Source of the DNA: Octopus sinensis
Taxonomy: Eukaryota
Reading direction: 5' to 3'
Length of the DNA stretch: 64,000 nt
NCBI RefSeq assembly: GCF_006345805.1
Contig: NC_043002.1
Location: 58,032,001 to 58,096,000, forward strand
The notes under the pieces: model-generated
Seen by the model: only the letters and a program-made list of their open reading frames with translations
Told to the model about the DNA's origin: nothing
Database searches by the model: none
Made by a program: the position numbers and the translations under genes
Shown: positions 1 to 64,000 of the stretch, one piece after another
Numbering within the stretch: the first letter of the stretch is position 1
Layout: every line of letters begins with the position of its first letter

Positions 1-6
1 ATAATA

Positions 7-45
<39 letters not shown>

Positions 46-47
46 TA
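1..47. repeat. (AAT)n microsatellite
   Basis: Perfect ATA/AAT trinucleotide run at window start. Confidence 0.95.
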
Positions 48-438
48 CTGGGGTGGATTCATTTGACTAAAAATTCTTCGAGGTTGTGCCCCAGCATGGT
101 TGCAGTCTAATGACTCAAACAAAAGATACAAGATATACTGGAGGGAGAGTTAGGATGGTAGAAGAAGTGAATTCGACAAACACACAAACACAGTGAAGCT
201 GGAGCACAAATTATAGAACATACAATTCTATCGTTAATTCGTTGGATGGCGGTTATATTGGAGCAGCGCCATCAACGATCTTCAGCGATCAGATCAACCT
301 CAGTGCTTATTCTAATTAGACACTTATTTCATCGATCGCTAGCTAACGGTTCTTTTTGTATAAACGGAAGCAGTTCCAACACATCACCTAGAATAAACAC
401 AGACAATTTTAAGCATTTGCACATGTATATACATGTGT

Positions 439-548
<110 letters not shown>

Positions 549-551
549 GTG

Positions 552-583
<32 letters not shown>

Positions 584-630
584 TGTTATGCAATTTTTTT
601 TTTATGTGAAGTTGTGTGTTTAAACAGATA

Positions 631-787
631 TTGTTGTATTTCGGAATGGTCATTTTGCCAGTTTAGCAAGTTTAAGATTAAGTTTAAAGTAAAAAATAAA
701 TAACACTGAAGCAAAGTAACACCAAATATATAGTGCGTGTGTTTTTATTGGCTAAACTGGCAAAATGACCATTCCGAAATACAACAG
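631..787 (+). mobile_element. Short fold-back copy of the 3' terminus of the adjacent Penelope-like element
   Basis: 673-787 is the reverse complement of 1306-1420; 631-667 is an inverted copy of 750-787; right end abuts (AT)n. Confidence 0.8.
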
Positions 788-805
788 TATATATATATAT
801 ATATA

Positions 806-1012
806 GTTAATCCAAACAAGAAGGCACAAAAGAACACAACAACGCGAGGACTTGGAACAAATATAGTATTATTGGACGCTCAGGAAAGAAGGAAAGAAGG
901 AGGGTTTAACATTTCGAGCGGAGCTCTTCGTCGGAAACATAGGAGTAGGAAAGATCCAGAGAAGGGAAGACAGAGAAAAAAAAATCGCCAACAGTACACG
1001 CGTGGTCACATT

Positions 1013-1016
<4 letters not shown>
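806..1016 (-). mobile_element. Penelope-like terminal-repeat fragment carrying a minimal hammerhead
   Basis: Flanked by (AT)n on both sides; contains hammerhead motif at 904-938. Confidence 0.6.
904..938 (-). ncRNA. Minimal type I hammerhead ribozyme motif (U4C core variant)
   Basis: Minus strand GTTT-CCGACGA-A-GAGC-tcc-GCTC-GAAA-TG-TTA-AAC: stems I and II pair, near-palindromic minimal stem III. Confidence 0.65.
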
Positions 1017-1050
<34 letters not shown>

Positions 1051-1094
1051 ATTATTAAATCTCAGAGCGAGATGTAAACAGTAACCGCTCAACA

Positions 1095-1240
1095 ACGTAA
1101 AGTATAAAATCCATCTCAACATGGCGAACCACAAAGTGAGGTTGTTACTGTAGCTATTTAGTCGATCTCCTGGGGCTAAATAGCTACAGTAACACCCCCA
1201 CTTTGTGGTTGGCCATGTTGAGATGGCTTTTATACTTTAC

Positions 1241-1242
<2 letters not shown>
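1095..1242. repeat. ~148-bp imperfect palindrome (fold-back element end)
   Basis: acgtaaagtataaaatccatctcaacatggc...gccatgttgagatggcttttatactttacgt; ~68-bp arms; lies between two (AT)n tracts. Confidence 0.9.
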
Positions 1243-1310
<68 letters not shown>

Positions 1311-1424
1311 ATATTTCGGAATGGTCATTTTGCCAGTTTAGCCAATAAAAACACACGCACTATATATTTGGTGTTACTTTGCTTCAGTGTTATTTATTTT
1401 TTACATTAATCTTAATCTTATTTC

Positions 1425-1469
1425 GGCCAGAGTTCTTTCGTCACACTCCTGTGACCGCATCAGTGGTCC
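1425..1469 (-). ncRNA. Minimal type I hammerhead motif in the PLE 3' terminal repeat (A9C variant)
   Basis: Minus strand GGACCA-CTGATGC-G-GTCACA-ggag-TGTGAC-GAAA-G-aa-C-TC-TGGCC. Confidence 0.7.
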
Positions 1470-1896
1470 TTTGTTTTCTTCTTTCTGATTTGTGTCTCTC
1501 CTTACTAACCGTCAGCCATTTTGTATTTCTACTGTATGTCTTCATTTGCGCATGCTTATATCTCTATGTGCGTTTATGTTTATTTCGTGTGTGTATGTGG
1601 GGGATGCCTGTAATATTTGTATCTTCTGTTTATATATGTTCATGTAATTTGTAATTTTATATGTTCATGTAATTTGTATGTTGTTTTTTTTAATTCTTAT
1701 TTTGTTCATGTGTTTACATTCACCTATTATTATCATTACATATGCTTGTATGTATGTATGTATGTATAACAGCAATACTAGTAATAATAATAATAAATTG
1801 AATTGAAAAAAAGAAAAAAAAATATATATATATAGTTATTTATTTCTATTAGTTTATTTATATGTGTATTTATTATGTTTTAAGGATCCTCTATCG

Positions 1897-2440
1897 TCAT
1901 ATGTTGTGGTGTGTGTTAGTGCTCCATTCTAGTTTTCTATTCAGGCTAGGTTTATTTTCTATTATGTGTGTAGCTTCTGTAATTTGTCTAATTGTTGCAT
2001 CTGATCTATGTGTGGATAATATTTTAATTTCTATGTTATTGATTGATCCCCCGTCTTCTTGTTCGGCGTGTTGGTACAGAATCGATGAGCTTTTACCTTC
2101 CTTGAGTTGTCTCCAATGCTCATTTACCCGCTCTCCTATGCTTCTTGCCGTTTCCCCTACGTATGTCGTTGTCTTGTTACTGCATCGTCCCTCTATACAT
2201 CTTACACTATAGACTACATTTCTGGCTTTACAGTTTGTTTGTGGGCTAAATCTACATACAGTACAGTACTTATCCGTACAGGGGGTTCTACTAAAATGAT
2301 AGGTTCTACCAATTATAGATTTGATAGGGTTGCCTGGCTTTTCAACAACCTTAATTCTTAGCTTAAGTTTGTCTAGGGTCTTTCTAAAGCGATACGCTAG
2401 TTCACCTCCAGGGGTGGTGTCAATGAACATGACACTGGTA
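1897..2440 (-). pseudogene. PLE Zn-finger linker plus GIY-YIG endonuclease (frameshifted C-terminus of the RT ORF)
   Basis: CTDKYCTVC..NCKARNVVYSVRC..YVGETARSIGERVNEH..EATHI..SLNRKLEW; frame change near 2435. Confidence 0.9.
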
Positions 2441-4534
2441 TTTATGGCTATCATACCAAGAGTTGGCCTTCCCTATTTTCTTTTTTGTCCTTTCTATAGT
2501 GTTCCATGACTTGTTCCTATAGAGTGGGCAAATACCGTTCCTATCATCACATAATATATTATCAAATTTCTTAATGGCTCCTTTGTATACTCTGATCCTT
2601 TCTTTATGGCTGTAACCTGAGAACTGCATGCGGTGAATGAAATATTGTATGTGTCTCTTTAACTCTGTGGGCTCGCACATGCATGACACATTTCTCGTTA
2701 TTCTGACGAGGTCTGCCATCAAAATATTGAATTTGGCATTGTCCGCAATGGCTGAGTTCCGGTGGATCAAGTATTTTGAGGCCATAGGTTTGGCATAGTA
2801 TGAATGAAGGATTTGGGTTTTATTATTCACAATTTCTAGCCAGAGTTCGGTGTCTAGTACTGGTAGTCTATGGTTGGGGTGTTTAGTGGGGTAGTCTATT
2901 GTGACCTTAATACTCTGGTGGATGGAGTTAGCTATTTGCTGGATGCTCTCCATAGTATTAGTTTCTATTACTATATCAACATTACTCTCTTGTGGGGGTG
3001 CCTTTACCACTATGTTGATATCATCAACATAGCGAGAGTACATGTTTACGAGTATGGAGTTCTGTGTTAGGCGTTCTTTAAGCCTTCTCTCCCACCATAC
3101 CATGAAAAGGTTGGCCACATCACCAGCGATACTAACGCCGATGGCTGCCCCCTCGTCCTGGGCATATATTTTATTATTAAACTTAAACTTGTGGCCTTTT
3201 AGGGTAATTCTTATACTAGCTCCTAGTGCATGTGCGATCATTTTCTTTATCTGATGGACATTTGCGGGGCTCCGTATGGCTCTGGTCCATCCGCGCCATC
3301 TTTCTATATGTGTCTTCCTAGCCATAGAAGTAATTGTGGGCGGTCTACCCCTTAAACATCTACTGGGGCAGAAACTACTAAGATTATGTTTATCTAAGTA
3401 TTCAGTATTACATGTCAGTCTAAGTAGGAGGCCCAGTTCTTCTGTGTTGACATTACAGAACTCCACCTGGCTCTCATTGATCATCTCCACGCACTTCTCC
3501 ACCGCAAAATCTACGTCGATCGATGGGTATAGGGATACCACATCCATGCTACCCACCATACATCCTGTCAGGTCACAAGTGCTGTTACAGTCATCGATCC
3601 TGCTGAGGAGATCTTCTGTGCTGTCACAAACATCAGGTGACATCCGGATTATAGGGCGTATGATCATTGAGAGGAAGTAGGAGATTCTGTAATTGCTAAC
3701 GATATTCGCTCCACAGACTGGTCTTGTTGGTGGTCCTGCTATAGGGTCAGTAATTATTTTATGGTCCTTGCGAAGTCCATACAGTGCCGGGATATCATTG
3801 TTCCAGGCTTGGAAATTATTTGCTGTACGTTTCTGGGGTCCCAGAACAATTGTCCACATCATCATGTGGGCGTTGAGGACCTTTTCTCTCTCCTCATGTG
3901 CCTGTACAGTTGTTATCTTTGTATTGGCGATATGAGGTTGCATTGCCTGGATGTAGTTCGGTAAGCTGTCTATTGACATCCTGCCGGACTTATCTGTGAG
4001 ATGGCATACCACCTCTCCGTTCCTCGTGCGCTGAATGAGCTTATGTAGGCCACATGCAGGTTTAATCCCGAGTTGTTGGGCCTCTGTCTTATTCTGTCTC
4101 TGTCTCTTAGTGTATAATCCTAAAATCTGTCTAAGTTTGGTCCTAGCTATAGTGAACTGTGCTTCCATGTGGTCATTATTATGTCTAGGGATGTAGACTC
4201 TTTTGTTGAAGGGTAATGTTGTTGGATAAATCCGGCTCATGCAGTAAGTTTTGTCACATCCGTTGAAGAATTGAGTGTCAAAGGGGTGGGTATACATGTC
4301 AAAGGTCATTCTAGGGTTATCTTCATTATCGTTACTGTTTCCATCATCAGCCTCCCTATTATTATTACCACCATTACCACTACTACTATTATTACTATTA
4401 CCACCACAACTACCATCATTACTACTTCTACTATTACCACCACCACTACTACTACCACTATTATTGTTATTACCATTATTCCTACCAATATCTGTTTCAA
4501 CACATGACTTCACATAAAAAATCTTGCACAACAA
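2420..4534 (-). CDS. Penelope-like reverse transcriptase
   Basis: TDKSG, LYGLRKDHK, RPVCG, SMDVVSLYPSI, QDEGAAIG, RYVDD and LPVLD motifs; N-terminal ~70 aa is low-complexity N/S/G. Confidence 0.9.
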   Translation of the reverse strand: MLCKIFYVKSCVETDIGRNNGNNNNSGSSSGGGNSRSSNDGSCGGNSNNSSSGNGGNNNREADDGNSNDNEDNPRMTFDMYTHPFDTQFFNGCDKTYCMSRIYPTTLPFNKRVYIPRHNNDHMEAQFTIARTKLRQILGLYTKRQRQNKTEAQQLGIKPACGLHKLIQRTRNGEVVCHLTDKSGRMSIDSLPNYIQAMQPHIANTKITTVQAHEEREKVLNAHMMMWTIVLGPQKRTANNFQAWNNDIPALYGLRKDHKIITDPIAGPPTRPVCGANIVSNYRISYFLSMIIRPIIRMSPDVCDSTEDLLSRIDDCNSTCDLTGCMVGSMDVVSLYPSIDVDFAVEKCVEMINESQVEFCNVNTEELGLLLRLTCNTEYLDKHNLSSFCPSRCLRGRPPTITSMARKTHIERWRGWTRAIRSPANVHQIKKMIAHALGASIRITLKGHKFKFNNKIYAQDEGAAIGVSIAGDVANLFMVWWERRLKERLTQNSILVNMYSRYVDDINIVVKAPPQESNVDIVIETNTMESIQQIANSIHQSIKVTIDYPTKHPNHRLPVLDTELWLEIVNNKTQILHSYYAKPMASKYLIHRNSAIADNAKFNILMADLVRITRNVSCMCEPTELKRHIQYFIHRMQFSGYSHKERIRVYKGAIKKFDNILCDDRNGICPLYRNKSWNTIERTKKKIGKANSWYDSHKYQCHVH

Positions 4535-4670
4535 ATATTTAAACGTATATATATATATATTTATATATATATGTATATATATATATAATTGATATAGGAT
4601 AAAATTTTTTTCGGGAAAAATTTTTTATCAATGGCCAGCATATCAAAAAATGCCTTTAAAGGTAAAATTT

Positions 4671-4717
<47 letters not shown>

Positions 4718-4734
4718 CACACACACTCATACAC

Positions 4735-5480
4735 ACTGGGTGGCCTTCAATAACTCCCGTGTTTTTACAAATAAGAGTATGAAATTTTAATTCAATATAG
4801 AGGCGATAATGGAGATTAATTTGCCTTATTCCTTTTTCATTAAACTGCTGCGTTACGTATGAAAAACGATATCTTTTAAATGGCGTCCATTTTCAACTTC
4901 ACACTGGTATAGTGATCTTGGGTTCTCAGAGTCCCCAAACCGACAATTTTGTCATGACGGACCCTTTCAAATGAAAGTGAGATTCATCAGACATGATCAA
5001 TGTTTGTGTAAAATTTTGGTCATTTCGTACCAATTCCTGGAGTCTGACAGCGTATTGGAGCCTGTGTTCATAGTCCTGGCACTTGAACTGCTGAACTAAC
5101 TGTACCGTGCATGTAAAAGGCTAAGGCTACTGAGAACTCTTTGCAGAGAAGTTTGTGAAATCCCATGCTGTCTGGATAGCATGCGAGTCGATGTGCCCGG
5201 ATTCTATTCAGTACTCTCTCGCACTTGCTACCTTGCCTCATCGGTTCTGATAGTGTGAGTGTTCACTGATCATGGTAGATAATTTTCAGCCCCTTGTTTT
5301 TCAAAACGACGAATTAAGTTTCTAATTGTGTTTTTACTTGGGGAATCTCTCACATAAAAATGCCAATGATATGCTCTCTGGGTTTGAATAATTGACGCCT
5401 GATTTTGATCAATTTCACCATTTGTGCGGAGCCATATTTTTTCACGATTAATTTCCAGAACTTGGTCCATAAAAATCTCT
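4735..5480 (-). mobile_element. Internally deleted Tc1/mariner (Tc3-like) transposase remnant
   Basis: Minus-strand SIIQTQRAY..PSKNTIRNLIRRFEKQG (HTH), SDESHFHLKG, C-terminal ENGRHLKDIVF; TIR-like tacactgggtggcc at left end. Confidence 0.7.
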
Positions 5481-5792
5481 GAAATACAAAAATGGGACAA
5501 GAACGCAAATCATCAACAGGTGAAACAAAAAAGAGACAACAAATTATCCAGACAGACGATACAAGGAAAACAAGGACGGATCATTAGGAGTTTTCTATCC
5601 TCGGTCGAGTTCCAGATTATTTTTGCAATTTCGGCTATATAGATATGTATTGACATGTGTGTGCGAGTATATACGTATGTGTGTACGTAGCAATGATAAT
5701 GCTTCTATTTATTACATCAGTTATTGTGTGTCACTTTGAAAACTATATTTTCGAACGGGAATTCAGAAGCGTTACTTAGCCGAGCAGTTACT

Positions 5793-5833
5793 CTGTGTTG
5801 ATAAAGAGCAGTAACCCAGAAACCGGTCCACAG
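5793..5833 (+). ncRNA. Degenerate type I hammerhead motif
   Basis: CTGTG-TTGATAA-A-gagcagtaaccc-A-GAAAC-CG-GTC-CACAG; stem I and GUC site intact, core has two transitions. Confidence 0.5.
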
Positions 5834-6111
5834 CTGTCGCTTTGTGTTAGATGAGGTGGGGACTGGATTCCTTATACAGAGATATAAAGACTTAGATTTT
5901 GTGTCGTATAGCCAGCTGGGAACGATGTTTTCTGGAGCTAAACAACAGTGACAATCAACCCTTGAAAAACACCCACATAACGTTGGCAAATAGTCTTTAC
6001 TTTAAAGAGCTGTTACTGAGTATCTCTCTTTGAGAGAATTAGAATTGAAAAATGCTTCAATTCATATATATACACATATATATATATTATATACATATAT
6101 GAATGCATATA

Positions 6112-6296
6112 TGGTTTTTGCTGGAGATAGAGAGGAACTCTCTATACTTTGCAGGAACAGAGAATGAGCGGAGAGAGAGAGACAGATAGACGGGCAGACA
6201 GACAGAGAGAGACAGTAACAGAGAAAAGACTTAAAGCGCCCTCACTCGCTCTCTCCCTCTCCTCCTCTCACTGTCTCTCCCGCCTTCTTGCACTTA

Positions 6297-6300
<4 letters not shown>
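6112..6300 (+). repeat. Local direct duplication (second copy at 7527-7715)
   Basis: tggtttttgctggagatagagaggaactctctatactt...gagaaaagacttaaagcgccctcactcgctctc is present twice. Confidence 0.85.
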
Positions 6301-6334
<34 letters not shown>

Positions 6335-6354
6335 GAGAGATAGATAGCTTTTAT

Positions 6355-6730
6355 TTTTTACTTCTTTCAGCTTGCTTTAGTAATCAGATTATGGCCATGC
6401 TAGGGTACCGCCTTAGGGATATTTAGTCGAATCACTCGACACCTAGTCCTATTTTTTTCTTGAAAGCCTGGTATTTACTATATCGTTCAGTTGTTCCGAA
6501 TCGCTACGTTGGTGAGTTTATGAGAACGTGAACACACGAATAACGGTTATCAAGCACACACAAACACACGCACAAGTACACACACATGTATATATACGAC
6601 GGGCATCTTGCGGTTTTCATCTACCAAATTCACTCACAAGGTTTTGGTCAGCTCAATTTCTCAACTTTCTACGCAGTGAAACTAAAGTCGGAACCATGTG
6701 GTTGGGAAGCAATCTTATTACCTCACAGAC
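6355..6730 (-). mobile_element. tRNA-derived SINE family A, diverged
   Basis: Similar to the reverse complement of the full copy at 51846-52270. Confidence 0.7.
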
Positions 6731-7112
6731 ATACTTTGGTGTATGGTTGGGATTTTTGTATGTGAGGCATGGGTTGGTTGTACGTAGAGCGACAGAGATA
6801 TGGAGAGAAAAAGAAAAAGAGTGGATAGGAAGAGACAGAGATACATATAAATATCGACAGGTATAGATGTATGCGTGTATATAATCACTGCGTACATACA
6901 TATATATATATTTATATATATGCACACACACACATATATATATACACATATATACATATATGTACATATATATGCACACATACATATATATATACATAAA
7001 TATATGTATACATATATTTATATATACATACATACTTATATATACGTGCATATATATATATATATACACATACATATATATATATGCACACACATATATA
7101 TATATACATATA

Positions 7113-7206
<94 letters not shown>

Positions 7207-7818
7207 TATGTGTACATACACATATGTGTATGTGTGTGTGTACACGCACGCACATAGAAACATACGTACTTGCACAAACATGTACGTACACACATGTCAA
7301 TACACATACCCACACTCATCTACAAATACACGAATATATACATACATTAATGGATAGACACAATGTTAAAGCCCATATCGGTGCAATGCCTCTCAGAATA
7401 ACGGAAGCTGTTCTAATCGACTGAACACTCGTTGCGCTTTATTTATTAATCCAAGCATGACTGGTTTCTGATCATGGTTTCAGAACATTCCTTTAGCCTG
7501 CTCTATTTTACAACTTTCCCCTCCATTGGTTTTTGCTGGAGATAGAGAGGAACTCTCTATACTTGGTAGGAACAGAGACTGAGCGGAGAGAGAGAGACAA
7601 GGAGAGACGGGAAGACAGACAGAGAGAGACAGAGACAGAGAAAAGACTTAAAGCGCCCTCACTCGCTCTCTCCCTCTCCCCCTCTCTCTGTCTCTCTCGA
7701 CTTCTTGCACTTCTCTCACCATTTCCTAAAAGACAAACATTCATAGAAATGCAAGTATCCACACGCGCATACATGCAAGCGCACACTCGCACACTCACAC
7801 ACACACACACACACAAAC

Positions 7819-7869
<51 letters not shown>

Positions 7870-8193
7870 TAGATGGATAGATAGATAGATAGATAGATAA
7901 ACAGATAAATAGATAGAGAGATAGAGAGATAGATAGAGAGAGAGAGATAAATAGAGAGATATCTAGATAGATAGATAGATAGATAGACAGACAGACTGAC
8001 AGACAGACAGAAGACAGGCAGGCATGCATGTGTACGTATATATGTATTTCTAGCGTAACTGTATATATATCTATGTACATATCAATAGATGTTTATATAT
8101 ATGCATGTGTGTATATACATACATACGTATATACATGAGCTTATATATATATATATATATATATACACATACATAGATACGTATATGCATGAG

Positions 8194-8251
<58 letters not shown>

Positions 8252-8687
8252 CATGTATGTATATGTATATATATATATGTATGCGCACGCAATACACGCA
8301 CACACACATTGACATAGAGGCAACCGTGAACCTACACGCACTAAATATTATACATACATACATACATACTTACATAATACATACATACATACATACATAC
8401 ATACATACATACATACATACATACATACATACATAGCTTTCGACCAGTGTTTACAAAGCTATAACGTTTGATATATGCCTGTTTATATATATCGAATAGA
8501 CATTTATATATACTCCTATCTATCAATTATTAATATTCTGTCTGTGTAACAATTGATCGATTTTCTCCCCCTATTTCCCTCCACTCTCGCTACCCCCATC
8601 CCCTTCCTTGCCGCTCTCTGTATTTCTCTCGGTGTGTACTCACGCGAACACATCGTATATGTCTACGCACGTAGACATATATATGTG

Positions 8688-8736
<49 letters not shown>

Positions 8737-8845
8737 TTATGTATATACATACACATACAGTCAAACATTTGTGTATGTGCATATAATTTCTATCATACTC
8801 TCTATCCCTCTCTCTCTCCCTCTCCCTCTCTCCCCTCTCTCTCTC

Positions 8846-8881
<36 letters not shown>

Positions 8882-8987
8882 CCAAACGCGTTCCTCACCC
8901 ACAGACCCATAATATTCGCACTTGCAACTGTTAGCTATATAGGAAAATGCGTACATACGATCGCACACTAATCTCATATGCGCACGC

Positions 8988-9070
<83 letters not shown>

Positions 9071-9125
9071 AAAATAGATAGGTAGATAGATGATAGATAG
9101 ATACATAGATAAATAGATAGAAGGC

Positions 9126-9164
<39 letters not shown>

Positions 9165-9222
9165 ATAGATAGTCTTTTCGATGCTTCACTCGCTTATTCT
9201 CACTCTATCCTTCTCTCTCTGC

Positions 9223-9265
<43 letters not shown>

Positions 9266-9507
9266 GTCTTTCTCTCCCTCTCTGTTTCTCTCTGTTTTCT
9301 CTTTCTCTCTTCCCCCCTCTCTCTTTCTCTTCCACGCTTTTCACCTCTTTTAATCGTTTTTTATTGATCCGCACATTGGAGCAACATGCGGTAGGTGGAA
9401 GAAGATAGTGTGAAGCACAAAAATTATTTAAAATAAAAAAAAAGAACACAAGCATTTATCTGCATATTCTAGTTTCCTATTTGTTTTTTACTACTTCCGC
9501 CTTGTTC

Positions 9508-9570
<63 letters not shown>

Positions 9571-9892
9571 TTGTCTATATTTTTCTTTCTCGTTCACTTT
9601 CTCCATTCTCCACTACTACGTCTACCTCTTACTTTCCGTACAGCCAGTCGCTAATAAAATTACGTATAAACTTGTACCATTTGGACTGGCTTTTAAAAAT
9701 ATATAAATTGTTGTCAAAAAGCAACATCATCCGGTCTATGCAACATTTAAATCGTAATTTTATTTTCATACAATTTTAATGAGTGATTATTTATTAAACT
9801 CCATTTGCATTTTCCCTCCTTTTAATGGCTGATATATTACCAAGCAATTTTTAGTACAACTAGCATAGACGTTATAGAAATGGGCGAGTGTG

Positions 9893-9940
<48 letters not shown>

Positions 9941-10611
9941 GTGCGAATGTGTACATATATGTACATGTGTGCGTATATATGTGTGAGTACATGTGTGTGT
10001 GTGTTGTGTGTTTACTTACACGGGGGTAGGAGGTGGAGTAGTATTTGTGACTCCTGGGAAACTTCAGAGAATCATGAAGTCGACATGTCTGATATTTAGC
10101 TAGAAATTCTGGTAAATTAAAAATTAAAATTCCTGAAGGAAGAGGAATAGATCTATGAGGAGTTAAGACTTCCAGGGGACTGAATTTCAAGATCATATAG
10201 GGTTTAATGAGCGCGAGCACACACACAAACACACACGCGGCTTTTACTTATTACTTGTTTCTATTATTGAACAGCGAACACGTTATGGGGCCGTAAGCAA
10301 ACCAACATCCGGTTGTCAAGCAGTGAGTGGGATCAAACACAGGCACACAGACTAACTTGTATATAATCGCAATCATGGCCGTGTGGTAAGCAGTTTGCAT
10401 TCCCGATCACATGGTTTCAGATTCAATCCGCATGCGTGATAACTTGGGCAGGTATCTTCGACGATTGCCTCAGGTTGTCCAAACCCTCGTGAACCCTAAA
10501 ACATAACAAAAATCAACTTTCTATATAAAAAATGTAATAACTTGAATTTGTGATATCCATTTATTTCCACGCTTCCCTGAACCTTAAACAATAACCAAAT
10601 TTCTATAAGTA

Positions 10612-10730
10612 GTAGGCATCTGTCGGTCTCGAGAGACCATGGATCTGCGTCCTAAGAAATTGTGCCAGTTGCAGCGTCTGCTGTTGCTGTAGAGGACTAC
10701 TTGGGGGGTTGCAGTCGCGCATACAGCGAC
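10612..10730 (-). mobile_element. RTE (BovB-like) LINE 3' tail fragment
   Basis: Minus strand ..cgcagatccatggtctctcgagaccgacagatgcc-tactac resembles RTE 3' ends. Confidence 0.5.
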
Positions 10731-11912
10731 CAAATTCCTATACCAAATCAAAATAAATCTCCTCACCACCACTTTCTGTCAACTCAAATGTAATAAACTA
10801 ATACACTCTTCTTATCCTCCTTTATTTCCTCTTCTTACATCGCGCATAATTATCATTTACATAGCTCCACTTACTACCACACACCGCCTGAAAAAAGCCA
10901 ACTTGTCAGAGACTATATATAACCAAAACGAACCCAATTAAGGCAAAGTTTGATGAAAGCTAGCAAACCAAAACTTCGAGGTCACTGTCAACCTTTTCCT
11001 TGAAAAAGTTTACTAACCATGTACTCTACTAAAATGCATTGAATAACGTGTTTCCATATAACTTGAAACAAAATCGTTAATATACGTGTAGGCATATACA
11101 TATATACATATATGTGTGTGTGTGTGTGTGTGTGCGTGTGTGTGCGCGTGTGTGTGTGCGTGTGTGTGTGTGTGTGTGCGTGTGTGTGTGCGCGTGCGTG
11201 TGTGTGTGTGTGCATCGGCTTTCTAACACTCATCCAATACAGAGAAATGTGATGATGTGTGTTCCTGTAGCTGAAATCGAATCGATTAAATTTGGTTATG
11301 AGGAGTATACAAACCATAAAAGTCAGGCGGTATAAAAGGTGAATATATATTCATCTAACCACGTGACAGCCTTTGGCTTACGGCCGTTTCTCAACCTTCT
11401 TCATGTAGTTTTATGTTCAGCGTGGAAGAAATTATTCTTACATGCTTACTTTAATATATATGCTCGGAATTATATAGTACAATTGTATTTTCACTGCAAA
11501 TAAAAAAAGCTAGAAAGTTGCCAGTCAGCTTTTGGCGACATCAACGAATGTTTAGTCAATGCCAAGCTTTATCTGTATGAGTCAATTTTGATCTGGCTTT
11601 CGGTATTTGGGTGTTCGTTGGTGATGATTTGCAATTTACACTGAAATCCCGTAGTACACGAGTGCCCTCTGCCGGTAATGACGAAATTCCGTCGACTTGT
11701 ATAATCAGTACTCTTTTATAGCACCTAGCGTGTGTACGGGATGACTCTTCAAACCGTTTACTGCGGTTTATGGCGTCCGAAACAACACGTCGAAGTTAAG
11801 TAGGATGTGCGAATTAATATGTGTGTGTGTGTGTGTGTATGTGCATTTAGTTACATGCAAACATATATGGTATATACACATATACATTCATAGATGTAGA
11901 CATGTGCGTAGC

Positions 11913-11960
11913 TATCTGATGAGAGGAGTTCTTCCTAAGAGCCCACGAAATTTTATCATA
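11913..11960 (+). ncRNA. Type I hammerhead ribozyme motif
   Basis: TAT-CTGATGA-gaggagttctt-cct-aagagcccac-GAAA-T-ttt-ATC-ATA; intact core, paired stem II. Confidence 0.7.
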
Positions 11961-12004
11961 TGGAACTGATTCGAATTGTTATAATCCTTCGATTTATCAT
12001 ATGC

Positions 12005-12410
12005 ACACGGCCTAGATTTTGTGGGGAGTGGGACGGTCGATTACATCAACCCCAGTACTTCACTGGTACTTAATTTATCGTCTCCGAAAGGATGAAATCT
12101 AAAGTCAGCCTCAGCGGAATTTGAACTCGAAACGTAGAGGCAGACGAAATACAGCCAAGCATTTCGCCTGGCGTGCTAACGATTCTGCAAGCTCACCGCA
12201 TTAATAGTTATTAGTATAACAATATCTGTTAAGTCAGTGAGTTGACAGAGTCGTTAGCTCGCCGGGCAAGGTTTTTACGTTCTGAGTTCAAATTCCACCG
12301 TGGTCGACTTTCTAGTTCATTAAAATAAGTACCAATTGAACACTAGGTTCGATATAATCAATTTCGATCTCCAACAAAATTGCTGGCCTTGTGCCAAAAT
12401 TTAAAGCCGA
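12005..12410. mobile_element. Two SINE family B copies (minus 12005-12200, plus 12230-12410)
   Basis: gttctgagttcaaattcc..gtcgacttt..aagtacca motif shared with the arrays at 32325 and 35376. Confidence 0.7.
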
Positions 12411-13267
12411 TACATTAATATGTGTATGTCTATATATATGTGTGTGTGTGTATGCATCCATAAATACAAACACAAATATATGTACATGTATAAATATATG
12501 TATAAATGTGGGTACGTGCATATATGTGTGTGTCTTTTTATGCGAGTGTGTGCGTGTGTGAGGGTGTATGTGTGTGTGTGTGCGTGTGCATCCATAAATA
12601 TATACATGCAAAGATATATGCATTGATACATGTATAAATATACATATGAATGTGGGTATGTGAATATATTTGAGTGTGTCAGTGTGTGTGTGTGTGTGTG
12701 TGTGTGTGTTGCGTGTGTGTATGTGTGTGTGTGTATGTGTGTGTGTGTGTGTATGTGTGTGTAAATGACCTAATAGAGTCTGAATCAATTCAAAGTGAAG
12801 AAGTCCACTTAGAGAATATATTGCGCGTAACAATATCTCGAAATGCATAGAAAATACCCCTGATTTGTAGAATATGGGAAAGAACAATGTCATAATGACT
12901 CTCGCTGCCACTTAACAGCGTTGCTATAACAACCGAATACTCGTTCTGTAGATGTTCCATTCTGCGACATTGCTCTTTCTGTCTCTTTATTTGTTCGCGT
13001 CTTCGTTTCTTTATTTACGTAAGTGTGTACCCATGTAGCACAACACACACACACACACAGATACACATAGACACACACATATACACACAATCATACACAC
13101 ATGCACACATACACACACACTCACAAACACACACACGCACGCACACACGCACACAAACACACGCATGCAGAAATACGTGTGTATATGCATGAAAAATGTA
13201 CCTATGTATGTATGTACGTATGTATCAATGTATGTATGTGTGTATGTAAGTATATATGTGCATGTGT

Positions 13268-13402
<135 letters not shown>

Positions 13403-14084
13403 GCGTGTGAGAACATGTGCGAGTATTGCTACATGCACACACACATGTATGTATGTATGTATGTATGTATGTATGTATGTATGTATGTATGTATGTATGT
13501 ATGTATGTATGAATGAATGTATGTATGTATGCATGCATGTATGTATGTATTCATGCATGTATGTATGTATGTATGTATGCATGTATATATGTATGTATGA
13601 ATGAATGTATGTATGTATGTATGTATGCATGTATGTATGTATGCATGTATGTATGTATGTATATATGTATGTATGTATGCATGTATGTATGTATGTATGT
13701 ATGAAAGAATGTATGTATGTATGTATGCATGTATGTATGTATGTATGTATGTATGTATGTATGTATGTATGTATTGGCAGAAGTTACAGAATGACTCAAT
13801 GGCCGAGAGTTCGTGCCCTGGCACATATGAAACCGGTTTAAAATTATGGGTTTACATTTATTTAAGCAGGTTAAAATCGTTGAAATAATCAACGTACATA
13901 ATACATACATAATACATATATACATACATACATACATACGTACATACATATCATTATATCCCCTAGGCAGCATCTTTTAACCACCATATGTCGAAGTGCA
14001 TCCCTTGACCAAGTTTGCATACATGAGGCTGATAACATCATAAAACTTGGAAGGCAGCTCTTTGATCAACACTCTTTGCCTGTC

Positions 14085-14347
14085 CTGTTCTTGTTACCAC
14101 TTTTACCCCTCCGCAAAAAATCCCAAATTTTATTTAATTTGCTTCAATGAAGTCGTGTCTTGCCCTTACCTTCGAAACACGGAGTAGTCGAAACAGGGGC
14201 AACTGAAGAAGGGGAATATTCCTTGTGTTGTATGTCTTGTACTCTGTTTTTCCGTTGTTTGAAAAAAGTCCGTTTCCATGTTTTTGTTTTTATGTTTTCG
14301 TTTCTCATTGTGCTCTACGTTTTTTGGTATCCTGTACGCATATATGC
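14085..14347 (+). repeat. Unclassified interspersed repeat (other copies ~36945-37260 and end at 36440-36510)
   Basis: Shared ccctccgcaaaaaatcccaaattttatttaatttgctt..ccttaccttcgaaac..caactga(a/t)gaaggg..tcctgtac(g/c)catatatgca. Confidence 0.75.
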
Positions 14348-14348
14348 A

Positions 14349-14890
14349 TAATTTGCGAAGATATCATTGACTCCATTATTATCTAGTGCAACAATTTAAA
14401 ATTGGTAGTAACAGAATAAATAATATAGGTGATTTCAGGCCCCCATAAAGCATTAAATAGCTGAAGGATTAAAACTAAATATGTGTCTACCTACCTCTTA
14501 TATAATCACCAAAATACACCGATATTAACTACAGAAATCAACAGTCCGAAGGCAAACGGGCAAAGACAATCTCTCAGCATACATTCAAGTATTTGGAATC
14601 ACGTGGATTGGTTTCTGAACAGGCATAATAGTCACATCTTCCTCAGCACGTGTTACCATGATAGAGAGCCCCAACCCGTTGTGCTGAGGTCTGCGCTACA
14701 ACTGATTCGTTTTGCGCTATTTAATTCTCTTTGGGAGCCTGCAATCACCTATATTATTGATTCTGTTATCATTTTTAAATTGTTGCACTAGATAATAATA
14801 GAGTCAATGATATCTTAGCAAATTATATTTTCATGAAATATTTTTCTCGTGAATTATTGGCAACATGACGGGTTGGGGCTCTCTATCATG

Positions 14891-14893
<3 letters not shown>
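14349..14893. mobile_element. Fold-back element with nested inverted repeats and a hammerhead motif
   Basis: 14349-14465 is inverted at 14710-14826; 14655-14683 is inverted at 14864-14893. Confidence 0.7.
14600..14652 (-). ncRNA. Type I hammerhead motif, stem II degenerate
   Basis: Minus strand CACGTG-CTGAGGA-A-gatgtgactattatgcctgttc-A-GAAAC-ca-ATC-CACGTG. Confidence 0.55.
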
Positions 14894-14937
<44 letters not shown>

Positions 14938-15319
14938 GTGTGTGTGTGTGTGTGTGTGTGTCTGTGTATACACACATACATACATACATGCATCCATGCA
15001 TGCTAAAATTTGCTCGCACGCAGTTGTTACCAAATACTTTTTACAAATAAGATAAAAATCTTCAGGTGACTACACTTACGAAACAATGCCAAGTCAAAAC
15101 GGAACCATTCTATGCGGTTTGCTTCCCAAGAACGTGGTTCCAGATTTAGTCAAACTGCGTACTACTTTGGGTGAGTGCCTTCTATTATGGCCTGGGCCTG
15201 GTCTCACCACTTAATTTTTGTAAGCCTAGTACTTATTCTATCGGTCTCTTTTGCCGAACCGCCAAATTACGGGGACATGCAAGCGTCAACATCGGTTGTC
15301 AAGCGGTGGTGCTGGAAGA

Positions 15320-15742
15320 CCCTATGTCTGGCAGCAGTACTCTGCCCATGCCGCACAAGCAGTTATGGCTGTCAGACAGCTTCACCCCTCACATCTGGCC
15401 ACCTAACTCCCCAGACTGCAACCCCCTTGATTATCATGTGTGGGGCGCAGTTGAGTGAGAGACCAACAAAACACCTTGTAACACCAAAGATGGACTGAAG
15501 GCAAGGATTATGACAGCATTCACCAACTTAAACAAAGGAACTGTCCAGATGAGTAGCAGGAGATTCCCGAAACGTCGGGAGGCCGTAATTTAAGCCAATG
15601 GCGATTTTATTGAAAAAGTTTACTCTTTAATATTTAAAGATATTTTTATGTAAGTTTTGTAAATATATCTATTAAATTGAGATGTCAGTATTATTTTCAT
15701 TTTTGCTTAATTTAGACGACAGTTAATTCCCCGCACTCTGTA
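15320..15742 (+). mobile_element. Tc1/mariner transposase C-terminal remnant with right end
   Basis: WPPNSPDCNPLDYHVWGAVE..LKARI..EAVI*ANGDFIE; ends ccccgcactctgta. Confidence 0.75.
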
Positions 15743-16351
15743 TATACATATACAAACAATTGTGAAAAAGTGTGTTCCGGGAGCAGTGTTAACAACTACC
15801 ACAATAGTCACCTCTATCTTCACAATAATTACACAGCCATGCACATGCATTAATCGAGATATGATGGTTTTTAAATAAACTTCAAGAAGTTATGTTGCAA
15901 ATACGTCGTTCTTCTTAGCAGCAAACAACATTAACAAATATAAACAGATATTATTAGCGACTAAACTAAATGCCTGTAAGAGCAAAGATCAGCTCTCTTT
16001 AATTTTAATCACGGAAAGTCATACGTCGCATATCGATTAGCGTGTGAACATGTGGCTCTGTCTCTCTGGAGATATATTCACATAACTAATTGCTGTCTGT
16101 ATTAATGGAAACAGAGTAAAAAAATGATTACTCTTGGGTATTTACTATCTGTGGTTTAATCTCAGTCTGTTGCGGCAAGATAACTGGTTCCATTGTAGCT
16201 TCTGCGAGTTGACATTTTCAAAGAATTCTGTATCTCTTGATATTTTAGTAAAGGATTTACGTCAGCTGTCTATAAGATTTTTAAGCTGCCTACATACACA
16301 GATACGCATGCGGAAGCACACGCACAAATACACATACACACACAAACATTG

Positions 16352-16387
<36 letters not shown>

Positions 16388-16472
16388 GACAGGGGGGAGA
16401 GAGAATGAGGGATAGATAGTTGGATAGATAGATAAATAGATAAAGAGATAGATAGATAGATAGGTAGATAGT

Positions 16473-16566
<94 letters not shown>

Positions 16567-16876
16567 TGCAAGTAAGTCTACGTATACATATTCGGTGTAA
16601 GGCAATAACTTGGTGGGGCGTGGAATTTGAGAATGAATTTTAAATTATTAAAACTTGCAATAAAGTTTTAAATCTTCTTTCCTAAACACACACACACACA
16701 TACACACACACCCGCGCGCACACACATACATATACATGCACACAGGTATACACATGGTGTCGAAACCATAATGATATCCGTGGGGCAGCTGATGATGGAG
16801 ATATGTTGGAATGTTGGTATGTCTGTGGAATAGTATTATAACACATCCTTTTGATATATATATATACACACACATA

Positions 16877-17165
16877 TGGGGGTCATCCCATAAATAATGC
16901 GGTCTTTTATACTTCTTTTATTTTTCAAAATTAAGATAAACAAATTTCTTTTTTAATTTAAAATATACTCTCCTTCATTTTCTACAATGCCCTTCCATCT
17001 GTCTTGTTATCTTTTTAGGTCCCTATTCCAAAATTCGCTTGTCCGTAACGAAAAGTACTTTTGTGACCTCGTCTAGAGAATTCATATTTTTCCTGTCCAA
17101 ATGATTTTGAAGAATGCGGAATAAATGATAATCAGATGGGGCAATACGAATATGATGGTCCATGC
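16877..17165 (-). mobile_element. mariner transposase C-terminal remnant
   Basis: Minus-strand IAPSDYHLFRILQNHL..EGEYI; TIR-like ggggtcatccataaataatgcgg. Confidence 0.7.
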
Positions 17166-17324
17166 GTATCACGTCAGGTCGACGATGGGAAGAATGGCTT
17201 CCCTTTGCAAATACTGATAGGGCACAGAAAGTGTGTCAATAGCCAGCTGGAGATGTTCTCCTGGGGCTAAAGCTACAGTAGTATCCACCCTTAGTGGTTT
17301 GCCACATTTAAGTGGCAAATATAC

Positions 17325-17407
<83 letters not shown>

Positions 17408-17967
17408 GGCATCCCGTCCAGCTGAGAGGGTGGACACATACGCCACAGAAACCGGAAAACACGGCCCTTGAGCCTGGCTAGGCTTGAAAAGGGCGCGTCA
17501 ATAAATAATGTAAAAAGTAAAGAGTAAAAAGTAAAAGAGCCAAAAGGAAGAGAAAGTACGGTTAGGCAGCTTTTTAATCACTACAAATGTTTCAATACAT
17601 ACAGACCCTCCTATATACAAGATTTAAAGTTAAGTTTAAATTAAATCATTTCATGATTTACCTATTAAAGAAGATCTATATGTATCTCCTCAGGCGATAC
17701 TCAGTTGCTGTCTCCGTAAGCAAATTTAGATTTCCATGCTACAACATCCATGGCTTCTTCTATTTGTACACTTATGCGTTCTTAAAAGAACACACATCCA
17801 CTATATATATATGTATATATATATGTATGTATGTATGTATGTGTGTATGTGTATATATATATATGTATGTCTATGTATATATATATGTATATATATATAC
17901 ATACACACATACATACATACATATATATATATACATATATATATATTATATACATATATATATATAC

Positions 17968-18005
<38 letters not shown>

Positions 18006-18155
18006 GTTTATTGAAATGGATAAATGAATTATCTTGTTACGGATTATTCAAAATTTAACCGATACCTGGGTAGCAAAAATCACAACAGAAAAAACACGTT
18101 GAGGTTACGACCATGGGGTGTCGCAACCGTGCCTTAGCGCGGATAATTGAAGTTT

Positions 18156-18482
18156 TATATATTTAGTGAAGGGAAGAAATGGAGCTGAACGAAGATTCTA
18201 CAAATTCTTTTTATTATTTTCTACACATGTTTCAAAGGCTGCAAATTTCCAAATTCAGATTGAATAAGGAGACCATTTTGCAGCTTTCTCTTCAGGAAAA
18301 TCCAGGAATTTAAATCTCCAAACAAATGCGCAGCAAGCTTTTCGAACAAACGCTCCCTAGGAGCCCATGGTATGAATCTCCTTATTCAATCCGAATTTGG
18401 AAATTGCAGCCTTTGAAACATGTGTAGAAAATAATAAAAGGAATTTTGTAGAATCTTCGTTCAGCTCCATTCTTCCCTTCAC

Positions 18483-18492
<10 letters not shown>
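18156..18492. mobile_element. Fold-back PLE-type terminal fragment (~116-bp inverted arms)
   Basis: 18156-18272 is the reverse complement of 18377-18492; right end abuts (AT)n. Confidence 0.8.
18217..18300 (-). ncRNA. Type I hammerhead ribozyme with long stem II
   Basis: Minus strand TTTTC-CTGAAGA-gaaagctgcaaa...tttgcagccttt-GAAAC-atgt-GTA-GAAAA. Confidence 0.75.
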
Positions 18493-18560
<68 letters not shown>

Positions 18561-18562
<2 letters not shown>

Positions 18563-18914
18563 TTTTGTTTAAATGAGATAGCTTAGCTATGTTTCGACCA
18601 AAGACTGGTCCAGGCCATGTCTAACTTAATAGCACCACCTGATAGGATTACTAAATCCTTTTGAAGTCAATACGGAGACAGCAACTGAGTATCGCCAGAG
18701 GAGATACATATATATCTTCTTTAATAGGTAAATCATGAAATAATTTAATTTAAACTTAACTTTAAATCTTGTATATAGAAGGATCTGTACGTATTGAAAC
18801 ATTTGTAGCGATTAAAAAGCTGCCTAACCGTACATACAGACATACATACATACATACATACATACATACATACATACATACATACATACATACATACATA
18901 CATGCATGCATGCA

Positions 18915-18948
<34 letters not shown>

Positions 18949-19136
18949 AAAGTACATATATATTATGTAGATTCACATACACACACACATATATATCTTT
19001 TATGCCCTTAATATAAAAAAAAATATATTTAAAATGAATAATTAACAAATTAATAAATGATTAATAAATTTTTCCCTTACGAGGTTTTTCACGATAACTA
19101 CTTGATAATTTCTTATAAAGATTTTATCCTATTTTT

Positions 19137-19189
<53 letters not shown>

Positions 19190-20268
19190 ATATGTATGTG
19201 TATATATGTATGTATATGTATATATGTATATATATACTCTCCTATATACTACTTTTATATATATATATATATATAAAATATCGTGTACATTAAAACACAT
19301 TAAGAGGCTTCTATCATAGGAAATCCTTGCGCTAGAAAGAACAGTTAAAAATTCAAAATACTAATTAGGGATAAATTCTCGAAGAGAATGAAAATTAAAA
19401 ACATTTACCATCTAATTTAATTCCTAGACCATGGTTTCTGACTTATTTCAGTAAAAAAAGATTTACTGAGGCCAGTCTTCATCAGTAGGTAGCCTTTAGA
19501 ATTTAAATATACACACACCGAGATCGATTCCTCATGTAAACTCATTGTTTGTATATTCTACTTTTCAAATCCACTGCGCAGACGCAGTCTATATCCGACA
19601 ACGGAGAGGATGCCGGTAAAACCTTGAACAAATTCATCAAAAATCATTTAAACATAATAAATAATATTAGGGTAATAAGAATTATAGAACTTTTTTATTA
19701 CCATACGTACATACAAAAAAATTTAGTCAATAAACTATTTATTATTCATATAAAATATCGTGTACATTAAAACACATTAAAACCCTAGTTATCGTGAAAA
19801 ATCTCATAAGGGAAAAATTTATTAATCATTTATTAATTTATTAATTATTCACTTTAAATATCTTTTTTTATATTAAGGGCATAAAAGATATATATGTGTG
19901 TGTGTATGTGAATCTACATAATATATATGTACTTTTATGTATGTATGTATGTATGTATGTATGTATGTATGTATGTATGTATGTATGTATGTATGTACGG
20001 TTAGGCAGCTTTTTAATCGCTACAAATGTTTCAATACGCACAGATCCTTCTATATACAAGATTTAAAGTTATGTTTAAATTAAATTATTTCACGATTTAC
20101 CTATTAAAGAAGATCTATGTGTATCTCCTCAGGCGATACTCAGTTGCTGTCTCCGTATTGACTTCAAAAGGATTTAGTAAATCCTATAAGGTGGTGCTAT
20201 TAAGTTAGACATGGCCTGGATCAGTCTTTGGTCGAAACATAGCTAAGCTATCTCATTTAACCAAGTTA
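18561..20268. repeat. Large inverted repeat (~500-bp arms 18561-19100 and 19786-20268); third partial copy at 17555-17720
   Basis: Arms are near-identical reverse complements, including an internal (TACA)n tract. Confidence 0.9.
19423..19489 (-). ncRNA. Type I hammerhead ribozyme, canonical core
   Basis: Minus strand CCTA-CTGATGA-A-GACT..tcagtaaa/tttactga..AGTC-A-GAAAC-catg-GTC-TAGG; palindromic stem III ACCATGGT. Confidence 0.8.
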
Positions 20269-20542
20269 TATATATATATATATTATATGAATGATATATA
20301 GCTAATTGACTAATTGTTTTGGCGCTAGGCCACTGGTAATAAAAAAATTCTATAATTCTTATTACCCTAATGTTATTTATTATATATATATATATATTGA
20401 TTTAGAGGAAAACTTCTATTAAACAATTCAATAAAGATGTTATTCACATCTTTATAGAAAATATATACTATAAAAAACATATAGCATAAAAAATTATTCT
20501 AAAAATCAATAAAGTAAAATGAATTGTAAATAATAGTAAAAG

Positions 20543-20660
20543 GACTACGCACGCTTCGTGGCTATATTTTCAAATAGATAATAATAATAAAATCAATTCG
20601 ATTTAAAATTAAATCGAACTAAAATTAATTCTATTCAAAAATATAATCACTCATTAGGTC
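20543..20660 (-). ncRNA. Degenerate type I hammerhead with long stem II
   Basis: Minus strand GAC-CTAATGA-gtgattatatttt...aaaatatagccac-GAAGC-gtgc-GTA-GTC; two core substitutions. Confidence 0.55.
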
Positions 20661-20703
20661 TAAGACAATAAATAATAAAATATAATAATAGAATAAATGT
20701 ACT

Positions 20704-21070
20704 TATCTTAACTTATAGCAATTATCAAATAAACATATAAAGAATACATGTATTAACTATAAATAATCGAAAAACATTTAACAATATTTCTTAAAATAAA
20801 AATATAACTTATCTTATCGAAGGATTTTCGTTTACTAACGATTTAAACGTTTACTAACGATTTAAACGTAAAACGTAAAATATGGCGTAAATAGAATATC
20901 TTAACTTATAGCAATTATCAAATAAACATATAAAGAATACATGTATTAACTGTAAATAATCGAAAAACATTTAACAATATTTCTTAAAATAAAAATATAA
21001 CTTATCTTATCGAAGGATTTTCGTTTACTAACGATTTAAACGTAAAACGTAAAATATGGCGTAAATAGAA
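20704..21070 (+). repeat. Tandem duplication of a ~175-190-bp AT-rich unit
   Basis: tatcttaacttatagcaattatc...aaatatggcgtaaatagaa is repeated head-to-tail. Confidence 0.9.
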
Positions 21071-21715
21071 TTTATAGAAGAAATAGATAGAAATATGTAT
21101 TTAAACTTTTAAAATTACAAATGTGTTTTAGCTGTAAGAATAAGGGAAAAAATTTAACTTTAATATACCATTCACTGGAAAAATTGTAAAGTCTAAATAA
21201 TCTAAATGCTAAATACGTAAAATACATAATATAATTAAGCTAAATTAAGCTAAAATTCTATAATTTAATCTATTTTCAATAATTTATATATTTATTTTAT
21301 AAACATCTAATTTACAACTTATTCTAATTATGTAATATAGAATATTTAATCTCATGCTAATTAATACACATTTTACTAATACAAATTATAACTACAACAA
21401 TTAGTAACGTAAAACAGGGTTTATATATGTACACAAAATCACTAAACTTATTATATAAATAATTTAATTAATTAATGTCTACATTTAATTGCTCGTTCGT
21501 CTAGAGATTTTATCAAATTTTTATTATTAGTTAATAATATCTCTTTAAATTCGTCAGTAGGTAATAAACAAAAATTACTACTTATTCGATATGATTTTGC
21601 CTTACAAATTATCTCCCAATGTAAACTGTACTTAATATTTTTAGATTTTAGTTCCCATATATATTTACTATGTATATATATATAAAGATATATATATATA
21701 TATATATAGATAGAT

Positions 21716-21762
<47 letters not shown>

Positions 21763-21872
21763 ATAGATATGTATGTATTCATATATTATACATATATCTT
21801 CATGTATGTGAATATATATGTATGTGTGTATATATGTATGATGTATATATAATATAGATATATATAATATAG

Positions 21873-21914
<42 letters not shown>

Positions 21915-23079
21915 TATGAATATTCATTACATATTACTTATAGGTCATGTACTCTATGTGCTTTTGCGCATACTTCTTTCATTCTGATATTTTCTATAGT
22001 TTAGTTTTCTATATTTCTGATCTAGACAGAAAAAAATTAGCATAAACCACATTGAACAGTTGTAAAAATGAATGGCACTGTTCTTTTGATATCGTTATTT
22101 ACAATATAAAATGTATGAAAAAATATTCTAAAATGTCAAGTGTACTTTTACATTCGTTTTAAAGATGGTCGTCTGTTATGAGCTTCTTTTAAAGTTTAAA
22201 TCAAAGTCTGTCCGTAAATAGTTTTAATTATATGCTGGAGAGATAGATTAAGCTGCGGCTTTTTTGTTATAGATTTGCTAGTTTGTTTTCTTTTTGCTTT
22301 TGTTTTTTGTGTATGTTATATGATGTCTTACTTATGTATTTGATAATCCTTTTTTTTTTTAAATTGGAAAATTCCATTCTGGTGTTGATATTGGAAATCA
22401 AATTGTTATTCTTACTGAAGCCGGTACCCAACATGTTGTGAAACATAGACTCTAGAGAGTAAGAGAGAAGAAGAAAATTTAAAAAAGAAGGAAAAAAGTA
22501 GGGGAAAATCTAAAAACATACTTTAGATTTAAGTATGTATGTATATATATATATATATACATATCTATACTACATATACATATATATGTATGTGCGTATA
22601 TGTAAGGTGAGAGAGAGAAGGAGAAAAAGAAATCTATTTCTGTGTTCGTAGAAACAGTTTTACTTATATATTTATTAATTATTGATCTTAGCTCAACGAT
22701 CAATCAATAATCCCATTGCAGCTGATCCACTGATCGAGCCAAGGAATCTATATTGTCAGTGATGTTTTTGTTTTCATTCATGGTACTATTTTTTGATTGG
22801 CAGAAGTTTCAAAAATTTCATGGAGTTGCGGTGGAAGACTAGATTCCAACTGAGAAGGCATTTACTTTCGACATTGACGGCAAGTCAACCGTTCGAACGC
22901 TCTGTCAATTCTCGCCAATTCTTCGACTACAGTGACACTTTGATCATCGACCTCAAAAAGACAAAAGACCAAGTTGAGTCTTTGGTGGGATTCGAACTCA
23001 GTGCTTCAAAACAAGTACTACGTCTCTTTGTATCAAATGTTGTAACGACTCGACCATTCTGCAACCTGTAAAATTGTTT

Positions 23080-23530
23080 CACATTTTGACACGCGGACCG
23101 CAATTTTAAGGGGGTTGCATATCGATTACATCGATCCCATCGCTCAACTGATACTTATTTTAATCTAATCCGAAAGGTAGAAGGGCGAAACTGACGTCGG
23201 CAATATTTGAACTCAGAACGTGTGGTACCACAAGAGATGTGCTGCTAAGTACTTTGTCAAACGCGTTAACAACTCTGCCAATTCACTGACTTCCACTTTC
23301 AATAAAACCACTCTCTAAAATAGGCACGAGTCCTGAAATTTGGAGAGAAAGGTTAGTCGATTATATCGGGCCCAGTACTTCACTGGTACTTTATTTTATC
23401 GACCCCGTGGGGATGAGAAACGAAGGTGGTCTTGGCAGGAATTTAAAATTTAACTCAGAACCCTGGGGGTTAGAACGAATGCTGCCAAGAATTTATTCGG
23501 TGATTTAATAATTCTGCCAGCGTACAGCCT
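23080..23530 (-). mobile_element. Two diverged tandem SINE family B copies
   Basis: tcgattacatcga..tactt..ttga/aactcagaac..ctgcca motifs. Confidence 0.6.
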
Positions 23531-23632
23531 TCCCGATGTCTTTAAAAAAATATAAAATATGGAATAAATATCAGTGATATACCTCGAACAATGTCCGTTT
23601 GTAGCTTTTATTCTTCTATTTTACCCTTTATG

Positions 23633-23668
<36 letters not shown>

Positions 23669-23875
23669 AATTTTATTCCTTGTAAACTCTAAATTTTCCC
23701 CGTCTAAAATATTCATACCTTATCTCTGATGACGGAACAGGAATACTTAGTGCACAGACATGCTAATCAACCACATGGGTTGTGCCAGAAAAAGTTGTAA
23801 GACTTTAAATCCACCTTAAGTGAATTATTCTAAATAACTTGTAATACTCGTTCTCTTTTGGTTTGACATTTGCTC

Positions 23876-23959
<84 letters not shown>

Positions 23960-23963
<4 letters not shown>

Positions 23964-24129
23964 CGCAAAAGAAATAGACAAAGAAAAATCCAATAAACGC
24001 AAAAGAAATAGACAAAGAAAAATCCCATAAACGCAAAAGAAATAGACAAAGAAAAATCTCATAAACGCAAAAGAAATAGACAAAGAAAAATCCCATAAGC
24101 GCAAAAGAAATAGACAAAGAAAAATCCCA
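23960..24129 (+). repeat. 5 x 34-bp tandem repeat at the 5' junction of an R4/Dong copy
   Basis: Unit taaacgcaaaagaaatagacaaagaaaaatccca starting at 23960, 23994, 24028, 24062 and 24096. Confidence 0.95.
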
Positions 24130-24919
24130 GCAATGGTTGAGAAGCTCAGGACTCAAAGCAGAAACAGAGGGATTTTTAATTGCAGCACAAGACCAAAGCC
24201 TCCCCACCAGAAATTACCAAAAACATGTAATGAAAAGAAATATTACAAGTAACTGCAGAATATGTGGAGATGAACAAGAAACAATAAATCATATTATCTC
24301 TAGCTGCCCAGTCTTGGCTAAGAAGGAATATATTCACAGACATGACAGAGTTGGAACCTACATACATTGGAAGCTATGCCAACATTATGGAATAACAACA
24401 GAAAAAAGATGGTATAGGCACACACCAGAAAAGGTCACAGAAAACGAGAAAACAACCATACTCTGGGATATGCCGATACACACAGATAGAGAAATTAAGG
24501 CCAACAGACCAGATATAGTTGTCAGAGATCATGAAAGAAAAAAATGCTTTTAATTGATGTATCAATACCGGCAGATGACAACGTGTCTCTAAAAGAAATG
24601 GAGAAACTCTCAAAATACAAAGACCTGGAAATAGAGGTAACTAGAATGTAGAACCTGAAAACAGAAACAATTCCTATCATAGTAGGTGCATTAGGCATGA
24701 TAAAAAAAATATTCAGACAAATACATAACAAAAACACCAGGACTTACAAACACATACATACAGAAAATTGCACTACTAGGCACTGCACACATCCTACGCA
24801 GAACACTTTCCATACAATAACCATCAGAGCATCACAACAAATCACAGCACATACCCAAAGGCACACAGTGCTGCGCTCGGTAGTGAAGTGAAAGCACGCT
24901 ATAAAAATAAAACTACTGA
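23960..24919 (+). mobile_element. 5'-truncated R4/Dong-type LINE (RLE domain) in (TAA)n
   Basis: ETEGFLIAAQDQ, CRICG..ETINHIISSC, RHDRV, WDMPI..RPDIVV, IDVSIP; (TAA)n on both flanks. Confidence 0.9.
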
Positions 24920-25069
24920 ATAATAATATAATAATAATAATATAATATAATAATAATAATAATAATATAATATAATAAGAATAAGAGAAGAAGAGAAGAA
25001 GAAAGAAGAAGCAAGAAGAAGAAGAAGAATACATACATTATATATATACAATTATATATACATACAGTG

Positions 25070-25108
<39 letters not shown>

Positions 25109-25109
25109 A

Positions 25110-25644
25110 TATCGTCAGTCCAAATATGCTTGATGGACGTTCGAACTAGGAACAAGCTACTCACTGCATTTTGTCACAGAGAATATATTTTGCTTGTTGA
25201 CAAATGGTGTGTTTACACATAGATCAGCTAGCAGTGCCACCTACCTAGACTGTGAGATGCTAACATTTCGGAGTAGTTGTTTCTTCATCGGCCACAGACA
25301 CGAAGCAGACGACACCGTGAGCTGGATTAAGAGATTACCTCTGTTATTCTGTTCCAGTCACCGTATACGGTGCCTCATCGTAAGTAAATTACGGAAAGGG
25401 AGTGCTAAGCAGTGATAAGGGACATTGTAATGTTATTATGAGTATGCTTGATGTAGGTTCAAACTGGGGAACAAGCTAGTCACTGTGTTTTGTCAAGGAG
25501 AATATATATTGCTTTTTGATACATGGTCTGTATACAGCGAGATCAGTTCGGTGAATGGAAAAGTTCAAACCTACATCAAGCAAATTCGGACGGATAATGA
25601 CATTGCAATTTCCCTTATCGTAGCTTAGCGCCCCACCTCCGTAA

Positions 25645-25645
<1 letters not shown>
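25110..25645. mobile_element. Element with partial tandem plus inverted terminal repeats (PLE-like architecture)
   Basis: Direct repeat at 25125 and 25443 (318-nt spacing); inverted repeat ~25390-25463 vs 25565-25645; (AT)n on both flanks. Confidence 0.6.
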
Positions 25646-25690
<45 letters not shown>

Positions 25691-25967
25691 AATACAAGTA
25701 ATAGATAATGTATATGTGTGTGTATTCGATGGGCTTTCACACAGTTTCCGATAACCAAATTTACTCACAAAGTATTGGTCGATCAGTGCCTACTATAGTA
25801 GAAAACGCCGAAGACGCCCTCGCCGTAAGACCGAACCGAAAACCACATTGTCTCAAAGCGATATTCTTTGCTACAAAGGTACGACCGTAACTGTCGTTCG
25901 ACTGAGAACAGTAATACAAAGGATACGAAGACATCGATAAAAATCTCCCCGAGGAAAAAAAATTGTA

Positions 25968-26322
25968 AAAAAAGGCATCACAGATGTGATGCATACCCTG
26001 CGCAAACACAAGGATAAAATAATTAAATTAAATTCAATAAATATATTCTCAGACGAATTCATATTTCAATATCATGGCATCAAGTGTTATTTCCCCTGCT
26101 TATCGTTTATACAGTACATATGTAACAAAGAAAATATAACATTTTGATTCACCCGTCCGCCAAAATTTCAATGAATTCGAGCCACTCACCCAATGAGCAT
26201 TTCTGCCAAATTTGGTGAAAATCCGTTCAGCCGTTTCCCAGGAATTTTGCAAACACACAGACAAACAGACAAATACGAGTGACTACAATGCCCGGATGTC
26301 GGTTACGCGCGCAGGGCAATAA
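25968..26322 (+). mobile_element. Helentron-associated (HINE/DINE-1-like) non-autonomous element
   Basis: ccaaatttggtgaaaatccgttcagccgtt core followed by (CAGA/CAAA) microsatellite and a terminal GC-rich segment. Confidence 0.55.
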
Positions 26323-26794
26323 CAGAAAATGCCTACTTTGCTTTGATATCTAATTGAGCTTAAATTCGCTTTCACTGCATCCTAAGTATTTGTCAACTTG
26401 TTTGATAAAGAAGGCACTTTGGTTATTGTAGAAGACGTGAAGTCAAATTTCAAATACACAAGGCATTAATAATGAAATGATGGGCATGGTTACGTCTTTG
26501 AAGTCGTACAAGAGAGTGTACTATTATCGGTAGAAACCACAAGTGTACAGCAGGGAAAGCCTGTCACTGACATGTTTACAGGAACGACATTCTTCTGCTT
26601 AGGTGCATTTCCGTTTGATCTCTGGTGGTATAAGCAATTCACGCATAAATCTAGGAATGCTACATGTCTTGTCTACTTGTCGTTGATACTAGTGCGAGAA
26701 GATGCGAATATATACGCAGGAACATAAATATATATATATAATATATATATAATATATATATATTATATATATATTATATATATATATATATAAT

Positions 26795-27100
26795 TCACCG
26801 TGATCACCGTGACCAACCAGGCTATCAGATGTTTCTACACATCGCTGGTCACAATGCGTTTCGCATTGTTTTAGCCTTCAAATGGCAACACCCCGCTGGC
26901 TAAGCGAGCAGGCCAACAGAAGAGTGAGAGAAAGTTGTGGCGAAAGAGTAGAGCAGGGATCGCCACCATCCCCTGCCGGAGCGTCGTGGAGCTTTAGGTG
27001 TTTTCGCTCAATAAACACTCACAAGGCCTGGTCTGGGAATCGAAACCACGATCCTCCGACCACGAGTCCGCTGCCTAACCACTGGGCCATTGCGCCTCTA
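26795..27100 (-). mobile_element. tRNA-derived SINE family C, tail type 1
   Basis: Minus head gaggcgcaatggcccagtggttaggcagcggactcg..ggtttcgattccc (A and B boxes). Confidence 0.75.
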
Positions 27101-27125
27101 CACATATATATATATATATATATAT

Positions 27126-27169
<44 letters not shown>

Positions 27170-27213
27170 CAGAGAGAGAAAGCGAGCGAAGAGAGAGTGA
27201 CAGAGACAGAGTC

Positions 27214-27296
<83 letters not shown>

Positions 27297-28014
27297 CACG
27301 TGTGCGTTGATGTGTGTGCGTGTTTGTGTGTGTGTATTTCCTAATACCTACCAATTTTGTCACATCTTGTCCACCTAAACCTCTATCCTGTATAACACAT
27401 ACATCATACACACGCACGCAGAAATAGAAAATAGCATTTACCCACATAAAAACTGCAAACAAGACACACACAACTGCACCCAAGCACGCACACACACACA
27501 CACACTCGCTAACACGCACACACATATAACAGGTTCACAGATGTCACCCTTTCCACCCAAGCCTCAAGAAAACTCTAGACAGTTGTCCTTGCCACTCACA
27601 CCTCTAGCAACCTCTTCCTTTTCCAGCATTTCAGAATGCGGCGACCGTTTGACGGAGGCACGCTTGTTCTTTTCTCTCTCCGTTTTTTTTTTTTCTTCTC
27701 CGCGTTTGTTCTTTCTGTAGCTGAGCATGTGCTCGAAACACAAAAGCCTTTTTCTTATATTTTTGCTGACGATCAACATATTACACCACCTCGTAAAATT
27801 TTTAGTCGAATGAATCGATCCAATTCTATATTTTCGTAAGCCAGGTACTTATTCTATCAGTCTCTTTTGCCGAACCACTAAGTTACGGTGATTTTAGCAC
27901 ACCAACATCGGTTATCAAGTGGAGGTAGGGTAGAGACGGAGACAAGAAGGCACACCCACTCAGAGTCATATGTATCACCAGCTGGCGAAAATCACCTAGG
28001 AACGCCGGGGGCAC

Positions 28015-28057
28015 TGCTAAGTCTGGATTTCTGTCTTGTTAAACTTCATCAGTAGCA
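28015..28057 (-). ncRNA. Type I hammerhead motif, cleavage triplet mutated
   Basis: Minus strand TGCTA-CTGATGA-A-gttt-aaca-agac-A-GAAA-T-ccag-A-CT-TAGCA. Confidence 0.6.
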
Positions 28058-28929
28058 CGTGAGTATGTATATAAAGGATTTTGATATCACGTTCCTATGT
28101 ATGTGAGTGTGTTTGTGTGTGTGTATATATGTGTTTGCAACGATTGCTTCTATGCGTGTGTTTATGTACGTTTATACATTAGTATGAGACTGTGTAAATA
28201 TGAGTGTGTATATGTGTAATTGTGCGTATTAAATATTTGTATGTGAGTTTTTTTTTATATATTCAAAGAAGTTAATATTGTTGATTAAAATCCTAATCAA
28301 ATATATATTTTAATTTTAGTTTTCTCAGACTGGATGTTTTGTGGTGTATATTTTTCATTTAATATATATTCTGCTATTTATTGTTTATTAATTTCATTAT
28401 AAGCATCTGTTTGTACATCTGCTTTTATCTGTTTGCGTTTGTATTATTTATTATTGTGAACTACATGCGTGTGCGCGCGCGAGCGTGTGTGTATGTGTGC
28501 GAGTGTGTATACATATATATATATACATGTACATATAAATATACATATACAAAAATATTTGCACATATATATGTGTAAATATATATGTATGTATATATGT
28601 ATATATATGTATATATATATATATATTATATGTATATAAATATATATTTATATACATATATATATGTGTGTGTGTGTGTATTCATATGTATATATATATA
28701 TGTGTGTGTATATATATACATATATACATACAGACATACTTATCTTAAAATGCAATGAAATTTAGAATATTAAACTACGTTAAGCTAAAGTTTATTGCGC
28801 TGATTTTAACCCACAAAAATACAGAAAATACAGACTCATAGATAAACATAAATATAATGGCATAAATATACACACGTGACTGTCTAGTTAAGTACAATAT
28901 ATATTTCTATTTAATAAATATCAGCAAAT

Positions 28930-29275
28930 GGAGGCGCAATGGCCCAGTGGTTAGGGCAGTGGTCATAGGATCGGGGTTTCGATTCTCAGACCGGCTGTTG
29001 TTAGTGTTTATTGAGCGAAAACACCTACAGCTCCACGAGGCTCCGACAGGAGGTGGTGGAGAACCCTGCTGTAGTCTTTCGCCACAACTTTCTCTCACTC
29101 TTTCTTCTTGTTTCTCTTGTACTTGTATTTCAAAGAGCCGGCCTTGTCACACTCTGTGTCACGCTGAATCCCCGAGAACTACGTTAAGGGTACACGTGTC
29201 TGTGGAGTGCTCAGCCAATTTCACGTTGATCGGATCAACTGGAACCCTCGTCGTCGTAACCGACGGAGTGCCACG
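28930..29275 (+). mobile_element. tRNA-derived SINE family C, tail type 2
   Basis: Same head as 26795-27100; tail shared with 56985-57305. Confidence 0.75.
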
Positions 29276-30010
29276 AATACCAGCAAAGAACATTACATTT
29301 TATTTCAGTGTAAATAATAAAATATATTACTTGTTACATGTTGTAATTATGAGTATCGCCTTTATGAATATATATATCTATATATGTGTACATACATACA
29401 TGCACACACAGGAATGTACGTATGTACACAAATATCTATGTCTCACCGAATGAGGTTGAAATATTAGTATGATTGCAATTAAAAATACATATAAATATGC
29501 TCACATACATTCGCAGCGACACAGAAGCACACCCAAACATATAAACATATAAATGTCTGTAAATACGTGGGCTGCGTTAGTATTTATGTGCGCGCGCGCA
29601 TGCACACACACACACACACACACATACACATGCATATATAAGATGATAATTTTTTTTAGAAAGCCAATATTTCTGCTGTTCTAACGGTATTTATGCGTTG
29701 GAAAAAATTATCATCTTATTTGTATCGTACAGTACATATATATATATATCTCTATATAGGTAATAGATAGATAGAAGATAGATAGATAGATAGATAGTGA
29801 TAGATAATAGATGATAGATAAAAAGATAGAGACATAGATACATTATACATACATACAACATACATACATACATACATACATACATACCTACATACATACA
29901 TACATACATACAACATAATACATACATACATACATACAATTATATATATATATAGATGATATATATAATATATATATTAGATATAATATATATATATCTA
30001 TATATATATA

Positions 30011-30045
<35 letters not shown>

Positions 30046-30088
30046 GATATATATATATATTATATATCAATATATAATATATATATAT

Positions 30089-30136
<48 letters not shown>

Positions 30137-30459
30137 AATAGATAGATAGATAGTGAGAGAGAGAGAGAGAGAAGAGAGAGAGCTAAATTGATAGATAAGA
30201 TTCTGAAAAGATATAAATATCACATATGTATCGAAGCTCATTTATTTGCAACAGCTGTTTCATTGGGTGTAAGCCCAAATAACTCAACAACTGCACAATT
30301 AAGAAACATGGGCAATGAAAATTAATTGAAATTAAATTAATGGTTCATGGCTAGCATCGCCGTTAGTATTTCTGGTGATTCGGGATAAGCATAGCTTTGA
30401 ATAAATTTAGTTTAAATAAATTTACCTTGAATATGTTATTTAAGTAAATATTCTTTTCT

Positions 30460-30862
30460 ATTCTAGGTACAAAGCCCGAAGTTTTGGAGGAGGCGCCAGT
30501 CGATTACACCGGCCCAGTACACAACTGGTACTTTATTTATCGACCCCGAAGGATGAAAGGCAAAGTCGACCTCGGTGGAATTTGAACTCAGAACGTAACG
30601 GCAGAAAATACCTATTTCTTTACTAGCCACAGAGAGGACACACAAGGACAGACAAACGGATAAATCGATTACATCGACCCCAGTGCGGAACTGGTACCTA
30701 TTAAATCGACCCCAGTGCGGAGCTGGTACCTATTAAATCGACCCCGAAAGGATGAAAGGCAAAGTCGACCTCGGCGGAATTTGAACTCAGAACGTAACGG
30801 CAGACGAAATACGGCTACGCATTTCGCCCAGCGTGCTAACGGTTCTGCCAGCTCGCCGCCTT
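30460..30862 (-). mobile_element. SINE family B dimer
   Basis: Two cores plus an internal 27-bp duplication (tcgaccccagtgcgga-ctggtacctattaaa). Confidence 0.8.
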
Positions 30863-31204
30863 GCATGCGTATGATATATGTGTCTGAGTATGCCTGCTAG
30901 TGTAAACTGGTGTCGTTTTGTGGTACTTCATATAACGATTAGTTATTATTAATCACCGTGGATATATATTTTTGTATGTTTTACGCATCATCTTTATGTG
31001 TGTGTGTGTTGTGTGTGTGTGTGTACGTATACGTGTGTAGGTGTGCGTGCGTATGTGTGTGTGAACATCTATGTAAATGTGTATATAAGTATATCTGATG
31101 ATTGTCTTGTTCGTATCTTATTTCTAGTATGAAACCAATTGTTAACATGGCTGTAATGCAACTATAATATGTAGTTATTTATCCGTAGATTTTAAAAAAA
31201 CTAT

Positions 31205-31245
31205 GAACAGTCGGTTTTCGAATCTTATTGAATTCTCATCAGAGG
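31205..31245 (-). ncRNA. Hammerhead core (copy 2 of a tandem pair)
   Basis: Minus strand CTGATGA-gaattc-aataa-gattc-GAAA; stems I and III degenerate. Confidence 0.5.
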
Positions 31246-31494
31246 TGTCAATATCATTTCACAAATCTCAGAGAAACAGCAGCTAGTGTGTCTATGTACA
31301 CTGCATAACCAGTAAAGAGAACTGAAGCGATTAAATTGCTAATATAAGCATTCAACTCTTTATTTTATATCAACAGCTTATCAACAGGGACCTCAGTCCA
31401 CTCACTACCAATGTATGATATAATATACGTAAACCTGTGCAATAAACAACACAAATTTAAGTGTTTCCCTGTAGAATGTAAAATTTTTGAACGG

Positions 31495-31536
31495 TCTTAA
31501 TCTATTTTCGAACCCTATTGGACTCTCATCAGAGTG
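31495..31536 (-). ncRNA. Hammerhead motif (copy 1 of a tandem pair)
   Basis: Minus strand ct-CTGATGA-gagtcc-aata-gggttc-GAAA-A-taga-TTA-ag. Confidence 0.6.
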
Positions 31537-31558
31537 ACTACACCACTTAACCATCCTC

Positions 31559-31634
<76 letters not shown>

Positions 31635-31891
31635 AAGATAGATAGATAGATAAGTTACTTTATTAGTCACACAGGGACGAACACAGAGGGGACAAAATAC
31701 GATGTAGAGCTTTTCTTTTCGAAATAGAAAAGAAAAGGAGAAAAATAAAATTCCCATCAAAAGGGATCGTGTATCACAGAGAAATTTTAAGTGTAAAAAG
31801 CAAGATTTATCCGTGGAAAGAAAAGCCTACGGAAAAGACCACAGTAACCTCAGGCAGGGAGGAAATAAACACATGAGAGCAAAGTGCTCTC

Positions 31892-31977
<86 letters not shown>

Positions 31978-32324
31978 CGATGCTTCCGCTTCGTCTTAGC
32001 GTTATTATTAACCATTATATCTGGAACTCAAATAGACTTACATTTCTCAGTATTAATACGGTCCTAACTCATATAAACCAGTAGGTTCTTTTAAGACTCT
32101 TACCTACTGTTATCTTCCATAATAATCTTTTTTGTCATCTTAACTTTAATAGAAACAATACTCAAGTACTTCTGCTGTTAAGCTTAACTTTTCCTCGGTC
32201 TTCCTTCACCTTTAATATATTCTCTCACTTTATGCATTCACTCTCCATTCATTTATTTCAATTTCATTTATCTCTAAATGATAAAACTCACCCGTTTTCT
32301 CTTGATTAATATTTTTAAAATTCA

Positions 32325-33310
32325 GGGCGGCGAGCTGGCAGAAACATTAGCACGCCGAGCGAAATGCTTAGCTGTATTTCGTCTGCCATTACGTTCTGAG
32401 TTCAAATTCCGCTGAGGTCGACTTTGCTTTTCATCCTTTCGGGGTTGATTAAATAAGTACCAGTTACACACTGGGGTCGATATAATCGATTGTCTGTCCT
32501 TGTTAGCCCCTTGTGGGTAGTAGAAAAATAGGTATTTGGTCTGCCGTTAAGTTCTGAGTTCAAATTTCGCCGAGGTCGACTTTGCTTTTCATTCTCTTGG
32601 TGTGGATTAAATAAGTACCATTTTTGCACTGGAGTCGATGTAATTGACCTAATCCCTTTGTCTGTTCTTTTTTTGTACCCTCTATGTTTAGCCCTTTGAG
32701 GGCAATTAAGAAATAGATATTCTTACCATTCTTATGCGGTGAGCTGGCAGAAACGTTAACACGCCGGGTGAAATGCTTAGCGGTATTTCGTCTGCTGCTA
32801 CGTTCTGAGTTCAAATTCCGCCGAGGTCGACTTTGCCTTTCATCCTTTCGGGGTCGATTAAATAAGTACCAGTTACGCACTGGGGCCGATATAATCGACT
32901 TAATCCGTTTGTCTGTCCTCGTTTGTCCCCTTGTGAGTAGTAAAGAAATGGGTATTTCGTCTGCCGTTACGTTCTGAGTTTAAATTCCGCCAAGGTCGAC
33001 TTTGCCTTTCATCTTTTCGAGGTCGATAAATTAAGTAACCGTTACGCACTGGGTCTATGTAGTCGACTTAATCCCTTTGTCTGTCTTTCTTTGTCCCCTC
33101 TATGTTTAGCCCCTTGTGGGTAATAAAGAAAAAAGAAACGTTTCTATGCCGGGCGTCTTTACGTTCTGAGTTCAAATTCCGCCGAGGTCGACTTTCCCTT
33201 CTATCCTTTCGAGGTCGATAAATTAAGTACCAGTTGCGTACTTGGGTAGATCTAATCGACTGGTCTCTTCCCCAAAAATTTCGGGCTTTGTGCCTAGAGT
33301 AGAAAAAAAT
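32325..33310 (+). mobile_element. Tandem array of about five SINE family B cores (MetaSINE-like central domain)
   Basis: Repeated gttctgagttcaaattccgccgaggtcgactttgcctttcatcctttcggggtcgat..aagtaccag. Confidence 0.85.
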
Positions 33311-33502
33311 TCTAATTTCCTGTTTGTCGTCACAATACTTCGTTCTAAAAAGTTTTTCCATTACTTCTGTAACAAAACTTCAAGATAGAAAATCTCCCAC
33401 TATGAGCAATACTGAGAAAGAAATACATTGGAAGCGCTATCAGGATCTCGGAGTGCCTTGACCATGGGTACCTTGATAGATTCAAGTTGAGATTAATATC
33501 TA

Positions 33503-33716
33503 TATTTGGTTAGTGCATAATTTATTGCGGCTTTTTTTTTTTCAATAAATTTTATCCAACAAAAAATTTAAACAAAACGTCAAGCAGAAATTGAAGTAGA
33601 TGGTGAATATGCTCCGTGATAATCATTTAAAGATATTTTTGTTAAATGCTGTTATTGTTTTTGTTGAATAAAATTTATTTAAAAAAAGGCGCAATAAATT
33701 ATGTAACAACCTAATA
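33503..33716. mobile_element. mariner-derived MITE
   Basis: Degenerate TIRs matching 46103-46365; TA flanks. Confidence 0.75.
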
Positions 33717-33750
33717 TAACCTTTCTTGAGATTGGCACAAGTCGTGACAA

Positions 33751-33794
<44 letters not shown>

Positions 33795-34762
33795 GGGGTG
33801 GGAGCTAGTCGATTCCGTTGATCCCAGAGCTTGATTGGTACTTATTGTATTGATCCCCGAAGGGATGAAAGGCAAAGTCGACTTCGGCCGAACTTGAACA
33901 CAAAACGTGAAGTCGGAAGAAATGCCGCTAAGCATTTTGTCCGACTGTAAAACTACTACTACTACTAGTAGTAGTAGTAGTTGTGGTTGTGGTTGTTGTT
34001 GTTGTTTCGGTGATGATTTTCCTGGATGTTAGTGTTGATGATGGTAGTGATGTTGGGATCATGGCGTGGATGGAAGTAATGGTGGGGAGTCTTTGCTCTG
34101 CAGGAAACCGTATTCATAACGGCGGAAGTGACAGTTGTTATCAAGGTGGCATTATTGATGGTGGATGTGCTGGTGGTATAAACAGCAGCGGTGCTAATGG
34201 TGTTTGTAGTGGTGACCGTGGTAGCAGTGTTTGCAGTGGTGGTGATGGTGGTGGTTGTAGTGGTGGTAGTGGTGAGATGTGGTGTGGTATTGGTGATTTT
34301 TGTTGTTGTCGTTGTGTTGTGGTAGTGGTGATGACGATTGTGATGGTGATGGTGATGGTGATGATGTTGTTGCTCGTCAATAGATCTATGTGTAAGAAAA
34401 AAAAAAGGAAATGAACCACAGTTTCTTCAACAAAACAAAAATGCCGACAGCAAATAATTTTCTTCTACTTCGCCATTCTCCATATCAGCAGATAACATAA
34501 AAATAAAAATAAAAATAAACATTACAAAAAATAGCAGAGCAAATAGTCAAAACGATATTCATACTCTGAGTGTGTGTGTGAGGCTGGTGTGGGGGGGGTT
34601 ACTCTATGTGTGTGTGTGTGTGTGTGTCTTTTTGTATGTGTGTATGTGTTTTTGCGTGCGTGTGTGTGCGTGATTGCGTACGTGTGCGCTCGTGGCTATG
34701 CGTATATATACTTACGTCGGATTGTTTGTGTGTCTGTATACCAATATATATGTATGTATATA

Positions 34763-34794
<32 letters not shown>

Positions 34795-34998
34795 CTTATA
34801 CATATATGTGGTGTGTGTGTGTATACATTAAATACGTACATAAATGCATATATACACATACATACACACAAACATACGTGTATACATAGAGTTCGTTTAT
34901 TCCTATATATCTAAAATTGCCAAATATCCATCAGGAAATAATTCCAAATGAATTATGCTGGTTCTGCAGTTTTGAATTGAGAGAGAAGAACGCAAAAA

Positions 34999-35048
<50 letters not shown>

Positions 35049-35171
35049 GAAGAAGAAGAAGAAGAAGAAGAAGAAGAAGAAGAAGAAGAAGAAGAAGAAG
35101 AAGAAGAAGAAGAAGAAGAAGAGGAGGAGGAGGTAGAAGAAGAAGAAGGAGGAGGAGGAGGAGGAGGAGAA
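34999..35171. repeat. Compound (GAT)n(GAA)n(GAG/GGA)n trinucleotide microsatellite
   Basis: Direct read of the sequence. Confidence 0.95.
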
Positions 35172-35375
35172 TAAATAGTTAATGATAATAACAAAAGAAA
35201 ACGTAATAAGAATGAGTGAGTTTTTCTACATGTTTACCACTTTAAAAAGCGAACATGGTTCCAACAGAGAGGTAAAAACAAGCAGCAAAACAGACGGAGA
35301 GATATATGAATCTCAGAAAAGAAATTCTGAGAATCAAAAGTAGTTGAATGTGTTGCCATCATAGATTTAAAATAG

Positions 35376-36010
35376 AAGGCGGTGGGCTGGCAGAAACGTT
35401 AGCACGCCGGGCGAAATGCTTAGCGGTGTTTCGTCTGTCTTTATGTTCTGCGTTCAAATTCCGCCGAGGTCGACCTTATCTTTCATCTTTTCGGGGTCGA
35501 TAAATTAAGTACCAGATGCGTACTGGGGTCGATCTAATCGACTGGCCCCTCCCCACAAATTTCGGGCCTTGTGCCTAGAGTAGAAGAGATTGTATATTTA
35601 AAATAGAAGGCAGCAGGCTGGCAGAATCGTTAGCACGCCGGTCGAAATGCTTTGCGGTGTTTCGTCTGTTTTTACGTTCTGAGTTCAAATTCCGCCGAGA
35701 TCGACTTTGCCTTTCATCCTTTCGGGGTCGATAAATTAAGTACAAGGGAAACACTGAGGTCGATCTAATCAACTAGTCCCCTCCCCCATATTTCAGGCCT
35801 TGTGCCTATAGTAGAAAGGATTATATATTTAAAATAGGGTGGCAGGCTGGCAGAATTGTTAGCACGCCGGGCGAAATGCTTAGCGCTGTTTCGTCTGCTT
35901 TTTCGTTCTGAGTTCAAATTCCGCCAAGGCCGACTTTGCCTTTCATCCTTTCGGAATCGTTAAAATTAATACCGGGATCGATCTAATCGACTCAGCTCCT
36001 CCCCACGAAT
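35376..36010 (+). mobile_element. Three head-to-tail SINE family B copies
   Basis: Each unit is preceded by atttaaaatag; ~230-bp period. Confidence 0.85.
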
Positions 36011-36352
36011 TCTACTCCAAAATTTTAAACTATTATATATCTGAATTACAAGCCTGCGAGCTTACAAAATCGTGAGTGTGTCGGACAAAATACTTAGTGC
36101 CTTTTCTTCCGGATCCTTATGCTTTGAGCTCATATCCAACCGAAGTCGACTTCGCCCTTCATTCTATCGGGGTCGATAAAATAGAGTACCAGTCAAATAC
36201 TGGGGTCGACTAACCTTATACCCCTAAAATGGCTGACCTTATACCTAAATTTGAAATCATATCTAAAAGAAACGTTATTTTTTCAGTGTTATGATTGGTG
36301 CTAGTAATGATGGCAGTGGTGGTGGTGCTAATGTTGTTGTTGATGTTGGTGG

Positions 36353-36430
36353 TGGTGATACCGCCAGTGGTGGTGGTGGTGATACCGCCAGTGGTGGTGG
36401 TGGTGATACCGCCAGTGGTGGTGGTGGTGG
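36353..36430. repeat. 3 x 21-bp minisatellite within a GGT-rich tract
   Basis: gtgataccgccagtggtggtg repeated. Confidence 0.85.
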
Positions 36431-37335
36431 TGGCAGTGGTGTTTTTATGTTCTAGTTTCACATTCTGTCTAAGTGTTTTTGATGTCCTGTACCCATATAT
36501 GCACGTATATATACATATATAAGTAGGTATATACATATACGTGTGTATATATGCATATTATTATATACTATTTATATTATTATATGATCGAACGCCACGC
36601 ATCCTTTTCCAAGTAAGGTTTATCTTAATAATTACGATGCGCACACTTATTCTATCTCTTTTCTGTCTATCTATCTCCCTCTCTTGTTCTTCTTCCTTTC
36701 TGTTTTTCTCTCTAACCTATTCTTCTCTTTCTCCCCTTCACCGCACCCCTTCTGTCTCTCACTCTCCCTCTTTGACACTCTCGTTGCTCACACGTGACTA
36801 ACGGCCATTCTTTCTTTCTTCCACTTTCTAAAGACAAGACGTGCTTTTATCTGTCTCTTCTCAAAGCTCTTTTTTCTAGTATTCACCACTTCACATCATA
36901 TTGGCTTAACAGCCCTCACCATTTGTTTTTACTGTTTTGTTATCACTGTCCTGTGTTTGTTACCACTTTCACCCTCCGCAAAAAATCCCAAATTTTATTT
37001 AATTTGCTTTGCGGGAAGGACTGTTTTAAAGAAGTCGCGTCTTTTCCTTACCTTCGAAACGCCGAGTAGATAAAATAGGGGACAACTGATGAAGGGAATG
37101 TTCTTTATGTTGCATGTTTCGTTTCTCTGTTTGTTTCTTTTCGTTGTTCGAAAAACAGTTCGTTTTCTGCTTTCTGGTTTTTTATGTTCCCGTTTCTCAT
37201 TCTGTCTAAATTTTTTTGATGTCCTGTACCCATATATGCACGTATATATAAATATATATGTAGGTATGTACATATATGTATGTATATATGCATACATTTA
37301 TATATTATTTATACCATATATATATATATATGTAT

Positions 37336-37428
<93 letters not shown>

Positions 37429-37437
37429 ATATTATAA

Positions 37438-37821
37438 TCTCTCTCTATAAAAAACGGCAGTTTGTCTGTGCGTGTTTCTGTGTGTCTGTTTGCTTGTACC
37501 CTCACCCTGACCACGGTTTCAACCGATTCTGATGAAACTTGACACACACATAGCCCAATGTCATAATTCAAAACTAACGCAGCGAAAATTTTGAAAAGTT
37601 CCCCCAGTTCTGAAAAAAATCGATAAATTCGACATGGGGTCGAGAATCAGAAACACAAACCAAAAACTGTCTAGGGGACGCAACTCCACTTTTTTAAATT
37701 TAAAATAAAAATTTACCATCATTTTTTTCCATTTTTTTGCTATTTTTTGGCTATAAATCTCTAAAAATGCTTTATAGTTATTTCCCTTACAAACCTGAGC
37801 AACGCCGGGCGATACTGCTAG
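37438..37821 (+). mobile_element. Non-autonomous Helitron
   Basis: 5' TC, (TCTG/GT) tract, subterminal hairpin cctgagcaacgccggg, 3' CTAG; inserted between A and T. Confidence 0.8.
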
Positions 37822-37837
37822 TTATATATATATATAT

Positions 37838-37870
<33 letters not shown>

Positions 37871-38022
37871 ATATATAATATATATTATATATTATATATA
37901 TATATATTATATTATTTATATATATATTATATATATATATATTATATATATATATATAATATTATATATATTATATATTATATATATATTATAGATTATA
38001 TATATATAATATATATATATTT

Positions 38023-38150
<128 letters not shown>

Positions 38151-38174
38151 GCTATATATATATATATATATATA

Positions 38175-40177
38175 TTTTCTCTAGTTTCAGCTCAGAGCTG
38201 CGGCCATGCTGATGCACCACCGTTTTGTGCTACACTGTTATTACGAAGAACCTCGTCTAATATGTGGCACTTGGTGAAGAATGGAGTTTGATATAGCTAC
38301 TCTCATTTGCACCTCTTGCCGTGAGGTAGGTTCATCTGGGACTCTCGACAGGAAGATGTCCAGCTTTGATTTAAAAACCACTACATCTACTTTGTGCAAG
38401 TTCCTCAGACTCTTTGGGAGAATATTAAAAAAACTGTGGGCCCTTGAAACCCAGGCTGTTGCAGAAGCTGGTCCTGAAGCATGATGGCATTGCTGGGATC
38501 TTTGGCACTATGCAGTGTCGTCTCGTTCTAGCATTGGTGTAGCTTACAATGCCAAAATTTGGCACAATTCCTTCCAGGATCTTCCAGACATATATTACTG
38601 CATACCTCTCCCGTCTTCTCTCCCGTCTTAGCTGTTTCAACCTTTCACAGTAGCTTAGCTGTTGCAAAGAGACGATCTTTGTGAATCTTCTCTGGATTGC
38701 TTCAATGTCCGCTGTTAATTTTACACTCGTGAGTGACCATAGCTGTGACCAGTAATCCAGGTGGCTGAGGACGAATGTCCGCCAGAAGACCATCATGGTT
38801 TCCTTATCTCTGGTTCTGAATGTTCTTAGGATCCACCCAGCCAGTCGTCTGCACTATGTCGCCATCCTGGTAATGTGCACTTGGAAAGAGGTATCATCAT
38901 TCATGTCGATACCCAGGTCCCTCACAGACTTAGGCTCTGGGATTGAAATTATCTGTGGACCGGTGTATCCTGTAAGTTTAATATTCAGTTTTGGATGCTG
39001 GTAGCGCAGGGCCTGGAATTTTTCAGCATTAAACTGCATATTATTATCCTCAGCCCATCTGTAGATTGAGTTCAACTCCTGCTGCAGGTGTGCAACATCG
39101 CTGGGGTTCTGTATTTTCTGCGAGACTTTCGTATCGTCTGCATAGCTGATCAGAGTGGCTCTCCGGGCATTTGAGGGCATATCTGAGAGGGCCACTATAA
39201 AAAGCAGTGGTCCCAAGAGAGTGCCCTGTGGAACACCGCTCACTATTTGTGTGTTCATAGAGGTGGCTCCATTAACCACTACTGCCTGACTCCTATCTTT
39301 CAGGAAGTCATGTAACCACACTCCAAGTTTTCCAGCTACGCAGAGGTCACGCAGTTTGTGGCATATCATACCATGATCCACCTTGTCAAAAGCTTTTGCA
39401 AAATCAAGGTAGATTACGTCCACATTTGATTTGTTGAGTAACTACCTCAATACTCAGTCATAATGCTGTAAGAGCTGGGTCAGGCAGCTCCTACCTGGTC
39501 GAAAACCATGCTGGGTATCACTCAGCAAGTTATTTTCCTCAAGGAATGCGATTAGTTTCTTTCTGACTATCCGTTCCATGACTTTGCTGATGTGTGAAGT
39601 CAGAGAGATAGGCCTATAGTTTTTGGCATCTGCTCTACTTCCCCCTTTATGTATTGGGCATATTATTCCCTCATTCACTTGCTTGGCAGTTTGCCATTCG
39701 CAAGAAAGCTCTGGAAGAGAATCTTGAGGGGTTTTGCCAGGGCATGCTTACACGCTTTGAGGAGGATGGCTGGGAAACCATCTGGACCAGCAGCTGAGTT
39801 TGTGTCCACTTCATCTTTGGCTAGTAGGACATCTTTTTCGCTAATGTCAATACATTCTATTGTAACCGCATCGCTGGTTATAGGTGAGGCGGCAAAGAAG
39901 TTCACCGGTTCGTTCACTTGTCTGTGTTCCAACGTGGTGGTAAAGACACTTTTGAACTGGTCATTCAGCATCTCACTGATCTTAGTTGGACTGTCTGTGA
40001 GGGAGCCATCCTTTTGTAGGAGGGGTCCTATCTTGTAATGCACTGAGACTGTTTCTTTCGCGTAATGAAAGAAGGTCTTTGGGTTTGATTTAATGTTTTT
40101 TATAACCCAGGCTTCTTTGTCTGCTTTCTCCTTCACATAGGATTGTTGCAGCCTTTTTTCGATCTCCATCAGTGTTG

Positions 40178-40182
<5 letters not shown>
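38175..40182 (-). mobile_element. 5'-truncated, frameshifted CR1-group LINE (RT and 3' UTR)
   Basis: AAGPDGFP, NYRPISLTS, QHGFRPGRSC, YLDFAKAFD, GVPQGTLLGPLLF, YADD, IQRRFTK..ERLKQL motifs across four ORF fragments; (AT)n on both flanks. Confidence 0.92.
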
Positions 40183-40222
<40 letters not shown>

Positions 40223-41771
40223 CAGGCTTCCATAGTTTTCAAACGTGTCCACACCGTGCATTTACTGTTGAGATTTTTGTCAACTTACACAAAGTGGTAG
40301 ATCTTTGCCGTCATTTTTCACATATCAAACGTTAAACTATATTTTATTCCTGCCATTTTATCCTAAGGTACCATTCCACAGATCCGTTGCTCTTCTTTGA
40401 GCCAGTGTTTATCTTTGTTTTTCTTAGCAGTAAAGGAAAAGGTTGAACCCATCACTTGAATTTTAAAATGATGCTTCTTCTGTTTTCGATACTTGTAGAA
40501 TCGTGATACTCCCACCTCGTGGTGCTAATACTCAGTTAAGTGAAAACGTTTTGTAAGTTGCCTCGTTTCGCCAGTGGTATGATACGAGGAAGATATCGCG
40601 ATATCTTCTTCGCATTCAATATAATTACAGACATTGGTGTTAATTTAAAGCAAATTGTCTTGAGTTATCCAGTCTAGTAAAATCTGAGACGTCACTTCTG
40701 CAAAGTTAAGGAAAGCCGCTTCGTTTCCAGTTTATCAAGCAAAGCTGATTATTTTTAAAGATGTCTCAAGTGGTTTTGATCGATCAAATGAATTTGAATT
40801 TTAATCCATCCCGATCCAAATCAATTGCTTTTCAAATATTTGACTAAGTCTTGGTATTTCAAAACAAATAAATCTGCTTTAAGTAATTACCGAAGACTAC
40901 ATTCAGTACACTTAGTTTAAACGCTTCAACCATCTCTGTCTTTACGTAAGATAGCCATTTATTGTAGAACAACTGTCAAGATGAGAAATGACTGTTAAAC
41001 CATTGTTGTAAAATATGTAATTAGCAACAAGGTTTCAAACGAGAACTCTTTTCTTTCTTGTAATATCAAAGTGCTAACGATGAATTCCTGTGGTGTAAAA
41101 AGGTTTGTTACACTGTGGAAAGGATTGTGTACAATAGAGGGGAGAGGGAATAGAGGGGGTTAGTGGGAGGGAAGCGGGGAGAGAGGGAGAGAGGAGGTGA
41201 GAGGGAGAGAAAGGAGTAAAGAGGGAGAGAGAGGAAGAGATAGAATCAAACGAATGCTTCAAGTGAGTACACACATACACACACACACACAGACGAATAC
41301 TAGCTGCGTGTGTGTATGTGTGTATGTGTGCGTGAGAGAGAGAGAGGAGTGGTGTGTGCATATGTGCGCACACCATTAGTATTCTTATGTATGGTAACTA
41401 AATTACCTTTATTTCACAATTATAATAAGCTATTTATTTAGTTATTCATTTATTTATTTGTTTGAAGTCAAAATTAACCGAGTGAATAGAACTACTCTAA
41501 GCGTGCACCTATTGGCTGAAAAATTCGGAGGAAAAAAAAAACACTTGCTATAATACTCTTCGTTAGCAGGGTAACTCAGGATCTATGCAGTTTCTTTCTC
41601 ACCCCTGAATGGTGTTCCTTCCTGCTGGCAAATTTCTTGTCAGAATTAATTATTACTGCTATTTTCTTGTATTGTTCACACGTGTTTATGAAAATTCCCA
41701 CTGTCCTTTGTATTGTTCCAATTGATTTTTGCGGCCCTTGTGGCAAATAAAGAGTTACTGAAAAGTTTTAC

Positions 41772-42145
41772 TGCTCAGTGTGGTAAGAAGCTTGCTTCCC
41801 AACCACATGGTTCCATGTTCAGTCCCACTGTGTGGTACCTTGGGTAAGTGTCTTCTACTGTAGCCACAGGCCGACCAACACCCTGTGAGTGGGTTTGGGT
41901 GACGGAAACTAAAAGAAGCCCGTCGTGTATTTATATATATATATGTGTGTTGTGTGTGTGTGTGTGTGTGTATGTGTGTGTGTGGTGTGTGTGTGTGTGT
42001 GTGTGTGTCCATCCACCGGCAAAAGAAACCGATAGAATAAGTACTAGGCTTACAAACAATAAGCTTTGAGGTCGATTTCTTCGCCTAAAGGTGGTGCTCC
42101 AACATGGTCGCAGTCAAATGCCTGAAACAAATAAGAGAATAAACT
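41772..42145 (+). mobile_element. tRNA-derived SINE family A
   Basis: Head gtgtggtaagaagcttgcttcccaaccacatggttcc..ttcagtccc; tail catggtcgcagtcaaatgcctgaaac. Confidence 0.8.
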
Positions 42146-42284
42146 ATTTTATTTATTTAGTTTAATTTTGTTTTTTTATATATTTTTATATATTTGAATA
42201 TTTATATATTTTATATATTTTTAATATATTTTTATATATATTATATATTTTATATATATTTTGTATTTATTTTATTGTCTCTTT

Positions 42285-43128
42285 TATCTTTTATTTGTTT
42301 CAGTCATTGGTCCGTGGCCATGCTTGGGCACTGCTCTGAAGGATTTAGTCAAACAAACCGAAGCCAATAATTAGTTTTTTATAGCATGGTATTCTATAGC
42401 TTTCTTTTGCCGAACCTCAATCCTCCAGCGATAAGGATGGACAAACACACACACAAATATACACACATAAACACAAACACACGCACAGACTCACACACAC
42501 AAACACGTACACAAACACATCACAAACACACACACACAAAACATGCACGCACTCTTAAACTGATACACTCACTCAAAAACACACATACTCTCACAAACAC
42601 AAACACAAATACACAAAAACACACACACAAACATACACACTCAAAAACACGCACACAAACACACACACTCACAAACACATACAAACACACACGATCACAA
42701 CCGCAAATACACAAACACACGCGCACAAACACACACACACACACACACACTCACACAACAAACACACACGATCAAAACCGCAAATACACAAACACACGCG
42801 CACAAACACACACACACACACACACACGCGCACAAACGCATGTACTCACACACATTCACAATTACACACACATACATACATAAACACACACATGCACACT
42901 CACAAACACACACAAAAAGGCACACACTCACAAAGACACAAACGCACACAAAGACTCGCGCACAAAGATACACACACTCACAAACATAAACACGTCACAC
43001 ATAGAAACACAAAGAGTTTCCACACTCTCTCTGTCTACCAAATTCGTTCATAAGGCATTGATCCGCCCAGTGCTGCACTCAAAACCACGTTGTTACAAAG
43101 CGAGGTCCTTAACTACATAACCATGCCC
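42285..43128 (-). mobile_element. SINE family A with its central (CA)-rich tract expanded to ~570 bp
   Basis: Tail at 42285-42420 and degenerate head at 43020-43128 flank ACAC-rich low-complexity DNA; ~64-bp duplication at 43064 and 43153. Confidence 0.6.
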
Positions 43129-43324
43129 AAATTCAATTCATAGCAGTGATACGCCCAGTGCTGCACTCAAAACCACGTTGTTACAAAGCGAGGTCCTTAA
43201 CTACATAACCATGCCTGATCTATTTTATCATTTATCTTTTATTTATCTAAAATATTTATTTTATTTTGTCATATTTTATCTATTTTTATTTATTTATTCA
43301 TTCCGATGCAGATAATCTTTTCTC

Positions 43325-43890
43325 CTCAATGCACAAGGCCCGAAATTTTGGAGGAGAGGGCCAGTCGATTACATCGACCCTAGTACGCAACTGGTACTTA
43401 ATTTATCGACCACGAAAGGATGAAAGGCAAAGTCGACTCGCGGAATTCGGAATCGGAATTGAACTCAGAACGAAACGGCAGACGAAATACCTATTTCTTT
43501 ATACCCAAAGAGGAGACAACACAAGGACAGACAAACACGGATGATATTAAGTCGATTTATAACGACCCCAGTGTGTAAACTGGTACTTAATTTATCGACC
43601 ACGAAAGGATGAAAGGCAAAGTCGACCTCGGCGGAATTTGAACTCAGAACGTAACGGCAGACGAAATACCTATTTCTTTACTACCCACAGAGGAGACAAA
43701 CAAGGACAGACAAACGGATTAAGTCGATTATATCGACCCCAGTGTGTAACTGGTACTTAATTTATCGACCACGAAAGGATGAAAGGCAAAGTCGACCTCG
43801 TCGGAATTTGAACTCAGAACGTAACGGCAGACGAAATACCGCTAAGCATTTCGACCGGCGTGCTAACAACTCTGCCAGCTTGCCGCCTTT
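43325..43890 (-). mobile_element. SINE family B trimer
   Basis: Three tandem cores. Confidence 0.85.
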
Positions 43891-44592
43891 CGATGCAGAT
43901 AATTGCTGGTCTGGTACATTTTCTTTCTTTTCTTCTTTTGCTGTTTTTGGTTTTTTGGGGTTTTTTGGGGGTTTTTTTGCCTTTGTATCAAGCTTCCTTA
44001 ATATGTTTGCGTTATCCTACCAACGACATGATCATCGACATAACTACTTTTAATTCTGTCACTTCTGTGCATGGCAAAATCGTAAAAATCATAACAGAGA
44101 AATCTGCTGCTTTTAAATCTAAACTGTCTTTCCATCCCGCAGGATTAGATCAGAAAATACTATTTTTCAATATTTTTTATTCTCTAACATTTTATTTATT
44201 TATTCCTTCACTTGTTTGTTACGCATTTCTTCAGAACAACCAGGCTTCGTCCTCTTCCTTCATCACCGCAGCTTTAAGTAACAGGATGATATCCGGTTTT
44301 TCGCGACACACCTGCTAAGACAATAATGGCTTCTAAAAAGCAATAAATAAGCTAGGCCTATGATGAAAGGCTGTCCAGTTATTCTTGGCTTTTACTGGAA
44401 TCTGTTGGACATCACCACTTTCGTTTTTAATTGAATACACACCAAGCTGTTCTTATTGTTTTATATGCGTTCAGTATATGTCGACCACATTCTCCTCCTC
44501 TCCCTCTAGTTCTCTTTTTTCCTATTTCTCTCTCTCTCTCTCTCTCTATCTCTTTTTCTGTATGTCTGTCTATCTCTCTATCTATCTCTATC

Positions 44593-44645
<53 letters not shown>

Positions 44646-44930
44646 AAACAAAAATGACTTGAATGAAAATAACTTAGTGACCAATGACGTGTATTTGAAT
44701 AACACATATTATGTGTGGCAAAAATTTTGCTTCCCAACTACATGGGTCCGGATTCAGTCCCTCTGCGTGGCGCCTTTGGCATGTGTCTTCTACTATAGCC
44801 TAGGGCGAATTAAAAGCCTTGTGAGTGGATTTGGTAGACAGAAACTGAAAGAAACGTCATTAATATTAACTATTCATTTTTTTTGTATAAGTTTATTTCC
44901 GTCGACTACCGTAGATGAATTCGGACAGTT

Positions 44931-44975
44931 GTTGTGCTGATGACGCTTATTGAGATAGAAACACATATCGACAAC
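44931..44975 (+). ncRNA. Degenerate type I hammerhead motif
   Basis: GTTGTg-CTGATGA-cgcttattgagat-A-GAAAC-acat-ATC-gACAAC. Confidence 0.55.
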
Positions 44976-45170
44976 TATCTTCTTTTCTCCACACAATAAG
45001 CCTGTCCTTCTCTGTAATGGTATATAAAATCTGGAGAATACTTGAATGTTGAGAAAATCTCCTTCTCAAGTGAAGTTGGTCTCAATGGCCATTTAGTAGT
45101 TACGATACATCTCACTAATTTCAATAAACACCAGCACAAACACAAACATACACACACACACACACACACA

Positions 45171-45213
<43 letters not shown>

Positions 45214-45325
45214 TCTCTCTCTCACACACACACTCCTCTCTATTATTATTATTATTATTATTATTATCATTATTATTATTATTCTATTCAATGCCTGGAA
45301 TCGAACCACTACGCCATATTCCCAC

Positions 45326-45400
45326 AGGTATATGGCGTAGTGGTTAATAGCGCGGGCTACTAACCCCAAGATTCCGAGTTCGATTCCAAGCAGTGACCTG
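45326..45400 (+). mobile_element. tRNA-like Pol III head (A box TGGCGTAGTGG, B box GAGTTCGATTCC)
   Basis: A box at 45333-45343, B box at 45376-45387; inverted deleted copy immediately upstream. Confidence 0.7.
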
Positions 45401-45457
45401 AATAATAATAATAATAAAATATAATAATAAATAATAATAATAATAATAATAATAATT

Positions 45458-45565
45458 ACGCAGAACACTTTCATACAATAACCATCAGAGCATCACAACA
45501 ATCACAGCACATACCCAAGGCACACAGAGCTGCGCTCGGTAGTGAAGTGAAAGCACGCTAAAAAA
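45458..45565 (+). mobile_element. R4/Dong 3' tail fragment inserted in (AAT)n
   Basis: Near-identical to 24796-24905. Confidence 0.9.
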
Positions 45566-45649
45566 ATATAATAAATATAATAATAATAATAATAATAATA
45601 TAATAATCTAATAATAATAATAATAATAATCAATAATAATATAATAATA

Positions 45650-45706
<57 letters not shown>

Positions 45707-45762
45707 CAACAACATCGAAAAATAACTTAGGAATAAAAACCCAGGTTCGAAATTTCCCCAAG

Positions 45763-45806
45763 ACACCTGATGAAGGCTGGAGGGTATATCAGCCGAAATG
45801 TTGTGT
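45763..45806 (+). ncRNA. Minimal type I hammerhead motif
   Basis: ACAC-CTGATGA-A-GGCTG-gagggtatat-CAGCC-GAAA-TG-TT-GTGT. Confidence 0.75.
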
Positions 45807-46102
45807 TAACAAACAAGATGAGGGCAAATATCCATCAAATGTAAATAATGTAAATAATGAGTAAAGAGTAGCCAATGAAATCAAGAATCCATGTCGTATG
45901 CTATTGGATACAACTGTATTTATCTATTTTTACTTTTGCTTTACCTGTCTCAGTCATTAGACTGCAGTTATGCCGATGTACCGCTTTGAAGAATTTTTAT
46001 CAAACGATTCGACCCCGGTACTCATTTTTAAAACTAGGTATTCTATCGGTTTCTTTCGCCGAATCGCTACGACAACCGATACTTGTTTGTCTAAAATTAA
46101 TG

Positions 46103-46365
46103 TATTGGGTTGGTGCATAATTATTGCGGCTTTTTTTCCAACAAATTTTATTCAACAAAAACAATAACAATATTTAACAAAAACATCTTCTAATGACGGT
46201 CTGACCGTCTGCCAAGCAAATAGGAAGCAGTGATTGAAGTAGATGGTCAATATGCTCCGAAATAATCGTTTAAATATGTTTTTGTTACATGTTGTTATTG
46301 TTTTTGTTGAATTAAATTTGTTGAAAAAACAAAAAAAGCCGCAATAATTATGCACCAACCCAATA
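46103..46365. mobile_element. mariner-derived MITE
   Basis: ~30-bp TIR ttgggttggtgcataattattgcggctttttt, TA TSD, internal EAVIEVDGQYAPK* transposase tail. Confidence 0.88.
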
Positions 46366-46389
46366 TTTATGCGTCTTATCTGTCCATTT

Positions 46390-46775
46390 ACTCTTTACTA
46401 TTTTACTTGTTTCAGTCATTTGACTGCGGCCATGCTGGAGCATCGCCTTTAGTCGAGAAAATCGACCCAAGACTTATTCTTTGTAAGCCTAGTACTTTAT
46501 TCCATCGGTCTCTTTGCCGAACCGCTAAGTTATGGGGACGTAAACACACTTGCATCGCGATCTTGAGGGGACAGACACAGACACACAAACATATCTATAT
46601 ACACATATATACGACGGGCTTCTTTTAGTTTCCGTCTACCAAATCCACTCACAAGGCTTTGGTCGGCCTGAGGCTATAATAGAAGGCACTCGCCCAAGAT
46701 GCCACGCAGTGGAACTGAACCCAGAACCATGTGGTTCGTAAGCAAGCTTCTTACCACACAGCCACTCCAACACCT
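46390..46775 (-). mobile_element. tRNA-derived SINE family A, full length
   Basis: Similar to the reverse complement of 51846-52270. Confidence 0.85.
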
Positions 46776-47757
46776 ATATATTTGTTGATGTTTCTTTTTT
46801 TATTTTTGTTACTCAAACAAACGATACAGAATTAAAGAAAAAGATTAAAAGACTTCTGATTCCAAGGTGGCCACCACCACTAATGCTGCATAATCAGCAA
46901 ACATCGTCTACCTTAGAATCCAGAATAAGTGGATAAGATTAATCTATCAGTGGATAGATTATTGTTATCCGTCATGATTTCGTCAGTTTTTTTTTAAACC
47001 GTGTGGAGAGACGGCTTTAGGGTTTAATGTTCTTTCTTTTAATCTTTATCTTTTTTATTCGCTTCAGTCACTCAACTGTAGCCATACTAGAGCACCGCCT
47101 TGAAGAGTTTAGCTGAAAAAATCAACCTTTGTACATATTCTATCGCTCTCTTTTATCGAAGAGCTAATGTTATAGGGACGTAAACAAACCAATACCAGTT
47201 ATCAAGCGATGGGGGTAACAAACACAGAGGCATACACACACAAATATATACATACACAAATGTATATAAACGCATGCAGGCCATACATTCATATATACAT
47301 ACATACATACATACATACATACACTCATACGTAAACTCATATATACGTACATATATACTTACATACATACATGCTAGCATAAATTCGTACATAAATGCAT
47401 ACACACGTACATACACAAACATTTAAATACATATATGCATAATACATACACCTATAAATACATACACACATACATACATAAATCCATCCATCCATACATA
47501 CATACACATACACACACACACATACATACATACATACATACATACAACATACATACATACATACATACATACAAACATGATAGCTGTCAACTTGTTAGAC
47601 GAGTGCGACTGTAGCTGATAAATTGTTTCTGTAATTTTTTGTCATCCTGGGGCCAATAATGATTATCGAGTAATGGAAGTAACAATAAAATATCACTTCA
47701 CACACACACACACACACACGCACACATACGCACGCACGCACACACACACATGCATAC

Positions 47758-47820
<63 letters not shown>

Positions 47821-48020
47821 CTGGCAGACAGATTATTCTACACACGCACAGACATACATGATTATGTATGCATTTGTATTTGTGTGTGAGTGTGCGCGCG
47901 CGCGTATTTTATTTTATGTATTAGAAATTACCTTTTTTCCCCTCAAAGTTTATGTCGACCATTACTTTTATTGATCAGGTAGATTCCGACATTGTTTCCT
48001 GAATAATAATAATAATAATA

Positions 48021-48079
<59 letters not shown>

Positions 48080-48201
48080 TAATAATAATAATAGCTCTCA
48101 CACGCACAAATGTCTATCACCATAATTATCTCATTATCTAATAATTACTAATTAATATAAAACCTAATACGTTTTCCTCGTTGTTTCTGGTTTGTTTTTG
48201 T

Positions 48202-48278
<77 letters not shown>

Positions 48279-48490
48279 GAATGGCAATCGATACAGAAAC
48301 AATTCATTGAGATTTAAGGAATTCCTTCGTAACACATTATTGATTCCTTACATAGCGGAACAAATATATACATATGTGTATATATATATATATATATAGG
48401 GACAATTCACAAAAAAAAAACAAAGGACAAAGACAGGTGGTGTAGACAACAAACAGATGTATTAGTATAATGCTCGGGAAGTGAAAAAGT

Positions 48491-48526
48491 CTTTAACGTT
48501 TTGAGCCTATGATCTTCCACGGAAAG
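48491..48526 (-). ncRNA. Degenerate minimal hammerhead in an (AT)n-adjacent fragment (48398-48575)
   Basis: Minus strand CTTT-CCGTGGA-A-gatcataggctc-AAAA-CG-TTA-AAG; same architecture as 904-938. Confidence 0.4.
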
Positions 48527-48583
48527 GAACACAGAAAGAAACAAGGAGAGAAAATAAAGAATGTGTAGTAGCTAGCCATGTAG

Positions 48584-48661
<78 letters not shown>

Positions 48662-49319
48662 GTCTATCTGTCTATATATATATATATATATATAACTGTT
48701 TTTTTTTATTGGATTGTGGTTATGCTGGAACATCATCTCAAAGTTTTGAGTTGACTATATCACTTCCCCCCCACCACCACCATCACTACTACCACCACCA
48801 CCACTTTAGTTATTCATTATGTAAATATTTTATTGATATCTAAAGGATTACTTAAGCAGGACTTGAACTTGGCACCCGAGGAGAAATATGTAACCACATA
48901 CACATGGCTTCGTTTATCGCCGATTCATTACTCACTCATCATGGATAACACGACACGCTCAACTATGAACCATATCTACGCGTATCACGGCTTCATCTGT
49001 GATAACACAGGCTGGTAATCATCAAAAGTTCTGCTTGTACCGAAAATCGCGCCCTAGCTATCACCCGCAATGCTCAATTACCCAGAATGTATTGACTATC
49101 ACTTGTATTTACAACACCACACTGCGAGACATTTTTTGATACGTATTTACGTATAAAGTTCGTTAATGCTTAATAATTTTTGATTGCTGTATCAGGTTGC
49201 ATCAGTATAAGAAGACAATCAATCATTGCAGCGATAATCGAACATTCCTGATAAAATATTTCCCCGATTCCCAATTTTCCATTTGCTCGGAGTGTACTGT
49301 TCCTGACATAGGTTTGTAT

Positions 49320-49480
49320 CATCTGAGAGGTGATCGATGACTGTTCAAACAGGTCTTCCTCTACTGCGTCTCCCGTGAGTTGGTTCCCACAAATGTAGTT
49401 TGTGTATAACTACCTGCTGACTTCTCCAGTGCCTCATCGTAGACATCTGAACAGGTATAAACATAAAGCAGACAAACATG
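49320..49480 (-). mobile_element. RTE-clade LINE C-terminal fragment
   Basis: Minus-strand translation LWEPTHGRRSRGRP. Confidence 0.6.
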
Positions 49481-49737
49481 GACTGTCATGTGTATAAAAA
49501 AAAACACTGATAACTATCGTGATAGATTAATTCACACATGAGGCAAGCAGATATGTCTGGAGAAAGTCGAATTGTGAACCAACAAATAATTAATATTAGG
49601 AGCTTTTTGCTGACCCAATATCTGAAATTTATTAATGTGAGTTGGATACAGTGGGGTAATATAGATAAGCCTTTAAGATCACAACGTCGATGTTTGTTCT
49701 TCCTGTCCCATTTTTGCTTCGTGACTTTGGTGTCACA

Positions 49738-50125
49738 TTTAGCACAAGTCAAGTGGGCTGGTCACCTTGTTCGAATGCCTGACATGCGAAAGACCTCTTC
49801 GAGGACACACAGAAAGCCTCACTGAAGAGCTTTGAGATCAACCCTGATACCTAGGAAATGCAAGCACAAGCTCGCCCTGCCTGGCGAAGCTGCGTCATTG
49901 GAGGTGCCACCAGCTAAAGACAGAACAGGATTGCCAGGAAACAACGAGAACAACAGAAGTCATGAGGCAACTCCTTGCCTTCAGTCTCAACAAATCATCT
50001 GTGTAAGACCTGCAGAAGATCCTTCCAAGCATGCATTGGACTCATTGAACACAGCTAGATACACCTTGCCCAATCTTGTTCTCCCGTGGGATGTCTTTGG
50101 TCATCGTCGACAATGACGGACGAAA
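49738..50125 (+). mobile_element. RTE (BovB-like) LINE 3' fragment
   Basis: AQVKWAGHLVRMPD, LKSFEINPDT; tail gtcatcgtcgacaatgacggacga. Confidence 0.75.
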
Positions 50126-51275
50126 TAATGAATTTTTCTTTTCTCGAAACCTACGACACATATGGCTGGTGACCCGGTTTCCATGGCGTTTTAGTGACCA
50201 AGATCCCAACACTCCAGCCCTGAACGAAACGCCAGTCCGTCACAGGTTTCAAAGCCAGCAGTATTTGAGGAGAGTATGGGAATCCATTACATTGCCCCCC
50301 AGCATTTGACTGATACTTTATTTTACCAATTCCGAGAAGATGAAAGACGAAGACGATCTCAGTGGAATTTGAACTCAGAACATTAAGAGCCAAAAGAAAG
50401 ACTGCTCAACATCTTATACGACTTGGTGACGATTTTGCCGGTTCAGCGCCTTAAATGGATGAAGTAAACAAACGGTCATTTAATTAAAGGAGAATCGAAA
50501 TTCGGTTTAAGAAATTAGCTCATGGTTATTCTTCCATATCTTTGTGCGAAGAGCATCGAAACTTATTAGTGTTGATGTGAAGAAACTTGGAATGCTGACA
50601 TTCCAGCCTGGAGACTCTTGTAATTATGCGAGAGTTGTTAATTAGATTTGCTCCACAATGACGTCAATAATATGATTAATTCGGATGCTTCTAGATCAAT
50701 GGTTGAAGCGTTAAAGAAACGCCGTATCATATCAGAAGCTATTGCTTAAGAGTTAACATAAATTTAACAATAAATCTGTAAATGCAGACGGCTTTATCGA
50801 TTTTATTATTCGAATGTGATCTTCACTTGACCCTGACCTTCACCTTCCTACAATATCGGATTAAAGAAAATTATCAACGGACAAGTTTGCTGGATTTAAA
50901 TATGTCATTCCATGTATAAAACGAGGACTCAGGCTAAATTAGCAGTTGACCGCCGCTCTGGACACTTTAATTATATTCACTTTGGGGTTTTACTTTTTGG
51001 AGTTGACTTCATCTTCTATTTCCCAGTGGGAAGGATCATTTAAAGAAATGCTAATTATCCATTATCGAAGTCGGTGAGCTGGAGGAATCGTTAGCACGCC
51101 GGACAAACTGCTGAGCGGCTTTTCGTCTGTCTTTACGTTCCCAGTTCAAATTCTGCCCGTCCCTTTCGGGATCGATAAAATAAGTAGCAGTTGAGCACTA
51201 AGATCGATGTAATCGACTGCCCCCCTCTTCGAAATTCCTGGCCTTGTTGTGTTTTCTCTTTGTTCATGTTTGAAT

Positions 51276-51343
<68 letters not shown>

Positions 51344-51374
51344 TTATTTAAAGCAGCAGAAAATTCAACAAAAT

Positions 51375-51412
51375 CTGTTACTCTGAGTTTCTCGTTGCCG
51401 TTCATCAGACAG
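51375..51412 (-). ncRNA. Type I hammerhead ribozyme motif
   Basis: Minus strand CTGT-CTGATGA-A-CG-gcaa-CG-A-GAAAC-tcaga-GTA-ACAG. Confidence 0.75.
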
Positions 51413-51435
51413 TTTTTGCTAGATTCTACCAAAAA

Positions 51436-51473
51436 CTGTCTGATGAACGGCAACGAGAAACTAAGAGTAACAG
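51436..51473 (+). ncRNA. Type I hammerhead ribozyme motif
   Basis: CTGT-CTGATGA-A-CG-gcaa-CG-A-GAAAC-taaga-GTA-ACAG. Confidence 0.75.
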
Positions 51474-51845
51474 ATTTTGTTGAATTTTCTGCTGCTTTAA
51501 ATAAAGCATATTACTCTACCACTGGTATTTGAGTACTCTTTTTTCCACCTTGTTTCACATTTATGTGTTTACTCCGGTATATATATATATATATATACGA
51601 CAGATAGAAGACAGATAGAAGACACTTGCCTAAGGTGCCACGCAGTGGGACTGAACCTAGAATCATGTGGTTGGTAAGCAAGCTACTTTATTTTATAAGA
51701 AGTTGCCATAAAGGCATTACAAAGTGTAGCTGCGGGCTGGACATATATATTGATGAGGTGAATGATGAAGTAAGGATGATATTGATGAGAGAAGACAAAA
51801 ACGCCCGCCGAATTTCTTCTTCTCTAAAACATTGTTCTTTTTTTA

Positions 51846-52270
51846 GGCGCAGGGGTGGCTGTGTGGTAAGTAGCTTGTTTACCAGCCACATGGTTCCGGG
51901 TTCAGTCCCACTGCGTGGCACCTTGGGCAAGTGTCTTCTACTATAGCCTCGGGCCGACCAAAGCCTTGTGAGTGGATTTGGAAGACGGAAACTGAAAGAA
52001 GCCTGTCGTATATATGTATATATATATATATATATATATGCGTGTGTGTGTTTGTGTGAGTGTGTTTGTCCCCCTAGCATTGCTTGACAACCGATGCTGG
52101 TGTGTTTATGTCCCCGTTACTTAGCGGTTCGGCAAAAGAGACCGATAGAATAAGTACTGGGCTTACAAAAGAATAAGTCCCGGGGTCGAGTCGCTCGATT
52201 AAAGGCGGTGCTCCAGCATGGCCGCAGTCAAATGACTGAAACAAGTAAAAGAGTAAAAGAGAAAAGAGAG
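51846..52270 (+). mobile_element. tRNA-derived SINE family A, full length, nested
   Basis: A box tggctgtgtgg, B box ggttcagtccc, central (AT)(GT) tract, tail (gagtaaaa)n. Confidence 0.9.
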
Positions 52271-52419
52271 AATAAACAAAGCGAAGTATTGAACCTCTCA
52301 CAATAGTTTTTACAGTTTTTGGACTTAATAGTGCATTACAAATATTCAATATACAATTAACACTAGTCCTTTTACAAATGAGGTGCTGGGCCTCTTACAC
52401 ATTATAACACTCAGGCTTT

Positions 52420-53690
52420 TCAACCTCTTGTCAATTTTCCACCTTATAATCGCTTGTTTCTGTGTACTGCGCCATAGCCCATGCTTCGTTTAAAATCACG
52501 GCGGGGTCTGAGTTGGCGTTACCCGGCCACGAGCGATATTCTTCTTTTAGTCCGTCCAGCATCATAAACAGGCGCAAGGTTACGACCTCCACAGCTATCT
52601 ACGGAGGCCATTCGGGGTCCTGTGTGAAGACCAAAGGTATTCCCTCATAGTGTTCTTTCACTATCTTTTCCAACAGTTTCTGGTACACCGGATCTGGGTC
52701 GGTCAATTCTACCGTTGGCGGCACAACTCCCGCCAATGGTGTCTCTCCCCTCTCCGGTGGCACAACCGACGAGGCTCTGTGACACTCCGGCGTCATGTCT
52801 CCGACTGCCGGCAATGTCTCGTTTCTCCTCCTCTTCCTCTTTTTTTTCTTCTCGACTGGGGGTGGGCGAGTCTTCTCCGTGACCTGAAGATTCACCTTCC
52901 CTCCCTCATCCCCAGGATTCTTCGGTGATCACCCATTATTGCTCTCCTTCTTCCTTTTGCGGCTCTTCTTTGAGGAGTCCTCCGTCTTTTCGGCCGCCTT
53001 CATTCCCTCCTCTACAGAGGTCTCCGTCAACCGCTCCGGGACTTTGCTTTGCCCTTGAGAACAGTTATTTTTTGTATGGCCAGGTTTCAAACACCGATGA
53101 CACTTGTGGGGGCGTCCCTCAAGAAACACCGGATACATAGACCCGGTCATTCTCAAAAAGTCTGGAAATACCAGACTTTCGGCTGACTGGGTCCATAGGG
53201 TCAAAGCAGCTTTTGACCCCTCCCAGTCAGCCGCAGGCAGAATATTTACGCTGAGGAGCTTGGTGTTACTGCCACCCAGACCCTATCTCCAATCCACTGG
53301 GGCTCATCTCCGGGTGGCAAGCAGCAAACCCAAGCCCTCGTCAAACTCTTCCCACAATAAGTGGGAAGAAGCAAAATTTCATTACCCTCCAGGGACTGAC
53401 TTGCAAATTCACAGGCCACTTCTGGGGAGTCAAACAGCAACCATTCGGTTGCGTAATTGACACCCCCACCCCCGAGTGATAAACTTAATCGCCGGCTTAA
53501 ATTCTGCCAGCTCTCTTTCGATTACATCCTTTTTGAAAACGACAATGGCGTCGAGGGTCCTAAAGTAGGTCCTCAAAACCACCGTCTTACTCCCAAGTTC
53601 TTTTAACCATTTTTTGGGTGGTGTAATTTCCAACTCCACCAACTTTTCATTGCTATTTGCAATGTTTTTTTTTAAAGAGTCCAAAAATTC
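52420..53690 (-). pseudogene. Frameshifted gag-like ORF1 with a CCHC zinc knuckle
   Basis: MYPVFLEGRPHKCHRCLKPGHTKNNC followed by basic NLS-like tracts; four collinear ORF fragments. Confidence 0.75.
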
Positions 53691-54791
53691 AGTTGTTAAA
53701 ATATAAAATAATAAAAGAAAAAGAAGGAAAAGGTAAAAAGTCCAAACAAAAGGAAGAGAGAGAAAAAATTAACAGTTCGATAAAGTTTTTTATCGTTTTA
53801 AATCAAAGATAGAAGAAGAGAGAGCAACAGTTCAGAACACAGCAAAGGCCACTTGGTACTATAGGCCAAAATTTAACACAACTGTATAACAGTTAAAAAA
53901 TCATTCCAATTTTCTTCTAGGTACTCCTTAACAGGAACAACACTATTTTCAAACAAAAATTTTGGCAGGATACGCCCACCAAACCAATAATTTTCACAAT
54001 TATGTGAATAATATTTTCACTCAGCCTCAGGCAGACTAGAGTCTAGTAAGGACTTCTTGTTTGTAAAAATAATTTGCGACATACAACAGGTCCCCACTAG
54101 ACCCCAAAAACTTTTACCTTACGGCTGAGTTTCAAAAGTCTTCAATTTAAGACGGCTTTCAAAAACACGTCTTACATCTTCGGTGTCAAACACAACTCTA
54201 ATTCGCACATGCGCAATGAGGTAAGCAAGCTACTTACCACACAGCCACTCCCGCGCCTACCGGCCCCGAGTGGATGAAAGAGAATGTTGACCTAGATGGC
54301 ATTCGAATTCAGAATGTTTAAAAACAAAAGCGGAAAGCATTTTTTGCAGGGTGGTAACAATTTTGCCGGCTCGCCGTTTTATAATGTATGTATGTAAATA
54401 CGACAAATTGCACCCAATTTCCGCCATCAAACCCACTCACAAAGCATCAGTGGCCCTGCGACCATAGTAGAAACCACTTTCCCAATGTGGGACTGAAACT
54501 GAAAGCACGTCGCTGCAATGCGATCATCATAACCACACAACCACGCTTGCGCCTATGCTGCAGCAATGTATTAAAGGACATTTGCTTGGTATTGCTAGAA
54601 AATGGAATAGCCGCTCGAATTTAGGATGCTGGTCTGTTTAGTGCTGATACTTTTTATAGCAGAGACATTAAAAGATGGAGTGAGATTCCGGTAGGAAAGC
54701 CATAACGTTGCCAGAGCAATAAATGGCTTCCAAATAATGGCAGACGTTTTATGCTGTCAAGAAGATAAATTATATTTCGAGTTGGTGGAAA

Positions 54792-54828
<37 letters not shown>

Positions 54829-55018
54829 TTCTTTTTCTATCTCTCTCTTTTTCTTTCTCTCTCCTCCTCTCTCTCTCTTCCCCAACACATACAACACTCA
54901 GTCACCACATACATTCACACATCAAAGCACTAGCTCACTTACCGGGAGAGAGAGAGAGTGGAGGTGGAGAAAAAGAGCATGGCAGATAATGTTTGGTTGT
55001 GTATGAATGCAGAATAAA

Positions 55019-55060
<42 letters not shown>

Positions 55061-55383
55061 AGAGGGAGGGAGGGAAAGTCAGACAGTCAAAGTAAGAGAA
55101 AGAGCATGTTGACAAATATTGTTTCACTGTGAATAAATGCAAAATACTTGTTTGTTTGTGTGTGTGTGGGTGTGTATGTGTGGGTGGGTTTGTGTGTGTG
55201 CGTTCGTGTGTATGTGCGCGCACGTGCGTGTATGTATATATATATATTTGTGTGTGTGTGTGTATGGGTACATGTGCAGATATAAGAACTTTATGTGTGT
55301 CACTGTGCGTAAGCGCGCATGTATGAGTGAGAGAGAAAGGGAGAGAGATAATGATAGAAATAGAGAGAGAGAGACAATCAGAA

Positions 55384-55423
<40 letters not shown>

Positions 55424-55583
55424 CTGACTGGATAGATACAGAAGTTGGTTCATTGTGTGACCACGTGTGTGAAAAAGTAAAAATAGAGACAGAGAATGAG
55501 TGATATACAGATTTACATATTTATGAAAGAGGGAGAGATGGATGGACGACAGACAGACTGACGGACGTATAGATTGACAGACA

Positions 55584-55732
<149 letters not shown>

Positions 55733-56370
55733 TTATTGATTGGGAAATGGAGACAAAGGATTAGATATAGGAGAAAGAAGATAAAGAAGAATGGTTATTA
55801 GAACACAACTGTTCTTCGTTTGAATAAAAGGGAAAAACCATTTTCCAAATGTCCTGATGACCGTCTTCAGGAGTTTCCACAACCTGATAGAGACGGTTCA
55901 CCGGATGTGAATAATAGAGATATATTACATCGTTTCGTGCCAGTCAAACGTCAACGCACACAAACATATATGATGTAGTGTTTGCAAGGAATAGTTAGAA
56001 ACAGCCGATAATGCACTTATAATTAGCATGGAACGGATCAGTGGAATTGTCAACAGAGTTAGGTCGGCATTTAGTTTCACTAACCTTTACTGTACGATGG
56101 AATGCTGGCAGAATCATGAGTGTGTCGCACAAAAATGCTTAGCGCCATTTCTTTGGTTTCTTTATGTTCTGAGTAGAAATCGCGCCAAGGCCTCGTTCTC
56201 TTTTCATTCCTACCAGGTCGATACAATAAAATACCAGTTAAGTACTTAGCACCACTTTTTTTTTTTTTTTTCGTTTCTTTACCGTCTGAGGACGTATCTA
56301 GTCCAGTATTAAATATATATCTCCGAACATGACACTTGTTGAGGATCAGAAATCAAACAGATCAGAACTG

Positions 56371-56618
56371 TATTGGGCTGTTTGCATAATTATTGCGGCT
56401 TTTATTCAACAAATTTTATTCAACAAAAACAATAACATGTAACAAAAACATCTTTAAATGATTATTCCGGTGCACATTCAGCATCTACTTCAATTACTGC
56501 TTCCCATTTGCTTGGCAGACCGTCATTTAAAGATGTTTTTGTTAAATATTGTTATTGTTTTTGTTGAATAAAATTTGCTGAAAAAAAGCCGCAATAATTA
56601 TTATGTACCAACCCAACA
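56371..56618. mobile_element. mariner-derived MITE
   Basis: TIRs and interior match 46103-46365 in the opposite orientation. Confidence 0.8.
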
Positions 56619-56984
56619 TTATTGCTTTAAAATACCGATTTTTTCACAGGTGGGAATACAAGGCATTCTTGATCAGAAGAAATTGTCCGTTATTTCGGCG
56701 CCAATACCTTAAAACTCGACTGGGACTTATTTAATAAGCCCTAATTGGGTGAAAGCAAAGTTAAACGCAATGGTCTTTTAACTGAGAGTATAGAGATATG
56801 CAACGAGAAAGTGATTGAGAAAGAGAGAGAGAAAGAGAGACAGAGACAGACAGACAGAGAAAAAGACAGCGAGAGAAAGAAAGAGAAAGAGAGAGAGAAA
56901 CAAAGAGAGTGGGTGGGGGTAGAGATTGCAAGTTCTTGAAATTTCCCGCGTTTTCTGATAATCTGAAAATACGTTTGTTCATAG

Positions 56985-57305
56985 TGAAAGCACGTGGCTT
57001 AGTGTCTTCGGTATTAGGCTCAGGATCGTAAGGTCGAGAGTTCGATACTCAGTGGTGAGTTGTACGACCTTGAGCAAGACTCTTTATTTCACGTTGCTCT
57101 TGTCCACTCAGCTGGCTAAAATGAGTTGTGTCTGTAATTCAAAGGGCCAGCCTTGTCACACTGTGCCATGCTGAATTTCCCTGTGGGCTGCGTTAAGGGT
57201 ACACGTGTCTGTGAAGAGCTCAGCCACTTGCACGTTAATTTCACGGGCAGGTGGTTCCGTTGATCGTATCATCTGGAGCACTCGTGATCGTAACTGACGA
57301 AGGGC
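56985..57305 (+). mobile_element. tRNA-derived SINE, different head, tail type 2
   Basis: A box tggcttagtg, B box gagttcgatact; tail matches 29125-29275. Confidence 0.7.
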
Positions 57306-58249
57306 CAGTTAGTTATGTGAGTCCTTGCTTAAGGGGTTTCAAAGTTTTTGCTTTGTTTTTTTTTCTTGCTTTTTCTTCTTGACGGTGGAAGCGGTTGAAA
57401 GACTCATTTCTTAGATGAAAAGAAGCGGAGTTTGAACTAGAAATCAAGAGCCGGAACGAATTACTGCAAGAAAGCCTTGCTGCTTCATTCATTGTCCCTG
57501 AAAAGATAAAACAAACAAACTTGATTTCGGTGGAGTTCGAACGAGGAACGTTGAAAACTGGAACGGCAACGACAGGGCTTTCCCTCAGACGTTTAGTTGC
57601 ACCTGCTAATTCTGTGCAACTAAATATCCGAAATATTTTCTCCGCTGCTCTAACGATTTTAATGAAGTCACCGTCCCAGGCCTGAAAGACGCAAATATTA
57701 AACCATGTTTTCATCTCCAGAGATGCGATTACTCGCCCGCTAAGCCATAATCGAATTAAGATTATTTTGCATTGCAATTACGAGAAGTATTTAATTTCAT
57801 TACTTTACGTTCAAAATATAACGCACACACACACACATACATCCCAGCGGCGTATCAACATTGCCTCGTGTCCCTCTGTAATCGATAAAGTAACTACTGC
57901 GATCGATTCTATCAACATCCATCCCTATAAATATTTGGCTCAATCCCAATGAAAGAAATCAATATATAATAATTGTTGTTGCTCTTCATCTTCCTCCTCT
58001 TTTCTTCTTCTTCCTCTCCTTTTTCTTCATCTTCCTCATCTTTTTTTCTTCTTCTTCTTCTTCTTCTTATCATTATTATTATTCAATTTTGTTGTTTTCT
58101 CCTAAAGAACAGTCCTGTTTTTCCAAATGTTTAATTTCCTATACTGTAACTCTCTTCTTCTCCCTCGTTTCTTCTCTCTTAGTGATATTTCAGTTGTTTT
58201 CTCTCTCTCTCTCTCTCTTTCTTTCTCTCATATACACACGTAGTGATGA

Positions 58250-58310
<61 letters not shown>

Positions 58311-58848
58311 GAGTGAGAGAGCAGTTCATGCCATCAAAGTGACACTGGGGTAAAATATACGAAGCCCAATATACCCATCATGACTACCCGTCTGATAAAG
58401 GTACACCAGGCACATGCATCACAACCATATGTGCGCGACATGGTGATCTCATATCAAGATAAACAGCACATGACCTTGCAGGTGGGGCCCAGTTAGAATT
58501 TTCTTCAGGTTGAGTAGCCCATCCCGCTCAAACGGTCCCTGACTAAGGGTTGTTTAAGGATGTTGAAAGAACCACCCATGTTTCCAGAGGTGAACTATTC
58601 AAAACCCCAAAGAATCCCTCTCAACACATGGCTATGATGCTCCCCCACTACTTCTGCTCATGATCAGAGATGCACATATCGTCAGCCACTAAGGGACATG
58701 CTCAACTGGTTAAGGTCAAACAACTGACAAGCAAATCTGTGGTATTGAGCAGAATATTTGCTGTAGCCCATCTTTTATACCAAGACAAAACAATGTACAT
58801 GATAACACTTCCAATCAGTTAAGATCAGAAGCCATGAGAGCCTCTGCC

Positions 58849-58850
<2 letters not shown>
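58311..58850. mobile_element. ~540-bp non-coding insert in (TTA)n (unclassified)
   Basis: GC-richer block bounded on both sides by perfect (ATT)n. Confidence 0.55.
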
Positions 58851-58885
<35 letters not shown>

Positions 58886-58886
58886 C

Positions 58887-60092
58887 TTTTTTTTCCTCTT
58901 CTTTTAAATTTGCTTCCATTTCTTGCCGAGTGTCTTCCCGACTCCTAGGGCAAAGAAACTCATAGTATACATTGGTAGGCCATTAAACTAAACTCACTAA
59001 TTCGTTCATTTTTTTAAAAAGTTAAATTAAAATACATGAGCAGCAACAGTTCTCACATCGACAATGCTCTTCTCAATACGTGTGATGTACCAGTTAAGAC
59101 AATCTTTTGCACTTCTTGCAGGGATGGTAAGCCAGGGATCATTCTCATATAATTTTCGGTTCCCTTCTTGATCATTCCTAGTGCTCCTACGATCACTGGT
59201 ATTGTAACCGCCTTGAGATGCCACATTTTCTCAATTTCAATGAGTAGGTCTTTATATTTTCTGCGCTTCTCAAACTCATTCGCCGAGATATTATGATCAC
59301 AGGGGATGCTCATGTCGATCAATAAGCAAACTTTATTGTTTTGGTCTTTCACAACAATATCCGGTTTATTGGCTTTGATGGTTCGGTCTGTATGTACTGG
59401 AAAGTCCCACAGAATCGTTACATTTTCTCCTTCAGTTACAGCTTCAGGGTGGTGATTTGTCGGCAGATTTGATATTGTAATGCCGACTTATTAGCCAGTG
59501 GAGATATTGGCCAACTCTGTCATGTCTTAATTTATACTCCACTGGTGCTAAGACTTTACATCCAGAGATTAGGTGGTCCACTGTTTCAATCATGTCGTTG
59601 CAGAATCGGCATTTTGGGTCTGCTCCATTTTTCATCACATTGGCCTGGTAGTTCCGGGTTAATAGGCTTTGATCTTGAGCAGCCAGGATGAAACCTTCGC
59701 TCTCTGCTTTTAGTCCTGAGCTCCATAGCCACTGATAGGTTTGCTTCTGGTCAACATCAGCTTGTTTGCTACGGGCCACATATTTGCCGTGCAGAGGTTT
59801 CTCCTCCCACCTATCAGCCAATTGCTCGTGCGCTTTTTTCGTTGCCATTATTTTCACCTTCTTTGCAACAATAGTTGCCGTACTTCCCTCGGGTTGTTCA
59901 GTTTGGGTATCCTGCACGAGATCAATAGCAAAATTTTGGCTTTCCTTTATGATAGAGTGAAGCTTCTTTCGTCTCTCGTGATTTTCCACGAGCTTTAGCA
60001 TCCAGTCATTCGTTATTTTAAGATATTTGGCCAGTGCAATTGTGGTTGTTTTGTAAGCTAGTTCAAATTGTTGTTGTTTTAAGGTCAAATTG
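58887..60092 (-). mobile_element. 5'-truncated R4/Dong-type LINE, second family
   Basis: KPLHGKY, ESEGFILAAQDQ, CRFC..ETVDHLISGC, RHDRV, KPDIVV, IDMSIP; (TAA)n flanks. Confidence 0.9.
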
Positions 60093-60184
60093 GATTATTA
60101 TTATTATTATTATTATAATTATTATTATTATTATTATTATTGTTGTTGTTGTTGTTGTTGTTATTATTATTATTATTATTATTA

Positions 60185-60219
<35 letters not shown>

Positions 60220-60222
<3 letters not shown>

Positions 60223-63200
60223 TAGTATATTTAATATATCGTGCTTTCACTTCACTACCGAGCGCAGCTCTGTGTGCCTTGGGTATGTGCTGTGATTTGT
60301 TGTGATGCTCTAATGGTTATTGTATGGAAAGTGTTCTGCGTAGGATGTGTGCAGTGCCTAGTAGTGCAATTTTCTGTATGTTATATGTGTTTGTAAGTCC
60401 TGGTGTTTTTGTTATGTATTAGTCTGAATATTTTTTATCATGCCTAATGCACCTATTATAATAGGAATTGTTTCTGTTTTTAGATTCCACATTCTGGTTA
60501 CTTCTATTTCCAGGTCTTTGTATTTTGAAAGTTTCTCCATTTCTTTTAGAGACACGTTGTCATCCGCTGGTATTGATACATTAATTAGAAAACATTTTTT
60601 TCTTCATGATCTCTGACAACTATATCTGGTCTGTTGGCCTTAATTTCTCTATCTGTGTGTATTGGCATATCCCAGAGTATGGTTGCTTTCTCGTTTTCTG
60701 TGACCTTTTCTGGTGTGTGCCTATACCATCTTTTTTCTGTTGTTATTCCATAATGCTGGCATAGTTTCCAGTGTATATATATGTCCCAACTCTGTCGTAT
60801 CTGTGAATATATTCCTTCTTAGCCAGGACTGGGCAGCCAGAGATAATATGATTTATTGTTTCTTGTCCATCTCCACGTATTCTGCAGTTACTTGTTATAT
60901 TTCTTTTCATTACATGTTTTTGGTAATTTCTGGTACCCCAATTAAAAATCATTCTGTCTCTGCTTTGAGTCTTGAGCTTCTCAACCATTGTTTGATTTTT
61001 CTTTGTCTATTTCTTTTGCATTTAGTTTAGTCCAGTATTTGCCATGAAGGGGCTTTTCTTGCCATCGTTTTATCATGGTTCGTTGCTATTCTGTTTTTAG
61101 TTTGGATTTCATTTGTTTTATAGCTTTTGTTGTTTCTTCATCTTCTTCTTCTTCTTTTTCTTCATATTTGTTAGGTGGTATGATTTCTTGTTTGTATTTG
61201 TCAGCTTCTTTAAATACTAAGAACAGTTTTTTGTTTTGCTCGTGTTTTGCCGCTATTTGTATCAGTTTTCCTTCCTTCTGAAGTAGATATTTTTGCAGTC
61301 CTATGGTGGTTATTTTATAGTAGTTTTCCAGCTGTATAAGGCCTCTACAACCATCTATACGTTGTATATATAGCCTTTCTATGTCAGATTTTGGGTGATG
61401 CATCCTAGATCCTGTCATTATTTTTCTTGTTTTCCTATCTATTTTGGTCAGGTCATTTAGTGTCCAGTTAAGGATATTGTAGCTGTAACTTATAACTGGG
61501 ACAGCTAAAGTGTTGATACCTATTATCTTGTTTTTAGCATTGAGCTCTGTTTTCAGTATTGATCTAACTCGTCTATAATATTCTTTTTTTTATTTTCTCT
61601 TTCATTTGTGTGTGTTGTGTCTTATCTAGTTCATGAATTCCTAAGTATTTGTAAGTTTGGCTTTGGTCTAATTCTTTTATTTCATTGGTTTTATCTAGTG
61701 TGATGTTGCTACTCTTAATTAGTTTTCCTTTTTTCATGGTTACTTTGGCGCATTTCTCTAATCCAAATTTCATATCTATTTCTTTGGTAAATCCATGAAC
61801 TGTCTTTAGTAGTGTTTCCAGCTGTTTGTCATTTGTAGCGTATAGTTTTAAGTCATCCATATATAAAAGGTGGCTGATCTTTTTGCCGTAACATTTATAT
61901 CCGCATCCAGTTCTGTTTAGCATATCCGATAGAGGTGATAGTGCCAAGCAGAAAAGGAGTGGAGAGAGCGTATCTCCCTGGAATATTCCTCTTTTAATGG
62001 GGATGGCTTTGGTTTTCACAAGTTCCTCTTTTGTTTGGAGCTGTAGCAGTTTGCCATTTATTCATAGAGTGCTCTATGAATTTTATGATTGTTTGTGCAA
62101 CTTGGTTCATGGCTAGTGTTTCGAGAATCCATGTGTGGGGGATGCTATCAAACGCCTTTTTGTAGTCGATCCAGGCCATATTGAGGCCTTTCTTCTTTCT
62201 GTGGCTGTCTTCAGTTATGGCTTTATTGATCATTAGTTGATCTTTACAGCCATATGAGCCTTTGCGGCATCCTTTCTGCTTTTCTGGAAACAGGTTGTTT
62301 TCGTCCAGGTGCTTGTTCAATCTTTGCGATATCACTGCAGTAAATGCTTTATACATTGTAGGGAGACAGGTTATAGGTCTGTAGTTTTCTGGTTTTGCTG
62401 TCTCATTTGATTTGGGAATTAAGATGGTTTTCCCTTTCGTGAGCCATTCAGGCATTGTCTCTGGCTCTGCCAGTATGTTGTTAAAATTTTCAGCCAGCTT
62501 TTTGTGCATTCCTGTTAGATATTTCAACCAGAAGTTGGGGATCTTGTCATGCCCAGGTGTCTTCTAGATGCTTAGTCTTTGCAGTGCCTGGGTGACCTCT
62601 TCAGTTGTTATGGGAGTCCAAAGTTGCTCAGATGCTGAGTTTGTTGCTTCAATACTCCTTTTTTTTGGTTGTTCGTTCGCCGACCATATTTCTCTCCAGA
62701 ATTCATCCACTTCTTCTGCCGTTGTTGCTGCAGTGATTTCTATTTTATTTTTGCCAAGTTCTTGGTAGAACTTTTTGGGGTTGGAGTTGAACTGTTTGTT
62801 TTGTTCAAAGAAACGTTGGCGTTTCTCGTACCGGCGGATCCTTTGTTCTTTGGCAAGGATATCTTGCTTCAGCTTTTCTTTTATCTCAGGTAAATCTTTT
62901 TCTGTGGTGTTATATTTGCGGAGTATTTTTGTTTGTTGCTCAGTAGCGTTGATTGTCTACTGATTTCATTAAGAATCGACAGATCTTTTCTGATTTTTTG
63001 TAATTTCGTTTGGATGTTATTTATCCACAGGGTTTGTTTGGGTGGTGGTACTCCTGTTTGGATGGGTTTGAGGGAGTATCCAGCTTCTTTTGTGGCTGCA
63101 GTGGCTGCTGCATATACTAAGTCATTTAGCTCAGTGATATCGCTTTTTGTTTCAGTGGCTATTAGTTCTGTGACGGCTAGGTTTATGTTGTTTATAATTG

Positions 63201-64000
63201 ATGTTGTTGTTTTGTCTATTTTGATTTTTGGGAGGTATGGTCGGTGGTCCATTTTGAGCTCTGTGGTTTTCAATTCTTTGATTATTCTACTTTTTATATT
63301 ATCATAATCATTAGGCTCCCCTTCGTTGTTTCCAGGTTTTAGATTTGTGTCGCTTTCTATCTCATCCGTATGTTTTTTTGTCGTATTTTGGCTTGCTGTT
63401 TGTCGTGTATTATTATGTATCCTTACGGTCTGGGTTCGTTGTTTTTTGTTTACATCGTTTTTGTTGGAAATGCTACGTTTGTCTTCGTGTTTTACTGTTT
63501 CAGTGTTTATATTATTTGGCATTGTTGTGTGGCTTCTATCTACATTTTCCTGATGTATTTTTTCTTTTAAATGTTCTATTTCTATTTCTGATATTTTTTT
63601 TTTTTTGTGTTGAGAATATATCTCCGTATATTTGCTAGTTTATTAGGGCTCATTGTTGTATCCAGGTCTTTATTTATGTTATTTTTCTTCCATATTTTGT
63701 ATGTATGTGTTGTTGTATTTTCATTCTTTGGGTAGAGCACTGCTGTAAAGTAAGCGTGTAGGATAGAAATGTATTCCTCACGTGTCCATTTATGTCTTTT
63801 GGGTTTTATTTGCGGGACATGAGGAACAACGTCCGGCCCATTATTTTGACGGTCGTCATTTTCGTAGGGTACCGGTCCGTTCATTTCTGTTGCCACATTG
63901 TTTTGCACGGGTAGTTTTTCGTACATTTTATGTTGTAAGTTTACAGTACGTACTTCCCGATTGTGATTCTTGGGTTGAATAATACCGGTATTATTTAATT
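60220..64000 (-). mobile_element. R4/Dong-type LINE (RT + RLE), frameshifted, may run off the window
   Basis: KWTREE, NYRPITCL, IDYKKAFD, GIFQGDTLSPLLF, LYMDD, YKYLG, RLYIQR..RGL, CRI..RYDRV; same family as 23960-24919; 3' end abuts (TAA)n. Confidence 0.93.

What the first reader, a model, noticed from the sequence alone, without database searches (positions are those of the whole stretch)
45240..45860. tRNA-promoter head linked to a hammerhead: candidate Pol III ribozyme-SINE
Seen: an A/B-box head (45326-45400), then an (AAT)n tract interrupted by a Dong 3' tail, then a 150-bp block with a canonical minimal hammerhead on the same strand (45763-45806). Directly upstream is an inverted, internally deleted copy of the head with (TTA)n, the same fold-back signature as the PLE fragments. 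Established: Pol III boxes plus a hammerhead occur in schistosome SM-alpha repeats. Inference: a self-transcribing, self-cleaving element mobilised by PLE enzymes, carrying an internal (AAT)n that itself serves as a Dong target.
Basis: partly seen in the sequence, partly recalled or inferred. Interest (0 to 1): 0.7.

Follow-up and report, generated by a model that had tools for sequence, protein, structure and literature searches.

The report
Penelope transposon end with tRNA promoter
This is one worn copy of the terminal repeat of a very abundant Penelope-type jumping gene; the repeat begins with a tRNA-like segment that likely acts as the element's promoter, so it is the end piece of an element that encodes its own enzymes rather than a separate SINE.

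Summary
Observation confirmed; interpretation needs correcting. Head, (AAT)n and hammerhead block form a real family (about 20,000 arms estimated), head before hammerhead in every linked locus, inserting with Penelope scars. But it is not a stand-alone SINE: it is the pseudo-LTR of an autonomous Penelope/Poseidon element. The head lies directly behind that element's endonuclease gene (27 of 29 loci), and the hammerhead block is the start of its ORF. Solo and ORF-linked copies share the same variants. The oddity is that 5' ends pile up at the head's first base (27 of 38 arms that reach it stop there), where a Pol III start is expected, and no TTTT run is shared among 13 near-full copies (a control family has 5; p about 0.06-0.1). 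Best reading: RNA starts at the tRNA-like head and Penelope RT run-off makes the short copies. Pol III transcription and ribozyme cleavage are not shown; RNA-seq was uninformative. The window copy is decayed and carries a secondary Dong tail. The scan noted this kind of repeat before on other DNA, as a Penelope-borrowing SINE; the autonomous parent was not in the notes I saw.

The parts
45241..45283 (-). (AAT)n tract of the inverted left arm; the rest of that arm (hammerhead block, tail, TSD) is missing
45284..45319 (-). Inverted head with an internal deletion that joins A-box end to B box at a short microhomology
45320..45329 (+). Centre of the palindromic junction; 45320 is position +1 of the pseudo-LTR, where family 5' ends pile up (inferred RNA start)
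45320..45400 (+). tRNA-like head of the pseudo-LTR, A box 45333-45343, B box 45378-45386; nearest to tRNA-Arg(TCT) among six isotypes sampled
   Evidence: not called by ARAGORN or Rfam
45401..45456 (+). (AAT)n tract, first part
45457..45560 (+). Secondary insertion: 5'-truncated 3' end of a TAA-targeting LINE (Dong/R4-like; the name rests on recalled motifs)
45568..45712 (+). (AAT)n/(AAC)n tract, second part (partly the inserted LINE's tail)
45713..45859 (+). 3' part of the pseudo-LTR, which is the first ~40 codons of the Penelope ORF; start codon position 45733-45735 reads ATA here; right end at 45859 without the 33-bp tail
45762..45807 (+). Minimal type I hammerhead of the Penelope kind, decayed at position 15.2; predicted cut after 45802

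Best explanation
This is a decayed solo pseudo-LTR of an autonomous Penelope/Poseidon retroelement whose terminal repeat begins with a tRNA-like A/B-box head that likely serves as an internal RNA polymerase III promoter. Shown: the parent unit is head, (AAT)n, an ORF of about 2.45 kb that starts just before the hammerhead and encodes RT and GIY-YIG endonuclease, a 23-nt trailer, then the head again. Inferred: RNA starts at the head's first base. The element's protein nicks both target strands and starts reverse transcription at two sites about 120 and 155 nt into the ORF (by analogy with Anolis PAc). Initiation in the first repeat of the RNA runs off its 5' end after about 300 nt; the cDNA end, a small palindrome, folds back or anneals and gives head-to-head arms inside a 9-15 bp duplication. 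Initiation in the second repeat gives the ORF-linked copies. Short copies are thus mostly by-products of the parent, though intact ones could be transcribed and moved in trans like a SINE. The hammerhead is inherited from the ORF start and does not set the ends. A Dong-like LINE later landed in the (AAT)n.
For: Head directly behind the endonuclease gene in 27 of 29 EN-anchored loci; 373 exact trailer-head junctions. A 391-aa frame runs from the hammerhead block into RT and aligns through the hammerhead codons with an 847-aa relative, 49% identity; relatives include an 836-aa Anolis protein. In 32 two-arm insertions, 19 have a duplication of 9 nt or more; 18 of these 19 have the tail on one arm, none on both, as described for Penelope elements (PMC8557442, PMC3846280, PMC11167929). 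5' ends: of 90 arms in genome order, 38 reach head positions 1-12 and 27 stop there, against 18 of 56 over the next 69 nt; of 95 heads reaching +1, 63 stop at it (27 as perfect fold-backs), 25 run on into the trailer, 7 are unclear. Of 6 upstream repeats that precede ORF sequence and reach the head's start, 5 stop there. No TTTT run is shared by two of 13 near-full copies; a second Penelope family in this genome has 5. Solo and ORF-linked arms share variant spectra. Two insertions share one internal-deletion junction, so RT-less templates can move in trans.
Against: No Pol III transcript is shown. RNA-seq reads lie equally on both strands, with no start or end peak, and step up about 2.5-fold at the head, like the DNA counts (1124 vs 373). 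The TTTT absence is weak: the codon-shuffle null expects 2.3 per 2 kb, so p is about 0.06-0.1 (my Poisson estimate), with one control family. Palindromes at pseudo-LTR 5' ends also occur in rotifer Penelopes, where TATA/Inr-like motifs were noted in a related pLTR (PMC3846280), so the pile-up need not mean Pol III. The head is not called a tRNA by ARAGORN or Rfam. Pol III RNAs are uncapped (recalled), so how the ORF is translated is unexplained. One direct ORF-repeat-ORF tandem (L326) shows longer read-through templates exist.
Confidence: 0.58

Rival explanations
1. Passenger head: a tRNA-derived fragment was captured at the pseudo-LTR boundary; transcription is by Pol II or read-through, and the hairpin at the trailer-head junction fixes the 5' boundary by RT stalling or self-priming.
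For: The junction can fold in the long RNA (-9.2 kcal/mol). Palindromic 5' ends are known in rotifer Penelopes and were explained by self-priming (PMC3846280 passages). Drosophila Penelope uses a LINE-like internal promoter (PMC2377424 abstract). RNA-seq looks passive. The head's cloverleaf is degenerate.
Against: Stops fall at the far (5') side of the hairpin rather than at its 3' base, and few copies end 3-11 nt into the trailer (7 of 95 at most). A and B boxes fit consensus, with +1 13 nt before the A box. No shared TTTT run in the unit.
Confidence: 0.27
2. One reading: an independent Pol III SINE lineage that parasitises Penelope enzymes in trans and accounts for most short copies.
For: Short copies outnumber ORF-linked ones (79 of 90 arms stop before the ORF body). 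Trans-mobilisation of one RT-less derivative is shown. Solo copies carry both promoter boxes and RT start sites.
Against: The whole unit is part of the autonomous element. No variant marks solo copies apart from ORF-linked ones among 240 arms. Recurrent length variants keep the frame (-3 nt; spacer multiples of 9 in 91 of 97), apart from a one-base homopolymer slip seen in ORF-linked copies too; these units are also natural slippage units, so this is weak.
Confidence: 0.12
3. SM-alpha or retrozyme-like element: tandem transcription, hammerhead cleavage to monomers and circular RNA intermediates.
For: Promoter-like head followed by a type I hammerhead, as drawn for schistosome elements (PMC6765202 passages).
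Against: Copies are dispersed inverted pairs; ends lie well past the cut site; no start or end peak at the cut site in RNA reads; minimal hammerheads were inactive as monomers (PMC4209133) and dispensable for PAc insertion in vitro (PMC11167929).
Confidence: 0.03

Closest known systems
Penelope/Poseidon EN+ elements (Anolis PAc, PMC11167929; Adineta Pen2/Pen2a/Pen3a, PMC3846280; D. virilis Penelope, PMC2377424)
   Same: Single RT + C-terminal GIY-YIG ORF; pseudo-LTR overlapping the ORF start; minimal hammerhead near the start codon; optional 30-40 bp tail on one arm; inverted upstream repeat; about 10-bp duplication; palindrome at the repeat's 5' end; heavy 5' truncation.
   Different: The repeat begins with a tRNA-like A/B-box cassette and an (AAT)n tract. 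The passages I read describe TATA/Inr-like or LINE-like internal promoters and no tRNA module.
Schistosome SM-alpha / Sj-alpha SINE-like elements (PMC2770079, PMC6765202 passages)
   Same: tRNA-related Pol III-type promoter linked to a hammerhead; very high copy number.
   Different: Those are non-coding, often tandem, with an active hammerhead that frees monomers. Here the hammerhead is minimal, lies in a Penelope coding frame and does not mark the ends.
Small-RNA-bearing LTR derivatives Cassandra, Helenus, Ajax (PMC10886601, start of abstract) and the tRNA-like sequence in LINE RTE-1_DAn (PMC5786205 passage)
   Same: A small-RNA-derived cassette inside a retrotransposon or its terminal repeat.
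   Different: Different classes (LTR, LINE); Cassandra, Helenus and Ajax are non-autonomous, while here the cassette is in the repeat of an autonomous Penelope.
Non-autonomous Penelope derivatives such as Chlamydomonas MRC1 (PMC8557442 passage)
   Same: Short pseudo-LTR-bearing units moved in trans.
   Different: No tRNA head in the passage read; here most short copies look like direct by-products of the parent.

Membership tests
Penelope/Poseidon EN+ PLE (pseudo-LTR) | Linked to a single ORF with PLE-type RT and C-terminal GIY-YIG endonuclease | tested here: met
   Pfam gave no hit on two fragments; assignment rests on homology to PF00078/PF28514/PF26215 proteins and motifs read by eye
Penelope/Poseidon EN+ PLE (pseudo-LTR) | Repeat present at both ends of the ORF and overlapping its start | tested here: met
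   L281 has head-hammerhead-tail at both ends; L283 and L284 have the hammerhead block at both ends; open frame through the hammerhead
Penelope/Poseidon EN+ PLE (pseudo-LTR) | Inverted upstream arm, tail on one arm only, short target duplication | tested here: met
   Family: 19 of 32 two-arm insertions with duplication, 18 of 19 with one tail. Window copy: inverted arm present, duplication not found
Penelope/Poseidon EN+ PLE (pseudo-LTR) | Clade placement by RT phylogeny | not tested
   No tree built; similarity and domain order only
PLE minimal hammerhead (PMC4209133) | Core boxes, extra base between 9 and 10.1, G10.1-C11.1, long helix II, short helix I | tested here: met
   core intact in 181 of 240 arms
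PLE minimal hammerhead (PMC4209133) | Palindromic 15.2-16.2 for dimer formation | tested here: inconclusive
   Met in the commonest form (88 of 181 arms), not in the window copy
PLE minimal hammerhead (PMC4209133) | Self-cleavage | not testable with these tools
   No end peak in RNA-seq, which is a weak test
tRNA-derived SINE | tRNA-related 5' head with A and B boxes | tested here: met
   49-52 identities to genomic tRNA-Arg(TCT), z 6.5-6.9 against shuffles, six isotypes sampled; ARAGORN 0 of 42 loci and Rfam negative
tRNA-derived SINE | Non-autonomous unit distinct from its partner, sharing only a 3' tail | tested here: not met
   The whole unit, head included, is part of the autonomous element
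tRNA-derived SINE | Independent amplification (own subfamilies) | tested here: inconclusive
   No solo-specific variant among 240 arms; sample is about 1% of copies; one RT-less derivative moved in trans
tRNA-derived SINE | Transcription by RNA polymerase III | not testable with these tools
   Indirect only: 5' pile-up and T-run absence
SM-alpha / non-LTR retrozyme | Head-to-tail arrays with unit ends at the ribozyme cut site | tested here: not met
SM-alpha / non-LTR retrozyme | Circular RNA intermediate | tested here: inconclusive
   No end-to-start joint among the 15 joints shown of 49 in ordinary RNA-seq

The most novel reading that the evidence does not exclude
An autonomous Penelope retrotransposon driven by a captured tRNA-type Pol III promoter: the full 2.8-kb RNA, ORF included, is made by Pol III through a unit free of T-run terminators, the internal promoter is regenerated in every full copy, and the solo repeats are ready-made SINEs, showing a SINE being born from its own autonomous parent.
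Probability: 0.3. Interest if true: 0.8.

Novelty: new variant of a known kind. Interest (0 to 1): 0.55.

Why it matters
How Penelope elements are transcribed and why they leave inverted repeats is still open (PMC8557442, PMC11167929). This family gives thousands of natural records with one sharp 5' end, which makes the run-off and fold-back model directly testable. If the head is the working promoter, a protein-coding retrotransposon would be using Pol III, and the line between SINE and autonomous element would blur. For annotation, it warns that tRNA-plus-hammerhead repeats read as SINEs may be Penelope terminal repeats.

Tried and rejected
Rfam at gathering score on the window: 0 hits; at relaxed E-values on four loci and one short stretch: only simple-repeat noise. 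ARAGORN: 0 in the window and 0 of 42 loci. Pfam: 0 families on two ORF fragments. PDB sequence search: nothing significant. No RNA holder was listed on record by the run search; not used as evidence. RNA against DNA coverage along a full-length copy was not obtained, so that comparison is open. Target-site duplication for the window copy: not found within 20 kb upstream at up to 2 mismatches. A SINE-specific subfamily: not found. A large mini-element lineage from the L328/L329 junction: only those 2 exact matches. Rejected: ribozyme cut as element end; tandem retrozyme; Dong tail as part of the element (6 of 90 loci only). Identity with published octopus SINEs (OK, OR1, OR2) could not be checked: the paper is not held. 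Repbase, Dfam and SINEBase were not searchable, and I read no supplements; either may already hold this family.

Full report
Observation. The head has consensus A and B boxes (45333-45343, 45378-45386; box consensus recalled). The hammerhead (45762-45807) has the features listed for Penelope minimal hammerheads in PMC4209133 (parts 1-2 of 4 read), but position 15.2 is T here and C in the commonest form (88 of 181 core-intact arms; 59 of 240 arms have a broken core). The ORF start codon position reads ATA. The left arm is cut short and no duplication was found. This copy is decayed.

A real family. A 32-mer of the hammerhead has 2632 exact matches in the 2.72-Gb genome, control 0. It is exact in 11 of 87 arms from loci not chosen by it, giving roughly 21,000 arms (my estimate, range about 12,000-40,000). 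Median divergence from the column majority is 4.9%. Head precedes hammerhead on the same strand in 23 of 29 (hammerhead-anchored, best hits), 16 of 30 (genome order) and 24 of 29 (head-anchored) loci, never in reverse order. Five organism labels in public runs hold over half of the words. The host is likely an octopus; that label comes from earlier scan notes and recall, not from a tool naming it.

Penelope scars. Among 32 two-arm insertions, 19 show a flanking duplication of 9 nt or more (two low-complexity matches dropped); 18 of the 19 carry the 33-bp tail on one arm, one on neither (counted by eye). This is the structure described in PMC8557442 and PMC3846280 (passages). The two arms of an insertion share minor non-CpG variants more than shuffled pairs (76 vs 28.4 over 54 pairs, 0 of 2000 shuffles), so both come from the same template or source.

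The parent. Four loci showed coding sequence upstream of the head or in its place; it translates as a GIY-YIG endonuclease (motif name recalled). In 27 of 29 loci anchored on it the head follows directly (these were best-scoring hits that reach the gene's 3' end). Upstream lie RT motifs and then the same repeat again. In L182 a 391-aa frame runs from inside the hammerhead block into RT. It aligns through the hammerhead codons with an 847-aa protein at 49% identity. Relatives are about 700-900-aa RT proteins, among them an 836-aa Anolis protein, which I take to be PAc-like. So the finding is the pseudo-LTR of an autonomous Penelope/Poseidon element, and the hammerhead block is the ORF start, as in PAc (PMC11167929, parts 1-2 of 4 read). 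First-look candidates fall from 3073 for the endonuclease end to 262 for the N-terminus (query lengths differ), the usual 5' truncation.

Where copies begin. Of 90 arms taken in genome order on contig C1 (the first 100 listed matches minus 10 not fetched), 20 begin in the hammerhead block, 14 in or at an interrupted (AAT)n, 18 in head positions 13-57, 27 at positions 1-12, and 11 run into the ORF (automatic classes, a few doubtful). That is about 10% stops per base at the head's start, against 0.6% in the rest of the head and 0.2% in the ORF (my arithmetic). Of 95 heads reaching +1, 36 start there plainly, 27 as perfect fold-backs, 25 continue into the trailer and 7 are unclear. Genome counts agree: 1124 heads with the +1 motif, 373 trailer junctions, 300 long fold-backs (patterns differ in mutability). 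Among upstream repeats that precede ORF sequence and reach the head's start, 5 of 6 stop there (L184, L188, L329, L331, L335; L326 continues). Position +1 is a G 13 nt before the A box, which suits a Pol III start (recalled).

Pol III through the ORF? In 13 near-full copies there are 14 runs of four or more T, none shared by two copies (dinucleotide null 38.9 in total). A second Penelope family in this genome, in whose loci no part of this repeat was found, has 5 shared runs in its ORF (null 4.2). A codon-shuffle null for our family expects 2.3 in 2034 nt, so zero ancestral runs has p of about 0.06-0.1; the three particular copies tested held 1 run (p 0.30). Suggestive only.

SINE or by-product? 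Nine variant features among 240 arms show no clear split between solo and ORF-linked copies. Recurrent indels keep the frame, apart from a homopolymer slip found in both classes. Against that, L328 and L329 are separate insertions that share an internal-deletion junction and private variants, so an RT-less template was moved in trans at least once (only these two exact matches).

Head origin. Best match among the tRNA genes of 30 loci (six isotypes) is tRNA-Arg(TCT), 49-52 identities, z 6.5-6.9; others follow closely, so the isotype is tentative. ARAGORN and Rfam do not call it.

RNA. Three RNA-seq runs from one study of an organism that holds the family (about 6% of each read) give thousands of diverged reads, equal on both strands, with no start or end peak; depth rises about 2.5-fold at the head, like the DNA counts. 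This fits passive co-transcription. Strandedness and species identity are unknown and short Pol III RNAs would be lost, so it does not test the model.

Dong. The 104-bp insert matches the ends of two longer LINE fragments in the window that end in (AAT)n. It sits upstream of the hammerhead in 6 of 90 loci, and another element in 4. Dong elements target TAA repeats (PMC3812793 passage). It is secondary.

Literature. Ten searches found no paper describing a tRNA module in a Penelope pseudo-LTR; the library lacks most subscription journals and repeat databases, and I read no supplements. Passages only: PMC8557442, PMC6962438, PMC10886601, PMC4758252, PMC5786205, PMC7229834, PMC3812793, PMC3846280, PMC2770079, PMC6765202; abstract only: PMC2377424. 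Eight earlier scan notes describe this or similar repeats, mostly as a Penelope-borrowing SINE, and one a coral case. I saw them after forming a similar first reading; the summaries shown did not mention the autonomous parent.

Verdict. That this is a solo pseudo-LTR of an autonomous Penelope: about 0.95. That RNA starts at the head under Pol III: about 0.6. New variant of a known kind; interest 0.55.

Noticed in passing
window 1897-4624 (-): Near-intact copy of a second, much younger Penelope-like family (734-aa frame plus EN piece; 39 other matches at 97-99% identity); used as the T-run control.
   Followed up: partly
L328 and L329 (G000 C3, about 8.41 and 9.43 Mb): Two separate insertions of an internally deleted mini-element, ORF start joined to head +1; evidence of mobilisation in trans.
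   Followed up: yes
L326 588-2322 (oriented): Direct ORF-repeat-ORF tandem, showing longer-than-unit templates.
   Followed up: partly
window 23960-24920 (+) and about 59050-63640 (-): Fragments of R4/Dong-like LINEs inserted in (AAT)n; the second covers RT and endonuclease in several broken frames.
   Followed up: partly
window 31242 and 31532 (-): Two further hammerhead-like motifs with 5-6 bp helix II, 290 bp apart, unrelated to this family.
   Followed up: no
window 51408 (-) and 51440 (+): The same hammerhead-core-like motif on both strands, as an inverted pair without helix II.
   Followed up: no
L007, L018, L028, L050: A second element ending in (AAT)n repeatedly inserts into the repeat's (AAT)n tract (4 of 90 loci); not identified.
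   Followed up: no
window 35361-35969 and 43363-43840: Tandem arrays (periods 231 and 170) of what look like SINE pieces.
   Followed up: no
window 38425-40238 (-): Broken LINE RT fragment of another clade.
   Followed up: no
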